Virus record (IMG/VR): IMGVR_UViG_3300028591_000078
Span: 96,001 to 160,000 of that record
Source of the DNA: a virus
Taxonomy: Duplodnaviria > Caudoviricetes
Length of the DNA stretch: 64,000 nucleotides
Reading direction: 5' to 3' (one strand)
Part shown: piece by piece, positions 1 through 64,000 of the stretch
How the letters are laid out: each line of letters begins with the position of its first letter
Position numbering within the stretch: the first letter of the stretch is position 1
Notes under the pieces: generated by a model
What the model was told of the DNA's origin: nothing
Databases searched by the model: none
The model's input: the letters and a program-made list of their open reading frames with translations, nothing else
Position numbers and translations under genes: made by a program

Positions 1-983
1 TACATCTTAAGGAATTTTTCATTAGTAATAGTGATAACCTGATAGTTAGGACTATGACAATCATAAGTCGGATCAGGATTTATAAAAGTATCGGTATTAT
101 TTAGTCCAAGTATTCTAGCAAATGCACCAGAGTCACCGACATTTACTTTCGAATACAACTGAGCTGTTCTACCTGTACTAGAATCTATAAATATAGACAG
201 AGGATCATTTACACCACCAGTGATAAAACTTCTATTGATGATGGTTGGGAATACACCGCCCTGTCCGTTAGGCTTAGATCCTATATTAATGGAGAACTCT
301 TTATACTGTCTAGGGTTAATACCTTCGCCAGCTCTCCAAGAATCTGCCAAACAATGATCATGACCAAGATACTTCTTAGCATCTTTCATCATATCTATTG
401 CTTTATAGGTTATATCCATACCTACATTCTTTACATCTTCAATCGGAACTCCAGAGAGATCTGCATGAATTGTGTCATAGAATGCAGGGTTAGCTTTCAT
501 AAGATCGATACTATCTTCAAGATTGATAGTATTAGCAAAATACATAGAGAACTCATCGACTACACTCAGCTTAGTAAGAGCATCATCGATGATATTATTC
601 ATCTCTATATTAGACTTCTCTTTACGATATACTCTGATAAAGAAGTCATCTATATATTTCTTAATAGTCTTTCCTGTGATATTCTCTGGGAAGTATATAT
701 GTTTCGGTTCTATATTGCCACCAGCAAATATGATCAAATACCACATGATTAGATTGAAGAACAGATCGACCATATACAACTGACAAGATTTGCCATTGCT
801 GAAGTTTATGGTTACATATCCATTCTGCATTGTCTCTGTTTCAATACCATCTTTGAACATGTTAAGCAGACCATCATAATATGAGTTCCATGACGAAACC
901 GTGATATCTTCTATTGAGATATCACAAACTCCAGTCTTTGCAAACTCTGCAAATGGTCCATAGTTTTCATAGTGTTCTAACAT
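1..983 (-). CDS. Non-virion RNA polymerase beta' subunit, C-terminal part (truncated by window edge)
   Basis: Absent from the ORF track because it runs off the edge. Manual translation from ATG 983 (RBS GAAAGGGAG): MLEHYENYGPFAEF...GRTAQLYSKVNVGDSGAFARILGLNN...YDC, a bridge-helix-like motif of beta'. Preceded by an early-type TATATATTAT motif (1063-1072, minus). Confidence 0.8.
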   Translation of the reverse strand, partial: MLEHYENYGPFAEFAKTGVCDISIEDITVSSWNSYYDGLLNMFKDGIETETMQNGYVTINFSNGKSCQLYMVDLFFNLIMWYLIIFAGGNIEPKHIYFPENITGKTIKKYIDDFFIRVYRKEKSNIEMNNIIDDALTKLSVVDEFSMYFANTINLEDSIDLMKANPAFYDTIHADLSGVPIEDVKNVGMDITYKAIDMMKDAKKYLGHDHCLADSWRAGEGINPRQYKEFSINIGSKPNGQGGVFPTIINRSFITGGVNDPLSIFIDSSTGRTAQLYSKVNVGDSGAFARILGLNNTDTFINPDPTYDCHSPNYQVITITNEKFLKM

Positions 984-1116
984 TTATGCAACTCCCTTTC
1001 AAAGATATTATATTTAATAGTTTTAGGGTTTGTAGAACTTAAACCCATTCAACTTCATACATATAATATATATCCAAAACACAAAATAAGGACCAGGGAT
1101 ATCCCTGGTCTTATAT

Positions 1117-1518
1117 TTATTCTTTCACTTTAGCATACTCATCTGTAGTAATATACTCATCATTCATAAGTTTGAAAGCTTCTACAAACCACAATGTATG
1201 ATCTAACGGATAATTATGATTTACTACATTAGTCAGAGTAGCAGCCTGATTAGCTATATTTTTATTGGTAAAGAAGAGCCTATTACCAACAAGGTTAATA
1301 CAAACCCCAGTATCATAGAGATCTACACCTGTACTACCCTGAGTTATAATAACCTGATAGTCATCTTTCATAATCTTCATATCATCATCACTAGGATGCT
1401 GTGTTATAGTCATATTCCCAGTAGTAAGTATAACCTCAGTAGGTTCAAAATCAAACTCTAAACCTGTAACAGATCCGCTAAGTATATTAGCATGCCTATA
1501 TTCGAGTATCTTTGCCAT
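1117..1518 (-). CDS. Hypothetical protein
   Basis: 133-aa ORF with AAGGAGG RBS and a downstream hairpin terminator. Confidence 0.7.
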   Translation of the reverse strand: MAKILEYRHANILSGSVTGLEFDFEPTEVILTTGNMTITQHPSDDDMKIMKDDYQVIITQGSTGVDLYDTGVCINLVGNRLFFTNKNIANQAATLTNVVNHNYPLDHTLWFVEAFKLMNDEYITTDEYAKVKE

Positions 1519-1651
1519 AGTAGCACCCTCCTTTAAAATATTATATATTAGTTTCTAAATATATATTATTTGATTGAGACAAGAAAAGCCCGAGCTTTTA
1601 CAGCTCGGACTAATCTCAGTATAATTGGACAGGAGTTGAAACGTAGCAGAA

Positions 1652-2092
1652 TTACGGACGATGAGAAATATCGTTCTTAGTAAGGAACTTCGAGTTTGCA
1701 CCCTTAAGGTAAGCCTTCTGGCCCATACGTGCAACACGCTGACCCTTAGAACCATACTTCTTACGAATAGCAGCAAGAAGCTGTCTTTCCTTAATACGGT
1801 TCTTAACAAGCTTATCCCACAGCGGATCCTTTCTTTCCTTAGCAAGCTGCATAGCAGCCATTGTAGTACGACGAGTAATATCGTCATTCTTAGAAAGACG
1901 AACCAGTGTCTTTCTACCTATAAGCTTTTTAGCTTCAAGAATAGAGCAGTCCTCAGATTCAAGGAATGCCTTCTTATCTGCATCAGAGAGCTTAGAGAGA
2001 TCATCATATATAAATGCCTCACCGAGAGCATCCATATCCTGGATCTCAAAATCCTGAGCAGACTCATTGTAATTGGATGAGAAAATACCCAT
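1652..2092 (-). CDS. Putative virion (internal head) protein
   Basis: RBS AAGGAGG, late AACA-N6-TA promoter, xxE|S/A protease-type sites (YNESA, ILEAK), basic C-terminus. Confidence 0.6.
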   Translation of the reverse strand: MGIFSSNYNESAQDFEIQDMDALGEAFIYDDLSKLSDADKKAFLESEDCSILEAKKLIGRKTLVRLSKNDDITRRTTMAAMQLAKERKDPLWDKLVKNRIKERQLLAAIRKKYGSKGQRVARMGQKAYLKGANSKFLTKNDISHRP

Positions 2093-2241
2093 GATATGTG
2101 AATCCTCCTTAATTGGTATTGAATTTATTCAATTATATGAATGTTCTATACTATTGGAGTATATTAATTTATATGTTCTGAGAAACCTTATAATAATCCA
2201 CCAGGATAAATCATAAATAAACGAGAAATGGAGTGTATAAG

Positions 2242-4356
2242 ATGGCTACTAAAGGATTATCAGATATGATGGTAATTCAAAAATTTAAAGATGAAATTCG
2301 ACCTGTACTAAGGTTGACATTTCCACATTTATCAGATTATGAGATAGATATGGCTGTGGACTATTCTTGTATTAAGAGAATGAAGAATGGCCAAGCATAT
2401 ATAGACAATAATTATACCAATGTAAAGGTTGATACTACAGTTCTACAGCTTACTGAGTATATTCTGAGTAGAGAACCTATCATAACTACTCAAGGTGTAC
2501 TATTTAAGAAGCATGGAACTGTACCTAATCCATTATATAGTCTTATACAGGAATTCATAGATAAACGAATTGCTTATAAGAAAGAGATGTTTAAGTATCC
2601 TAAAGGTAGTGAGATGTTTGCAAAGTATAACCTGCTACAGCTCTTAGCAAAGCTGGATGCAAATGCTACCTATGGAGCCATGGGTATGTATAGTTGCGTA
2701 CTGTATAATATCTATGTAGCATCAGCTATAACTGCACAAGGCAGATCTGGAATTTCTGCAGCAATATTGCTGATGGAAGGATTCCTAAGTAATAATGTAA
2801 AATTCGGTTCTTTGAATGAGATAGTAGTATTCATCAAGAATATAATCACCGAGCCTAGAAGATACAAAGACTCAGATATACTTGATGATGATATTACTAG
2901 AGAAGAATGTTTTTATAAGATCATGACTACATGTGGATTTGACTATATTCCTACAGAGAAAGATATGCAGATAGTATGGGATATGCTAGGTCAAGTTACA
3001 CAAGAAGATCTGAATAGATTATTCTATAAGAATAATCTGTATAACTTCATGGACAATAGTAGTATGCGTAAAGCAGTAATCTATATCCTTCAGAAGTTGG
3101 ATAGGCCTTTCATGGATCCTAATAAACCTCCGAAGTGTATATCTGTAGAACTTGAAGAGTTCTATCAGATACTATTTGAGTATGTATATTATGGATATCA
3201 GTATATAGATAGACTCGATCGTACAGAGAATATGATAAGAAATGTATCTATTATAACAGATACAGATTCTACTATCATATCTCTTGATGCATGGTATAGA
3301 TATACTTTAGCATTCACATATGATGTGCCGATGGAGATTAAGAAGATAGTAATTAATCCATTCATTCATATTGATGTAGATGAGTGGGGAGATCCTAAGA
3401 AACCTTATCAGCCATTCGAGCATATTGAACCTGAATACGATTATGACTTTTATACAGATGAAGTAATAGAACGAGAGAAGTTCATCAATCCTATGAAGAT
3501 ATGTCCTCAGGAAGGATTGAAGTATTCTATCATAAATATCATGTCTCATATAATAGGAAAGCTTTGTGTAGATTATATGAGAAGATATGCAATCAATTCT
3601 CATTCTGTAGATAAGAATAGACCTGATTGCCTATTGATATTGAAGAATGAATTCTACTTCGAACGAGTTCTGAATACAGATAATAAGAAGAATTATGCTG
3701 ATATACAGAGACTTCAGGAAGGTAATATAGTACCAGATGAGAATGCTCTTGATGTTAAGGGTCTTCCGATGACTAAATCTACTCTTCCTAAGAAGACTGT
3801 AAAAGCTCTGAAGAGAGTACTTAGAGAAAAGATACTTGCTCCAGAGGTTATAGATCAGATAGATGTATTGAAAGCTATCAAGATAGTAGAGAAGGATATC
3901 TATGAATCTCTGCTTAATGGTAGTAAGGAATACTACATGCCAGTTAAGATTAAGTCTACAGCAGGTTATGAGAATCCTATGAGAATATATGGATATAAAG
4001 CAGCATATGCTTATAACGCTCTTAGACTTGATGGTATGGAGGCAATAGATCTTGATTCTAGAAACAGTGTAGATATTATGAAAGTAGATATTACTACTAA
4101 GAATATCGAGCATCTAGCTCAAGATAATCCTATACTATATGAAAAGCTTACCAAACTCTTATCAGAACCTGAGTTTGATGGTGAACTTAGCATGATAGCA
4201 ATACCACTAAATGAACCAGTACCAGAATGGGCAAAGCAATTTATAGACTTTGCTACTATCATAAATAATAATGTTTCTAACTTCCCTCTTGAAAGTATAG
4301 GGCTGTTTAGAAACAATAAGTCTAATGTTAATGAGAGTAATATTCTGAAGATATAA
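2242..4356 (+). CDS. Family B DNA polymerase, catalytic subunit (phiKZ/AR9-type, split)
   Basis: Motif B KLDANATYG, ITAQGR, motif C IITDTDS, KKNYA, DVKGL; no exonuclease or motif A seen. ORF track starts at GTG 2233; ATG 2242 fits the RBS better. Confidence 0.9.
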   Translation: MATKGLSDMMVIQKFKDEIRPVLRLTFPHLSDYEIDMAVDYSCIKRMKNGQAYIDNNYTNVKVDTTVLQLTEYILSREPIITTQGVLFKKHGTVPNPLYSLIQEFIDKRIAYKKEMFKYPKGSEMFAKYNLLQLLAKLDANATYGAMGMYSCVLYNIYVASAITAQGRSGISAAILLMEGFLSNNVKFGSLNEIVVFIKNIITEPRRYKDSDILDDDITREECFYKIMTTCGFDYIPTEKDMQIVWDMLGQVTQEDLNRLFYKNNLYNFMDNSSMRKAVIYILQKLDRPFMDPNKPPKCISVELEEFYQILFEYVYYGYQYIDRLDRTENMIRNVSIITDTDSTIISLDAWYRYTLAFTYDVPMEIKKIVINPFIHIDVDEWGDPKKPYQPFEHIEPEYDYDFYTDEVIEREKFINPMKICPQEGLKYSIINIMSHIIGKLCVDYMRRYAINSHSVDKNRPDCLLILKNEFYFERVLNTDNKKNYADIQRLQEGNIVPDENALDVKGLPMTKSTLPKKTVKALKRVLREKILAPEVIDQIDVLKAIKIVEKDIYESLLNGSKEYYMPVKIKSTAGYENPMRIYGYKAAYAYNALRLDGMEAIDLDSRNSVDIMKVDITTKNIEHLAQDNPILYEKLTKLLSEPEFDGELSMIAIPLNEPVPEWAKQFIDFATIINNNVSNFPLESIGLFRNNKSNVNESNILKI

Positions 4357-4369
4357 GAGGTATCATAAT

Positions 4370-5353
4370 ATGAACACAATTCTTACGCACACTGGAAAGA
4401 TCTATGTAGATGAAGAAAGGCAGCTTGAATTCCTTACCGTAGGAGACTACGGTAAGGAGAATAATATAAAAGCTAACTTCTTAGGACTGTATAATGAGAT
4501 AAATGGCGTAACTCATCATGATGTAGACTTATCTGAAAAATGGGTTGCAACAATTAGTACTCAGAAAGGTTGTCCAATGAATTGCAAATTCTGTGATTGC
4601 CCTAAGTATGGTTTTCATGGTAATGCAAGTTTTGATGATCTTTGTTATGAGATTGAGACTATACTGAAGAATGAAACTGTAAAGCATACTAAACGCTTTA
4701 ACGTTCATTTTGCTCGTATGGGAGAACCGACGTTTAATGAAAATATAAATAAGTTTGCAAGAGAAAAACTAAGAAGTCTTGTACAAGAGTACATTACTGC
4801 TGATACTATACATCCAGTGGTATCTACAATGCTTCCAAATAATAATCCTAATATTCTACCTTTCATATTTGATTGGGTAGATACTAAGAATTTCTATTAT
4901 AATGGAGAAGCTGGGTTACAATTCAGTATTAATTCTACAGATGAAAATCAGAGAGATCAGCAATTTTCAGGAAAGAGTTTAAGCCTCGATCAGATTTCTA
5001 AAATTGCAGATATGATACTCTATCCTGTAGGACGTAAATATACATTAAACTTTGCTGTTACTGCAGATACTATATTAGATCCTATATGGCTTACAAACCA
5101 TTTTGACCAAGAAAAATTCATTGTAAAGATAACACCGATTCATAAGACTCATTCAGCAGTGAAGAATAACTTCAATGTTACAACAGAGTATACAGATTTT
5201 GATGTATATCGTAAGTTTGAACAACCTTTGGTAAAACTTGGTTGGGATGTAATTGTATTTGTACCAAGTGAGGAAGAAGATAGTGATAGAATCACTTGTG
5301 GAAATGCATTAATAGTTAATAAGGAGGATACTAATAATGAAAACCAAGTCTAA
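4370..5353 (+). CDS. Radical SAM protein, RlmN/Cfr-like
   Basis: ISTQKGCPMNCKFC (CxxxCxxC), ARMGEP, QFSIN, C-terminal ITCGN. Confidence 0.85.
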   Translation: MNTILTHTGKIYVDEERQLEFLTVGDYGKENNIKANFLGLYNEINGVTHHDVDLSEKWVATISTQKGCPMNCKFCDCPKYGFHGNASFDDLCYEIETILKNETVKHTKRFNVHFARMGEPTFNENINKFAREKLRSLVQEYITADTIHPVVSTMLPNNNPNILPFIFDWVDTKNFYYNGEAGLQFSINSTDENQRDQQFSGKSLSLDQISKIADMILYPVGRKYTLNFAVTADTILDPIWLTNHFDQEKFIVKITPIHKTHSAVKNNFNVTTEYTDFDVYRKFEQPLVKLGWDVIVFVPSEEEDSDRITCGNALIVNKEDTNNENQV

Positions 5354-5678
5354 ATCCATAGCAAGAGCTGTTGTAACATCTGTTATATATCGTAATCTTG
5401 GCAAGTTACAAAAATATAAAAATAATACTTTAGATTATTATGCAGATACTAGGGATGTATCTAAAGTTATAGACTGTATGGTAGATACTATATCTGAAAT
5501 ACTATATGACAGTTTTAGATTTCGTACAGATAGCATTCCTATAATGCAATTAAATAAGACTATTGATGAAATGATAGAATGCATGATGCTTTGGCTAGAT
5601 AATGAAGAAGTTGCAACTGCCATAATACGTGAGATGATTAATAAGTACTTTGAAAATGATGATGTAAGTGATAAATAA
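5337..5678 (+). CDS. Hypothetical protein
   Basis: ORF with AAGGAGG RBS overlapping the end of the upstream gene. Confidence 0.65.
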   Translation: MKTKSKSIARAVVTSVIYRNLGKLQKYKNNTLDYYADTRDVSKVIDCMVDTISEILYDSFRFRTDSIPIMQLNKTIDEMIECMMLWLDNEEVATAIIREMINKYFENDDVSDK

Positions 5679-5705
5679 GACAAAAGATCAGAGTAGTGCA
5701 TTGCA

Positions 5706-6074
5706 CTACTCTGTTTCTTTTTTGTTTCTTTTGAATATCTTCTTATACCATGGAATAGAAGCCTGATCCTCAGGCCATTTACCTATAGCTTTTAAATGTT
5801 TTACTTCAGCTTTAACTCTATCTACGCGCTCTTCTTCAGTCTCTTGTGTATAAGTTATATAAGCCACTCCTGTATAAGTAAACTGTCTTACTCCAGTTAT
5901 TGTAGAAACTGTCTTAGAGACAGAAGTCATCTTAATATCTACACCAGTAATAGTGTGTACAGGAGGGTGTAAATTATCGTTTATATACTGATTTACGGTA
6001 CTCAGTATGGAAGAATGGGCTCTATCTTCTATAACAGAAGGTTCGCCCTTAAGGGATATGATATTGAACGTCAT
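5706..6074 (-). CDS. Hypothetical protein
   Basis: 122-aa ORF with GAAAGGA RBS. Confidence 0.6.
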   Translation of the reverse strand: MTFNIISLKGEPSVIEDRAHSSILSTVNQYINDNLHPPVHTITGVDIKMTSVSKTVSTITGVRQFTYTGVAYITYTQETEEERVDRVKAEVKHLKAIGKWPEDQASIPWYKKIFKRNKKETE

Positions 6075-6098
6075 ACAATCTCATTCCTTTCTTAGAGA

Positions 6099-6353
6099 TT
6101 AGACCTCTTCAATCTGTACTCCTTCGATCTGTGCTCTAACTTCAAGATTATACAGATACGAGCCCATAGCAGCTGCCTGCTTTTTTAAGATATCTATAGG
6201 AGTATTAGGCGTAAATTCAAGAGTTCCAGCTTCATATTTTACGATCATTTTGTGAAGCTTATCATATCTGATCTTAGTCTGATAGTATTCAGCCTTAAAA
6301 CGATCCTTATAATCATCTGAGAGCATAAGCTCTACTGTATCTTTTAACTGCAT
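6099..6353 (-). CDS. crAss001_48-like small phage protein
   Basis: MQLKDTVELMLSDDYKDRFKAEYYQTKIRY...QAAAMGSYLYNLEVRAQIEG matches the recalled family pattern; start reassigned to ATG 6353 after AAGGAGGA. Confidence 0.75.
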   Translation of the reverse strand: MQLKDTVELMLSDDYKDRFKAEYYQTKIRYDKLHKMIVKYEAGTLEFTPNTPIDILKKQAAAMGSYLYNLEVRAQIEGVQIEEV

Positions 6354-6439
6354 ATTAGTTTCCTCCTTATAAATGCAATATATACTATATAGTTTCCGGT
6401 ATAGTATTTTTATAAAAACCCATACTAAGCCAATATCTG

Positions 6440-6451
6440 AACATAAGAGTA
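6440..6451 (+). promoter_or_regulatory. Late (nvRNAP) promoter AACA-N6-TA, representative copy
   Basis: Same spacing at 10361, 13509, 33376, 34619, 41007, 55036, 56198, 56315, 58867 (+) and 15530, 17885, 40961, 43819, 59824 (-); matches the AR9 late consensus as recalled. Confidence 0.8.
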
Positions 6452-6480
6452 AATCTATCACTCTGAAAGGAGGAAGAATA

Positions 6481-8601
6481 ATGGTTGTAGAACAGAATAC
6501 TAGACAGCAAGTCATGTATTATGAAATGTCTACAAATAACAAATCGTTCTTAGACTGCTACTACTATCTAAAGTCTAAGGGAATCAAGAACTGTAAATTC
6601 CATTTGATTATATTAGATAAGGATCTTATAGGAGTAGATCCTCATGATCCTAGACTTAATGTAAGAATGAAGCAGAAGATTCTGGTTGAATGTCAGAGAA
6701 ACTACTTCTATTTCATTCGAAACGTTGTTAGGATACCATCTCAAGGTGGTCCGCCTGATAAATATAGAATGAACAGAGGCATGCTTGCCATGAACTTCTG
6801 TTTATGCTTAAATCTTGATATATACTTAGAGCTTCCTCGTCAGCAAGGTAAGACTATAGGATCAGTTGTATGGTATCTATGGTTGTATAACTTTGGTTCA
6901 CGAGACTCAATGATGATATTCCTAAACAAGAAGATGGAAACTGCTAAGGAAAACTTGCAGCGTCTTAAATCTATACGTGAACTCTTACCTTCTTATCTAC
7001 AAATGATTCAGCCATTTGACTCTTCTGGCAAGAAGATTAGGATTACAGATAACGTAGAATCTATGAAGCATCCTATAAACAACAATGTTATTAAGGTTCT
7101 GCCGTCTGCTCGTAACAAAGTAAATGCATCTAACCTCTTACGAGGTAAAACTATACCATTACTCTGGGGTGATGAGTGGGCATTCGTTCCATTCAATGAC
7201 ATTATCTGGATTAATGGTGCTCCTGCGATGCGTACAGCTAAGGATAATGCTAAGAGACATGGTGCTCCATATGGTGCATTACTCTCTTCTACTCCTGGAT
7301 ATCTTACTCAGCCTGAAGGTCAGGAGGCTTACGATATTATTAAGTCTTCTACTCCGTTTAATGAGGCTTGGTATGACTTTACTCCTCAGCAGCTTGAGTC
7401 TTTGCTTTCTGCAAATGTAAACTCCAGCTTCGTATATATCAGATACACATATCAGCAGCTTGGTCTTCCTGAGTCTTGGTTCAAAGATCAGTGTATTGAT
7501 ATGCGTATGAAGTGGGCTGATATTAGACGTGAAATTCTTCTTGAATGGTCTAGCGATGTCGAGAACTCACCTTTTACAAAAGAGCAGCTTGATATTGTAC
7601 AGCAGCTCGTTAAACAGCCTATTAAGCAGGTATATCTCCTTGGAAAGTATCTGTTTAATGTGTATGAAGAGATAGACTTCAGAAATCCTCCTATAATAGG
7701 GGTCGATGTATCTGGAGGTTATAATAGAGACTCTTCAGCAATTACTTGTATAGACTCTCTGACTACTAAAGTTATGGCAGACTTTAACTGCAACTATATA
7801 TCTATAGTAGATCTTACAAGAGTTATATATGAGCTCGTTACTAAGTATATGCCAAATGCTGTAGTTAATATAGAGCGTAATGGTGGTTTCGGAGCCTCTG
7901 TATTAGCTAAGCTTATTCACTCTTCAATTAAGAAGAATCTCTATTATGAGATTAAAGATAAGGTAGTTGAAGAGAGAACAGATGGTGTACGTATTATCAG
8001 AAAGACTCAGAAGACTAAAGTCTATGGTACTGATAATACAAAGCATGTAAGAGAAGATCTCATGGAGATCTTAAGAGAGAGAATGGAGTACCATAAGGAT
8101 AAGTTTGTATCTCCTATAATCTTCAGAGAGCTTACTACACTTGAAGTTAAACGTAATGGTAGAATAGAGCATTCTTCTACAGAGCATGATGATGCTGTAT
8201 TCTCTATGCTTATGGCTCTTTATGTATGGTATTATGGTCAGAATCTTAGAGAGAACTGGAATCTCATCAAGAAAGGCCTTACTACTGATGAAGCTCTTGA
8301 AGAGCCTGTATTTGGCTTAGAAGAAAAGTATGCTGATATAGTAGAAGAATTCGAAGCTATAGATAATCCTATGGTTAAAGAGCAGATAGATGCTCTTAAT
8401 AAAGCCAAAGGTAAGCTATATCATGAATTTGTCAAGGAGCAGATAGCTCTTGATAATGAAGCTATGCAAAATATACTTGCTACAAAGCTTGGTAGGCAGG
8501 CCTATGCACAGCAATTCCATGTTCCTGCAGAGAATTTGGAGAATATGCAGTATACTATTCCTAATAGTGTATTTGCTAACTTCTATAGTGATAATGATTA
8601 A
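6481..8601 (+). CDS. terL: Terminase large subunit
   Basis: Walker A LPRQQGKT, Walker B WGDEWAF, SSTPG, nuclease GVDVSGG and HDDAV; start ATG 6481 after GAAAGGAGG; late promoter at 6440-6451. Confidence 0.92.
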   Translation: MVVEQNTRQQVMYYEMSTNNKSFLDCYYYLKSKGIKNCKFHLIILDKDLIGVDPHDPRLNVRMKQKILVECQRNYFYFIRNVVRIPSQGGPPDKYRMNRGMLAMNFCLCLNLDIYLELPRQQGKTIGSVVWYLWLYNFGSRDSMMIFLNKKMETAKENLQRLKSIRELLPSYLQMIQPFDSSGKKIRITDNVESMKHPINNNVIKVLPSARNKVNASNLLRGKTIPLLWGDEWAFVPFNDIIWINGAPAMRTAKDNAKRHGAPYGALLSSTPGYLTQPEGQEAYDIIKSSTPFNEAWYDFTPQQLESLLSANVNSSFVYIRYTYQQLGLPESWFKDQCIDMRMKWADIRREILLEWSSDVENSPFTKEQLDIVQQLVKQPIKQVYLLGKYLFNVYEEIDFRNPPIIGVDVSGGYNRDSSAITCIDSLTTKVMADFNCNYISIVDLTRVIYELVTKYMPNAVVNIERNGGFGASVLAKLIHSSIKKNLYYEIKDKVVEERTDGVRIIRKTQKTKVYGTDNTKHVREDLMEILRERMEYHKDKFVSPIIFRELTTLEVKRNGRIEHSSTEHDDAVFSMLMALYVWYYGQNLRENWNLIKKGLTTDEALEEPVFGLEEKYADIVEEFEAIDNPMVKEQIDALNKAKGKLYHEFVKEQIALDNEAMQNILATKLGRQAYAQQFHVPAENLENMQYTIPNSVFANFYSDND

Positions 8602-8732
8602 TGAAGTAGGGCTTCGGCCCTACTTCTTATTTTCGTAAAAGTCAATATTTTCAAGTGCATATTATTCCTGTGAGTTGAGGAACAATTCGGTTCCCAACCT
8701 AAAATATCAATCACTTTAAGGAGGGCCTTACT

Positions 8733-10298
8733 ATGGCTAAGAAGAACATTAACAATCCTGAGAACGAGAACAACAAGAAGAATATCAACAATGAGGAAAA
8801 TGAGCAGCTTCATTTCGACGAAACTGCTGCAGAGTCTGAGACTACAAAAGCGGAAGTAACCAAAGTCAGCAAAAAGGGGGACAAAGCTGACAAGCCTAAG
8901 AAGGTAAAGAAGATAAAGGCAACTAAGAAACTTGACGATACCAGCTTGACTGCTGCTATACAGAAAAAGGTTGAAGAGGAGGTCAACCCTGAGGATATCA
9001 AGGGCAATCCGCTCTTCAATGTTCCCAAGAAGGTAACTGACTGGGAGCAGGTAGTGAAGGATATCAATATCACCACTGATATCGAAATGAGAGCTCTGAT
9101 AAAGCAGTTCTATAATGTATATCAGAGCAGACGTATTCAGGTCCAGAACCAGAACAGATCAATCATGCAGGGCTTCAGTAACAATGAAGCTGCTGACATA
9201 ATTGATGATAATGATCTGGAAGAAATGACAGATCTTATCAAGTTCCCTGCCCTTGCTGTGCTGGCGGACATGCAGCTGGAGCAGGAAAAGGCACTGAAGG
9301 GTATTATCGAAAGATATGTTCTGTCAAAGCCTATGGGACAGTACCTCACTTCTATAGTAGGTGTAGGTCCGCTGCTTGCAGGATCTCTCATGGGATATCT
9401 CAAGCCTACACTCTACTCCGGCGAATGGATCTCCTATGCAGGTCTCAATAACAATAATGATCCGTGGATTAAGGGTGATACAGTAAGTTACCTCTTCGAC
9501 AAATATAAGGTTCCGAAGATAGTAACCCCTGAGATCATAGGAGCAATATCTGCAGAGACAGGAAGATCTGTAAACAGAATAATCGAAGGTGCAAGCACCC
9601 TTGATGCTGAAGGAAACTCTGTGATCCTTAAAAAAGATCTTGAGAGTTATCTCAAGAAGCCTAACCATAACAGAGAGCTCAAGAAGGTTATCTGGAAGCT
9701 CGGCGAGTCTTTGAATAAGATCAGAAACAAGCCCAATTCTCTGTATGGTAAACTCCTTGCTGAAAGACAGGCTGAAGAAAATACTAACAATGAAAAGCAT
9801 TACTACATCCAGGAGGCAATTATATCTCTTGGATGGAGACCGGCTGATAAGCCTAAGGGATGGGTTTACAAGAAGAATCCTAACCTCACCCTTGCCGAAG
9901 AAGAAGAGCTTCTTAAGCAGGTTCAGTATGATATTGATAACAAGATATTTACTGATTTCAACAAGATCTCTCCTTCGGCAGAGACATTCGAGCTCTATTA
10001 CAATGGATACCTCAATAAGGCTCACATCCTTAACAGAGCAAAAAGGTGGGCTGCAAAGATCTTCCTGAGCCATGTGCATGATGCCATGTACATCGATGAA
10101 AAGGGTGAGCTTCCGCCTGTTCCTTATGTGTTCGCACATGGTGGACACTGCAGATACATCGAACCTGAAGTTCCGTTCAGCAAGATCTGGAGCTGGGTTG
10201 ACGATGAAGAGCTCAAGAGAAGAGCTCTTGAAGCATCTGCAAATACTACAGATAAGAGAGTCGCTAAGAGTGACAATCCTACAACTTGCTGGATGTAA
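8733..10298 (+). CDS. IS110-related Nop-domain protein, TasA-like (TIGR-associated), no nuclease domain
   Basis: Coiled coil MRALIKQFYNVYQSRRIQVQNQ; helix-hairpin LTSIVGVGPLLAGSLMGYL...WISYAGL; HNRELKKVIWKLGESL; C-terminal HILNRAKRWAAKIFLSHV...PVPYVFAHGGH; no N-terminal RuvC/DEDD or HNH motif seen. Confidence 0.75.
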   Translation: MAKKNINNPENENNKKNINNEENEQLHFDETAAESETTKAEVTKVSKKGDKADKPKKVKKIKATKKLDDTSLTAAIQKKVEEEVNPEDIKGNPLFNVPKKVTDWEQVVKDINITTDIEMRALIKQFYNVYQSRRIQVQNQNRSIMQGFSNNEAADIIDDNDLEEMTDLIKFPALAVLADMQLEQEKALKGIIERYVLSKPMGQYLTSIVGVGPLLAGSLMGYLKPTLYSGEWISYAGLNNNNDPWIKGDTVSYLFDKYKVPKIVTPEIIGAISAETGRSVNRIIEGASTLDAEGNSVILKKDLESYLKKPNHNRELKKVIWKLGESLNKIRNKPNSLYGKLLAERQAEENTNNEKHYYIQEAIISLGWRPADKPKGWVYKKNPNLTLAEEEELLKQVQYDIDNKIFTDFNKISPSAETFELYYNGYLNKAHILNRAKRWAAKIFLSHVHDAMYIDEKGELPPVPYVFAHGGHCRYIEPEVPFSKIWSWVDDEELKRRALEASANTTDKRVAKSDNPTTCWM

Positions 10299-10390
10299 TT
10301 CGGTAAGGAGATAATTTAAAAGGGGAGATTCGTCTCCCCTTTATTTTTCATCACTTTAGGAACACTTCAGTAAAAAGGAAGTGTTTTAAA

Positions 10391-11959
10391 TTGAGCAAAA
10401 TAGAAGTAAGGAGAACAAGTGTAGTCATTAATGACTACACGTTCGGGGATTGCCCTGAGCTTGAGAGAAAGTTTAGATTCTGGGATGAAGTATATTTCAG
10501 AGAATACTATAAAGGAATTAAATATATAGAATCAGAGCATAAACTCTATATTCCGAGATCAATTGACTTAGACTGGGTATCTAGAATTATAGGATCTAAG
10601 CCTAAGTTTATAGATGGGTATGATAAGTATGATAAGAATGGTGATATCTTAATGCAGACTATGCCTAGAGATGATGATCAAAAGACTGCAATGAGATTTG
10701 TATTAGGTCTAGGAGAATATGAAAGATATAGAGAATATCCTAGACAGATGCTTGCTCTTAATACTGGTAAAGGTAAAACTTTTGTAGCAGTATCTACATT
10801 AGCTTTTACTATGATAAAGGGTATTATAATAGCTCCAAATATAGGATGGCTAGATCAGTGGAAAGATAAGATATTAGAGTATACTGATATAAAGCCAAAT
10901 GAGATCTATATGATACAAGGATCTCCTACTATAGCAAGAATACTTAATGGTAGAGATATGTCTAAGTTTAAGGTATTCCTTGCATCTACAGCAACTTTGA
11001 AAGCATATGCTGAGAAGAATGGCTGGGGATATATAACAGATTTGTTTAAGAAGATTAAAGTAGGATATAAAATCTATGATGAAGCTCATTTAGCATTTGA
11101 TTCTATAATGGCTATAGACTATGCTACAAATACCTATAAGACTTTGTATCTTACTGCTACTCCTGGACGGTCTGATGAGAAAGAGAATGAGATTTACCAG
11201 TTATATATCAATCAAGTTCCGATGATAGATCTATTTCATCCAGATGAAGATCCTAGAACACAGTATATAGCATTTAAGTATAACTCAAGACTTAATGCTA
11301 GAGAGCAAGGTAAATGTATTAGTAAGTATGGCTTCAATAAGAATAACTATTGTAATCAAGTAATCCATAAAGAGAACTTTCATAATATACTCCATATAGT
11401 AATGGATATGATTAAGAGAGTTAATGGAAAGACTTTGATCTATATAGCTACCAATGATGCTATACTATTTATATATAATTGGATCACTATCAACTATCCA
11501 GAGTATGCTGGCAATATAGGAATATATACTAGTATTAACTCTGAGAAGAAAGCAGCTAAAGATAAGTTTATCATACTAAGTACAACTAAGTCTTGTGGAG
11601 CTGCTGAAGATATAGATGGTCTAAAGATGACTGTACAGCTAGCAGAACCTATGAAGTCTAAGATATTATCTAGACAGAGTTTAGGTAGAACTCGTGCTAG
11701 ACATACAGTATATCTTGACATAATTGATATGAGCACTCCTGCAACTAAGAGCTATTATTTACAGAGATTACCACTGTTTAATAAGTATGCTACATCATGT
11801 AAAGAAGTATCCTTTAATGATACTACTTTAGCAGATACAGTAAACAGACTATTATCTCAGAGATCTCCTATGATAATAGTAAATCCATTTGAGCATATAG
11901 ATAGTGCTACTAATCCTTTTAGTCACAGATGGATTATAAATCCATTTGTTCATATATAA
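10391..11959 (+). CDS. SF2 DEAH helicase (UvsW-like)
   Basis: NTGKGKT, YDEAH, LTATPGR, RQSLGRTR. Confidence 0.9.
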   Translation: MSKIEVRRTSVVINDYTFGDCPELERKFRFWDEVYFREYYKGIKYIESEHKLYIPRSIDLDWVSRIIGSKPKFIDGYDKYDKNGDILMQTMPRDDDQKTAMRFVLGLGEYERYREYPRQMLALNTGKGKTFVAVSTLAFTMIKGIIIAPNIGWLDQWKDKILEYTDIKPNEIYMIQGSPTIARILNGRDMSKFKVFLASTATLKAYAEKNGWGYITDLFKKIKVGYKIYDEAHLAFDSIMAIDYATNTYKTLYLTATPGRSDEKENEIYQLYINQVPMIDLFHPDEDPRTQYIAFKYNSRLNAREQGKCISKYGFNKNNYCNQVIHKENFHNILHIVMDMIKRVNGKTLIYIATNDAILFIYNWITINYPEYAGNIGIYTSINSEKKAAKDKFIILSTTKSCGAAEDIDGLKMTVQLAEPMKSKILSRQSLGRTRARHTVYLDIIDMSTPATKSYYLQRLPLFNKYATSCKEVSFNDTTLADTVNRLLSQRSPMIIVNPFEHIDSATNPFSHRWIINPFVHI

Positions 11960-12090
11960 GAGAAGGCATCTAGCCTTCTCTCTTTTTATGCAAAAATACT
12001 ATTTTTCAAGCATATATTATCAAAGTGTAAAGGAGTTAGATTAAAGTCTAACAATAAGAAAATGTTCAAAACCATAAGGAGGTATAAATT

Positions 12091-13437
12091 ATGGGAACAA
12101 TTACAATTGCGGACAACAAATTCTATTTTGATACTCCTGTAGTTATCGAAGGTGAGACGATAAGCTACGTCGAGAATGAGGATGTTAATTTCATTCTTGC
12201 AACAGACTTGGCACTGGCAAATCGCTTCTTCAAAGAGATGGTATTCAGACAGAAGAAGTTCAACAGAGTACGTCTCGATGGCATAGATGCCAAAAAGGAA
12301 GATCAGTTATCCGATAAGTTCGAAGACTATAAGATGTCAATCTTCGCAAGACCTGATCTGTCGGCATTCCCTACAGAAGAGCAGATTCTGAAGAAGGAAG
12401 ACTGCATGGTAAACGGCCGTCCGCATAGCTCTCTGGCTATAGCATTCTCTATAGACCAGTATGCTGATACAAAGACTAAGATGGATATTGACAGGCGTAA
12501 AAGAGAGTTAAGCGAAATGAAAGAAAAGATAAAGCTTGAGCTTACTGCTGGAACTCCTGATATGCCTACAGAAAATCCGACTGTTCTGAGTTCTATGAAT
12601 CAGGGAAATAAACAGCAGGAAAAGGCACAGATCAAAACCATCATTGACGGAATCGATTCTGCAATTGCCAGATCAAAGGTTAATCCGTTTGTAAATGGTG
12701 AAAAGGATAAAGAAAAGGTTTCCACATTAGAATATGTGGAGCCTGACTTTGAAAAGGAGCCCTATAAGACAAACAAGTTCCTTGGTCAGTTTATTGAACA
12801 GATAAAGGATAAGAGTGGTGGAAAGCTTGTTGCTTGTGCTACGACAGATACTAGCAATATGCTTTTCTGGGTCTATGTTTACGACGCAGCTACAAAGGAA
12901 CAGCAGCATGATAAATGTGTTGTCCTTGACTTAAATGGACGCATTGTAAATGCTATGCCTAAGTTCTGGCGTATGAGAGACGTCCTTAAATATGAGGATG
13001 GTCCTGAAATGCTGAAGTACTATATCCCCATGACTCCTGATAATATCAAGACTCTTGTGGATGGAAAACCGTTCAGCTTCTCGGAAACTGGAAACGAGGC
13101 TATAGCTATGGCTCTCAATAAGATGGTAAATATATGTACTATCTTAGACTATAACGGCGCAACTACAGAGGACAAAGCTGGAATCTGTGCAACAATCCAG
13201 AACTATCTGGAATTTATACAGACCCAGTTCATACTTGAGCCTACAAGGTTCCGTCTCTCGGCATTTGATCCTGTAACTAAGGCTTTCACCTTGACTCAGG
13301 ATAGTCTCTGTACTAGAGGACTCTATGGCAAACTCTCTGGACCTGCAATTCCTATAAGTCTGAGATTCGAACAGAATCAGCCGCCGTATCTGATACCGCA
13401 GCAGCAGCCTGTTCAGACTCAGCAGGGAGCTGCATAA
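12091..13437 (+). CDS. Hypothetical early protein
   Basis: 448-aa ORF, AAGGAGG RBS, early promoter CATATATTAT at 12011-12020, slightly higher GC. Confidence 0.75.
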   Translation: MGTITIADNKFYFDTPVVIEGETISYVENEDVNFILATDLALANRFFKEMVFRQKKFNRVRLDGIDAKKEDQLSDKFEDYKMSIFARPDLSAFPTEEQILKKEDCMVNGRPHSSLAIAFSIDQYADTKTKMDIDRRKRELSEMKEKIKLELTAGTPDMPTENPTVLSSMNQGNKQQEKAQIKTIIDGIDSAIARSKVNPFVNGEKDKEKVSTLEYVEPDFEKEPYKTNKFLGQFIEQIKDKSGGKLVACATTDTSNMLFWVYVYDAATKEQQHDKCVVLDLNGRIVNAMPKFWRMRDVLKYEDGPEMLKYYIPMTPDNIKTLVDGKPFSFSETGNEAIAMALNKMVNICTILDYNGATTEDKAGICATIQNYLEFIQTQFILEPTRFRLSAFDPVTKAFTLTQDSLCTRGLYGKLSGPAIPISLRFEQNQPPYLIPQQQPVQTQQGAA

Positions 13438-13537
13438 AGGTCAAATCAACTCCTTTACACAGGGAAGTGGGCTGCTTATGCAGCCTGCTTCTTTTTTATC
13501 TATTATGGAACACTTTAGTAATTAAGGAGGGATTGCT

Positions 13538-14311
13538 ATGAATGACAATCCTAATCAAATTGTGAATCCATTTGAGCATTATGATCAGTATGAAAGAATA
13601 TATGATGTAATAATGTATCTTGGGTTTAATACTATACTGAAGTTTAATGTAGACCTTGCTCATTACTCTGATAAGTCTAACAGAGAAATGTTTCATAAAG
13701 AGTTTGAGTATATGAATAGACAGAATATGCCAGTTATATCTATAAGAAGAGATTATGGTTTTTATCTGTCTATAGAGAATCTAAAGGTTATTAATAATAT
13801 AGATAAGCAGATAATAAGGATAGGAATAGAGGAGATTACTTTATTAAGGCAAGCTTTAGCCCAAGCTTCCAGGTGGTTTACGCATCAAGATTATAAAGAT
13901 CTATATGGTGTTCATAATGGGCAACTTATAACAACTAGGAAGGTTAGACCTGTAACTATATCAAACCTTCCATATAATAAATATATAGAGTTCGAACCCA
14001 TAGTATATATGGCAAATGAAGATGCTATTCCTGGAGTCAGAATGACTTTAAGTGATAATGCTAACTTTACTGATATGCCCCTGAACAGATTTATGGGTTT
14101 TAAGTATATAATAGATACATTCAATATGTATCAGTCAGCTCAGAATATGATAAACTATATTGCTAGACCTGAACCAGGACATAATCTATCTTCCTATGTA
14201 GATAATACTAATTATACTAGATATGGAAGAGAGAATGTTACTGGACCAAAAGGTAGAAATGTAGCATGTCAAACTAAAGATCCTACATTAAATGATCTTG
14301 GAAAGGAGTGA
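13538..14311 (+). CDS. Hypothetical protein with N-terminal NPFEHYD motif
   Basis: 257-aa ORF, RBS AAGGAGG, promoter at 13509-13520. Confidence 0.75.
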   Translation: MNDNPNQIVNPFEHYDQYERIYDVIMYLGFNTILKFNVDLAHYSDKSNREMFHKEFEYMNRQNMPVISIRRDYGFYLSIENLKVINNIDKQIIRIGIEEITLLRQALAQASRWFTHQDYKDLYGVHNGQLITTRKVRPVTISNLPYNKYIEFEPIVYMANEDAIPGVRMTLSDNANFTDMPLNRFMGFKYIIDTFNMYQSAQNMINYIARPEPGHNLSSYVDNTNYTRYGRENVTGPKGRNVACQTKDPTLNDLGKE

Positions 14312-14315
14312 TAAT

Positions 14316-14711
14316 ATGAGTCTAGATGAATTAGTAAATGGTATATATCAAGCATCTGAGTATTTTAATACTCTAACTCATTATGCTAATCTATTAGACC
14401 AGATATTCAACACAATGCTAGAGCAATTTAACTCTATTGGCGTCAAAGTCATTAAGTTACTGATACAGGATAGATTCATTCTTATATTCCCTGAAGACTT
14501 TGAAGATATGAAGTTATTTAATAGCTTCAGAGAATGGTATGATGAGAAGAATCACTCCTTATCTATTACTGTAATGGATGTAATGAAGGATAAGAGTTCC
14601 GCTATAACGATCTGTGATGCTATGTATCAAAATATAACTCGTATTACAGAGATGCAATATCGTAAAGGGATATGGCCACCTAATAAGACAAAAGATGAAG
14701 GTACGGAGTAA
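14316..14711 (+). CDS. Hypothetical protein
   Basis: ATG 14316 follows GAAAGGAG. Confidence 0.65.
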   Translation: MSLDELVNGIYQASEYFNTLTHYANLLDQIFNTMLEQFNSIGVKVIKLLIQDRFILIFPEDFEDMKLFNSFREWYDEKNHSLSITVMDVMKDKSSAITICDAMYQNITRITEMQYRKGIWPPNKTKDEGTE

Positions 14712-14728
14712 TTCCGTACCTTTATTTT

Positions 14729-15496
14729 TTATACTGTAAACATGATAGGCTGATTCTTATTTGCAGGATTTACATATCCTTCTTTAAGCTGATTCTCTAT
14801 TTCATCTCTTCTACTAGCCCAATCTGCAATGGTATCAATATTGATATTTACTGTACCAAAGATAGTCTCAAGATTATCAAAGTGCCTCAGATAATTATTA
14901 AGAGTAAGTGCTACATCAGCAGTAGCAAGATTCTCAAATACACTCATCTGAGTTACAGGTATAGTCATCAGATTACTAGGATGCTTAATAAAGACATCTA
15001 TAGGTAATACAGACATCATACTAGTAAGATCGCCATCAGTAACACTAGTAACTTTAACCATATTAGGTTCTTTAAACTCAAGATAAGTCTGGTTATTGAA
15101 TATACTTGCCATATCTGCTCTAGCTTGGAGAAGTAATACATCGTCCAAACTATACGTAGCAGATGTAGTAAGATAGTCATATATACCTAAACCCTGGGCC
15201 TGCTGTACATAAGTAGAGTCCTGTCCAAATATATCAAAAGCTATATCTCTTACTCCTATGATCTCTTCACCGTTTACTAGATCCTGATCTATTAAAAAGT
15301 ATCCATCTTTAGTTTTATGCTTGGTAGATACTCCTATTCTTACCATATGAGGAAAATATCTACTAAACGTAGTAAGACTATCAGGAATTATAATCTCTTT
15401 AGGCCAAGTATCTTTAGGATACTCTGGTAATTTAAGAGGTTTGGTTCCTAAACGACGTTCTATCTTATTGACAAGATCTGTCATCTTGTTCATCAT
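14729..15496 (-). CDS. Putative virion structural protein
   Basis: 255-aa ORF under a late AACA-N6-TA promoter (15530-15541, minus); function inferred only. Confidence 0.55.
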   Translation of the reverse strand: MMNKMTDLVNKIERRLGTKPLKLPEYPKDTWPKEIIIPDSLTTFSRYFPHMVRIGVSTKHKTKDGYFLIDQDLVNGEEIIGVRDIAFDIFGQDSTYVQQAQGLGIYDYLTTSATYSLDDVLLLQARADMASIFNNQTYLEFKEPNMVKVTSVTDGDLTSMMSVLPIDVFIKHPSNLMTIPVTQMSVFENLATADVALTLNNYLRHFDNLETIFGTVNINIDTIADWASRRDEIENQLKEGYVNPANKNQPIMFTV

Positions 15497-15598
15497 AATA
15501 AACTCCTCCTTTTGTATAGAAGTATAACTTATTAAAATGTTGCAGACTTAAAATTAAGACTACTTATATACTATTATAATGAAAAGGAGTGGTGATAG

Positions 15599-16429
15599 AT
15601 GAACACATTGCCATATATGAATCCAGATATAATCAACCACATCTGGGATTTATGTGTAAGAACTTTTAATACTTTTAATGGAGTTATTAATCCAACCATT
15701 AAAGCAGCAGCTATAATAGTAAGGCCAGGATATTCTGGTGAGTTTACTTATCTAGCATATACTAATCAGAATGTAGTAAATATGTATATCTATAACTTAA
15801 TACTATGCTATGATGATCCTCTTATTAGAGACTTCTCTGCAGCATATACTGTTTTACATGAGTTATCTCATTTCGAGCAGGATATAGATTTTGATAGATA
15901 TAAGACTGATATGGCTTACCAAGAAGATATAGAAAGAGCAAATGATAATAGAACTGTTGGTTTTATTCTCACTCACATAAGAGAGTTTGGACAAGTCTTA
16001 AATCAGCCTAGTGAAAGTATCTTACTAGGACTTTGTAAGAATATGTTTCCAGATACTACAAAAGCAGAGTTTAAGTATCTTGGAATAGTAAAGTTCTATT
16101 GGAATATACTTAAGTATTTTCTGAATGGATCTAGATCTGCACTTCCTAAAGTAGATAGATTACTTAGTGATATATCTTATATGGATAAACTAGAATTCAT
16201 CTTATTAGAGTTTAAGGATGAAGCTACTGGATTTGAAGAGAGTATTACAGTAAAAAATAAGTTTATCTATAATGCTAATACCTTCAATATGAATAGTCTT
16301 ATATATAGATGGACATTCGATATGATGTATTATCGCAACTCAGATATTACTATAGATGATTCAACACTATATGTAAAATTCAGTATCAAGGATAAGATTA
16401 GATCTAGTTTCCTACCTTACAATCCATAA
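15599..16429 (+). CDS. Hypothetical protein with HExxH zinc-metallopeptidase-like motif
   Basis: VLHELSH with downstream E (DIERAND). Confidence 0.55.
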   Translation: MNTLPYMNPDIINHIWDLCVRTFNTFNGVINPTIKAAAIIVRPGYSGEFTYLAYTNQNVVNMYIYNLILCYDDPLIRDFSAAYTVLHELSHFEQDIDFDRYKTDMAYQEDIERANDNRTVGFILTHIREFGQVLNQPSESILLGLCKNMFPDTTKAEFKYLGIVKFYWNILKYFLNGSRSALPKVDRLLSDISYMDKLEFILLEFKDEATGFEESITVKNKFIYNANTFNMNSLIYRWTFDMMYYRNSDITIDDSTLYVKFSIKDKIRSSFLPYNP

Positions 16430-16550
16430 AAAGAAAAGAAGTGCACCAGGCACTTCTTTCTTTTTAGGCAGAATGGCAGAGAAATATATATAATGAAGGA
16501 AACGCACAATACTATGAACGTACTATATGAAACAATAAGAGGATAACTAA

Positions 16551-16661
16551 ATGAAATTTAAAATGCGAGCACTTAACGCATGGGATTTAGCCATCCTACC
16601 TTTTATTAATAAGTTTGAATCCAATCTAGCAAAAGTAAAAGATTTCAATTATATATTATAA
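16551..16661 (+). CDS. Small ORF, 36 aa
   Basis: MKFKMRALNAWDLAILPFINKFESNLAKVKDFNYIL after AAGAGGA; below the ORF-track cutoff. Confidence 0.4.
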   Translation: MKFKMRALNAWDLAILPFINKFESNLAKVKDFNYIL

Positions 16662-16663
16662 TA
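16643..16663 (+). promoter_or_regulatory. Strong early (virion RNAP) promoter TTTCAATTATATATTATAATA
   Basis: Identical 21-mer at 16643, 37657 and 61117, each upstream of small genes. Confidence 0.75.
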
Positions 16664-16701
16664 ATGAGTAAGAAAAGAATGATAGTAAAGGAGTTGATAT
16701 T

Positions 16702-16926
16702 ATGAAACTTACTCGTATATCCACTATTATGGTTTCTATAATAGGGATTCTTATTCTTACACCTATTGGTCTTGGGTTCCTGGTCCAGTCTGTTCGTCTG
16801 GATCAGATGAACCAGAGCGTAGAAGCTGGCAAAATCCTGCTTCTCACTCTGGCAAGTTGGGGAGGCGTGGCAGCCCTTGCGAGGGTTAGCTTCCTCAACT
16901 TCGTCTCGCTTCTGAAAAAGAAGTAA
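16702..16926 (+). CDS. Small early membrane protein (2 TM)
   Basis: Two hydrophobic stretches and a basic C-terminus; strong early promoter, RBS and terminator. Confidence 0.7.
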   Translation: MKLTRISTIMVSIIGILILTPIGLGFLVQSVRLDQMNQSVEAGKILLLTLASWGGVAALARVSFLNFVSLLKKK

Positions 16927-17016
16927 GACATACAAAAATAAACAGGTGGTTCTCCCACCTGTTTATTTTTTCTTGATACGGTATCAAAGACGCCGCTATT
17001 GCAGCGCCTTTGATTT

Positions 17017-17853
17017 TTATATAGAAGAACAGTAAGAGTATATGTCGTTCTGAATCTTTGTCTCCAAGCTTACTACGAGTATATCACCCGAATGATCCAC
17101 AAGCTGAACCTTTGTGCCGTTTTCTATAAGCTGCATAGATTCATAAAGCGTATCAAAACTATTCATAATACTCTTAATGTTGGCAGACTCTTCCACGATA
17201 TATGACATCACGGATTCATTTGTAATCGGAATGAGAGTGCCAGCCTCGTTAGTAGAATATGCTCTTCTTTTCTCTAAATCAGAAGGAGTTATAATAGCAG
17301 ATTCTGTAACAAGACCTTTAGTATATGCTTCTTTATGGCTAGGATATATAACTCTATCCCATGTAACTATCTTTATATTCTTTACATATGACTTACCACC
17401 CTTAGTTTCAATAGAACCAAGAGCTCTAAGAGAGAATGAAGGAAGGAATCCATCAATAAGATCCTGATTAAAAGTTTCACCATAAGCTGTATTGGTTCCC
17501 ATAAACTGACCTTTAATGAGATTACCATCAATCCATATCTTAGTAAATCTTACAGATATAAGCTTAGGATCTATAGTCTGCTGTCTAGTAATACTAGAAG
17601 CATCAGGTCCAACAGGATGACCTTCTTCACCACACATATTTCCGGTTTCAAGAAGTTCCTTCATTCTAGGACCATTAACTTCAGGAGCTATATCTTCTTT
17701 AAGATAGATTCTACGATTTCTATTTTCAACACCAAGGCTCTGTAAAGTACCCTCAGCAAGAACTCTTCTACCATTATCTGAGAGTATCTTAGCATTAGAC
17801 TCTGTAGATATACCCTCATTTATTATATAACCAATGGTTTTAGATCTAGCCAT
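17017..17853 (-). CDS. Prohead core protease (T4 gp21/S77-like)
   Basis: NRNRRIY, GEEGHP, FSLRALGS, WDRVIYPSH; C-terminal E|S self-cleavage-type sites. Confidence 0.88.
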   Translation of the reverse strand: MARSKTIGYIINEGISTESNAKILSDNGRRVLAEGTLQSLGVENRNRRIYLKEDIAPEVNGPRMKELLETGNMCGEEGHPVGPDASSITRQQTIDPKLISVRFTKIWIDGNLIKGQFMGTNTAYGETFNQDLIDGFLPSFSLRALGSIETKGGKSYVKNIKIVTWDRVIYPSHKEAYTKGLVTESAIITPSDLEKRRAYSTNEAGTLIPITNESVMSYIVEESANIKSIMNSFDTLYESMQLIENGTKVQLVDHSGDILVVSLETKIQNDIYSYCSSI

Positions 17854-17999
17854 TTCTATATCCTCCTAATATGGTTAATAAATTTACTATTATGTTATCC
17901 GACACCACATCTATCTGTATTAAGGAGTATAAATGTATATTATTATTTTGGTACTAACAACCAAGTAAATTTAAAAATATAATCTAGGAGGTATAACGA

Positions 18000-18563
18000 A
18001 TGTCATTAATTAAATTAGCAACGTCCTTCCCAGAGTTGAGGAAGGTCGCTTTTAATCTCGTTCACGTTACAATCTTGGATTGTAACGGGGTACTTGCTGG
18101 ATCTCAGGGTATGGATTTAAGATTTAATTATCCTGAGTTCTACAATTACTATCGTGAAGTAGTAAGTGAAAATTATTCTGATGCTACAAGTGCTACAGAA
18201 TTACTTGGATCTATAATCTACTCTAATGATGTATTGGGAATCTTTGGTACTTGTAGTATAGTAACCAAAGATATCAATAAAGATGAATCATCTGGTGTTA
18301 TAGATATGGTTGATATTGGCAATCTTAAATTTACTACTGTATCTAAGTGTGAGTTTAATGAAGAAGCTATCAGAAAAGGCATATCAGCAGTAAATGCTTT
18401 CGTTCTTAAGAATGAATGGAAGAATAAGGTTCTTACATATCCTTGTATGACAACAACTTCTGATGATGATGGAAAGAAGCTGTTATCAATATTAGAGGAT
18501 GTATATACATGCAATGACCAGTTCCAGGTTATAGCATGTCATCATAATATTAATGAATGGTAA
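18000..18563 (+). CDS. Hypothetical protein, possibly a degenerate macro domain
   Basis: DCNGVLAGSQG...FNYPEFYNYY...LG...YPCM loosely follows the macro-domain pattern. Confidence 0.45.
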   Translation: MSLIKLATSFPELRKVAFNLVHVTILDCNGVLAGSQGMDLRFNYPEFYNYYREVVSENYSDATSATELLGSIIYSNDVLGIFGTCSIVTKDINKDESSGVIDMVDIGNLKFTTVSKCEFNEEAIRKGISAVNAFVLKNEWKNKVLTYPCMTTTSDDDGKKLLSILEDVYTCNDQFQVIACHHNINEW

Positions 18564-18599
18564 ACCATTAAGTAGTCATTTTATAGGAGGTAAACTAAT

Positions 18600-19451
18600 A
18601 TGGCACTTGGTAACACTTTTAACAACGGAAACAAGAATGGTTTCGCAAATGGAGGCTACAATAATCAGGGCTACAAGACAAGAACTCAGCCTACTGTATA
18701 TTCACAGTATAAGCTGATTAACCCTGACTCTGTAATTGATCCCTCTATGGTTCAGTTTTCTTACTGGAGTGGACTTCTGAAGATTCAGATCTGTCCTAAG
18801 ATTCCTTCTGCAGCTGGAGATACTAGCATGTCTTTTGATACTAAGGCTGGTGCTATAGCAATCCATCTGTCTATACCTAGAGCACAGATCCTTAAAGATG
18901 AGATAGAAGGTTATCTCGCTAACCCTGGAACTAGAGATAACGCTGGAGTTGCTACAAAGAAGGGTTATATCTATATATCTAATGGTAAAGAGTTTGGTCA
19001 TCCTGGACATGATTGCCTGGTAATCAAACTTACCGATGAAGAAACTGGTAAGGTTGCTTCTACAATAGCATATGAGTTCAAGAAGCAGTATCATTATGGT
19101 ATAAGAAACCTTAATGAGGAAAAGCGCACATATGATTCTATCATGGATCCGTATGATACTCTTGAAGTTAATGAACTTCTGACAGTACTTGATCAGTATA
19201 TCAAGGGTGCAGCATCTGGATATGCAGCTGCAACTAGAGATGCTCTTCAGTATCCGTTTGCACTTCTTCAGGGTGCTGTTAGTGCTATTGCACGTCATCA
19301 TGGTATTGATATAGACAAGACTAATCCTATGGGTACTAGTGCTAGAGAAGCATATTTCAGTAGTAATAATTCTAGAACTACTGTAGATAGCAAGGCTTCT
19401 GTATCTAGCTATGATGCTGATGCTTATCAGGATGCACTTGATCTCGGTTAA
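18600..19451 (+). CDS. Hypothetical protein (possibly ssDNA-binding)
   Basis: 283-aa ORF, beta-rich core, acidic C-terminal tail; function speculative. Confidence 0.55.
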   Translation: MALGNTFNNGNKNGFANGGYNNQGYKTRTQPTVYSQYKLINPDSVIDPSMVQFSYWSGLLKIQICPKIPSAAGDTSMSFDTKAGAIAIHLSIPRAQILKDEIEGYLANPGTRDNAGVATKKGYIYISNGKEFGHPGHDCLVIKLTDEETGKVASTIAYEFKKQYHYGIRNLNEEKRTYDSIMDPYDTLEVNELLTVLDQYIKGAASGYAAATRDALQYPFALLQGAVSAIARHHGIDIDKTNPMGTSAREAYFSSNNSRTTVDSKASVSSYDADAYQDALDLG

Positions 19452-19502
19452 GACAATATAAATGGGTATCTTCGGATACCCATTTACCAATGAGGTGTTT
19501 AT

Positions 19503-20204
19503 ATGGCAAATCAGCTTACAGCAGTAACCTTTGACTCTGTATTTGATACAGATATAGGAGTTATAAAGGTGATGCTTGATAAATATGCTAATCCGAAGTT
19601 TATAGATAATGAACTTCTTAAGATGAGCACTATTCGTGAAGATGATACCATAAAGTATCTTCTTGCTTTAAGGGTTAAAAAGAATCCCCTTACAGCTATT
19701 CTGAAACCTGAATATATGGAGTCGGCTGATGATTTGTATGATCAGGTATTTAAAGAGAACTTTCAGGAGATTATTGATAAATCTCAGACTTCAGCTATCT
19801 ATAAAGTAGTACGTGCACTCATGGATACTAATTCTGCTATGGATTTCTATGTAATCTGTGAAGCACAGGTACAGGTAGATATACTGAATAAACTTGATTC
19901 TAGACTCAAAACAGTTATACTACCTGAGGAGAATAACTATAAGTGTTTTCATGACTATGATAATATATTTGTCAAAGACTTTACAGATATGCTCAGAACT
20001 GAGTTTCCTGTAAGTAAGAAGAATATATACTTATCTAGACTAATGTTTAACATGTCTCCTGTTATGGGAGAACTTGTTCCTAGAATGGATATAAACGTTA
20101 TAGTAGGTAGGACTAATAAGATTATGCTTATAGACTACTACGAAAACTTAAAATCAATAAAAATTCCTCAGCAGAAACCTACTGAGGATGAAGCTAAAGG
20201 ATAA
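19503..20204 (+). CDS. Hypothetical protein
   Basis: 233-aa ORF in the same operon as the chaperonin. Confidence 0.7.
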   Translation: MANQLTAVTFDSVFDTDIGVIKVMLDKYANPKFIDNELLKMSTIREDDTIKYLLALRVKKNPLTAILKPEYMESADDLYDQVFKENFQEIIDKSQTSAIYKVVRALMDTNSAMDFYVICEAQVQVDILNKLDSRLKTVILPEENNYKCFHDYDNIFVKDFTDMLRTEFPVSKKNIYLSRLMFNMSPVMGELVPRMDINVIVGRTNKIMLIDYYENLKSIKIPQQKPTEDEAKG

Positions 20205-20215
20205 GGAGAAATAAT

Positions 20216-21958
20216 ATGGCAAGCGGTTACATTAATATTTCTAATAGAGTAGATAAGGCTACTCTTAGAGCAGTACAGATTAAGACAATGGATGATCTTA
20301 AGGATATCCTTGCACAATCTTTTGGTCCTATGGGATCAACTACTATTATCCGTAAACAGGGTACGTTCAATAGATATACTAAGGACGGTCATACTATTCT
20401 GAGTAATGTACATTTCAAGGGTGAGATCGAAGAGTCTGTAAGAGAGGATATAGAAGCTCTTACAAGACATACAGTACTTGGTCTTGGAGATTCTTCTACA
20501 TCTATAGTACTTCTTGCAGCAATACTCTTCAAGAAGATGGCTAAACTTGAGAAAGAACTTAATATCCCTCCGGCAGATCTGATAACAGAGTTTAAGAAGG
20601 TTATTAAAGATATATGTGATCTTATTGAATGTCGCGGTACCGAAGCTACTGCAGAAGATATCTATAAGATAGCTCTGATCTCTACCAATAATAATGAAGA
20701 ACTTGCTAAAGAGCTTCAGGTAGTATATGAGAACTTCGGAATGGATGTATTTATAGATGTAACAATCTCTAATACTGAAGAGACTATTCTAAAGTCTTAT
20801 GATGGTCTTACACTCAATGCAGGTTATGCAGAGAATGCATTTATTAATACCAAGGATGGTACTTCTTCTATAAGACATCCTATGATATATGTATTCGAAG
20901 ATCCTATCGATACTCCTGAGATGATGGGATTCCTTGATCTTATCATTCGTGATAATATACTTGTACACTATTCTGGTGAACAGGGTACTTCTCCTGCAAA
21001 CTGTGTACCGACTGTAATAATGGCTCCGAAAATTTCAAGAGATCTGTCTGCATTTATGACTCAGACTGTAGATTGGCTTGGAAGACTTGATCCTGATGTA
21101 TCTAAGCCTCCGTTGAATATTATCACTAATATATATGATAGTGATACTTATTCTGATATAGCTAGACTCTGTGGAGCTAAGCCTATCAAGAAGTATATAG
21201 ATCTTAAGGTTCAGGAAGCTGATATCAAGGCTGGCAGAGCACCTACACCTGATAATATTCATACATTTGCTGGTACTGCAGACATAGTTGAGTCTGATAT
21301 AGCAAAGACTAAGTTTGTAAACCCGAAAGAAATGCTTGATGAGAAAGGTGATTATACACCTCTCTTCCAGTCAATGGTAGACTTCTTAGAAGCAGAACTT
21401 CAGAAGAATATCAATGAAGGCGGAGATATCTCTACTAGAGGCAATATTAAGAGAAGACTTAATGCTCTTAAAGCTAATATGGTAGAGATTGCTGTAGGTG
21501 GTATTGCAGTAGCAGATAGAGATGCTAAGAGAGATCTGTTAGAAGACGCTGTGCTCAACTGCAGATCTGCAGCGCAGAACGGAGTTGGATATGGTGCTAA
21601 CTTTGAAGGACTCAAAGCTTCATGGGATCTATATACTAGAACATCTCCTGCTATATATAATTGTATTAATAAAGCCATAGTAGAATCTTATTTGGAACTC
21701 TCTGAGATGCTTTATAGTACAATGGGTGATGTAGATGCAGCAAAAATTACAGATGAATCTATCGAAAAAGGTATGCCGATGAATATTCGCACTAAGGAAT
21801 TCGATGGTAATGTACTTTCATCTATCAAGGCTGATATAGTAGTACTCAATACTATTGCAGATCTTCTGACTTTGATGATTACTTCTAACCAGTTCTTACT
21901 TCCTACATTCCTTGGTAATCTGTATGATAATGTAGATACCTCAGAATTTAAAAACTAA
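20216..21958 (+). CDS. groEL: GroEL-like phage chaperonin
   Basis: SFGPMGST, YTKDGHTIL, GDSSTS, LEDAVLNCRSA...GVGYGA; close to the gp226-like gene, as recalled for AR9 gp228. Confidence 0.88.
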   Translation: MASGYINISNRVDKATLRAVQIKTMDDLKDILAQSFGPMGSTTIIRKQGTFNRYTKDGHTILSNVHFKGEIEESVREDIEALTRHTVLGLGDSSTSIVLLAAILFKKMAKLEKELNIPPADLITEFKKVIKDICDLIECRGTEATAEDIYKIALISTNNNEELAKELQVVYENFGMDVFIDVTISNTEETILKSYDGLTLNAGYAENAFINTKDGTSSIRHPMIYVFEDPIDTPEMMGFLDLIIRDNILVHYSGEQGTSPANCVPTVIMAPKISRDLSAFMTQTVDWLGRLDPDVSKPPLNIITNIYDSDTYSDIARLCGAKPIKKYIDLKVQEADIKAGRAPTPDNIHTFAGTADIVESDIAKTKFVNPKEMLDEKGDYTPLFQSMVDFLEAELQKNINEGGDISTRGNIKRRLNALKANMVEIAVGGIAVADRDAKRDLLEDAVLNCRSAAQNGVGYGANFEGLKASWDLYTRTSPAIYNCINKAIVESYLELSEMLYSTMGDVDAAKITDESIEKGMPMNIRTKEFDGNVLSSIKADIVVLNTIADLLTLMITSNQFLLPTFLGNLYDNVDTSEFKN

Positions 21959-21992
21959 ATGATTCAAAACTATATAATTAGGGATAAGTCTT

Positions 21993-22820
21993 TTGACTTA
22001 TCCCTATACAATATATGAATCGAGGTGTTTATTTTTGACCTTTGAAGAGTATATAAACAATCCTCAAGGCAAAGGAGCTTCAAATACTCCTGGCAGAGGA
22101 ATGTATGAGCAGTATTATGTAGGAGAACTCGATAAATTACTACTCAAGGTTAATGGTAAGATAGAGTATCATCTATATACCAACCATGGTAGATTCTTTA
22201 TTAAGTTTAAGATTCCTCATCATACATACCCCGATTTCTATTATGATGCTGTAGTAGAGTTTTATACAGAAGAAAATTCTTATAAAGTATTACCAGACTT
22301 AAAGAAGTATGATGTAAAATTCTATTCTAATGATCCTAGCTTTACATTCACTTGGGCGTATGCATTCAATAAGAATAATCTTCTTATTAGAGAGCTGCGT
22401 AATAAGTGTTCTAGGATGTCTCTTACTCAGCCTCCTATAGTGAGAAACCCTAGTGAGTCTCCTGGATATGCTAAGTATATATATTATGCATATCTTTTGA
22501 CAAAGCTATATAATCTCTTTGATAAAGCACAGTTTACCCTTAAAGGTAAACCGTTATCTTCTCTCACTGGTTCTATAATGTCATCAGATGCCAAGTTCCA
22601 GCAGAGAGAAAAAGCTCAGAGAGATTATGCAAAGTTCTCCAAGGCTAAGAAAGATAATATAGAACATGCTAACACCAAGAATACTCTAGATAATACTACT
22701 AAAGATATACTTATTGGTAAGACCCCTTTTACTAATAAGACTAGAGTAATAGATCCTTCTAACAAGGTAATCAAGAATACCTCTTTAGTAGGACATGTAA
22801 AGCATACCAAAAGGAAATAG
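21993..22820 (+). CDS. Hypothetical protein
   Basis: 275-aa ORF; true start may be the TTG near 22035 after GAGGTG. Confidence 0.7.
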   Translation: MTYPYTIYESRCLFLTFEEYINNPQGKGASNTPGRGMYEQYYVGELDKLLLKVNGKIEYHLYTNHGRFFIKFKIPHHTYPDFYYDAVVEFYTEENSYKVLPDLKKYDVKFYSNDPSFTFTWAYAFNKNNLLIRELRNKCSRMSLTQPPIVRNPSESPGYAKYIYYAYLLTKLYNLFDKAQFTLKGKPLSSLTGSIMSSDAKFQQREKAQRDYAKFSKAKKDNIEHANTKNTLDNTTKDILIGKTPFTNKTRVIDPSNKVIKNTSLVGHVKHTKRK

Positions 22821-22865
22821 CATTATATATTATAGTACTGAATACAGATAGGAGGATATATCATT

Positions 22866-23756
22866 ATGAGTACTAACCCCTTTATTCATATTGATAAAGA
22901 AATTAATGCACAATCTTTGCCCTCTTATGACATTCCAATCCATAAGTATAGGGCTAAAATTTTGGTAGATGATTGGATACCAAATGCTGAAGATGAAATC
23001 TTCAGACATACTAAGGGCGCTATCATGTTACCCGTATCGGAATTCTATAATATGAAACCCGATATCAATTTCGACTCTTATGTATTATCACCTAAGAGGT
23101 GCTATAACTCAGACGAAGTTAGAGCTCACTGCTGTAAGTATCTGAACTATTTTGAAAAGTTCTATGATACTGATCATGAGCTCTTATCTATATACTATTA
23201 TTTCAAGTATATGATAGATTGCGAACCTAGATATTCTAAAGATATCTTCTTTGCAGATCTTAAGAGATATATACTTGGTAATTCTATTCTTATCAAAGCT
23301 AGGAATATGAATATTGATAACTATAGTCTTAATCTGACATATAAGAATCGTTCTAATCCTGGCTTACAGTATACTGATAAGCATGGTGCAATTCTTATGG
23401 AGATCTCACTGTTAATGAATATGTGTATGCCTCTCTTAACGCACTATCTTTTCAGAAACAAGATACAGACTGTAAAAGACTTCTTGCTTGAAGCCTATGA
23501 TATGATATTTGATCTGTATCCTGACGTTGACATATATAACAAGTTATATGAAACTGCTGCTTCCAATATAAACCACAATGCTACAAAGAACTCCTTACTC
23601 TGGAGCATGCAAGGTATTAGAAGCATTAATACTACTACACATAGTTTAGCAACTGTTGAGAATATCATATTGCAAATCATGATTAAATATTTATACAAAT
23701 CTAATATCGTGTGCTTTAACTATGAGAGTATAATGAGGAATATCAGATATCAGGTT
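22866..23756 (+). CDS. Non-virion RNAP promoter-specificity (sigma-like, AR9 gp226-type) subunit, exon 1
   Basis: Motifs KRCYN, FFADLKRYI, LQYTDKH..ILMEISLLM..CMPLL and NKLY resemble AR9 gp226 as recalled; early promoter at 22824-22833; interrupted after ...NIRYQV. Confidence 0.75.
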
Positions 23757-25110
23757 AGGACTTAAATACAAGTCTCGATGACCCGTCTAGTAGAAATACT
23801 GGATTGTAAACCCTTTGAATTGCTGGAAAACTTTAATACCAGATTGACTACAACGTGATCTGAAAAGATGGGCGTGAATGTTATCGAAAGATAGAAAGAA
23901 CAATCTGGTTGATATATGAGGAAACTCTAAGTATCTTTACAATAAGTAATCAGCAGCTAAGAACCTAAATTTTAGAAAGGAGAAATTTATGAATATAGAT
24001 AATTATAATAAGTATAGAAAGGAAAACCATCCAAATATGAATCCATTTGAGCATGAACGATGGTTACCTATTATATTACCAATGGTGGATCCTAATGCAT
24101 ATCAGATAAGTAGTTGGGGTAGAGTATATTCTAATATAAGTAGAATGTTTCTAACCGCTGCAGAAAGATCTGGATATTATTGTGTAACATTGATGACAAT
24201 AGATGATCAAAGATTGCAAATAGATGTACACAGGTTGGTTGCTATGGCATTTATTCCAAGATATAATGTATATCAAGATACTGTAAATCATATAGATGGT
24301 GTAAAGAAGAATAATGTAGTTACAAATCTAGAATGGGTTACTCAACAGCAAAATGTTGAACACGGATTATTATTAGAATTATCATCTGATAAGATAAATC
24401 CAACAGATAAAGATATACATTTTATATGTAAATCTCTTCAAGAAGGTAAATCATTTGATGAGATTGTACATGTACTTATTCAAGGAAATTCAAAATATGA
24501 TAAAGATTATATAAGTTCTATAGTTGCAGCTATTAGGCACAAAAGATATAGAACTGATATATCTAAATTATATAGCATAGATCACAATAACAGTCATAGC
24601 ACAGCAAATTATACAATATCAGATATACACAAAATATGTGGAATGTTACAAGCTGGAACTTCGATAGAATGCCTTATGAAGGTATTTGGAGTTTCAGAAG
24701 AGAACAGGGTTGACTTTCAGATGTATATTAGTAAGATCTGTAGGAAACTTATATTCAAAGATATATCTGATCAGTATAATATACAATATCCAGAAGGAAT
24801 GCATCCAAAGACTACCAGGTTGAATGATGAGCAAATAGCTAAAATAATAGAATGTCTTAAGCAAGGAAAGAATAGTAGAGAAATTTATATAGATCTATTT
24901 AATATAAATCCTTCAGACATTCCAAGAGCTAAATTCTTATCATTTAAAACATCTATTCAAAATATAAAGAAGAAATATCTAAAACAAGGTTAAAGTTCAA
25001 CGACTATCGAAAGCACACATTTAGTGGAAGTGAGTAGAGTAGGAGAAATCCGAAGTGGAGGGCACCTTAACCATAAAGGAAGGTGAAGATATAGTCTAAT
25101 AAGTATATAG
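23757..25110 (+). mobile_element. Group I intron with homing endonuclease
   Basis: Core P AATTGCTGGAAA, Q AATCAGCAGC, R GTTCAACGACTA, S AAGATATAGTCT; P1 exon GGTT pairs with IGS GACC with a U-G wobble; P10 exon-2 GTCGA pairs with TCGAT; terminal G at 25110; splicing restores the frame. Confidence 0.9.
23989..24993 (+). CDS. NUMOD4-HNH homing endonuclease (intron-encoded)
   Basis: YQISSWGRVYS; VHRLVAMAFIP...VNHIDGVKKNNVVTNLEWVT; repeated HxICxxLQ.G DNA-binding modules. Confidence 0.9.
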   Translation: MNIDNYNKYRKENHPNMNPFEHERWLPIILPMVDPNAYQISSWGRVYSNISRMFLTAAERSGYYCVTLMTIDDQRLQIDVHRLVAMAFIPRYNVYQDTVNHIDGVKKNNVVTNLEWVTQQQNVEHGLLLELSSDKINPTDKDIHFICKSLQEGKSFDEIVHVLIQGNSKYDKDYISSIVAAIRHKRYRTDISKLYSIDHNNSHSTANYTISDIHKICGMLQAGTSIECLMKVFGVSEENRVDFQMYISKICRKLIFKDISDQYNIQYPEGMHPKTTRLNDEQIAKIIECLKQGKNSREIYIDLFNINPSDIPRAKFLSFKTSIQNIKKKYLKQG

Positions 25111-25782
25111 GTCGAAATTGCATATGAGTACTCATTCGTAAGTTTAAGTTCCTCAAAGAGAGAAGGAGAAGATAGTGGTTCTCAGTTTGATAAGTTTGAG
25201 AGTCACTTGATAAGAACAGATGAAGCTCTTTATATGCAGAATAAGGTTAACTCTGATTCTGCAATGAATTATATAGAGAGATTATTTGGTCCGTTTGATG
25301 AGAAAGAGATAGAATTCTATAAGAGAGAATTATCTAAGGGAAATAAGGTAGTTGTAAACAACTTCCAGAAGAACTTAGTATTCAATCTTTTCTATAAATA
25401 CTTTGGAGATCCGGTATCTATAAATGCTATAAACTGTGATCAGTATATAGAGCTGATTATAGCAGCACGAAAGATATTGGAGACTAATAATATGGTAATG
25501 TTGCCGTATATCATTAGCTCTAGAGTCAATAGAGTTGTAGATAGGAATAATATCAATAAGAAGGAAATGATGAGACTTGAAGCTTCTCAGTATTATCCTT
25601 ATATTAAGCAGAAGTATAGAAACGATAAGATAGAACAGTATATACTGAAGATTATCGCTACTATAATATCTTCTGAGTTTAGTATAATAGACCCATACAA
25701 TCCTGAATTGAATGGTAAGTCTATAGATACTATTCCTGAGTATATCATCGAGGAAGTCTTGATGTATATACAACTCATATAA
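25111..25782 (+). CDS. Sigma-like nvRNAP subunit, exon 2
   Basis: Open frame from GTC 25111 (VEIAYEYSFVSL...SQFDKFESHLIRTDE...EEVLMYIQLI); spliced product 520 aa. Confidence 0.8.
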   Translation, partial: VEIAYEYSFVSLSSSKREGEDSGSQFDKFESHLIRTDEALYMQNKVNSDSAMNYIERLFGPFDEKEIEFYKRELSKGNKVVVNNFQKNLVFNLFYKYFGDPVSINAINCDQYIELIIAARKILETNNMVMLPYIISSRVNRVVDRNNINKKEMMRLEASQYYPYIKQKYRNDKIEQYILKIIATIISSEFSIIDPYNPELNGKSIDTIPEYIIEEVLMYIQLI

Positions 25783-25875
25783 GCACAAGAAATCCATAGG
25801 GGCTATCCCCTATGGATTGCTGCTAAAATTTTGTATATAGATATATATACTATAATATTGGAAAAGGTGAAGAAG

Positions 25876-26124
25876 ATGAATATAACTGATTTAGTTATAA
25901 AAGTACTTGAAGAATCTTCGGATGAAGAAGCTGTGGAGTTAGCAAATAGAATGATTGCTTTAAGATCCCAGATGCATTCTGATCCTGAAGATTATATGGA
26001 CAAGAAGAGTAGTGCTAAAGTTTCACAAGCTGAAAGATTAGCATTGAATGTAGATGAAAATTCGATAGAAAAAGAGAATCGAAAGAATGCTGTTGAAAAT
26101 GGTCTACTAAGAGGATTACTATAA
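25876..26124 (+). CDS. Hypothetical protein
   Basis: ATG 25876 after AAAGGTG; early-type promoter upstream. Confidence 0.6.
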   Translation: MNITDLVIKVLEESSDEEAVELANRMIALRSQMHSDPEDYMDKKSSAKVSQAERLALNVDENSIEKENRKNAVENGLLRGLL

Positions 26125-26139
26125 GAAAGGAATACTAGT

Positions 26140-26490
26140 ATGAATAAGCGACAACGAAAACATAAGTGTGTTTTTAAGATAGAGCATTGGTGTAAGGGTA
26201 GTGATAAACTTTTACACAAATTGCCAGTACGCTATTATAATGATAATGATAGTATGATGGCTGCTCTGATAATTTATTCAATAGAAAAAGCTGATATTGA
26301 TATTGTTAAAAAGTATCAATCTCTACTATCATCAAATAAAAGACTGGCAAAGAAATTTATAAAGCATATAAATCTACGAGATTACGTTATATATAAAATA
26401 GAAGCAATAACTTGTGCTAGACATCATGGTGATGTAGATTTTGATAATGATACAGAGGAGGATTTAGAATGCACAGATACAGAAGAATAG
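26140..26490 (+). CDS. Hypothetical protein
   Basis: ORF with RBS; MNKRQRK N-terminus. Confidence 0.65.
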   Translation: MNKRQRKHKCVFKIEHWCKGSDKLLHKLPVRYYNDNDSMMAALIIYSIEKADIDIVKKYQSLLSSNKRLAKKFIKHINLRDYVIYKIEAITCARHHGDVDFDNDTEEDLECTDTEE

Positions 26491-26819
26491 TTGTATCACA
26501 AGAGAAGAAAGTAAAGATGTGGAATCGTAGTCTAGATAGAAATATTTCTAGATGGGTATATCCTAGGACTACTAATGGTATAAGGATGGTTAGATATAAA
26601 GCTATCCATCTCCCAAAGCTAAAGCGCCGTAAATACCCATTCCATAAATATGGTTTTGTCACTAGCTATGTGCCCAAGAAGGTATATGCTAGAGTTAAGC
26701 CTTTAAACGATAAGTATGTAAGTAATACTTATAATCAAATAGAAGATCCTGTAAATGAGATTATAAATACTACAATACAACTCTTATACGAGGGTGCTAT
26801 GAGTGATTTAAGGAGTTAA
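26469..26819 (+). CDS. Hypothetical basic protein
   Basis: ORF within a tightly packed operon. Confidence 0.55.
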   Translation: MHRYRRIVVSQEKKVKMWNRSLDRNISRWVYPRTTNGIRMVRYKAIHLPKLKRRKYPFHKYGFVTSYVPKKVYARVKPLNDKYVSNTYNQIEDPVNEIINTTIQLLYEGAMSDLRS

Positions 26820-26821
26820 AT

Positions 26822-27148
26822 ATGAGACTAGAAGACCTTACAGAAGAACAACACAAAGAATATGATCATAATCAAAATCTTGGATACTATACTTGTGAAG
26901 CTGCACGGCTAGCAGGTGTATTCAATAATATGACAGATGATCAGATAAGAGAGTTTAATCGACTTGCTGACAGTATAACAGAAAAGAATAGTGAATACTT
27001 AGAATCATCTTGTGCTTATGAAGAGTATAAAGAGTCATTCTTTTCTGACTATTATGATACAGTAGAGAAGTTAAATGCTCTTAGTAAAGGTAAAGATATG
27101 ATAACACCTATATTTAATGCTATTAAGGAGGCTAATAACCATGAATGA
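26822..27148 (+). CDS. Hypothetical protein
   Basis: ORF with AAGGAG RBS. Confidence 0.65.
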   Translation: MRLEDLTEEQHKEYDHNQNLGYYTCEAARLAGVFNNMTDDQIREFNRLADSITEKNSEYLESSCAYEEYKESFFSDYYDTVEKLNALSKGKDMITPIFNAIKEANNHE

Positions 27149-27860
27149 TACACCAATATTTAATTTCCCATTAACCTATTCAGCAGTAATATCTAAAGTT
27201 GCTGAATTTTTAGCTTTAGGAACTGAAGATCTAATTATATCAAATGATGGCGAGATAACAAAAATTATAGACTGTGCTAACTCATTATATAATAAGGTAG
27301 AATTTTCATCTCCTGAACACGAATCTAGTTTTTTAATAGAGGAGTCTGCTGTAGTATGGCTCTCAATAAAACCATATATCAAAACGATCAGAGATAAAGT
27401 TTCAAAAGCAAAGTTTCCGATATTTCATTTCCCATTAAAGTATGATGAAGTGATATCTGACTTTGCAAAGTTTGAAGGTATCAAAGATCCTGTTGTAAAA
27501 CATAATAAAATACCTAAGTTAGAAGAAGAGATACGAGATACTAATCTGTTTTATAGTCTTAGAACAAACTACACAGCTGATCCTAATATTCTTGCAAATA
27601 CTGTAGAAGAAGCATGTGCTGCATTATATGAAGGCATAAAGCCTTATATAATAGAGAGTGATGATGCTAATAAAGAACCAGAATTTTACAACCATAATAT
27701 CAATAATATACTTAGAGATATAAATACTCTAATAGAAAAAAGTGCTGTAAGTATAGAACAGGCTTGTAAAATTATAGGGCTTGCTCAGAAGGATCAAGAA
27801 ATTGAAGCTATGAGAAGGCAGACATTTGCCCTCGAACGGGTTTCACATAAGCAGTTTTAA
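27141..27860 (+). CDS. Hypothetical protein with internal domain duplication
   Basis: PIFNFPLTYSAVIS...IKPYI and PIFHFPLKYDEVIS...IKPYI; ATG 27141 after AAGGAGG. Confidence 0.7.
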   Translation: MNDTPIFNFPLTYSAVISKVAEFLALGTEDLIISNDGEITKIIDCANSLYNKVEFSSPEHESSFLIEESAVVWLSIKPYIKTIRDKVSKAKFPIFHFPLKYDEVISDFAKFEGIKDPVVKHNKIPKLEEEIRDTNLFYSLRTNYTADPNILANTVEEACAALYEGIKPYIIESDDANKEPEFYNHNINNILRDINTLIEKSAVSIEQACKIIGLAQKDQEIEAMRRQTFALERVSHKQF

Positions 27861-27879
27861 ATAAGAAAGGAATACTAAT

Positions 27880-28527
27880 ATGAATAAGAGAATTAAAAAG
27901 AAGCAAGCAAGAAGATGGATAGATGCTCATATCTTCTATATATCTACTATAGTAGACTGGTTTACTCATGCAGACTACTACAAAGAACGCTATAAAACCG
28001 AGTTTAAAGATATGTCTATATATAAGATATTCTCTAATATGCCTAAAGAAGACTTTAACAAACTCTACCATAGTATTGTAGAAGGTTATCCTTTCCATGA
28101 TCAGAATATCTTCAAGAAATCTATGCTTGCTATGAGAAATGCTGGTAATTACGATACCACTAATGTTTTCAATGCAAAGATGGTAGAGCATATGACTAAA
28201 GCTACTTATGGTATAGATATCACTATAGACGTGCTTATGCAAGAGGAAGATCCTGAGTTTATCAAAGCTATGAACGGGTTTGATACTATATACTTTATGA
28301 TATTCAACCTTACTAGTAATATGGCTATCGGTTCTATAGACATGGATCCTAAGAGATTCAAGATAGCATTTGAAAAATATGTCGGAAATCAGATACTCAC
28401 TAAAGATGACTGCATAGTACTTGCAGAGAGAAAGAATGAATTCATTTCTCATCCTGCATTTTTCTATTGCATGATTCCTATATCTGATAACAGAGAGATT
28501 ATACTTATTAGAACAAAAAGAAAGTAA
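27880..28527 (+). CDS. Hypothetical protein
   Basis: ORF with RBS; MNKRIKKK N-terminus. Confidence 0.7.
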   Translation: MNKRIKKKQARRWIDAHIFYISTIVDWFTHADYYKERYKTEFKDMSIYKIFSNMPKEDFNKLYHSIVEGYPFHDQNIFKKSMLAMRNAGNYDTTNVFNAKMVEHMTKATYGIDITIDVLMQEEDPEFIKAMNGFDTIYFMIFNLTSNMAIGSIDMDPKRFKIAFEKYVGNQILTKDDCIVLAERKNEFISHPAFFYCMIPISDNREIILIRTKRK

Positions 28528-28681
28528 CATATAAGTGTAAGACCTCATTTGAGTTTGACTCTCCGCACATAGTGATACAAAAGTAAAGGTGACCTTCTGG
28601 TCACCTTTATTTTTTGTCGAAATCAAAATCTTCTATATGGTAAACTTTATATTAATACTATTTGAAAGAAGTAGATACTAT

Positions 28682-29071
28682 ATGAAAATAAAAGAAGGAA
28701 ATATATGCATATTCGATCCTTATAATATACTTAATCAGAAGGAAGGGTTGAATGATGTAGTATGTGTGAGAGTACTTAAAATACACAAGAAATTATTCAA
28801 GAAGTCTACAGTAGACTTCTTTGATATAGCGACAGGACAATTATTCCAAAGGGTTCCAATATCTCTACTATATAAAGTCGATGATTATATGGATCCTATA
28901 ACTTTAATAAGATATCCACAAACAGTACCAGTGATAGATGATACTGATATAAAGCTTATGGAATACTGTATAAATGAGATCAAAGATCCTGTAGTAAATA
29001 AGCTTCTGGTGAACTTTAAACAGAAGCTTGAGATATATAAATTATCATCATTATTTACGAATGGAGGATAA
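28682..29071 (+). CDS. Hypothetical protein
   Basis: ORF; start reassigned to ATG 28682. Confidence 0.6.
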   Translation: MKIKEGNICIFDPYNILNQKEGLNDVVCVRVLKIHKKLFKKSTVDFFDIATGQLFQRVPISLLYKVDDYMDPITLIRYPQTVPVIDDTDIKLMEYCINEIKDPVVNKLLVNFKQKLEIYKLSSLFTNGG

Positions 29072-29078
29072 AGATAAA

Positions 29079-29537
29079 ATGTTCAGAATGATACAAGCAA
29101 AAGGAAATGTTTTAAATGCTCCAGCAGATGGTCCAATAGTACATTGTATAAGTGCTGATCTTAAACTTGGTGCTGGAGTAGCAAAGCAGATCGATGAGAA
29201 GTTTGGTACTAGAAGACAGCTTCTTACATTATATCCTTTTGGATTAGCAGAGGATTTCAAAAATAGAAGAAATCTCTGTGTAGCAACTCCAAGAGTATTA
29301 AATCTTGTTACAAAAGAAAAGTATTTCTTCAAGCCTAGCTATCAGACTATGAGCAATGCTATTCAGGCTTTATATGAATACTGTATGAAGAATAATATTA
29401 CTAAACTCTATATGCCTAGAATAGGTTGTGGATTAGACCAGCTTAAGTGGTCTTTGGTTGAAGATATCATTACAGAAATATTCAATGATAACCATCCGAA
29501 TAATGTGATGATTACAGTATATCATTTAGGAGATTAA
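29079..29537 (+). CDS. Macro-domain ADP-ribose hydrolase (TARG1/DarG-like)
   Basis: KGNVL, IVHCISADLKLGAGVAKQI, NLVTKEKY, MPRIGCGLDQLKW. Confidence 0.88.
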   Translation: MFRMIQAKGNVLNAPADGPIVHCISADLKLGAGVAKQIDEKFGTRRQLLTLYPFGLAEDFKNRRNLCVATPRVLNLVTKEKYFFKPSYQTMSNAIQALYEYCMKNNITKLYMPRIGCGLDQLKWSLVEDIITEIFNDNHPNNVMITVYHLGD

Positions 29538-29538
29538 T

Positions 29539-29760
29539 ATGGAAAATACTGATGTATATTTGGAAGATGTATTAATAAGAAAAGCTCTTAGAGATGCCAG
29601 AGCAAGCAAGCACTTAACTCAACAGGAGTTAAGTGATTTGTCTGGTTTATCTACAGCTACTATATCTAATATAGAAGCAGGAGATGGTTCTCCTACTTTA
29701 AGATCTTTAATTAGATATGCCAATGCAGTAGGATGTACGCTTAAGCTAAAAAAAGAATAA
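29539..29760 (+). CDS. XRE-family HTH regulator
   Basis: LRDARASKHLTQQELSDLSGLSTATISNIEAG..SPTL. Confidence 0.9.
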   Translation: MENTDVYLEDVLIRKALRDARASKHLTQQELSDLSGLSTATISNIEAGDGSPTLRSLIRYANAVGCTLKLKKE

Positions 29761-29791
29761 GCTTATATACTATTGTATTGGAGGTGAGTGT

Positions 29792-30853
29792 ATGACTCAC
29801 AGAGATATATATGAATTCATAAAGCAGAATATACCATGTAAATCTGCTGCTGGAGGTAGGCAGTTAATAACTATCTGTCCTTTTCCAGATTGTAATGATA
29901 AATCAGGACATATGTATATCGGACCATTTGATAACTCAGATTCTCCGATAAGATATAATTGTTTTAAATGTAATCATAGTGGGTTAGTAACCCCAAAGTT
30001 TTTCAGTATGTATGGTATATATGCTGATGACTTTAATAAAGCTATTACAGAGTTTATAGCAAATGCTCCTAAGTATATTAATAATAAGACCAACTCTATA
30101 AGATCTTTCAATATAGTGAATGATTATATAAGTTTTGGTAATATAACAGATCAGAAGCTAGCTTATATTAATAATAGACTAGGTTCTAATCTGACTTATC
30201 AAGACTGTATAGATTTAAAGATAGTATTGAATCTATATGATCTCCTTGCTAGGAATAATATAGACAGACTTACCAGAGATAAGTCTGTTGTAGATATACT
30301 GAATAATCACTTTGTGGGATTCTTATCATCTGATAACAATAATATCAATATGAGAAATATCAGAGATCCTGGAGTATTGCCAGAGTTTGTAGATGAGAGA
30401 TATATAAATTACAGAATCTTTAATACTAGAGACTCTTGTAAATATTATATGATTCCTACATCTATAGATCTTACCAGTCCTTTGCCAATAGATGTATTCA
30501 TTGCTGAAGGTGTATTTGATATTCTAGGAGTCTATTTGAATATTACTAATAGGAATAGATTCAGAACCTTATATACTAATATCAGTGGCAAAGGATATAC
30601 TAATCTGATAGAATATTTATTATGTAATCTTGGATTAAGTAATATTAATCTACACATCTGTCCTGATGCAGATGTAACAGATTATGAGATTTCAGAGATT
30701 GCACAGTTCATCAGACCCTTCAATTTTAATGTATATATACACCGTAATATTTATAAAGACTCTAAGACAGGAAAATATGAAAAGGATTTTGGTGTTCCAC
30801 CTTCCCGTATCATAGATAATTGCATTCAAATACAAAAAAGAAACGAGTACTAG
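29792..30853 (+). CDS. DNA primase
   Basis: Zn finger CPFPDC..H...CFKC; TOPRIM IAEGVFD and DAD; C-terminal KDFG. Confidence 0.85.
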   Translation: MTHRDIYEFIKQNIPCKSAAGGRQLITICPFPDCNDKSGHMYIGPFDNSDSPIRYNCFKCNHSGLVTPKFFSMYGIYADDFNKAITEFIANAPKYINNKTNSIRSFNIVNDYISFGNITDQKLAYINNRLGSNLTYQDCIDLKIVLNLYDLLARNNIDRLTRDKSVVDILNNHFVGFLSSDNNNINMRNIRDPGVLPEFVDERYINYRIFNTRDSCKYYMIPTSIDLTSPLPIDVFIAEGVFDILGVYLNITNRNRFRTLYTNISGKGYTNLIEYLLCNLGLSNINLHICPDADVTDYEISEIAQFIRPFNFNVYIHRNIYKDSKTGKYEKDFGVPPSRIIDNCIQIQKRNEY

Positions 30854-30868
30854 ACTCGTTTCTTTTTT
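30834..30868. terminator. Bidirectional intrinsic terminator between the primase and the array
   Basis: AAAAAAGAAACGAGT-ACTAG-ACTCGTTTCTTTTTT. Confidence 0.8.
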
Positions 30869-33331
30869 CATTACCGATCGATGATATTTACTTTTCAGTG
30901 ATTCATTATTCGTTGATGATATTTAGTGATATCTGATTCATTACAAGTCGATGATATTTAAAGTTCAATGATTCATTATACCAAGGTGATAATTATCCTC
31001 TGGTGATTCATTATTCTTATCTGATATCTAGTTCTCAGCGATTCAATAAATCTTTTTGATATTTGCATTTCGGTGATTCAATATGCTTATCTGATCTTTA
31101 CTTTTCAGTAATTCATTGTGCCACTGTGATAATTATTCATCGATGATTCGATATTCAAACCTAATAATTAGGTTTCAATGATTCATTGAAATGATATGAT
31201 ATTTAATGATGTTTAACTCATTACCGATAGATGATATTTATAAGTCGGTGATTCATTATTTGTTCATGATATTTAAGGGTGGGTAATTCATTATACAGAG
31301 GTGATACTTATCCTCTAGGTGATTCAATGCTCAAGGCGCTGATAATTGGGTCGCGATGATTCATTATGTGATCATGATATTTATTAATATTTAACTCATT
31401 AGAAGTCAATGATACTTAGATGTACAATGATTCATTAAACAACTGTGATATTTAATGATCTATAATTCATTACTGAGTAATGATACTTATATTTCCAGTG
31501 ATTAATTTATTTTCATTGATACTTAGCACTGGGTGATTCTTTAATTTCTGTTGATACATAGTTTTAAATGATTCGATACTGTACGATGATACTTAGCAAG
31601 CTGCGATTCATTACGCAATACTAATACTTATTTCGTTATAATTCATTAAAATCCTCTGATATTTACCAATTCTTGATTCCATAAAACCTGAAGATAATTA
31701 TTAACCATTGGGTCATTAAAGGAAAATGATACATAGCTTGAATTAATTCAATACTGGATGATGATACTTACCCGAGAATAATTCATTATTATTCATTGAT
31801 ACTCTCATAACTATAATTCAACAGAATCGGTTGGTATATAATTATAATTAATTCAATACATTGCCTTGATATTTAGTAATAGATGATTCCATATTTTGTA
31901 GTGAATACTTAGTCATTTTTTATTCAGTAATATGCTGTGATAATTACTTAACCATAATTCATTAGAATCAACTGATACTTAGATAGAAATAATTCAATAA
32001 CAACCCTTGATATTCTAACAGAATCGATTCGTTATATAAATTTGATATATATCATGTTTTAACTCTTTAACCTAATATGATAAATTCGCTCATTCTAATT
32101 CATTATTAGGACTTGATACTTAGCTTGAATTAATTCATTAAGGTGGTCTGATACCTTTGACGAAATAAATCAATAAGTCTCGTTGATATTTAATTTTTCA
32201 TGGTTCATTAAGACTATATGATATTTATATTAATTTAATTCAATAGATCTGGATGATACTTGCTTCTGTATAATTCATTAGCTTGCTTTGATATTTATAT
32301 TATTTTGATTTAATAATCCTTGATGATATTTAGATGTCGATGGTTCATTATCCCTTTATGATATTTATTCGGTACTGGTTCATTGCGCCGATTTGATATT
32401 TACATCTAACTAATTCATTATGATGATGTGATATTTAATAATATGCAATTCAATATTCGCGTTTGATATTTATTATGTCCTGGTTCAGTAAAATAGTATG
32501 ATGCTTATTACTAGATAATTCTTTAAATTCCATTGATATATAATTTGACATGATTCATTAAATTTCAATGATACTTAGACGAAGCTAATTCATTACACTG
32601 CGGTGATATATAGTTTGTTTTGATTCATTAAACTTCAATGATATTTAGTAAGTCTTAATTCATTACGATTAAGTGATACATTGAGAGACCTAATTCAATA
32701 TGGTTTGATGATACTTTCAGATTTATAATTCCTTAAATCCACATGATATTTATTTACTGCAGATTCTTTAAGTTCTATTGATACGTAGTTTGCTGTGATT
32801 CATTAATGGTCAATGATACTTAGTTAAATTTAATTCTTTATATTCCACTGATACTTATTTTAAGATGATTCTTTAAAGTATCTTGATACTTATTGAGGTT
32901 TAATTCGTTAAGACTCATTGATACTTATTAAGCAATAATTTAATACTCCTGGATGATGCTTAGGATTTGATTGGTTCATTAACTTTTAATGATATTTAAT
33001 TCGATTTGATTCTTTAAATTCTCTTGATACATAGTTTGATATGATTCATTATAATTATTTGATACTTATCGGAGTATAATTCAATAGCTATATCTGATAC
33101 TTAGTACGATTTGATTCTATAGTGCACAAATGATACTTAGCCATGTTTAATTCATTAAAGCTCGATGATAATTACATATTCATGATTCATTATTTAACTT
33201 TGACATTTAAGACCACTTAACTCATTACAACTCGATGATACTTAATAGATAATAATTCATTATATCATTTTGATATTTATTGTCGTTTTGATTCGTTATT
33301 TGACCTTTGATACTTTGAACTTCTTAACTCA
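30864..33331 (-). repeat. Dual-repeat tandem interspaced array (TIGR-like guide-RNA array), 70 units of ~35 nt
   Basis: Plus strand: T(G/A)ATTCATTA-N8-TGATA(T/C)TTA-N8, period 35 nt (a few 36-37), counted across 70 periods; spacers variable; no ORF in the track; flanked by a minus-strand early promoter and a terminator. Confidence 0.9.
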
Positions 33332-33336
33332 CTCTA

Positions 33337-33346
33337 ATAATATATG
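33337..33346 (-). promoter_or_regulatory. Early-type promoter (CATATATTAT) pointing into the array
   Basis: Same 10-mer as at 12011-12020; lies immediately before the first repeat on the minus strand. Confidence 0.65.
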
Positions 33347-33413
33347 ACCAAAAAAAGCAACTTTTTCACAAGGTCAACATATCTATAATATAAAACTTGT
33401 GAGGAGGTTTAGT

Positions 33414-34631
33414 ATGGGTAAATTTGTCAATAAAACTTATACTAATACTGTCAATAATTTGGTAGATAGCCAAATTAAGAAGTATGATAATGCTAATTAT
33501 GTCTTTAATGACAAAGCCCCTTATATTGTAGACTTCTATAATCCTAATAATGCTACTACTTTAGCGGAAGGATCTAGACTTAGTTTTGAATCTATAGGAC
33601 CTAATAGCCCTGTTAAATACTCATATATCAAAGACGCAGTAATATACATCTCTGGAGGTAGAATAGAGTTTAACCTTGAAATCGGAGAGTTTGGCACAGA
33701 AGCTTCTGGTGTAGAAGGTGAGGCTTATATACTTCCTAATACGTTTAAACCTATGCCAGGTGCATTCTTTGTATTCAATCATGCTAGTAAAGACTATCTA
33801 TTTATAGTAACTGGTGTTGATATGGATACTATGGAGAATGGAAACAACTGGTATAAGATGCAGTATGCATTATACTATATAGGAAAAGAGACTTATGATA
33901 AACTCAAGAAACAAGTTACAGAGAATTACCATATGATCTCTGACAATATAGGAACAGAGTTTAAGTCTGTAATCAGACAGACTGACTATGATCTTATAAA
34001 CAAAGTAGAACCCTTACTGGATGATATAAGAACATTCTACAACTCGATGTTTTTCAAAGAGTCTCTCCAGACATATGTATTCTATACAGAAGACAATAAA
34101 TATTTCTATGATCCGTATACAATAGAATTTATGTCTAGAACTGGCATAATGAACGATTCTAATCATTATATCTATATAACTCAAGCATTACATCTTCCTA
34201 CTACATTCCCTATCGAATATGATAGAAGCTTCTGGAAGTGTTTTGAAACCAGAAATTGGGAGAAGCTTCCTACTAATAATGCATTCGGTAGATATATAGA
34301 GGATCCGAATTCATTGTTTGTAACCAGACTCGAAGATTACTATTATGCTATCTATACTCCTGATCTGTGGTTCAACTGCTGGCAGCCTCTTGATGAGAAG
34401 GTTATAGGAAATATACAGAATAGACTCTACTATCCTTTTGATGATCCTAAGGCTATATATAATATACTTACAGATTACTTTAGAAATCCCGAGTCTATAA
34501 TCTCTGCAGAGAATCTCAAGGCTATAGATGATCTTGATATGATTCCTACTAGAGACCTCTTTTATCTTATACCATTGATTATATTCTGTATGGAAAGTGC
34601 TATAAAATCAATGCTTCTAACATATAAGTAA
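33414..34631 (+). CDS. Putative virion structural protein
   Basis: Late promoter at 33376-33387, RBS GAGGAGG, ATG 33414. Confidence 0.65.
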   Translation: MGKFVNKTYTNTVNNLVDSQIKKYDNANYVFNDKAPYIVDFYNPNNATTLAEGSRLSFESIGPNSPVKYSYIKDAVIYISGGRIEFNLEIGEFGTEASGVEGEAYILPNTFKPMPGAFFVFNHASKDYLFIVTGVDMDTMENGNNWYKMQYALYYIGKETYDKLKKQVTENYHMISDNIGTEFKSVIRQTDYDLINKVEPLLDDIRTFYNSMFFKESLQTYVFYTEDNKYFYDPYTIEFMSRTGIMNDSNHYIYITQALHLPTTFPIEYDRSFWKCFETRNWEKLPTNNAFGRYIEDPNSLFVTRLEDYYYAIYTPDLWFNCWQPLDEKVIGNIQNRLYYPFDDPKAIYNILTDYFRNPESIISAENLKAIDDLDMIPTRDLFYLIPLIIFCMESAIKSMLLTYK

Positions 34632-34661
34632 TTTTAACCTTCATAAAAGGGGGAATTTCCA

Positions 34662-34853
34662 ATGCCTAACAGCTTTGAACAGCTTCTTCTTGAAGAGATG
34701 CTTGAAGATGAAGATGATTATCTTTATGACGATTTCTCTTTTATTGATGCTCTGATAGATGACGATGATGAATCATTGTTTGCTACAGATGATGTCGATG
34801 AAGAAGATATATTTGATGAAGATGAAGAAGAGGAGGATGAAGAAAATGTTTGA
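34662..34853 (+). CDS. Small highly acidic protein
   Basis: 63 aa, over half D/E; own late promoter at 34619-34630. Confidence 0.6.
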   Translation: MPNSFEQLLLEEMLEDEDDYLYDDFSFIDALIDDDDESLFATDDVDEEDIFDEDEEEEDEENV

Positions 34854-35238
34854 TATCGAAGACATCATGTATGATGATTATATCCCGATACTCGATGATG
34901 ATTGTGATGAATATCTTGATGCAGAGTGTGATGAACTCTCATGCGAGTGTGAATCTACAGTAGGTGCTATGCTTGATGATGAAATCGAAGCTATGCAGGA
35001 GCAGGGAATATTAAATGAGTCATTTGAATACATCGATGCAGATGGTAATACAGTATGTAAGTGCGACGATGAAGATGACGACGATGATGAAGATGATTCA
35101 GATGACGTTCATTATTATATAGATGATGGTACTGAGGACGATGAAGATGATGACGATGATGATTACGAGGATTCTGATCCATCTGAAGATTATGCCGCAG
35201 TTCAAGACTTAGAAGTACAGGTACGGGAGGAAGATTAA
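34846..35238 (+). CDS. Highly acidic, Cys-containing protein
   Basis: ATG 34846 after GAGGAGGA; poly-D/E tracts. Confidence 0.6.
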   Translation: MFDIEDIMYDDYIPILDDDCDEYLDAECDELSCECESTVGAMLDDEIEAMQEQGILNESFEYIDADGNTVCKCDDEDDDDDEDDSDDVHYYIDDGTEDDEDDDDDDYEDSDPSEDYAAVQDLEVQVREED

Positions 35239-35239
35239 T

Positions 35240-35737
35240 ATGGCTATATTAAATTCTAAAGATACTAAGCTTGTAAATGTATATACAAGATCTCCGATTC
35301 GTTCTATGAGTGGTATTCCGATAAGATCATCCATTAGATCGATAAAACTTACTATAAGTGATATCCATGCATGTATTATAGCAAAGGCTAGAGTTGAAGA
35401 GGTTCTTATTGATGGATCTGTAATCTCGCTCAACCTTGCTAATTACAATAAGGATAACAATGCAGAGCTTAAAGCTAAGCTTGAAAACAAGGAAGTTAAA
35501 GCTCCTGAGCTTGTTGAAGTAAAGAAGACTCCTAAGCCTAAAAAATCAACTCCTAAGGTAGAAGAGACAGTTGTTGAAGAACCTGCTCCTGTAGTAGAAG
35601 AAACTCCTATTGTTGAAGAAACAGTAGAAGAGACTCCTGCTGAAGAGGAAGTAGCAGAAGAAACAACTGAAACTGAGGAAGCTTCTGAAGAGCAGCCTGC
35701 TCCTAAGAAGAGAGGCAGAAAAAAGAAGAACTCTTAA
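35240..35737 (+). CDS. Hypothetical protein with E/P-rich tail
   Basis: 165-aa ORF ending PKKRGRKKK. Confidence 0.7.
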   Translation: MAILNSKDTKLVNVYTRSPIRSMSGIPIRSSIRSIKLTISDIHACIIAKARVEEVLIDGSVISLNLANYNKDNNAELKAKLENKEVKAPELVEVKKTPKPKKSTPKVEETVVEEPAPVVEETPIVEETVEETPAEEEVAEETTETEEASEEQPAPKKRGRKKKNS

Positions 35738-35960
35738 AAAATAAACCCGTAGGCACTGTGCCTACGGGTTAAGGTTTGTTTTTGGACCTGATTCCAACTG
35801 ACCCAATGTCCAAATATGATACATATCAGTATATGAAGGAGGTAATTATCTACAATAAGCAATTAGTCATGTGTTGTACCCACAGTCTGATTATCATCCA
35901 TGGCTAACACCTCCTACCTTCTGACACTATTATAATATATTGATCAGAAATTAGAGTTTA

Positions 35961-37601
35961 TCAAAATTCAGGATTAGTAAACTTTACTGTGTCATCGGGA
36001 CACATAGTTAAGCTATACATAGTCTGAATACCTTCTTTATTCTGCTGCAGCATATTAATACCATCAAGGCTAAGTATAGATGCATTAGAGTGTAAGAATT
36101 TATCCAACTCAGCATTAGCTTTCTTTGTATATATAGGTTTTGCAGACATCTGGTCACCATCATAGTCACCAGAAATATTTACAAGTCTAGTATTATGAGT
36201 GATAAGAGTATCTATAAAGTCACTAGATGTATTCTTGTACATATCTTCCTGTCTAATCTTAGGATAGAACTTAAGTACACCTTCACCAGGGAAGTATATA
36301 GTTTCAGTAGCCTTTGTAGAAGATATTATAATCTTAGCAGGATACTGGTTAAAGTATGAGTCTATAGGATATCTTGTAAGAAGAACATGTTTACCCTTAG
36401 TAACAGAGCAGCACGCTATATAGAAGAGATCGCACCAAGTCATATCTCTATCCATAGCTTCGAGCTTATCATAATCTCCTTCTGCATACTCTTTTGCAGT
36501 AATCTGTCTACCTTTAAATCTCATATATACAGGTTTAGAGAACTCTACAGGAACTTCAATAGGGATAAATCTATTAGAATATCCATGTATGAATCTATCT
36601 ATCTGCTTCTTTATATTTGCATCTCCATAATATATTTGCCAGTCTTTAAGAGGAAGCATCTTAACTTCTCCCTTATCTATAACTTCATATGAAGTTCTAC
36701 CAGCAAACTCATTCTCAAAGAATCTTCTTATATAGAATAATACGTAAGGATAGAAGTTTACCAGTGCAGAAGCTAAAGGTAATGCACAATGATAAGGATC
36801 TATCTCAAGATCTTCAAGCTTTTCTACCTTTAACTGAGGTGCAGATATTACCATACGAGTAGAATAGTCTGCAGTCTTAGACATATTAGTTCTTCTGATA
36901 ATACCAAGCTTACCAGGAAGATTACCACCAGTCTCTTCACCATTGATTGTAGTACCAGTACCGAACCAATCATAGATCTGAACTATAATCTCTTGTATTC
37001 TACCTCTAGTAGCATCAGATAAAGTAAGACCATAATCCTGAGATTCTTTCAATGATCTTACTGCTATAATCAGAGACTGATAAAGTTTATTGATTTCACC
37101 TAAACCAAGCTTAGCCTGTTCTGAATTTACATCTCTATAGTAAGGTGGTATAACTATGAACTTGTTGATGAATAGAGTATCCTTATGATCTTTAAGGAAT
37201 TTGATATTATCTACTCTCTTACCATGTCCGAAAGAGAGTTTATCAAGATTCTTCTTGAGGAACCTTACTCCTGTTTCACCGTCATTAGCTTCTTCTATAT
37301 CTCCATTACTATTAATCTTATAGGTAGAAGTGCCATGAACTACTCCACGTACCTTAGATTCTACCTTAGTCCAGATCTTATAATGTAAAGGATGTATAAA
37401 ATCCTCTCCGAGATCTATATATGCATATGTACCAGCTCTATCTTCTTTAGTAATACCAAATATCTGGTAAGATAAGAGCCCTTCAGGGGAAGGTGAGTTA
37501 TTATTATCGAAAGCTACAGGGTCTGTAATCTCTTTACAGTCATTAGCTTTGATGAATTTCTTGGCATCTAGCGGCCATATTTCAAAATGCTGTTCAGCCA
37601 T
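35961..37601 (-). CDS. Virion RNA polymerase beta' subunit, N-terminal part
   Basis: GLLSYQIFG, IPPYYRD, GKLGIIR...KTADYSTRMVI, TRYP, catalytic GDYDGDQM; late-type promoter variant (CACA-N6-TA). Confidence 0.88.
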   Translation of the reverse strand: MAEQHFEIWPLDAKKFIKANDCKEITDPVAFDNNNSPSPEGLLSYQIFGITKEDRAGTYAYIDLGEDFIHPLHYKIWTKVESKVRGVVHGTSTYKINSNGDIEEANDGETGVRFLKKNLDKLSFGHGKRVDNIKFLKDHKDTLFINKFIVIPPYYRDVNSEQAKLGLGEINKLYQSLIIAVRSLKESQDYGLTLSDATRGRIQEIIVQIYDWFGTGTTINGEETGGNLPGKLGIIRRTNMSKTADYSTRMVISAPQLKVEKLEDLEIDPYHCALPLASALVNFYPYVLFYIRRFFENEFAGRTSYEVIDKGEVKMLPLKDWQIYYGDANIKKQIDRFIHGYSNRFIPIEVPVEFSKPVYMRFKGRQITAKEYAEGDYDKLEAMDRDMTWCDLFYIACCSVTKGKHVLLTRYPIDSYFNQYPAKIIISSTKATETIYFPGEGVLKFYPKIRQEDMYKNTSSDFIDTLITHNTRLVNISGDYDGDQMSAKPIYTKKANAELDKFLHSNASILSLDGINMLQQNKEGIQTMYSLTMCPDDTVKFTNPEF

Positions 37602-37656
37602 ATTAGCCTCCTTGGATAATTAGTATTACTTATATGTGGAAATTTGGCAAATTTGA

Positions 37657-37677
37657 TTTCAATTATATATTATAATA
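37657..37677 (+). promoter_or_regulatory. Strong early promoter (copy 2)
   Basis: TTTCAATTATATATTATAATA. Confidence 0.75.
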
Positions 37678-37756
37678 TTGAAAAGCAAAAAATATCCACA
37701 TGATCCTGCATGATCATGTGGATACTTCAATCAGCTTCGGAAGGAAGTGATTTAAG

Positions 37757-37936
37757 ATGGAATGGTTTATCCATTACGATGGTACATCTAAAGACCTAGA
37801 TGTGTATGTAAAAAAGGTTGAGCAGAGCCCGAAGAAGCCCTGCTCGGCTACAGATGTGATAAACGATCTTGCTGTTAAGTACAACTGTAATAGCGGTTTA
37901 CTTGATCGCAAGATTAGTTTGCCACTCACTTCGTAG
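37757..37936 (+). CDS. Small early protein, 59 aa
   Basis: MEWFIHYDGTSKDLDVYVKK...LPLTS between a strong early promoter and a terminator; not in the ORF track. Confidence 0.6.
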   Translation: MEWFIHYDGTSKDLDVYVKKVEQSPKKPCSATDVINDLAVKYNCNSGLLDRKISLPLTS

Positions 37937-37997
37937 TACTATATTGTTAGTATTACGATAAAAAATAACGAGGGGTTAAATACCCCTCGTTATTTTT

Positions 37998-38306
37998 TTA
38001 GTATTTACTGAAAGACATCAATAGTGCATCGCCATTGCGAGTTATATTGATAGAGTAAGTTGTTCCATAGACAGTAATAAGATTACCGTCTAACTCATTT
38101 ATGAAACGGTCCAATTCCTTTTTCTCTGCATTCTCTACTTTGTAGTAGATAGCGCCAGAATCATCTACACTAGATGATATATCATAACCCTTATACTTAG
38201 ACATAATAGAATATGCTGCAAAGTTCTCGTCAAAGTACAAACGCATATATTCTACTGTATCTGAGGTTATAGTCTTAGTAAAATTTATGAGATTGCTATC
38301 GGACAA
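37998..38306 (-). CDS. Hypothetical protein
   Basis: TTG start after GAGGCGGTG. Confidence 0.65.
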   Translation of the reverse strand: MSDSNLINFTKTITSDTVEYMRLYFDENFAAYSIMSKYKGYDISSSVDDSGAIYYKVENAEKKELDRFINELDGNLITVYGTTYSINITRNGDALLMSFSKY

Positions 38307-38307
38307 C

Positions 38308-38481
38308 TTACATCACCGCCTCTTCCAATGTGTCCTCTAAAGCTTCAGCTTCTAATTGCTTTTTGCCTTCTTCAGAAGAATTCCTTTCATTTGCAATATT
38401 ATATAATACAAGGAACTCACCAGCTGGCATATCATAGAGTTCTCGATATGATATCCTTCCTTTATAAAAGGAGGATAACAT
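38308..38481 (-). CDS. Small ORF, tail/baseplate chaperone C-terminal-like (possible frameshift extension)
   Basis: MLSSFYKGRISYRELYDMPAGEFLVLY...; fills the gap, lacks an RBS, and lies in the -1 frame of the upstream gene. Confidence 0.55.
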   Translation of the reverse strand: MLSSFYKGRISYRELYDMPAGEFLVLYNIANERNSSEEGKKQLEAEALEDTLEEAVM

Positions 38482-38492
38482 CTCGCATCTTT

Positions 38493-40205
38493 CTACATAT
38501 TGTTTAAGGCTGCCAGCTGACGCCGTGTAAAAAGCATTGTCATAGGATCTCTTTCTTCCTTTGCAATCTTAGCGCCACACTTAGGACAAATGGTTTCGGG
38601 AGCAATGTATTTAAGAGTATTCTCCTTCTCGTCTATATCTGTAATAGCCTTGTTAAGGAGATACGTCTGATCTACATTAAACTTGCTGATTATCTTTGTA
38701 TAGGCTACAATCTTTCTCTTAACAGTCTTTACAAAGTCTGTTCTATCAGGCTTGTAGTCTATCGGAATAAGAGTCTTGTTTACAGCATCAATAAGGAAGA
38801 TCTGATCAACATAAGTAATTACACCAAGGAGATCACTATACTTATTGACAAACTCTGTATCAAGAGCAGCAGGCTCCATCTCTGCAGTATAAATACTAGG
38901 AGTCTTAATAGCGAATACATAATCATCTGTAATCTGTACAAGCTTAGCCTTATAAGATCCTGCAGATGTAGTATCACCACTTCTTATCTTTTCTACCATA
39001 TTCTTTACTTCATCATTAGGATATTCAACCATATCATCTACAGGAACTTCCTGCATGAATGTATGCTTGCATGCATCACAAGAATACGGTACAAGGTTTG
39101 TATCTTCAAATGTTGCCTTATATGCACAGAAGAATAATTCAGGGATATCTACCTCGGCAACAAGCTTAAGCCATGCTTCAAGAGAACCAGGCTTATTATC
39201 ATCAAGAAGATGATTATAGAAGACAGAAAATCTTTCTTTGGTAAGATTAAGCATATTTCTATCTCTTCTATTAGGATTGAGCTTCTCTATCTCAATACCA
39301 GAAAGTGCTGTCATAGCAACAGGCCTCTTAGCATTAAGCAGAGCCCAGTCAGCACTCTTAACTTCTGTTCTAGAAGGTGCATTAAGAATCTTAGCAGCAG
39401 AGATAGGCTTTCTAGAGATAGTGAATTCACTAAGATCAAAGCTCTTCTTTATAGGATGAATCTTAGATCTAATATCTTCCTTGAACTCGTCAAGTCTCTT
39501 CTGCTGTTCCTCTTCAGATTCTTCATTTTCAGGAGCATCTTCATCATCGTCTTCATCACTAAGACCGATAGCCTTTTCAAATTCTTCATCTGTAAGGCTA
39601 TCAGAAGTAAAGTCTATAGTAGGTTCAGGTTTCTTTTCTTCAACCTTTTCCTTAGGCTTTTCTTCTTCGCTAGGAGTATAGTCATAGTCTGAAACATCAG
39701 AAGTTTCTGTAGTAGTATTAGCTACATCATCTTCTTCCTCACCGAAAAGATCATCAACGTCATCATTTACTGTTGTCTTAGAGTTAAGTTTGATATTAGA
39801 CTTTTCAGTAGTCTTCCCATCTGCCTCTTCGAGAAGCTCTTCCATAGCCTTTTCATCCTTAATTTCCTCTACAGCTTCATTATACTCTTTGATCTTTTCC
39901 ATCTGAGGCTTAATAAGATTCTCTGTAAGATCCTTCTTATAGCGATCTGCAGCCTCATCGATCTTGAATATAGCGTTACCAAATACATCCTCTTCTGCCG
40001 GAGGTGCATCATCTACAGGTAAAGTCTTTGCTATATCAGTTATTCCTACAATATTACCAGGATTAAGCTGGCGATCCTTCCAATTAGGACGCTGTTTTCC
40101 AGGAACTTTCTCTTCTACATCTGCCTGAGTCTTGGGCTCAGTGGCTACTTCTTCTGCCTTGGTCTCAGGTGTCTTGAGATCATTAAGGGAAATATTCTCT
40201 GCCAT
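38493..40205 (-). CDS. Baseplate hub / tail assembly chaperone-like protein
   Basis: Acidic N-terminal half; CDAC and CPKCG Zn motifs; adjacent to a gp25-like gene. Confidence 0.55.
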   Translation of the reverse strand: MAENISLNDLKTPETKAEEVATEPKTQADVEEKVPGKQRPNWKDRQLNPGNIVGITDIAKTLPVDDAPPAEEDVFGNAIFKIDEAADRYKKDLTENLIKPQMEKIKEYNEAVEEIKDEKAMEELLEEADGKTTEKSNIKLNSKTTVNDDVDDLFGEEEDDVANTTTETSDVSDYDYTPSEEEKPKEKVEEKKPEPTIDFTSDSLTDEEFEKAIGLSDEDDDEDAPENEESEEEQQKRLDEFKEDIRSKIHPIKKSFDLSEFTISRKPISAAKILNAPSRTEVKSADWALLNAKRPVAMTALSGIEIEKLNPNRRDRNMLNLTKERFSVFYNHLLDDNKPGSLEAWLKLVAEVDIPELFFCAYKATFEDTNLVPYSCDACKHTFMQEVPVDDMVEYPNDEVKNMVEKIRSGDTTSAGSYKAKLVQITDDYVFAIKTPSIYTAEMEPAALDTEFVNKYSDLLGVITYVDQIFLIDAVNKTLIPIDYKPDRTDFVKTVKRKIVAYTKIISKFNVDQTYLLNKAITDIDEKENTLKYIAPETICPKCGAKIAKEERDPMTMLFTRRQLAALNNM

Positions 40206-40230
40206 AATATTGATTCCTCCATTTTATATA

Positions 40231-40602
40231 TTATAATTCAGATAAGGTTAGAGTTTCCTTATCGAAATCTGCTACGTACTTTATATCATTAGATAAAAGC
40301 ATGATTCTTACTGTATGACTATCATATAACTCTACCTCTACAGTACAGTCATATAATTCTGGTAAATATGTATGGCACTGATCTTCTATATCATGCCTTA
40401 ATGCCGGGAGATCATCAGTGTTAGAATACCTATATCTAGATACTATACCAACTCCCATATCAGGATGATGCTGTATAGTACCAGGATCCATAAGTATAAG
40501 TCTTGTTATAAGCGTTTGCGTGGCTGCAGGTTTGCCTTCGCTATCTACATATTTCTTAGGTCTATCGAACTTATTGATAGACAGCAAGTACTCAGTAGCC
40601 AT
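40231..40602 (-). CDS. Baseplate wedge protein, gp25-like
   Basis: LILMDPGTIQHHPDMGVGI...IEDQCHTYLP pattern. Confidence 0.6.
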   Translation of the reverse strand: MATEYLLSINKFDRPKKYVDSEGKPAATQTLITRLILMDPGTIQHHPDMGVGIVSRYRYSNTDDLPALRHDIEDQCHTYLPELYDCTVEVELYDSHTVRIMLLSNDIKYVADFDKETLTLSEL

Positions 40603-41043
40603 ATAACCACCTCTTTTGATTTAATAAGCTGTTTATCAAATCATTTTTTACTGAAGCATAAAATGACCTCCCCGCAGGGAGGTCTTAGCCGGCATGAACT
40701 ACACCTTCATATCAGATGCAGATTTAAATCTATGACAGACTACTTCAGAGAATATGAAGGTTTCTATCTTCGAATAAATCAACTAGTCTGGTATGGGTTC
40801 ACTCACACTAATTAATAGTTATATATAAAATAGAGTCAGGGTTTAATCCCTGACTCTATAAATAGTAATTAGAGGACGATGTATGCACACATCTATTATA
40901 CTATCTCCGCAGAGAAGTACCTTATATGAATAGCTTATACCCCTTAAGCTGCTACTCATTTATATTTTTGTTATCTCTATCATAAAGTATAATATCGAAA
41001 GCCCGAAACATATTAGTAATTTGATCTAATAGGAGGAATTATC

Positions 41044-42771
41044 ATGGGTATATTTAGCTTGAGAGAATCTAACCTCTCTTCTAAAGAGAGAAATGAGTTA
41101 AAAGATTCTCAGTTTGGCTTACCTGAGGATAGAAAGTATCCTCTTAATGATGCAGACCATGTAAGATCTGCTATAAAGTTATTCGGACACTGTGAAGAGT
41201 CTAAGAAGACTCAACTTGCAAAGAGAATAAATGCCGCTGCAAAGAAGTATGGAGTAGAAATTAAGAAGGATAGTGCTGTTGCAGAGTATCTTAATGAGGC
41301 TGTACTTCTTGAAGCTAGTCATAGAAAGTATAAATGTCCTTATTGTAATGCTACTAAGGATAGGGATGATCTTATATCTCATATAGAAAGAAATCATGAT
41401 GATATGATTCCTAAGGGATATACTCCTACAAGAATAGTATTCGATATAGTAAATAATAAGAAGCCTGGAGAAGGCTTTGGAATATGTAGAGTATGCAAAG
41501 GTCATACATCTTGGAATGAAAAGACTTGTAAATATAATGTGCTCTGCGACAATCCTAACTGTCGGAAGGCTCTTAGAGAGAAAGCTAAGAAGAATATGAT
41601 TAAAGTATATGGTAAAACTACTCTCTTAGATGATCCTGAGCACCAGCAGAAGATGCTTGCTAACAGATCTATCTCTGGTACTTATACATTTAGAGATGGT
41701 GGTAAGATTACATATACTGGATCTTATGAAAAGAAAGCTCTTGAGTTCTTTGATCAAGTATTAGAAGTTCCTAGTAGTGATATAATGGCTCCTGGACCTA
41801 CATTAGAATATGAGTTTGAAGGTGAGAAGCGTTATTGGATTACTGATATCTACTATATACCTTATAATCTGATCATAGAGGTTAAGGATGGTGGAGATAA
41901 TCCTAATACTAGAGATATGCCTATATATAGAGGGAAGCAGTATGCCAAAGAAGAAATGATTACAAATCTTGGAAAGTTTAACTATCTTAGACTTACTAAT
42001 AATGATTTCTCTCAACTCTTATATATAATGGCTGATATGAAGTCTAATCTTCTTGATAATACTCAGGATCATACAAAAACTAATATCAGAATCAATGAGA
42101 CTTCTGGAACTGCTGCTATAATGGGAGCTATTCCTAATGCTACAGACTTTAATTGCTATATCATAAATTATCCTGAGCATAATCAGATCTCAGGTGAAGA
42201 TATAGAAAGGTCTGTTATAGCTAAAGATATAAACTCTAAAACAGTATTAGCTCTTGATGAGAAGAATAAGGTAGTTAAGAAGAAAGCTAAGGATTTACTT
42301 GAAAAAGGTATATTTGATATCTATAGAATCAATGTACCTGATAGAAGCGAAGCAATCCTTAGAATAAAAGAAGCTACTAAGACTCCTGTATATGGAGATA
42401 ATGATTTTGCAATATTCTATGAGATGATTACTGGTAAACCTCTTCTTGATAAAGACCAGCTTGCTATAGATGAGTGTACTACTCATGTAGATCTGGTAGC
42501 TATAAAGAAGAGATTCCTTAATGAGCAGAAGAGTATTAAAGGATATATGGCTAATAACTCTTTTGATAATCTTAGACTTCCTGTATTCGATCCTAAGAAG
42601 ATGGAATACAATGATTATATAGAGCGTAGAACTGACAAGGTATACTCTATCAAGGAAGATATGGATGGATACTTCTTATATAATAATGATACTGGAGCTA
42701 GATCCGAATCACATAAGAATATCTATGAAGTAACCTTAGAATTAATTTCTAATATGGAGGTAACAATATAG
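41044..42771 (+). CDS. Multidomain virion-associated protein with Zn finger and PD-(D/E)xK nuclease domain
   Basis: N-terminal ERNELKDSQFGLPEDRKYPL..HVRSA domain, CPYC..H..H, GSYE...TDIY....IIEVK, E|S/A sites, late promoter at 41007-41018. Confidence 0.65.
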   Translation: MGIFSLRESNLSSKERNELKDSQFGLPEDRKYPLNDADHVRSAIKLFGHCEESKKTQLAKRINAAAKKYGVEIKKDSAVAEYLNEAVLLEASHRKYKCPYCNATKDRDDLISHIERNHDDMIPKGYTPTRIVFDIVNNKKPGEGFGICRVCKGHTSWNEKTCKYNVLCDNPNCRKALREKAKKNMIKVYGKTTLLDDPEHQQKMLANRSISGTYTFRDGGKITYTGSYEKKALEFFDQVLEVPSSDIMAPGPTLEYEFEGEKRYWITDIYYIPYNLIIEVKDGGDNPNTRDMPIYRGKQYAKEEMITNLGKFNYLRLTNNDFSQLLYIMADMKSNLLDNTQDHTKTNIRINETSGTAAIMGAIPNATDFNCYIINYPEHNQISGEDIERSVIAKDINSKTVLALDEKNKVVKKKAKDLLEKGIFDIYRINVPDRSEAILRIKEATKTPVYGDNDFAIFYEMITGKPLLDKDQLAIDECTTHVDLVAIKKRFLNEQKSIKGYMANNSFDNLRLPVFDPKKMEYNDYIERRTDKVYSIKEDMDGYFLYNNDTGARSESHKNIYEVTLELISNMEVTI

Positions 42772-42772
42772 T

Positions 42773-42937
42773 GACGGAGAAGTAGGTGCGCGCATAGTCC
42801 GTCTCGTTCGCCGCGCGTGGCATGATCTGGCCAATACTTCGCGGCTTGTGGCTCATTTGGCAGGGTTGGAGCTTCTAACTAATCCTCCAACAGGAATAAA
42901 GAACCCAGAGGTATAGTACCTCTGGGTTCGTTTTGTG
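42773..42937 (+). ncRNA. Candidate structured GC-rich ncRNA
   Basis: AACA-N6-TG promoter at 42762-42773; stems GACGGA/TCCGTC, CCGCG/CGCGG, GTTGGAG/CTCCAAC; terminator; no ORF. Confidence 0.55.
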
Positions 42938-42940
42938 TTT

Positions 42941-43789
42941 TTAAGATAATGCATTTATTTTAGCATCACATAACCGTATTAAAGACTCATATCTTTTTAT
43001 AGCCAAGGATCTATCTTTACCACTAATAGAATCAGGAGCTGCTCTTACCATATCCAATATGATCCACCATATATTTTTAAAACCAATATCTATAAGCCAA
43101 TCAAAAAAGTCCTGATTATCTATAGCTTTTGCTTGCTTTAAGCAATCTTCAAATATTGATTTTGCTTCTTTATATAATTTTATTGCTACTTTTGAATCTT
43201 TTTCTTTTTTAGCACTCTTAAATAATCTTGAAGCTTCTTTGTGCTGACTAGAGAAATAAACTGTCCACTTCTGTATTTTAGCGGATTCATTAACAGGCTT
43301 TCTACCTTTCTTAGCAACCTTAATACCCTTAGTCTTAAGCTGTCTAAGAACTGTAGCAGTATTATATATTCCACCGAGCTTCTTCTTGGAGCCGGTGGCC
43401 TTCTTAAGCTTCTTAGACTCTTCAAGATATTCAAGAGCATCTTCCTCAGACTCAATAAGAACATACAGATCATCGACTTCAATATTATTAGCTTCGGCTA
43501 TATCAGCAACAGCCTGATCTATATCAACGAGGCTATTAGTATCCATATACTTAGCGAGCATTTCAAGCTCTACACAGAAAGGACTATCATCGCAGTCATC
43601 TATCTGAAGTACAGGAATACTTTCTTTTGGATAAACCACATAATCTTTATCTATCTCTCTCTTTATATCAGCATAAAGCCCATCGAGTTCAAGCTTTACG
43701 TCAGAGTCAAAAATAGAATCAGTATTGTAGCTATCAGATTCTGCACATTCGCTTATAAGATCGAATGCCTTCTTATTTACTATAGACAT
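42941..43789 (-). CDS. Putative internal head protein
   Basis: Start at ATG 43789 after AAGGAGG; late promoter; multiple E|S sites. Confidence 0.6.
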   Translation of the reverse strand: MSIVNKKAFDLISECAESDSYNTDSIFDSDVKLELDGLYADIKREIDKDYVVYPKESIPVLQIDDCDDSPFCVELEMLAKYMDTNSLVDIDQAVADIAEANNIEVDDLYVLIESEEDALEYLEESKKLKKATGSKKKLGGIYNTATVLRQLKTKGIKVAKKGRKPVNESAKIQKWTVYFSSQHKEASRLFKSAKKEKDSKVAIKLYKEAKSIFEDCLKQAKAIDNQDFFDWLIDIGFKNIWWIILDMVRAAPDSISGKDRSLAIKRYESLIRLCDAKINALS

Positions 43790-43901
43790 TAGTAATTCCT
43801 CCTTAGTGTCTAGATTTTTATTAGTATGTTGCCAATATACCGAATTCAAAGGATTTTAAGATTGTATACTATAATAATGGTATTAGAAAGGAGGTGTTAT
43901 A

Positions 43902-44603
43902 ATGGCACTGACAATGTTGCCTGACATTACAGGCGAAGAATATTATAATATCTTTTGTGATGCATCTATAAAGACTTTTGAAGATGGAGTCACAATAGGT
44001 TGTGCTGGTGCAATAGGAATGCACGGCAATAAAAAAGATATGTGGCGGTATCAAATAGTACCAGCCACTACTAATAATAACAGCGAGATAACTGCAATGT
44101 TTCTAGCTGTTGAACTTGCTCTTGTAGCAAGACAGTTCTATAAGAATATTAATGTCTTTTCTGATAGTAAGATATGCGTATTTGGAATAAGACATTGGTA
44201 TGAAGGATGGTTGAGAAACATGGACGAAAATGGAGTCTTATATGGCTCCAATGGAGCTCCAGTAGCCAACCAAGAGATCTTTAAAGATGTAATGAGATTT
44301 GTACTACAGAATGAACTCAAGTTCAATCTCTATCATCAGAAAGGTCATGTGACAAATACTAAAGAGTCTATGGCTAATGCACTTTCTGTATTCAGAGTAA
44401 GCAATAAGATGGATATTTCTGAACAGAATCTTCGATATATTACTAAAGGTAATATAGAGGTAGACAAAACAACAAAAGCACATTTGAAGCTTATCAATAG
44501 CTCCAATGGTTATAAGACTCCGATCAATAGGGTATTCAACTCTATTGTCACTTATGACGATGTGCCAAAATATTCCAGACTAGTAGGTGGTGGAAAGATA
44601 TGA
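43902..44603 (+). CDS. rnhA: Ribonuclease HI
   Basis: IFCDAS, TNNNSE, FSDSK, HQKGH, GNIEVD. Confidence 0.9.
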   Translation: MALTMLPDITGEEYYNIFCDASIKTFEDGVTIGCAGAIGMHGNKKDMWRYQIVPATTNNNSEITAMFLAVELALVARQFYKNINVFSDSKICVFGIRHWYEGWLRNMDENGVLYGSNGAPVANQEIFKDVMRFVLQNELKFNLYHQKGHVTNTKESMANALSVFRVSNKMDISEQNLRYITKGNIEVDKTTKAHLKLINSSNGYKTPINRVFNSIVTYDDVPKYSRLVGGGKI

Positions 44604-45004
44604 AAGTAGCAATATCTAATAATAATGGTAGTATGACTAAAGATGTAGAGGCCATGGTATGGCAAATGGATACGTTTGGTAGTGGTTATAGTACAGCTTT
44701 AAAAGCAGATGTACTATTAAACTTAACTAATGCATGTCATATAGTAGGTAGTGTAGACAAGACTAGTTCTAGAACATATTTAGAATTAGACAATGCAGCA
44801 GATTTCATAGTAGATATATTTATAGAGTTCGAGAATCTACTCAGACATTCTAATAATAAACCTGAAATAGATTCTTTGGCATTACTAGCAGGTAATACAT
44901 TCCTCAATGCATTTAGATCTATTGTTGATACGCCTCTTAAGGCAGAAGTTTTATCTGGCAGGTATATTCAAATGCTATTCAAACTCACCAAAATAGCAAA
45001 CTAA
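44600..45004 (+). CDS. Hypothetical protein
   Basis: ATGA overlap with the RNase H gene. Confidence 0.65.
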   Translation: MKVAISNNNGSMTKDVEAMVWQMDTFGSGYSTALKADVLLNLTNACHIVGSVDKTSSRTYLELDNAADFIVDIFIEFENLLRHSNNKPEIDSLALLAGNTFLNAFRSIVDTPLKAEVLSGRYIQMLFKLTKIAN

Positions 45005-45051
45005 AGCTACAAGAACTATTAGTAATCAATAATATTAGGAGGATTACTTAA

Positions 45052-46002
45052 ATGAAACGTTTAGACCCCGCAACTCAGATTGAGATCGATTCGATGATCG
45101 AATCTGATCCTAGATTTCAGAATGCACCTGAAGATACAATTGAAGTAACTGAAGGTAAAATTGATGAAGAACTTGCAGAGTATGGAACATCAATGCTTGA
45201 AAAAGAGTGTAAAGAAGACATGAAGAAAAGAGGTCTTCTTGATCTTGTATATGATGAAAAGAAAGGTCAGGTTATACCTGATCAGATATCTTTCTATACT
45301 AAGGTAGGAGCTTTCCTGCAGGATACAGGTACAGTATTTGCTACCAAGATTGCAAATACTTATGAACAAGCCGCTAATATTGAAGATGTCAATGATAAAA
45401 TAAAAGAGCTCAGGAATTTAAGTTCAAATTTCAGTGCTTATACAAATAGCGTAAATGCTATTATAAATTATCGTGTATCCTATCATTTTGCTACATTCCA
45501 GATGAGCTTAGCCGCTAATAGCTGGAAATTTGCAGCAGTATTCAAAGCTATAGGTAATCTTGAAGCTATTTCTAGATATAGACTCGGCCCTATAGCATAT
45601 CCTGGTGAATATAATATGTCTAAAGATGTGATATTTGTCACAGCTTTAAATATAGCTACTGTATTCTATCAGGAAGCTATAAATAAAAAGCTCGAACCTA
45701 CAGATTATCCTGACTTTGCAGCGCTTACTATGGAAGATATATATAGCCTTGCAAACTTTATGGTACCCGGACTCTGTGCAATGCTTGAGTTTATACAGAC
45801 AGATATAAGATATTACAAATCTACTATGCTACCTGGATATAATCCGAAGACTATGAATGGTTTTCCTAATCTTATATCTAAAGAGCTTTCTAAAAGTATT
45901 GATGCAGCTTATAACGAAAAGTTCAAAGCAAAGAAAGCCGGTCTTATAGCAAAAGATGATGACGATGACAATTATGGTGACGATGGATATGACCCATTCT
46001 AA
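45052..46002 (+). CDS. Hypothetical protein
   Basis: 316-aa ORF with AGGAGG RBS. Confidence 0.75.
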   Translation: MKRLDPATQIEIDSMIESDPRFQNAPEDTIEVTEGKIDEELAEYGTSMLEKECKEDMKKRGLLDLVYDEKKGQVIPDQISFYTKVGAFLQDTGTVFATKIANTYEQAANIEDVNDKIKELRNLSSNFSAYTNSVNAIINYRVSYHFATFQMSLAANSWKFAAVFKAIGNLEAISRYRLGPIAYPGEYNMSKDVIFVTALNIATVFYQEAINKKLEPTDYPDFAALTMEDIYSLANFMVPGLCAMLEFIQTDIRYYKSTMLPGYNPKTMNGFPNLISKELSKSIDAAYNEKFKAKKAGLIAKDDDDDNYGDDGYDPF

Positions 46003-46093
46003 AAATAATACAGGAGTTGTCTCAAAGACAACTCCGATATTATCCCTTTCTACAGTTATATACTATAGATGTAGATAGAAAGGAGGAAATATA

Positions 46094-47350
46094 TTGGCCT
46101 TCAATGACTATAACCCTATAACAGATACTAGTCTTCCAAAAGAAGTAAGACTTAAGTATGTTAAAGAGGGTGTAAAGCATAGCCCACCAAAGGAAGAAAC
46201 TCCTGAGGAAAGAGCTAAAAGAAATCGAGAGCGTATGGCTAGAGAAGCCGATGCTCTACAGATGGCTAGGAATGGCATGACTCTTGAGCAACAAGAACAA
46301 AAGCTCATGAGAGAGTATTCCAGGTATATGGCTAGACCTACAGCAGAAGATGTTGCAGGTTTTAAACCAGAAATACCAGAAGTAAGGCCTGATCCGCCTG
46401 ATGCTCCACAGTATACACCATATACTCAAGAGCAGATAAATCAGATGAATCAGAGCTTCAGCAACCAAGTCTTATATGGAGGAAGCTATTATTATAATAA
46501 TGGCTATAATCCATATTGGAATGCTGGTTATAATGGGTATGCCTATGCGTATAACGGAGCGTATAGTCCTACCATGTATTCCCAGTTTATGAATGAAGAG
46601 CAGCAGAGAATTGCTGCACTGCGAGAAGAGCAGTTAAACATAATGAGTATCTTGATCTCTGGGGCCAGAACTGGCGCTACTGGCGTTATGACGACTCCTG
46701 AAGAGGTTAAGAAAGAGTTACTGACTCCTCCGCAGAAGAGAATAGAGGATGAGTATGCTAAGAGAAAGCTTGTAATACATGTCCCTGGAATTAGATTAAC
46801 CGTAGGTGACAAGGTAATTAAAGAAGTTGAAGCCCACGATGTCGAATATTCTGGACGTGACCTTATGTTGTATGAACAAGAAGAGCAGCAATTCAGAGCT
46901 ACGATTGCTACTGCAGTAGAAGGTAATGTTGTTAAAGCTCAGCAGCTTGCTTGGGTTAATCAACAGAGAGAAGCTTATCGAAAGAAATATCCTCTGAGTA
47001 TGAAGATAGACGAGTTCTGGGATCATTATGGTACAGAAATGTATCATGATTATATCGATGATCTCGTTCAGAAACAGCAGAAGAAACTCATGGGTCTTTA
47101 TGATAGTAATGAGTTCTCTAAGGTATTACGGCAGTTCATGAAGAAGACTAATCCTTATGGATATTCTATCTATCAGAATGCTATGATGAATACCAACAAT
47201 GGATATATAAATATGTCTGGCCCTATAAATGTAAATGATCTTGAAGTATCTCTTCCTAATCATTTGCGTAACGAGGCAGATAAGCGTAGATCCGAATTCT
47301 TTGCCAGGATTATGACTGGAAGAACCCAGGGTCCTGGTCAATCTCCCTAA
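46094..47350 (+). CDS. Hypothetical protein with Y/N/G-rich low-complexity segment
   Basis: 418-aa ORF, TTG start after AGGAGG. Confidence 0.7.
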   Translation: MAFNDYNPITDTSLPKEVRLKYVKEGVKHSPPKEETPEERAKRNRERMAREADALQMARNGMTLEQQEQKLMREYSRYMARPTAEDVAGFKPEIPEVRPDPPDAPQYTPYTQEQINQMNQSFSNQVLYGGSYYYNNGYNPYWNAGYNGYAYAYNGAYSPTMYSQFMNEEQQRIAALREEQLNIMSILISGARTGATGVMTTPEEVKKELLTPPQKRIEDEYAKRKLVIHVPGIRLTVGDKVIKEVEAHDVEYSGRDLMLYEQEEQQFRATIATAVEGNVVKAQQLAWVNQQREAYRKKYPLSMKIDEFWDHYGTEMYHDYIDDLVQKQQKKLMGLYDSNEFSKVLRQFMKKTNPYGYSIYQNAMMNTNNGYINMSGPINVNDLEVSLPNHLRNEADKRRSEFFARIMTGRTQGPGQSP

Positions 47351-47366
47351 AAGGAGGTATAAATAG

Positions 47367-49808
47367 TTGGCTAGAGCAGATATACTGAAAGTATTATACT
47401 CGAAAACACTCAGTCCGTTAGAGTTTAGGTTTGAGAGTTTAGTAATACCAAGTATGTACAACTATTTAACGCCATATGATATACAAGCACTCAATGATGT
47501 AGCAACCTCTGTTATGTATAATGCTAACAGAAAGTTTAAAGAAAAAGAGATTGATCGAATAATGGTCAATCGAAGTTTCAGAAGGTTTCATTGTGGAACC
47601 AATAGAGTAGTATATAGACACCTAGAAGATCCTAGGTTTGTGGCAAAAATAGCGTTAGATAGAACTGGTTTAAGAGATAATCCTAGTGAATTTAAAAACC
47701 AGGCTTATCTTAAACCATTCATAACTAAAGTATTTGAAGTTTCACCTTGCGGTACAGTAGGTTTTGTTGAAAAGGTAGAACCTATTACTAGTAGAGAAGA
47801 GTTCCTTAATATAGCTAATGATGTGTTCGATGTGCTGGTCTATGGTTTAATTGGACTCTATGCATTAGACGATGTTGGGACAGACTTCTTTATGAATTGG
47901 GGAGTAAGATTAGGCTTTGGACCAGTCTTGCTAGACTTCCCATATGTATTCAGACTAGATGGAAACAAGCTTCATTGTGCTTTACCTGAAATAGATCCTT
48001 ATGGCAATAGAACTGGAAGGATTTGCGATGGTGAAATAGACTATGATGATGGTTTCAATTATCTAGTATGTCCCAAGTGTGGAAAGAAATACTGTGCAAG
48101 AGATCTTGCTGAAGCACAGCAAGATAATCTGATAATATTAAAAGGAGGACAAGAAGATATGCCTTTAAAAGTATGTGTATTCTTCGGAGATAAGCCCCTT
48201 GGAGGCTCTGAACCGCAGAAGGAGACTGATAAGATAGTGTACACAAGTGCACCTAAGAAACCTACAATCAGCAATAGTATAGGAGGCCTTAAGGTAGCTC
48301 TTGCTAAGATGCCTAATCCTGCAGAGAAACCTAAGCCTGTAGACTTCTCATCTCATATTCCTGAGAAATTTGGCGAAGTAGATAGAGAAGCTCTTCCGCC
48401 TGTTATTCAGGAACTGTTAGAGCAGAAAGCTGCTCTGGAAGAAGCATATGAAAAGAAGTCTGCTCCTGAGCTGATAGTTGGATTCCCGCCTAAACAGGAG
48501 AGCAATACTCCAATTACAGCTGATCAGGTAATGATCACTGAAAATAAGAAGAACTATACCAGTCCTGTGAAAATTCCTGAAGCTGATGTAGCTAAACCTA
48601 AAGGAGGAATAACACTCTCATTCAATGGTAAGGAAACTACAATAGGTAATCCTACTGTTAAAGAGAAGAAGACAGAGAAAAGAGAGGGCACACCTATGAG
48701 GAAGGGACCTAAGTTCAATCATAACTACAAAGCCAAGTTCAATGTAATAGAGGATCAGCCTGAACAGCCGCAGGTTAAGGAAGAAGTTGTCAAGGAACCT
48801 GTTGTAGAAGAGCCTGCTCCTAAAGTTACAGTTGAACTGAATGGTGTACCTGGAACGAGTCAGACTAATGACTATTCTCGTTTTCAGCAGATAATCGATA
48901 GTATATCTGAGAGACAGATGGACGAAGAATCTACTTATCCTCAGATGACTATCGATACAGTTTTCAAGAAGTTACCGTCTTCTGATATGGTAAACAGTAT
49001 GAGAACTGTTATCGAGGATCTCAGATCTGACATAGAAGATGGTATGATCGACATTGATGAAAATGCTGATGACACATTTATCGATCACGTTGTTCATAAG
49101 TATTACGGTTGTACTGTTGATACTTATATAAAGAGAAACAATGGAGATATCTTCGTCAATATAGTAGAAGATGAATATCCTGATCAGCCTTTTAAGTTCA
49201 GAAATAATATCAAAGAGATGTATCCTGATATAATCTTTGATACACCTGACGATGAGGAAGATGATGAAGAGGATGTAGATGAAGAAGATATTGCTGCTGA
49301 GTCTACAGATGAATCAGAAGAGTCTACTGAAGAGCCTTCTGACGAGACTCCTGCTGAAGAGGAACAGGTTCAGAAGATAGATACTTCTAACTATGAACCC
49401 TTGTTCCCTAAGCTGACAGAGGATTTCAAGAGAATGTGTAAGGAATCTCTGCCTGAGAATAGTAATAGAGTAGATGCAAAGGTATTCAAGATAAGTGGAG
49501 ACCCTCATGTCTTTGTAATGCCGATGTATGAAAATGAGATCTATGATTCTCCTATTCAGTATGGAACCTTTGATGAGCTGTTCGAAAGAATCAGTAAGAT
49601 CAGAGGTACAACTTTCCCTGAGAATGTAAAGGCTAAACTCATGGAAGAGATAACAGATGATGACTCATTCAATGTCGTAGTTGCTGGAAATGCAAGAATT
49701 ATCTCGCCTAATACTGAATCCGGTTCAGATGGGTTATCAAACAATGCTGAACATACTGTAAAGCGTGAACAGCACCATACAGATCCTAGCAACCTTGCTA
49801 GTTTCTAA
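47367..49808 (+). CDS. Protein-kinase-like protein with long acidic/disordered C-terminus
   Basis: CGTNRVVY, VAKIA, DNPSE, DDVG...NWG, LLDF, followed by CPKCGK Zn ribbon. Confidence 0.65.
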   Translation: MARADILKVLYSKTLSPLEFRFESLVIPSMYNYLTPYDIQALNDVATSVMYNANRKFKEKEIDRIMVNRSFRRFHCGTNRVVYRHLEDPRFVAKIALDRTGLRDNPSEFKNQAYLKPFITKVFEVSPCGTVGFVEKVEPITSREEFLNIANDVFDVLVYGLIGLYALDDVGTDFFMNWGVRLGFGPVLLDFPYVFRLDGNKLHCALPEIDPYGNRTGRICDGEIDYDDGFNYLVCPKCGKKYCARDLAEAQQDNLIILKGGQEDMPLKVCVFFGDKPLGGSEPQKETDKIVYTSAPKKPTISNSIGGLKVALAKMPNPAEKPKPVDFSSHIPEKFGEVDREALPPVIQELLEQKAALEEAYEKKSAPELIVGFPPKQESNTPITADQVMITENKKNYTSPVKIPEADVAKPKGGITLSFNGKETTIGNPTVKEKKTEKREGTPMRKGPKFNHNYKAKFNVIEDQPEQPQVKEEVVKEPVVEEPAPKVTVELNGVPGTSQTNDYSRFQQIIDSISERQMDEESTYPQMTIDTVFKKLPSSDMVNSMRTVIEDLRSDIEDGMIDIDENADDTFIDHVVHKYYGCTVDTYIKRNNGDIFVNIVEDEYPDQPFKFRNNIKEMYPDIIFDTPDDEEDDEEDVDEEDIAAESTDESEESTEEPSDETPAEEEQVQKIDTSNYEPLFPKLTEDFKRMCKESLPENSNRVDAKVFKISGDPHVFVMPMYENEIYDSPIQYGTFDELFERISKIRGTTFPENVKAKLMEEITDDDSFNVVVAGNARIISPNTESGSDGLSNNAEHTVKREQHHTDPSNLASF

Positions 49809-49863
49809 GTAAAAGAATAAACGGTGGTTCAATCCACCGTTTATTTTTTATAGGAGGAGAACA

Positions 49864-51726
49864 ATGCTATTTCAGTTACAGTTAATAGAAGAGTATGAAA
49901 ATGGATATCCAATGTATATGTGTCGTCGTAAAGATATGCTTACTGATGAAGAAAAAGATAAAATAAGAGAGAAGCATAAAGATGATCCTGATCCAGAGCA
50001 AGCAACTCAAGATGAAATAGACGCATATAATAAAGAGAGATATGATGTAGATATAGAATATGATGTAACAGTTCCACCTTATAATGAGCAGATTACTGAA
50101 GATAAAGTTCCTGACGAGTATATGAATGAATACCAAGAAATGAGAAGAAGCATTGAAGAGACTGATAAAGTTAAAGTAAATGGTCAAAAGACTGGTAAAT
50201 TCTTTAAGTCTCAAAGATCTCCTTTTGGTTGTGCATATATAGAAAATACTAGACCTAAGGATTGCTATTTATATAAGGTAACTGCTTATAAATTTATAGA
50301 AAATCAAGAAAATATTAGTGATCATCCTGAAGCTCTTGCTATGAGAATATATTCTAGTAGGGTTAGAATAGAAAAAGAGTATACAGAAGATAGTGAACTA
50401 AATTATCCTAATTTTATAATGAGTTATATTAAAAAGCTAGTTCCTATAGAAGATGGAAAGCCTGCTACTAAATCAGCTGTAGACTTTAGTAGAGTATGTA
50501 GAACTGAAGACTTTGATGAAGATTTTATGAAAGAGTACCAAGATTATCTCGATTGGGAGATGACTTCAATATATCAGGTACTATCTGAATCATTCTTATT
50601 AGAGTTTAAAGATAAAGTAAATTGGAAAAAAGTATCTGAGTTCCAAACTTTATCTGAAGACTTCATCAAAGATAATATAAATCTGGTCAATATACCTATA
50701 ATAATTGATAATCAAGATAGTATAACTCCAAAAACAGTACAGGAGTTTATAACTACTGGAGTTACTAGTTGGGAAAGCATATTTGATACTCTAGATCCTA
50801 AGCTTAGTACAGTTAATAAGTTTAAAGATATTATAGATTGGAAGCTTGTATGTGAAAATTGTAAGCTGACAGAAGAGTTTATAGATGCTCATCTTGACTA
50901 TATAGCACCTTATTGGGATTCTATAACTAAATTCCAGGATCATTTATCTGAAGAATTTCTCAAGGAACACGAGAAAGACATAAACTGGACTATAGCATCT
51001 GAGACTCAAACTCTATCCAAAGAGTTAATAGATGATCATTATACAGAACTTGACTGGAGAGCTGTATGTAAGAATCAGAGTTTAGATGAAGATATTATAG
51101 ATAAGTATCCATCTAGGCTGAACTGGCACAATCTATTATCTAATATCAAATTCACCGAAGATCAATTAGATAAGTACTTTGATAATCTTAAGGGTGAATG
51201 GAGAACTGTATCCATATTCCAAAAGATATCTACTAAATGGCTAGAGAAACATATCAATGATATTGATAAGGAGGATTGGAATATGCTTGCATCTAATATG
51301 GAATTTGATATAGACTTTATCAGAAAGTATAAGTCTAGAGTAGATTGGACTATAATATCTGGTCCTAAGTATATACTTACTGAAGCATTTATAGATGAGT
51401 TTAAAGACTATGTAGATTGGCAGACCATATGTGGATTTCAGAATATATCTAATAACTTCATTATGGATCACTATCAGTATATAGACTGGGATGCTATATC
51501 TAAGAATAAAGAGATCTTAACAGAAGAGTTTATAGATAGACATAAGAAGAAGTTATCTTGGGATATAGTAGAAGTAGTTTTCCAAATGTCTGAAGAGTTT
51601 ATCAATGATCATATTGATTATGTAACTTGGTATAATCTATTTAGATTCCAGAATCTATCTAAAGATTTTATAGAGAAGTATAGATGGAAGCTTACAGAGA
51701 AAGAAAGACAGGAGTTGGGTATATAA
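49864..51726 (+). CDS. Tryptophan-repeat protein
   Basis: Many ~22-aa repeats of the form LSEEFI..h.D.lDW..IS..Q. Confidence 0.8.
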   Translation: MLFQLQLIEEYENGYPMYMCRRKDMLTDEEKDKIREKHKDDPDPEQATQDEIDAYNKERYDVDIEYDVTVPPYNEQITEDKVPDEYMNEYQEMRRSIEETDKVKVNGQKTGKFFKSQRSPFGCAYIENTRPKDCYLYKVTAYKFIENQENISDHPEALAMRIYSSRVRIEKEYTEDSELNYPNFIMSYIKKLVPIEDGKPATKSAVDFSRVCRTEDFDEDFMKEYQDYLDWEMTSIYQVLSESFLLEFKDKVNWKKVSEFQTLSEDFIKDNINLVNIPIIIDNQDSITPKTVQEFITTGVTSWESIFDTLDPKLSTVNKFKDIIDWKLVCENCKLTEEFIDAHLDYIAPYWDSITKFQDHLSEEFLKEHEKDINWTIASETQTLSKELIDDHYTELDWRAVCKNQSLDEDIIDKYPSRLNWHNLLSNIKFTEDQLDKYFDNLKGEWRTVSIFQKISTKWLEKHINDIDKEDWNMLASNMEFDIDFIRKYKSRVDWTIISGPKYILTEAFIDEFKDYVDWQTICGFQNISNNFIMDHYQYIDWDAISKNKEILTEEFIDRHKKKLSWDIVEVVFQMSEEFINDHIDYVTWYNLFRFQNLSKDFIEKYRWKLTEKERQELGI

Positions 51727-51811
51727 ACCCAACTCCACTTATATATTATAAGAATGTAAGATTGTACCAATTCTGAAACAATCAATTAAACTTATTCAAG
51801 GAGGTCGAATT

Positions 51812-52453
51812 ATGCTCGGCTCTATTAATGTAACATCAGACATTAAACTTGTTGAAGACGTCCTCTATAGTGGAGGAGTTAAAGTTGTAATTGTTGATGA
51901 AGAAAACCCATTCCAAGGCGCTAATAATATAGTGGTAATGGGAAGTGTGTTACTTCCTCCATATGAAGCTCTTGCAGCTATGATAGATGGAGAAACAAGA
52001 ATATTCGCTCAGATATATCATGAGTATCTGTGTAGAAGAGAACCTGAATCTTTCATAGTTCTCTTGATAACTTGTTTATATAGAGGTATGAATATCTTAT
52101 TATTTATACCAGATCAAGAGGCAGACTTCTTACAGCCTCTCTTATATCAGTTTGCCTTATTTGGTATTATAGTAGGATCTGTGTCTAATGTATTTATGAT
52201 CAATCCCCAGCAGGAACCTCAGAGAGTAATACTGATGTATTTATATGATTATATTACTGCAGATGAATATCTTAAGATGCTTCCGATAAATGTCCCAATT
52301 GATGAAAGAGTTTTACCACTCTTAATCAGAGATATTAATCCACATCTTCCTGTATATTCTAAGGATGATTACCTTAGATACTTCGAGAACTATAGACATA
52401 GAGTTATTAATAGTAATAAACCTATAATAGTTCCATTTACGAGGTGTGACTAA
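51812..52453 (+). CDS. Hypothetical protein
   Basis: ORF with RBS and early-type promoter. Confidence 0.7.
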   Translation: MLGSINVTSDIKLVEDVLYSGGVKVVIVDEENPFQGANNIVVMGSVLLPPYEALAAMIDGETRIFAQIYHEYLCRREPESFIVLLITCLYRGMNILLFIPDQEADFLQPLLYQFALFGIIVGSVSNVFMINPQQEPQRVILMYLYDYITADEYLKMLPINVPIDERVLPLLIRDINPHLPVYSKDDYLRYFENYRHRVINSNKPIIVPFTRCD

Positions 52454-52965
52454 TGCTTGCATTTTCAAGAAACATCATATTCAATAGAGATCTAACCCAT
52501 CCTGAAAATACTGTGATATTTAATGTATCATCTTTATTAGAAGGATATAGAAGGTTAGATGCTCTGACTCCACCAAAGTATGTTGGTGGTATGTATATGG
52601 ATCCTAATGATCCTGATAAGTTCTATGAGCTTTATAAAATATATCTATCTCAGAGTACTGATGCTATGCTTGAGATTATGGATATAGCATATGCTTTATA
52701 TGAAGGAATGGATGTAATCCTTCTTATAGGAGCTAGTGATCTATATAGAGATAACCTTAGAGAAGCTATAGCTAAACTATTCATAGAGAGATATGGATAT
52801 CTTAGTAATATCGTTATGGATGTAAATGATATAGAAACTATCAAGGATAATTCATTCGCCATATGGGGATTGATGAACTTTGATAAAGATAAAGAATGGT
52901 ATACTACTATACAAACTGCATATCTAGGTCTAAACTGTGGAAGGAGCTTAGACGATTATGACTGA
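52453..52965 (+). CDS. Hypothetical protein
   Basis: Translationally coupled (TAATG). Confidence 0.7.
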   Translation: MLAFSRNIIFNRDLTHPENTVIFNVSSLLEGYRRLDALTPPKYVGGMYMDPNDPDKFYELYKIYLSQSTDAMLEIMDIAYALYEGMDVILLIGASDLYRDNLREAIAKLFIERYGYLSNIVMDVNDIETIKDNSFAIWGLMNFDKDKEWYTTIQTAYLGLNCGRSLDDYD

Positions 52966-53779
52966 TTTGTATAAGAAGACTCTATATCTAAAAGATATAG
53001 ACTTCTTGATCAATACTACAATCTATGAATATGATCTAAGCAAGGCAAACATATCAATCTTAAGGCAAGCTAATCTTATAACAGATGATCTATATAATAT
53101 TTTATATAATGCAGATAGAATGGACCGGCAAGTATTCATTGGAAAACTTCAGAAGAAAGATCCTAATATTGCTAAAGCCTTAGAGGTAGGTTTTATAGAA
53201 GCAAGAAGATTATTCTTTGAAGCTAATGGTTTGGAAGAACGAGATGTATTATCTATAAAGAAAGATGCTATTTTTACTTTTAAGAGATGTCTTAATCTCC
53301 AAGTAGCAGAATGGCTAATCTTTAAAGAGAAGAACCTCTATACTTCATATTATCATATTCCTTCTCAGAAGAAAGAACTATATTACTTAAAGCATCCATT
53401 TACAGGGGCTGAGGTTCTTGATATCAAAGGAATGAATGATGAATCATTTCACTATCATACTCATTATATGATAGAATTCTTGCTAGTATTATTTGAAACT
53501 GCTCAAACTGATATAGTTGAAGCATTAGACATGATATCTAGATTTGTTTCCCTCTACAGGTCTAGAAGATTAGAAGTTGGATTTTATCGTAATCTTAATT
53601 CTGAGTCCAAATTCTACTATATCTCTAATCCAAATGCTTTTTCTAGTTTTTCGGCAGAATATCTGCTCGATAATCAGGTTGGGTATTTAGATATATCCTA
53701 CAATGATTTATTGCTTAGGGATCTATATAAATGTATCTCTAAGCAATATTTCTTGACGCACAAGAAGCCGAGGTGCTGA
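52958..53779 (+). CDS. Small divergent DNA-polymerase palm-like protein
   Basis: IYEYDLSKANISIL (motif A-like) and SIKKDAIF (motif C-like), DIKG. Confidence 0.5.
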   Translation: MTDLYKKTLYLKDIDFLINTTIYEYDLSKANISILRQANLITDDLYNILYNADRMDRQVFIGKLQKKDPNIAKALEVGFIEARRLFFEANGLEERDVLSIKKDAIFTFKRCLNLQVAEWLIFKEKNLYTSYYHIPSQKKELYYLKHPFTGAEVLDIKGMNDESFHYHTHYMIEFLLVLFETAQTDIVEALDMISRFVSLYRSRRLEVGFYRNLNSESKFYYISNPNAFSSFSAEYLLDNQVGYLDISYNDLLLRDLYKCISKQYFLTHKKPRC

Positions 53780-53800
53780 TGCACCTCGGTACTTTCTTTT

Positions 53801-54361
53801 TTATAAGATAACAAGCTGAAGATGGATCGGAATACTAGGAAGTGTCTGACAAGTAAATACTACACCTTCACTAGTAATATCAGCAGTAATACAAGAACCT
53901 ACAATGATATCCTGTTCAGTTGTAGATATATTAGGTTCGAAGCCAAGTACTACAACCATATCTGTAGACATATCAGAAATTCTTTCAAGATACTGCTTAT
54001 TAACCCAGTCATTTACTCCTATAGCTACATGAACTACTTCTCCAGAACCAGTGCCAGCACCAGAAGGAGAATAGTAAGCGATTCTCTTTTCATCGAGATC
54101 TATAGCTATCGGAACATACTGATCTGCAACGAATGCGTTAGTTCTTGCAGCAAGATTCTTAAGATCTGTAAATGCATATACTTCACCATTAAGAGTAACT
54201 TTATCTCCAACAGTGAATGCATGATAAGGTCTGAATACCTTGGTGAAGAGTCCTGTAATATTCATAGGATAATCTTCATCCCAAGTAAGCATATGTATTT
54301 TATTAGTCTCGTCCCACTCATAGTCGAGTTCGAGGAGACGCATCTTCGGATTTAATGCCAT
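53801..54361 (-). CDS. Hypothetical (possible tail-fibre-associated) protein
   Basis: ATG 54361 after GAAAGGAG; GSG linker separating two domains. Confidence 0.55.
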   Translation of the reverse strand: MALNPKMRLLELDYEWDETNKIHMLTWDEDYPMNITGLFTKVFRPYHAFTVGDKVTLNGEVYAFTDLKNLAARTNAFVADQYVPIAIDLDEKRIAYYSPSGAGTGSGEVVHVAIGVNDWVNKQYLERISDMSTDMVVVLGFEPNISTTEQDIIVGSCITADITSEGVVFTCQTLPSIPIHLQLVIL

Positions 54362-54452
54362 TTTAATAGCTCCTTTCATAAGTAGATACTTATTATAAAG
54401 TTAAAACTATTCGAACTTTTATATAATCAATATATAAAAGAGGTGTTTCCAA

Positions 54453-54773
54453 ATGAACCAGTTAGATTCTATTGTTATAAAGAATGGTGTCAGAGGAGTA
54501 GACATTTCTGACAAAGAAATTCAGGCCTATGTAGATATGGGTCGTGAAAAGAGACCTCACGTAAAGCTTACAGGAATTACATTGACTCTCGATAATGACT
54601 ATGTTGATGTAGAATGGGACTATGATACTCCTAAGTTCGAGAGAATAAGACGTATCACAGGTTATCTTGTAGGTACTTTGGATCGCTTCAATAATGCTAA
54701 GAGAGCAGAGGTTGAAGACAGAGTAAAACATGAAATTGTAGATGACTGTGAAGATGTATATGTTGATAGCTAA
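54453..54773 (+). CDS. Stand-alone NrdD C-terminal (glycyl radical) domain protein
   Basis: RIRRITGYLVG...FNNAKRAEVEDRVKH. Confidence 0.8.
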   Translation: MNQLDSIVIKNGVRGVDISDKEIQAYVDMGREKRPHVKLTGITLTLDNDYVDVEWDYDTPKFERIRRITGYLVGTLDRFNNAKRAEVEDRVKHEIVDDCEDVYVDS

Positions 54774-54796
54774 TATATCTTTCAGATATATACTAT

Positions 54797-55005
54797 AAAT
54801 GTGTATAAGAGGTTTTTGACGGTTCCTTCTTATACACTCGCTTTTTGTACAGCTCCTTTGTCATACATACTTTACTGTCCCACGTTAAGTATGTATGGTA
54901 GGATTGGTATAGTGTTTGCAGACTAAAGCTATACTATAAGATCCAAATATCTGAACAAGATAAAGTCTGTATAAAGGTGGCACCCCTCGCCACCTTTATT
55001 TTTTA
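54797..55005 (+). ncRNA. Candidate multi-hairpin sRNA
   Basis: Early promoter ATATATACTATA; stems GTGTATAAGA/TCTTATACAC and CATACATACTT/AAGTATGTATG; terminator; no ORF. Confidence 0.5.
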
Positions 55006-55072
55006 TTAAATCTACCTAATTTGGTCGAATTAGAGAACATCTATATAATAACCATATTAGGAGGATTTAGAG

Positions 55073-55750
55073 ATGTATCAAGAAACATTCAATGAATTCC
55101 CTGATATAAGTATGTATGACAATAATAATAACCCTACTATATACAGTCCAAACTCACCTATACATTTACCATTCTATCAGGATAAAGAAACTTTATCTGA
55201 TATAGATAGCTATAAACGGTTCTTGGACAATACAGTAGCTAGGTTCAGAAAGTCGCGTACTTATACCAACTATAAAGCATATTTGATGGGAGATCTTGGA
55301 CTAGATCATTGCCAGTTCTTTGGTAATATCGATTCCGATGTAGCTTCCATTGAAATGAACCATGTAATCTTAACAGTCTTTGATGATGCTATGATTATGT
55401 GTGAGCATACTATAAATACTATCGGTAGAATAAGCTCTTTCGATCTTGAGTATATGCTCAAAGATGCACACAAGAGGAACCTTATTCCTATCGTAATGAT
55501 GTGCACCACTGTACATCAGGAATACCATGATGATCCTAACTTCTATGTAGCTCCAAACCAGATCTTTGGTAAATGGTGGGAGTTCTTAGATTGTTATAAG
55601 TATGGTATAACTCAGGAGATCGCTATAAAACTCATCTATTATATCAGAAAAGCTCTTGAAGAACCTGATTCAGATGATAATGGTCTCCTTAAACTAAGAG
55701 ATTCAATAATGGATTGGAGTAGATTTAATTATGATAACTTCGGTATATGA
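55073..55750 (+). CDS. Hypothetical protein (degenerate HNH-like)
   Basis: CQF...IEMNH...MCTTVHQEYH. Confidence 0.6.
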   Translation: MYQETFNEFPDISMYDNNNNPTIYSPNSPIHLPFYQDKETLSDIDSYKRFLDNTVARFRKSRTYTNYKAYLMGDLGLDHCQFFGNIDSDVASIEMNHVILTVFDDAMIMCEHTINTIGRISSFDLEYMLKDAHKRNLIPIVMMCTTVHQEYHDDPNFYVAPNQIFGKWWEFLDCYKYGITQEIAIKLIYYIRKALEEPDSDDNGLLKLRDSIMDWSRFNYDNFGI

Positions 55751-56183
55751 TATACTAGCAATAGTATGGACAGTGATAGGAACTTTACTCATAACGTATA
55801 TGTCTATAGGTATCATTAGATATCTTAATAGAAAAAATGCACTTAATGAATATGAGATCAATCTAGCTTATGACACATCTAATATAGAGAATGAGCTAGA
55901 TACTATAATTCAAAATGCTATAACTGTATATGCTGCTCTGAATATATCTTATCAGGATGATGTATATATCAATGATAAGATGGAAGAGGATATAAGAAAT
56001 AGCGTAGTAGGAGATGTGAATGATAAGCTTACTCTTACTATGATTAATAAGCTTTCTCTTATCTACAAATCTGATAGGATAGAAGATATAATTGCAATGA
56101 AGATCTATCTTGCAGTTATGCTTTATAGAGTACAGCATAATAGTGGTAAAACTGCTACTCCAAATGATGTAAAAAGCGAATAA
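55731..56183 (+). CDS. Membrane protein (N-terminal TM)
   Basis: Hydrophobic residues ~8-30. Confidence 0.65.
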   Translation: MITSVYDILAIVWTVIGTLLITYMSIGIIRYLNRKNALNEYEINLAYDTSNIENELDTIIQNAITVYAALNISYQDDVYINDKMEEDIRNSVVGDVNDKLTLTMINKLSLIYKSDRIEDIIAMKIYLAVMLYRVQHNSGKTATPNDVKSE

Positions 56184-56355
56184 AAGTTTATGATAAGAAC
56201 ATATAAGTAGTGCTTAAAAGGCATTGTGTTCAACTCATTTATACGTATTCCTTTTCGTCAATAGCCCATGGTTTTTATACCATGGGCTCCTTTCCTGTGT
56301 TTCGTGATATGCTCAACATAAATGTAATCAAATCCTTGAATAAGGAGGTATATAG

Positions 56356-58863
56356 ATGAGTGATGAAATACAGATGATTTATTCTGACAATCCTTATATA
56401 GACGTCTTAGTATATAATACTAAGATATTAGCTAAGGGTTGTGTGGTAAAGAATCAGAACACTGCTGACTCATATGAAACAGCAGAAACAATGAAAAGAG
56501 CTGATATCTATTGCTCGTGCATAGAGCAGCATACATTTTTCGAAATGTTCTTCCCATATCCTAGATGGGCTATAAATATGATAGATCCTGATGTAGATCA
56601 TCAGGTATCATATATGCAAGATAATTACAATATTCCAGAAGAGTTACGTCCTCGGATTCAGAAGTATATGATGGATTATACTATTCAGAATTATGAGGAA
56701 GGTAATGAGTATTATAGAGAGCTGAATGGTCAGCCTCCTATATTGGGTGACTTTATATATCCTGGTCCATATATACCTGATGATATATATGTAACAGACA
56801 AGACTCTTCCTATACATGAATTCTCAGACTTTGATATAGACGTATTGGAAGTATTTGGTATCCTGGATAAGATCAAAGCCGATTATCCTGATGCTAAATA
56901 TCTGAATCATCTTGGATATAAGAGAATAGATATTTATAAGGCTAGAAAAGCCTTAGAGTTTGAACTCTTATATATTCCTGGATGTGAAGTTGAAGAGATC
57001 AGATCTCAATATATAGAAACCTATGCTAGAAATAGAGACTTTACTTTAAAGACTATCTATTCAGATGCATTTAGGTTCCAGTCTGACTACTATGATAACT
57101 TCATAAGTCTGTTTATTACTATTCAGACTATGATAGATATCATTACTAATGTGCAGATTAATATCCTTAAGAAGGATGTATTTGATTCTCGTACTCTTAG
57201 ATGGCTATTTGAATCATATGGTATACCATACTATTCTGAGATACCATTAAAGTATCAGGTGGCTATGATAAAGAATATACATACATTACTGAAGTATAAG
57301 TCTACTAATAGAAATATTGTAGATATATGCTCGCTGTTTGGATATGATAATATCGTAATCTTTAAGTATTATCTCCTGAAAGATAGAACTGTATCTGAAG
57401 ATGATATTACTGGTTATGATAAAGAAGCTTCTGAACTGAAGTTTATAAAACTCCCTCTCCAGGATAAGATAGACTACTATATCAAAGATAGGACTAACTA
57501 CCTTACTTATGATCAGATAGTATATCAAGATGAATTCTGGGATGGAGATCTCCCTCATGATGAGATTAAGAAGAGAGTTATGGATAAGGAGTTTGCACTA
57601 GTAAGAACTAAATACTTATCAGTAGACTCTATGTGCGATCTCTCTGATATAGCATTCAATATATGCTACTTCTTCAACTTCATTTTTGATAAGCATAAGT
57701 TAGAAGAGTATCTTGTATGCTATGTACCTTATATAAAACAGAATAAAGCCTTTAGAATGGTAGACTTATTCATATTCTTGACTTGTATAAACTTCTACTA
57801 TATGGATGTAGAAGATACTATCATGGATACTATGGGTAAAGTCTTATATATAAAAGGATTTAACTTTGAAGCCGATCTTGCAGGGCTAGCTCAATACTTA
57901 GCAGATAATCATGTATCTGATATCTTTGCTAATATTGCTGGATTCCATGTAGAAGCTTCTAGTATACTTACTTATAAGCAGATGCTTAAGATCTTTGTAG
58001 ATAATAAAGATGTTTATAAGTACCTTGTAAATGAAATGGTTAACTGTAAGGATATGAGAATGTATAGAATCTTTAAGAAGATATATGATTCTCTTATGAT
58101 TATAGAGTATACCAACAAGTACTTTGAAATACCTACAGGAGGTATAGCAAAGACTTATACAGAGTTTCTTAAATATAGAGATCCAACTCTATATGCAGAA
58201 CTCAAAAAACTGGCTGCAATTACAGATCTTGAGAAGAGAAGAAATCTGATCGTTAATCTTATAGATCATGTAATCTATGCTCTTGATGAGTGTTTCAATA
58301 ATGATGAGATACTCAGATATATATATAGATACTTCCCAGGACATGGCGAAGAGTTGATTCAGCAGTATATAATGAAGATGATCATGTTCTTCAAGTCTTA
58401 TAAGACACAGCTGTTGAATCTTACTATAATCTATCTATTAGATGATAGATTAGAGAATAATATGAGACCTATAGATCATCTACAGGATCTTATATCTCAT
58501 TTTGATCTTGATGAAGGAAAGCCTATTACAGAGAAAGTATTCATAGATATATGGTTCTTCTTGAATGAAAAAGATATGGCTGGATTCTTGGATAAGATGA
58601 GGATTGAAGTGTCTAGATTAGTAGATAAGAGTTACATTGATAAGATGAAATACTATGACACTATTGATGAATTCTATCTACACTTCATATTCGATGACTG
58701 GAATAAATATAAGGATATGTTTATGGATCTCATAGCAACCCACTTCTTCAGTCATAAATATACAATAGATTCTAGGTTACATGAAATGAATTCTACTTTA
58801 ACCTATGAAGATCGGCTATATAGACCTCTTGACAAGGTCTCCATTGAGCCATATTTTGAATAA
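56356..58863 (+). CDS. Large virion structural (baseplate-like) protein
   Basis: 835 aa, late promoter at 56315-56326, LLKYKST...I..LFG pattern. Confidence 0.6.
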   Translation: MSDEIQMIYSDNPYIDVLVYNTKILAKGCVVKNQNTADSYETAETMKRADIYCSCIEQHTFFEMFFPYPRWAINMIDPDVDHQVSYMQDNYNIPEELRPRIQKYMMDYTIQNYEEGNEYYRELNGQPPILGDFIYPGPYIPDDIYVTDKTLPIHEFSDFDIDVLEVFGILDKIKADYPDAKYLNHLGYKRIDIYKARKALEFELLYIPGCEVEEIRSQYIETYARNRDFTLKTIYSDAFRFQSDYYDNFISLFITIQTMIDIITNVQINILKKDVFDSRTLRWLFESYGIPYYSEIPLKYQVAMIKNIHTLLKYKSTNRNIVDICSLFGYDNIVIFKYYLLKDRTVSEDDITGYDKEASELKFIKLPLQDKIDYYIKDRTNYLTYDQIVYQDEFWDGDLPHDEIKKRVMDKEFALVRTKYLSVDSMCDLSDIAFNICYFFNFIFDKHKLEEYLVCYVPYIKQNKAFRMVDLFIFLTCINFYYMDVEDTIMDTMGKVLYIKGFNFEADLAGLAQYLADNHVSDIFANIAGFHVEASSILTYKQMLKIFVDNKDVYKYLVNEMVNCKDMRMYRIFKKIYDSLMIIEYTNKYFEIPTGGIAKTYTEFLKYRDPTLYAELKKLAAITDLEKRRNLIVNLIDHVIYALDECFNNDEILRYIYRYFPGHGEELIQQYIMKMIMFFKSYKTQLLNLTIIYLLDDRLENNMRPIDHLQDLISHFDLDEGKPITEKVFIDIWFFLNEKDMAGFLDKMRIEVSRLVDKSYIDKMKYYDTIDEFYLHFIFDDWNKYKDMFMDLIATHFFSHKYTIDSRLHEMNSTLTYEDRLYRPLDKVSIEPYFE

Positions 58864-58910
58864 GACAACATATGAGTAATATTAGACCGTGTAAGGAGGA
58901 ATAATCTATC

Positions 58911-59738
58911 ATGGACAACAAGCAGCTTTTGATGTTCGATAGTAACAAAAATAGAGACCATGCGTCACTTAAGGCTACTAGTGTAATTATAAAATGCCTG
59001 GAAACAGGAGAAGAAATATATAGGGGAATGAATAAGGTTATAGTCTCTGGATCTGAGTTTACAGCTAGAAGACACTTTGATCTTCCTGGAGTAGAGATTA
59101 CTCAGACTTATAATGCAGCTCTTCAGCTGGAGAACTCTGTATGGAGTGGACCGCCTTCTCAGGATGCTGTAAAGACATTCCTCTTCGCTGTAGGAACAGA
59201 TGGATGTGGAAATCTTCCTAGCCAGGTATATGATGTAGATACTACTAAGTGGATCAAGCCTAGTGCTCTTGTTCCTTTCAGACTTGTAGATCCTGAAGAG
59301 GATCTTACTATAGTAGAAAGAGCTAAGTACTTTGGTAGAAAGCCTACCGCATATGTTATAGATGGTGAAGAGATTCCGAAGATCGCATATTACTTTAAGG
59401 CTTTTGAGCATGATCCTATACTTAAGCTTGTATATGCAGACTCTTCTGACATTACTCCTGATGTATGGAACGATCCTAGAACCACAGAAGCAGAGATATA
59501 TGTAGAGCTTAAGCTTCAGGTTACTAAGGAAGACTGCAGAGACTTCTTCTACAATACATCTGGTATTAATGATTCTCGTCTTAATACTCTTTCGCTTCTC
59601 TACTGCTGGTCTACAACAGATGAGAATGGATATAAGTGGTATCAGGATATCAGACCTCTTACAAAGTATAACTTCCCGAATGAATCATTAATAGATCCTA
59701 GCAAGGGATTAGATATTACATATCACCTCTACTATTAA
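58911..59738 (+). CDS. Virion structural (baseplate/tail) protein
   Basis: NKVIVSG...FAVGTDG...LDITYHLYY pattern; late promoter at 58867-58878. Confidence 0.6.
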   Translation: MDNKQLLMFDSNKNRDHASLKATSVIIKCLETGEEIYRGMNKVIVSGSEFTARRHFDLPGVEITQTYNAALQLENSVWSGPPSQDAVKTFLFAVGTDGCGNLPSQVYDVDTTKWIKPSALVPFRLVDPEEDLTIVERAKYFGRKPTAYVIDGEEIPKIAYYFKAFEHDPILKLVYADSSDITPDVWNDPRTTEAEIYVELKLQVTKEDCRDFFYNTSGINDSRLNTLSLLYCWSTTDENGYKWYQDIRPLTKYNFPNESLIDPSKGLDITYHLYY

Positions 59739-59833
59739 AAAACACGAATTGACCTAGGGCGGTAACCCTAGGTCAACTCTTGTATTTTACGGAGGAATCG
59801 AGATTCCCATGAAGAAGTTTCATTATATAAATG

Positions 59834-61057
59834 TTATACTCCAAAAGCCTTCTTCAAATCTATCTTACCATACTTTACTGTAGAGTCATGGAATCCTTTC
59901 ATGGTTATATTCTTAACCTTAGATGCAAGCTGAGGTGTAGCAGCACCTACATTACGAATTCCAAGTCTATAGAATAGATTTCCAGCACACTTGTTGCATA
60001 TCTGCTTACCTTCACATAATGAAGAGAATCTAAACTTTACAGTTTTACCCATATAATGATCTCTCTTATCAGAAGTAAGTTCTACAAGATGATTTCCTTC
60101 TACTATATAAGAATACATCATCATATCCATCATCTTAGGAGTTAAGGTTACTGTAATAGTACGCTTAGTTCCACAATCAGAATCAGGTTTATCAAGTATA
60201 ATATGCTGGAATGCATTCAAGAAGAGTTTCTCATAATATCCAAATGTAGAGGTTTTCTTAGATCTAGCATAAGGGCCAGCAGGTAATGCATTGGCAAATT
60301 TAGTATACTCTTCTTTTGTTATACCATCTATCTGGTTAGAGAGTATAATATTATAGCCCTTCAAAGGATCTGGGTCCTTAACAGCACCCTTCATGATATA
60401 CATATTCTTGAAGTTATTATCGAAAGATCCTACTGCACCTGAGTTATATAGATCCATTGCAGGATCGTCCTTAAGAATCTTTCTAGCCTCTGATAAAAGT
60501 TCTTTCTCTATCTCTCCAAGAACATATGCATCTCCATTAGCTATTTCTTTCTCATACTTCTTAAGTAACTCCTTCTTCTTAGGAGCTATAGTTTTAGATA
60601 TAAGAAGCATAGATTCAGATATACTAGGACAGAGCATTGTAGTATAACCCTGGAATTTCTGAACCTTCTGAGAAAAGTCAAAGATATCATCTATAGTAAT
60701 TTTGTTCTCCAGTAAAGCATAAGACTGCTCCTGGTTTAACTTAAGCATCTTCTTCTTAGTAAGAGGCTCATTTACATATCCATGTACCTCAAAGAGATGA
60801 GGTTCAATAAATGCTTTATTGAATATCCATCTACCAAGTGTAGTAGTAAATGTATTCTTATTCTTTTTACCAGCAGGACCATATGATCCAGGTGGAATAT
60901 CTATTATATCATATACATGATACTTAGCTTTACCATTGAAGATGCCAAAGTTATCCATCATAAAGCTCATATCACAACATCTATCTTCAGTTAATTCTAA
61001 GAAGAACTTTATTTCCTCAGGATCTGTAATCTTCTTAGGAACACGTTTTTCAGCCAT
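59834..61057 (-). CDS. Virion RNA polymerase beta' subunit, C-terminal part
   Basis: TTLGRWIFN, KKTSTFGYYEK (bridge helix), DCGT, ICNKCAG, TMKGFHD (trigger loop). Confidence 0.88.
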   Translation of the reverse strand: MAEKRVPKKITDPEEIKFFLELTEDRCCDMSFMMDNFGIFNGKAKYHVYDIIDIPPGSYGPAGKKNKNTFTTTLGRWIFNKAFIEPHLFEVHGYVNEPLTKKKMLKLNQEQSYALLENKITIDDIFDFSQKVQKFQGYTTMLCPSISESMLLISKTIAPKKKELLKKYEKEIANGDAYVLGEIEKELLSEARKILKDDPAMDLYNSGAVGSFDNNFKNMYIMKGAVKDPDPLKGYNIILSNQIDGITKEEYTKFANALPAGPYARSKKTSTFGYYEKLFLNAFQHIILDKPDSDCGTKRTITVTLTPKMMDMMMYSYIVEGNHLVELTSDKRDHYMGKTVKFRFSSLCEGKQICNKCAGNLFYRLGIRNVGAATPQLASKVKNITMKGFHDSTVKYGKIDLKKAFGV

Positions 61058-61116
61058 TTATATCATCTCCTTAATACTAAGTTGACCTGATTATAAGGTA
61101 TCGTAAAAGTAAAAAG

Positions 61117-61137
61117 TTTCAATTATATATTATAATA
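61117..61137 (+). promoter_or_regulatory. Strong early promoter (copy 3)
   Basis: TTTCAATTATATATTATAATA. Confidence 0.75.
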
Positions 61138-61208
61138 GTGAATAGAGATATTACTGTGCATATTCTCTATGATACTCATCAGCAAAATCTTCATCAAAAG
61201 GAGGTGAT

Positions 61209-61394
61209 ATGATGAATATACGGAAGTTTATTACCCCTATCGACACGGAGAGATACAACTCTACCAACTGCCATGCTTTCAAAATGCCAAGACAAAATTC
61301 TGTGATGGCCGGTGGGAAGATCAAGCAGCTCCGCGAGGGTAAAATAGTTGGTAATAAGATATACTGGTCTGACGGCACAGTAGAAGACTTGTAA
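61209..61394 (+). CDS. Small early protein
   Basis: AAGGAGGTG RBS; first gene after the strong early promoter. Confidence 0.7.
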   Translation: MMNIRKFITPIDTERYNSTNCHAFKMPRQNSVMAGGKIKQLREGKIVGNKIYWSDGTVEDL

Positions 61395-61452
61395 TTTTAC
61401 ATACCAACTATTTTACTCTCATCGAAATAAGCCATGAAAGGAGGTGAAAAAC

Positions 61453-61773
61453 ATGGTAAGTTATCTCGGTAACGCTTTCTCACTCCAGATGGTTACACAT
61501 CTTTCCGGAGATGTAATAATCACCAGGAGCGAGATATCCCCTGAACAGGTTGCTGAAGATGCTACATCTTGCATCGGTCACCCCGATACAGCAAATGTTG
61601 TATCTAGCATCCTTGGAAGAAAGGTGGAAACAGCCAGAATAAGTGTTAGTCTCAATCCTGGAGACATTTTATATGTCGCCCAGTACATTGGGCCTAGACT
61701 TCCTGAAGGCTGCACCGAACTTCCTGAGGGAGCTGAGATGAAGTTCTATAAGATTACGGTCTCCGTATCTTAA
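61453..61773 (+). CDS. acrIII-1: DUF1874/STIV-B116 family protein, AcrIII-1-like ring nuclease
   Basis: YLGNAFSLQM, SCIGHPDTA..S.ILG, R..V.L.PGD.LYVAQ...RLPEG; ATG 61453 after GAAAGGAGGTG. Confidence 0.8.
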   Translation: MVSYLGNAFSLQMVTHLSGDVIITRSEISPEQVAEDATSCIGHPDTANVVSSILGRKVETARISVSLNPGDILYVAQYIGPRLPEGCTELPEGAEMKFYKITVSVS

Positions 61774-62017
61774 TGAACAGAATCTCAGTCCGACCATATC
61801 AGCATGTATGTGTATACTGCATGGGGAGCACATATGCGTTATGGTTGATGACCATGCATCATAGAAGTATTGACCTGAGTAGCATTTGCTACTCAGGTTT
61901 GTGCTTCATATCTATTTTTATTTTTTGTAAGAATTCATATTCTGGCCAACTTTAATTTAATAATGATCACGAGTATATATTATAGTAGTGATTATAATTA
62001 TATGGAGGTAAATCTCA

Positions 62018-63517
62018 ATGGCAAAAATGAAAGTTACTACTCATTACTTAGAGAATCCTGAGTATGAGTATGAAACATATTTGGAGAGATTAAATCTCGA
62101 TGATGAAAGAAGAAGAGATCTTTCTAGAGATAAGGGCTTTGTAGTAACAGAACCCCAGTCTATTAAGAAGGATCTGAAGAGTCCTTATTCTCCATTCTCA
62201 TCTAAGTTTGGTCAGACTCTTAATGATGTAAACCCTTATGCAAATAGATATAAATGTGAATGTGGAAATATCACATCTAGACTCTATCTTGGTATAACTT
62301 GTCCGAACTGTGGTACTAAGGTAAGATATGTAGGTGATGATTTCGAATACTTTGGATGGATATGTATTAAAGATCCTTATTATATAATCCATCCTAATCT
62401 GTTTAAGTCTCTTCAGTTCCTTATTGGAACCACTAGACTTGAAGCTATTATCAGACCCATCGATGAAAAAGATGAAGATGGCAATGATATTACTCCTCCT
62501 GAGCCTCCTAAGGATAATCCTTATCAAGGTTTAGGAATGATGGGATTCGTAGAGAAGTTTGATGAGATATTAGACTTCTTCTATTCTAAGAATCCTGCAA
62601 AGAAAGACTACTATGATGATATAGTAAAGAATAGGGATAAGATATTTACTCAGTCTATTCCTGTATATACTACTCATCTTAGACCCTTTAAAGTAGATGG
62701 TTCATCATTATTCTTTGAGGGTGTAAATGCTAATTATAATATGCTTGCTAAACTGGCTGCACTGGTAAATAAAGACCAGCTTAATATCTTCAGAAAGAAG
62801 AAGTCTAAGAACCAAGCATTATATGATATGCAGACTCAGTATAATGAGATCTATGCAGAATGTGAAAGAATCTTAGCACAGAAGAAGGGTTCTGTTAGAA
62901 TGCTCTTCGGTGGTAGATATAACTTCTCTGCAAGATCTGTAATCGTTCCTGACCAGAAACTTAGAATAGATCAGGTTAGATTACCTTATCATGCTTTATG
63001 TGAGTTACTTCAGCAGAGTATTATAAATATACTTCAGAAGACTCATAGTATATTATATTCTGATGCTTATAAGATCTGGTATAAAGCACAGATTACACAT
63101 AGTCAGATAGTAGAGGATATCATTAAAGGTATTATAGCTAGTTATCCTAATGGTATTCCGATATTACTGAATCGAAATCCGACTATAGCATATGGTGGTA
63201 TTATGCTGATGCATGTAATAGGAATCAATATGAACTATACTACATCAGTACCGCTTAGAATTCTTAAACCTTTGGCTGCAGACTTTGATGGAGATACTCT
63301 GAATATAATGTATCTTATCAATAAAGACTTCATTGATGCAGCTGAGCGTGTAATGAATCCGAGAAATGCTATGCAGATATCTCGAAATGATGGCATGTTT
63401 AATAGTGATGTAAACCATGCTAAAGATATTCTGATCAACTGTAATTCTATGATACAGCTGAGTAGAGATAAGTATTCTACTAAACAGTTAGAGATGATAA
63501 AACAGTTGCAGAGGTGA
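62018..63517 (+). CDS. Non-virion RNA polymerase beta' subunit, N-terminal part
   Basis: CECG...CPNC Zn finger, KKGSVR...GGRYNFSARSVI, NRNPT, catalytic ADFDGD; early promoter at 61974-61983. Confidence 0.9.
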   Translation: MAKMKVTTHYLENPEYEYETYLERLNLDDERRRDLSRDKGFVVTEPQSIKKDLKSPYSPFSSKFGQTLNDVNPYANRYKCECGNITSRLYLGITCPNCGTKVRYVGDDFEYFGWICIKDPYYIIHPNLFKSLQFLIGTTRLEAIIRPIDEKDEDGNDITPPEPPKDNPYQGLGMMGFVEKFDEILDFFYSKNPAKKDYYDDIVKNRDKIFTQSIPVYTTHLRPFKVDGSSLFFEGVNANYNMLAKLAALVNKDQLNIFRKKKSKNQALYDMQTQYNEIYAECERILAQKKGSVRMLFGGRYNFSARSVIVPDQKLRIDQVRLPYHALCELLQQSIINILQKTHSILYSDAYKIWYKAQITHSQIVEDIIKGIIASYPNGIPILLNRNPTIAYGGIMLMHVIGINMNYTTSVPLRILKPLAADFDGDTLNIMYLINKDFIDAAERVMNPRNAMQISRNDGMFNSDVNHAKDILINCNSMIQLSRDKYSTKQLEMIKQLQR

Positions 63518-63523
63518 CATAAT

Positions 63524-63787
63524 ATGTATTATGAGATGCACACATTCTATGGTGATGTTCCGGATGTCACTATGACACAAAAGATTTCATGCTATGAAAG
63601 CGATGATCCTGATAAGATACACAATTTAACAGAAGAGGAAGCTAAATGGATATTTAACCATTTGGTAGAAGCTAACAAGAAATCTGATCAGGAGCACAGT
63701 GAAAGAATGCAAACCTGTATTATAAGGCAGCTTGTAAGATTCGAAGAAGATGGAAATGCTACAGTGATAGCACAGGTAATAATATAA
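63524..63787 (+). CDS. Hypothetical protein
   Basis: ORF with GAGGTG RBS. Confidence 0.6.
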   Translation: MYYEMHTFYGDVPDVTMTQKISCYESDDPDKIHNLTEEEAKWIFNHLVEANKKSDQEHSERMQTCIIRQLVRFEEDGNATVIAQVII

Positions 63788-63847
63788 GAATATACTGGTA
63801 GAGCTTTGTGCTCTACCAGTACTTTAATTATTTTATTGGAGGAATAT

Positions 63848-64000
63848 ATGGCTATTAGATACAGAGTAATTATAAAAACAGGTGATAATTTCTATGAGGT
63901 TACACCTTCTGGTCAGCATAATTATGTGTACTTAGCAAGTGCTAATATAGCCTATGCTTGGGCTTGTGATTATTTTTGTAAAGCAGATTATATAAAAATC
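63848..64000 (+). CDS. Hypothetical protein (truncated by window edge)
   Basis: ATG after GGAGGA; open to the end of the window. Confidence 0.55.
   Translation, partial: MAIRYRVIIKTGDNFYEVTPSGQHNYVYLASANIAYAWACDYFCKADYIKI

What the first reader, a model, noticed from the sequence alone, without database searches (positions are those of the whole stretch)
30864..33331. 70-unit dual-repeat guide-like array: divergent TIGR-type RNA array with 8-nt spacers
Seen: 2.47 kb with no ORF and a near-strict 35-nt period. Two different conserved repeats alternate (plus strand T(G/A)ATTCATTA and TGATA(T/C)TTA), separated by about 140 variable spacers, mostly 8 nt. An early promoter (33337-33346, minus) and a bidirectional terminator (30834-30868) bracket it, so it should be transcribed as UAAUGAAU(C/U)A-N8-UAA(G/A)UAUCA-N8. 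Known: this edge-repeat/spacer A/loop-repeat/spacer B layout is that of TIGR arrays, which have ~36-nt units, 9-nt spacers and box C/D-like UG...CCA ends. Inference: an AT-shifted variant (UA...UCA ends, 8-nt spacers, very long, not adjacent to its effector) that is processed into ~35-nt dual-spacer guides.
Basis: partly seen in the sequence, partly recalled or inferred. Interest (0 to 1): 0.95.

Follow-up and report, generated by a model that had tools for sequence, protein, structure and literature searches.

The report
Giant remote TIGR guide array in phage
This 2.5-kb stretch is a real 70-unit TIGR guide-RNA array in a 238-kb rumen jumbo phage, one of two that serve a nuclease-free TasA protein encoded 20 kb away. 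It belongs to an RNA-guided DNA-binding family described in 2025, but it is unusually large and lies unusually far from its protein gene.

Summary

- **Array.** Window 30864-33334 holds 70 units. Read on the minus strand, each unit is a 10-nt edge repeat, an 8-nt spacer, a 9-nt loop repeat and a second 8-nt spacer. Spacer columns carry almost no information, and 138 of the 140 spacers are distinct.
- **Protein.** The protein at 8733-10298 is a Tas-family coiled-coil plus Nop protein with no nuclease domain, so it is TasA-like. Sequence, predicted fold and a conserved processing dyad all agree.
- **Relatives.** 63 of 80 phage loci that encode distant relatives of this protein carry 34-39-nt arrays, mostly beside the gene. 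The closest one has nearly the same two repeats on the tas strand. This fixes the RNA strand and ties the protein to this repeat type.
- **Second array.** About 50 more units lie 12.5 kb before the window, giving about 120 guides in all.
- **Conservation and turnover.** Three related phages keep an array in the same slot with different spacers. A 98%-identical strain shares only 39 units.
- **Not shown.** There is no evidence for transcription or processing, and no targets were found.

The scan has already met TIGR-TasA systems in at least six other genomes. This is a new member of a known kind.

The parts
30864..33334 (-). TIGR dual-repeat array 2. It has 70 units of edge repeat UAAUGAAU(C/U)A, 8-nt spacer A, loop repeat UAA(G/A)UAUCA and 8-nt spacer B. 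It ends in a 3'-truncated edge repeat (TAATGAA) that runs into the terminator.
   Evidence: Homologous arrays occupy the same slot in L173, L174 and L176.
33335..33367 (-). Leader and promoter of the array. It is a variant of the phage's conserved 44-nt promoter, with the TATATTAT box at 33337-33344. The transcribed start region is fused to the first, degenerate edge repeat.
   Evidence: PWM rank 22 of 476,644. The same leader is present in L173.
30834..30868 (.). Bidirectional intrinsic terminator: A-tract, 15-bp hairpin, T-tract. It ends both the primase gene (plus strand) and the array transcript (minus strand).
   Evidence: It is conserved in L173 and L174.
8733..10298 (+). tasA-like gene (521 aa). 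Residues 1-111 are a charged, disordered extension and residues 112-485 form the coiled coil plus Nop domain. There are insertions at about 248-310 and 360-415. Y465/H472 is a candidate tigRNA-processing dyad. No RuvC or HNH domain is present.

Best explanation
The stretch is a dual-repeat TIGR (tandem interspaced guide RNA) array. It is the larger of two in this 238-kb jumbo phage from ruminant gut metagenomes.

**Proposed mechanism.**
1. The array is transcribed from the minus strand. Transcription starts at a phage-type promoter at its right end and stops at the hairpin terminator shared with the primase gene.
2. The precursor is bound by a dimer of the TasA-like protein encoded at 8733-10298. 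It is cut inside each 10-nt edge repeat, probably by the protein's own Tyr465/His472 dyad.
3. This would give about 70 different 35-nt tigRNAs from this array, and about 50 more from the second array.
4. In each ribonucleoprotein, spacer A (8 nt) pairs with one DNA strand and spacer B (8 nt) pairs with the other strand of an adjacent site, reading 16 bp in all.
5. The protein has no nuclease domain, so the likely outcome is binding without cutting. That would block transcription or replication of host or competing mobile-element DNA.

**Shown here:** the array anatomy, Tas-family membership of the protein, the match between protein clade and repeat type, conservation of the array slot in related phages, and fast spacer turnover.

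**Inferred:** transcription, processing, dimer binding, DNA targeting and the biological targets.
For: **Array architecture and information profile.**

**Protein.**
- The only PDB sequence hit of biological relevance (E = 5e-4) is TaTasR, entry 9MTY. PMC12045711 confirms that 9MTY is the TasR RNP.
- A family profile gives TaTasR E = 1e-20, SpTasH E = 5e-7 and IS621 E = 3e-3.
- For the AlphaFold model (pLDDT 72), the ten best Foldseek hits are all Tas chains.
- VIA-align gives Z = 16.4 to TasH residues 66-309. It gives Z = 14.9 to TasR residues 112-322, with rmsd 2.2 A over 192 residues. Both alignments cover the coiled coil plus Nop domain and leave out the nuclease domains. IS110 recombinases follow at Z about 10.8.
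- Y465 and H472 are nearly invariant in the family. They have the same 7-residue spacing as the catalytic Y289/H296 of SpTasH, and the same offset from the end of the structural alignment.

**Cognate link and strand.**
- 63 of 80 viral loci encoding relatives carry 34-39-nt arrays, mostly adjacent to tas.
- Read in the tas orientation, the closest locus (L093) has AAATGAATCA-N8-AAAATATCA. That is one base per repeat away from the window's minus-strand repeats.
- Edge and loop repeats covary across loci.

**Promoter and terminator.**

**Conservation.**
- Relatives with 98, 64 and 51% primase identity keep a minus-strand array in the same slot, with the same or similar repeats and unrelated spacers.
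- More distant relatives (41-43% identity) have no array there.

**Function of nuclease-free TasA.** It acts as an RNA-guided repressor, according to bioRxiv 10.64898/2026.09.09.750476, section 12.
Against: - **No RNA evidence.** The one metatranscriptome that holds this phage gave two short contigs on flanking genes and none on the array. That run is too thin to count either way.
- **Non-canonical motifs.** The canonical box motifs UG...CCA are replaced by UA...UCA.
- **Distance.** The array is not next to its tas gene, which is the usual arrangement.
- **No targets found.** Composite 16-bp sites in both geometries are not enriched over shuffled spacer pairings. This holds for the phage's own genome, for the sister strain's guides against this genome, and for 95 kb of related phage DNA.
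- **Host unknown.** MAG bins that hold relatives disagree with one another.
Confidence: 0.85

Rival explanations
1. The repeats act at the DNA level as iterons. On this reading the 140 phased TGAT...TTA boxes bind a phage protein for replication, partition, packaging or genome organisation, and the 8-nt 'spacers' are only linkers.
For: The two boxes resemble each other and alternate at 17-18 bp. Both arrays sit at junctions between replication genes and virion genes. In units shared between strains, spacer columns evolve at about the rate of the flanking gene: 5.3% against 4.4%.
Against: A Tas-family RNA-binding protein is encoded in the genome. Its closest relatives sit beside arrays with nearly identical repeats, co-oriented with tas. 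Each array is bracketed by a promoter and a terminator on one strand. Each also starts and ends with the same repeat type, as TIGR arrays do. Iteron arrays do not usually hold about 240 unique linkers of fixed length.
Confidence: 0.04
2. The array is transcribed and bound by the TasA-like protein, but the ribonucleoprotein does not target DNA for repression. It might instead act on RNA, serve as a decoy or sponge, or recruit another enzyme such as the helicase encoded next to tas.
For: No DNA target was found. The protein has a 111-residue extension and two insertions of unknown role. A helicase gene follows tas here and in a 42%-identical relative. The related box C/D RNPs act on RNA (PMC12045711).
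Against: All Tas proteins tested so far, including nuclease-free TasA, bind double-stranded DNA through both spacers. The synteny with the helicase spans a whole conserved replication block, so it is weak evidence for a functional link.
Confidence: 0.08
3. The array is a functionless, recombination-prone tandem repeat that persists by drift.
For: Unit turnover between strains is very fast and includes duplications. Array 1 and the relatives L174 and L176 contain degenerate stretches.
Against: Repeats diverge about half as fast as spacers: 2.3% against 5.3%. The promoter, terminator and slot are kept across relatives down to 51% primase identity. The tas gene is intact in the relatives.
Confidence: 0.03

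Closest known systems
Dual-repeat TIGR-TasA systems (for example FpTIGR of Flavonifractor plautii and MbTasA; Faure et al. 2025, PMC12045711; Xu et al. 2026, bioRxiv 10.64898/2026.09.09.750476)
   Same: - Two alternating short repeats with two fixed-length spacers per unit.
- A nuclease-free coiled-coil plus Nop protein.
- An array that starts and ends with edge repeats and is followed by a terminator.
- A conserved Y/H dyad in the C-terminal loop.
- Carriage by a phage.
   Different: - There are 70 and about 50 units, against a usual 5-15 (the catalogue mean is about 16 per array).
- Both arrays lie about 21 kb from tas, each with its own phage-type promoter.
- Repeat ends are UA...UCA rather than UG...CCA.
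- The protein is 521 aa, with a 111-residue charged extension and two insertions.
SpTIGR-TasH of Salicola phage CGphi29 (PDB 9W03, 9W04, 21KL; PMC13421893)
   Same: It is the best structural match (Z = 16.4 over the coiled coil plus Nop domain). It has 8-nt spacers, giving 16 variable nucleotides per guide. Its Y289/H296 processing dyad is matched in spacing and position by Y465/H472. It is also phage-borne.
   Different: SpTasH has an N-terminal HNH nuclease and cuts DNA, whereas this protein has no nuclease domain. The SpTIGR array is adjacent to its gene.
TaTIGR-TasR (Thermoproteota archaeon; PDB 9MTY)
   Same: It is the best sequence match (profile E = 1e-20). 23% of residues are identical over 192 aligned positions at rmsd 2.2 A. 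It shares the C-terminal HGGH..YI.P motif.
   Different: TasR carries an active RuvC domain. Its system has 9-nt spacers, 36-nt units and UG...CCA boxes.
IS110-family recombinases with bridge RNA (IS621, ISCro4) and box C/D snoRNP Nop5 / Prp31
   Same: They share the Nop-type RNA-binding fold (Z about 10.8 for IS110 proteins and 6.3 for Prp31).
   Different: This protein has no DEDD/RuvC or Tnp catalytic domain. There are no IS ends, no bridge RNA and no fibrillarin partner. These proteins score clearly below the Tas proteins.

Membership tests
TIGR array (dual-repeat type) | Two distinct alternating 8-12-nt repeats, separated by short spacers of fixed length and variable sequence | tested here: met
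   The repeats are 10 and 9 nt. 130 of 140 spacers are 8 nt, and spacer columns carry at most 0.13 bit.
TIGR array (dual-repeat type) | Edge and loop repeats share their start and end motifs (box D / box C), and these covary between the two repeats | tested here: met
   Both repeats start UAA and end AUCA or UAUCA. Across related loci the edge and loop repeats change together, as GAG..CCA, AAA..TCA or TAA..TCA.
TIGR array (dual-repeat type) | Canonical UG (box D) and CCA (box C) letters | tested here: not met
   The repeats read UA...UCA, and a few edge variants end in CCA. PMC12045711 section 8 states that these motifs may diverge as long as they covary, so this is not disqualifying.
TIGR array (dual-repeat type) | The array begins and ends with (truncated) edge repeats and is followed by an intrinsic terminator | tested here: met
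TIGR-Tas system | A Tas protein (coiled coil plus Nop domain) encoded with the array | tested here: met
   The gene is in the same genome, 20.6 kb away. Profile E = 1e-20 to TasR, and Z = 16.4 and 14.9 to TasH and TasR.
TIGR-Tas system | The array lies directly upstream or downstream of tas (typical but not obligatory) | tested here: not met
   tas ends at 10298 and the array starts at 30864. The second array lies about 21 kb on the other side of tas.
TIGR-Tas system | The array is transcribed and processed into unit-length tigRNAs in a Tas-dependent way | tested here: inconclusive
   The only RNA run holding the phage gave no contig on the array and almost none elsewhere. This needs small-RNA sequencing.
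TIGR-Tas system | Tandem-spacer recognition of both strands of a DNA target | not testable with these tools
   The in-silico target searches were negative, and the host genome is unknown.
TasA subtype | No HNH or RuvC nuclease domain | tested here: met
   There is no Pfam hit. Residues 1-70 have pLDDT below 50. The structural matches exclude the nuclease parts of TasH and TasR.
Dual-repeat-type Tas | A Y/H processing dyad on the C-terminal loop of the Nop domain | tested here: met
   Y465/H472 is nearly invariant. Its spacing and offset match SpTasH Y289/H296. Catalysis itself was not tested.
Stem-loop TIGR array | Palindromic stems flanking each spacer pair, or complementarity between spacers A and B | tested here: not met
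   Complementarity between A and B equals that of shuffled pairings.

The most novel reading that the evidence does not exclude
In this jumbo-phage lineage, TIGR-TasA may be a fixed, core-module device rather than a small accessory cassette. About 120 guides would be expressed from phage-specific promoters to silence or reorganise host or rival DNA during takeover. The guide repertoire would be renewed by recombination among co-circulating strains. Some of those events have breakpoints in the loop repeats and would re-pair A and B spacers into new 16-bp specificities. That would be a diversification route open only to dual-spacer arrays, and a partial answer to how TIGR arrays expand without adaptation genes.
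Probability: 0.2. Interest if true: 0.75.

Novelty: new member of a known kind. Interest (0 to 1): 0.5.

Why it matters
TIGR-Tas systems were described in 2025. Two questions are still open: what their natural targets are, and how their arrays gain and lose spacers (PMC12045711, discussion).

This locus bears on both.

- **Detection.** Very large arrays can sit tens of kilobases from tas. Surveys that centre on tas and scan a few kilobases around it will undercount arrays like these.
- **Array dynamics.** The locus offers a natural series of related phages with the array in one fixed slot. Two strains with 95.6% identical primase DNA share only 39 of about 70 units, and some units look like chimeras with breakpoints in the loop repeat. 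This gives direct material for studying array dynamics.
- **Target hunting.** The same series can be used to look for targets in rumen metagenomes.

It does not change what is known about the mechanism.

Tried and rejected
- **RNA evidence.** One sheep-gut metatranscriptome (X20) was laid on the stretch. It gave only two short contigs on flanking genes and nothing on the array. This is uninformative.
- **Self-targets.** Composite sites A+rc(B) and rc(B)+A were searched with 0-2 mismatches in the 238-kb genome. There were no perfect matches, and counts equalled shuffled pairings: 1 and 5 one-mismatch hits against about 1.9 expected.
- **Sister-strain and relative targets.** The sister strain's guides against this genome, and this phage's guides against 95 kb of related phage DNA, showed no enrichment.
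- **Spacer complementarity.** There is no A/B complementarity, whether across the loop repeat or across the edge repeat.
- **Spacer sharing.** Sharing of spacers between the two arrays is at chance level.
- **Pfam Nop model.** PF01798 finds nothing in the genome, so the standard model is too distant from Tas proteins.
- **Rfam.** No family matches in the window.
- **Exact repeat pattern in IMG/VR.** Only single chance hits were found.
- **Primase as a single query in IMG/VR.** It found no relatives.
- **Megablast of the region against GenBank phages.** No match.
- **Host assignment.** MAGs holding primase relatives belong to Succinivibrionaceae, Clostridia, Coprovivens and Treponemataceae, which disagree with one another. 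The NCBI bin name Pseudobutyrivibrio for one relative is an unverified lead.
- **Whole-record search of the 239.8-kb relative.** That record is not held.
- **Simple terminator scanner.** It missed the A/T-flanked hairpin.

Full report
**Observation.** The stretch contains no ORF of 60 aa or more on either strand. It is strongly periodic: self-similarity is 0.54 at lag 35, 0.51 at lag 70 and 0.47 at lag 105, and Tandem Repeats Finder reports period 35/70 rows across it. A dynamic-programming parse on the minus strand gives 70 units: 60 of 35 nt, 9 of 36 nt and 1 of 37 nt. Each unit is a 10-nt repeat (TAATGAAT(C/T)A), a spacer, a 9-nt repeat (TAA(G/A)TATCA) and a second spacer. 130 of the 140 spacers are 8 nt long, with 68 distinct A spacers and 70 distinct B spacers. 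Repeat columns carry 0.65-2.3 bits and spacer columns at most 0.13 bit. The array spans 30864-33334.

**Genome context.** The window is bases 96001-160000 of a 238,365-bp IMG/VR virus record with 34.7% G+C, estimated to be 97% complete. It is a jumbo phage. It has multisubunit RNA polymerase genes, a DNA polymerase B split into two genes, a primase and a helicase. Near-identical DNA occurs in sheep and cattle gut metagenomes from several studies. The array lies between the primase gene (29792-30853, plus strand) and a virion protein gene (33399-34631, plus strand).

**The protein.** The 521-aa product of 8733-10298 has no Pfam hit.
- Its only PDB sequence match of biological relevance is 9MTY chain A (E = 5e-4). 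The TIGR-Tas paper identifies 9MTY as the TasR ribonucleoprotein.
- Only 14 homologues were found in the large protein collection. A profile built from them matches TaTasR at E = 1e-20, SpTasH at 5e-7 and IS621 at 3e-3.
- An AlphaFold model has mean pLDDT 72, with residues 1-70 disordered. Its ten best Foldseek hits are all Tas chains.
- VIA-align gives Z = 16.4 to TasH residues 66-309, and Z = 14.9 to TasR residues 112-322 (rmsd 2.2 A over 192 residues). IS110-type recombinases follow at about 10.8 and Prp31 at 6.3.
- The aligned parts are the coiled coil and the Nop domain. The HNH and RuvC parts of the two references have no counterpart here. The protein is therefore TasA-like, with a 111-residue charged N-terminal extension and two insertions.
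- SpTasH processes its own precursor through Y289 and H296 (PMC13421893), and this dyad is reported as conserved in dual-repeat systems. The window protein has Y465 and H472, which are nearly invariant in its family. They have the same 7-residue spacing and the same offset from the end of the structural alignment.

**Link between protein and array, and the RNA strand.** A search of IMG/VR with the family alignment found 279 contigs encoding relatives. Of the best 80 loci, 63 carry arrays of period 34-39 nt, mostly directly beside the gene. Read in the orientation of tas, their repeats form a series:
- GAGCGAGCCA / GAGAGAACCA
- GAGTGAACCA / GAGAGTACCA
- AAAAGATTCA / AATATATCA
- AAATGAATCA / AAAATATCA, in the closest relative L093 (27% identity), with 8-nt spacers

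The L093 repeats differ from the window's minus-strand repeats by one base each. Three things follow. The RNA is the minus strand of the window. The window protein belongs to the clade that uses this repeat type. Edge and loop repeats covary across loci, which is what a symmetric dimer reading both repeats requires (PMC12045711, section 8).

**Transcription signals.** The genome holds 16 copies of a 44-nt promoter built around TATATTAT. Against a matrix made from them, the site abutting this array on the minus strand ranks 22nd of 476,644 positions. The equivalent site at the second array ranks 32nd. The other end of the array runs from a truncated 10-nt repeat into a perfect 15-bp hairpin (dG -18.2 kcal/mol, z = -4.3) flanked by A and T tracts. 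Both arrays start and end with the 10-nt repeat, so that repeat is the edge repeat and the 9-nt one is the loop repeat. This matches the published description of TIGR arrays. The promoter's transcribed start (AATAGTGAATAA) resembles the edge repeat.

**A second array.** A genome-wide scan found a second array at genome positions 81,713-83,493, which is 12.5 kb before the window. It has about 50 units of the same repeats on the same strand, with a few irregular units. It too lies between a replication gene (the polymerase exonuclease part) and a virion protein gene. The tas gene lies between the two arrays, about 21 kb from each. Spacers are not shared between the arrays beyond chance. The phage therefore encodes about 120 different guides.

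**Relatives.** Primase homologues led to three related phages.
- L173 (98% protein identity) has a 73-unit array in the same slot, on the minus strand, with the same leader and terminator.
- L174 (64%) has about 20 units of the same repeats.
- L176 (51%) has about 50 units with TAATGAATCA / TATGT(A/G)TCA. Its spacers are unrelated to the window's.
- Its scaffold is 60,890 bp. That equals the longest contig recorded for the TasA homologue P0005, so it may be the same scaffold, but this was not checked.
- Two more distant relatives (41-43% identity) have no array after the primase gene. This fits the far narrower distribution of the Tas protein, with 14 homologues against 356 for the primase.

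**Turnover.** A unit-by-unit alignment of the window array with L173 gives 39 collinear shared units, 20 of them identical. There are 31 window-only and 34 L173-only units, in blocks at many internal sites and at both ends.
- L173 has three extra units next to the leader.
- Some units share spacer A but not B, or the reverse. Window unit 26 looks like spacer A of L173 unit 29 joined to spacer B of L173 unit 31. That implies a 70-nt change with breakpoints in the loop repeats.
- In shared units, repeats differ at 2.3% of positions and spacers at 5.3%, while the primase gene differs at 4.4%.
- A third strain, assembled from another study, shows whole-unit changes: a 62-nt segment replaced by 25 nt, a 34-nt gain, and a 70-nt duplication carrying a new 8-mer. 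It differs by 0.9% in the array core and by about 3.7% in the pieces that include the flanking genes, a pattern that suggests mosaic ancestry.
- Change is therefore not confined to one end, and it looks driven by recombination.

**What was not found.** No RNA evidence could be obtained. Composite 16-bp sites in both possible geometries are not enriched over shuffled pairings in the phage genome, in the sister strain comparison, or in 95 kb of relatives. Spacers A and B are not complementary, so this is not a stem-loop array. The host could not be assigned.

**Comparison and verdict.** The locus meets the structural definition of a dual-repeat TIGR-TasA system. 8-nt spacers are already known from the Salicola phage system. 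Nuclease-free TasA has been shown to act as an RNA-guided repressor. The unusual points are:
- the number of units, 70 and about 50, against a usual 5-15 and a catalogue mean near 16;
- the 21-kb separation of both arrays from tas;
- the AT-shifted box letters;
- the extended protein.

This scan has already followed up TIGR-TasA systems in at least six other genomes, including one with about 73 guides and one with satellite units 20 kb from tas. This is a well-supported new member of a known kind. It is useful mainly as material for the open questions of targets and array dynamics.

Noticed in passing
G000 81,713-83,493 (12.5 kb before window start; locus L183:4714-6494): A second TIGR array of about 50 units. 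It has the same repeats and the same strand as the array in the window. It sits between the polymerase exonuclease gene block and a virion protein gene, and it contains several irregular or half units.
   Followed up: yes
window 11990-12033, 16629-16672, 37643-37686 and 61103-61146 on the plus strand; 12 further copies elsewhere in G000: A conserved 44-nt phage promoter occurs 16 times in the genome. Its consensus is GCAAAAnTAAAAGATTTCAATTA-TATATTAT-AATAGTGA(A/G)TA. The transcribed start resembles the TIGR edge repeat. The temporal class of this promoter is unknown.
   Followed up: partly
window 2233-4356 (+) and L183:2125-4062 (+): The family B DNA polymerase appears to be split into two genes about 17 kb apart. 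One is an N-terminal/exonuclease-type protein of 645 aa. The other is a 707-aa protein that matches the C-terminal part of the 'divergent PolB' Pfam family.
   Followed up: no
window 6373-8601 (+): The 742-aa protein just upstream of tas has a terminase-large-subunit-like ATPase region (residues 47-252, PHROG E = 1e-50), although it sits inside the replication gene block. It is syntenic in the 42%-identical relative.
   Followed up: no
window 31293-31428 and 32534-32595 (strain in run X3): A strain from another study differs by whole-unit changes in the array. Its array core is only 0.9% divergent, against about 3.7% in the pieces that include the flanking genes. This suggests mosaic recombination.
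   Followed up: partly
L184, L185 (relatives with 41-43% primase identity): More distant jumbo-phage relatives have no array after the primase gene. In L185 the next gene, which may be the virion-gene homologue, follows after 39 bp. The array slot is therefore specific to a sub-lineage.
   Followed up: partly
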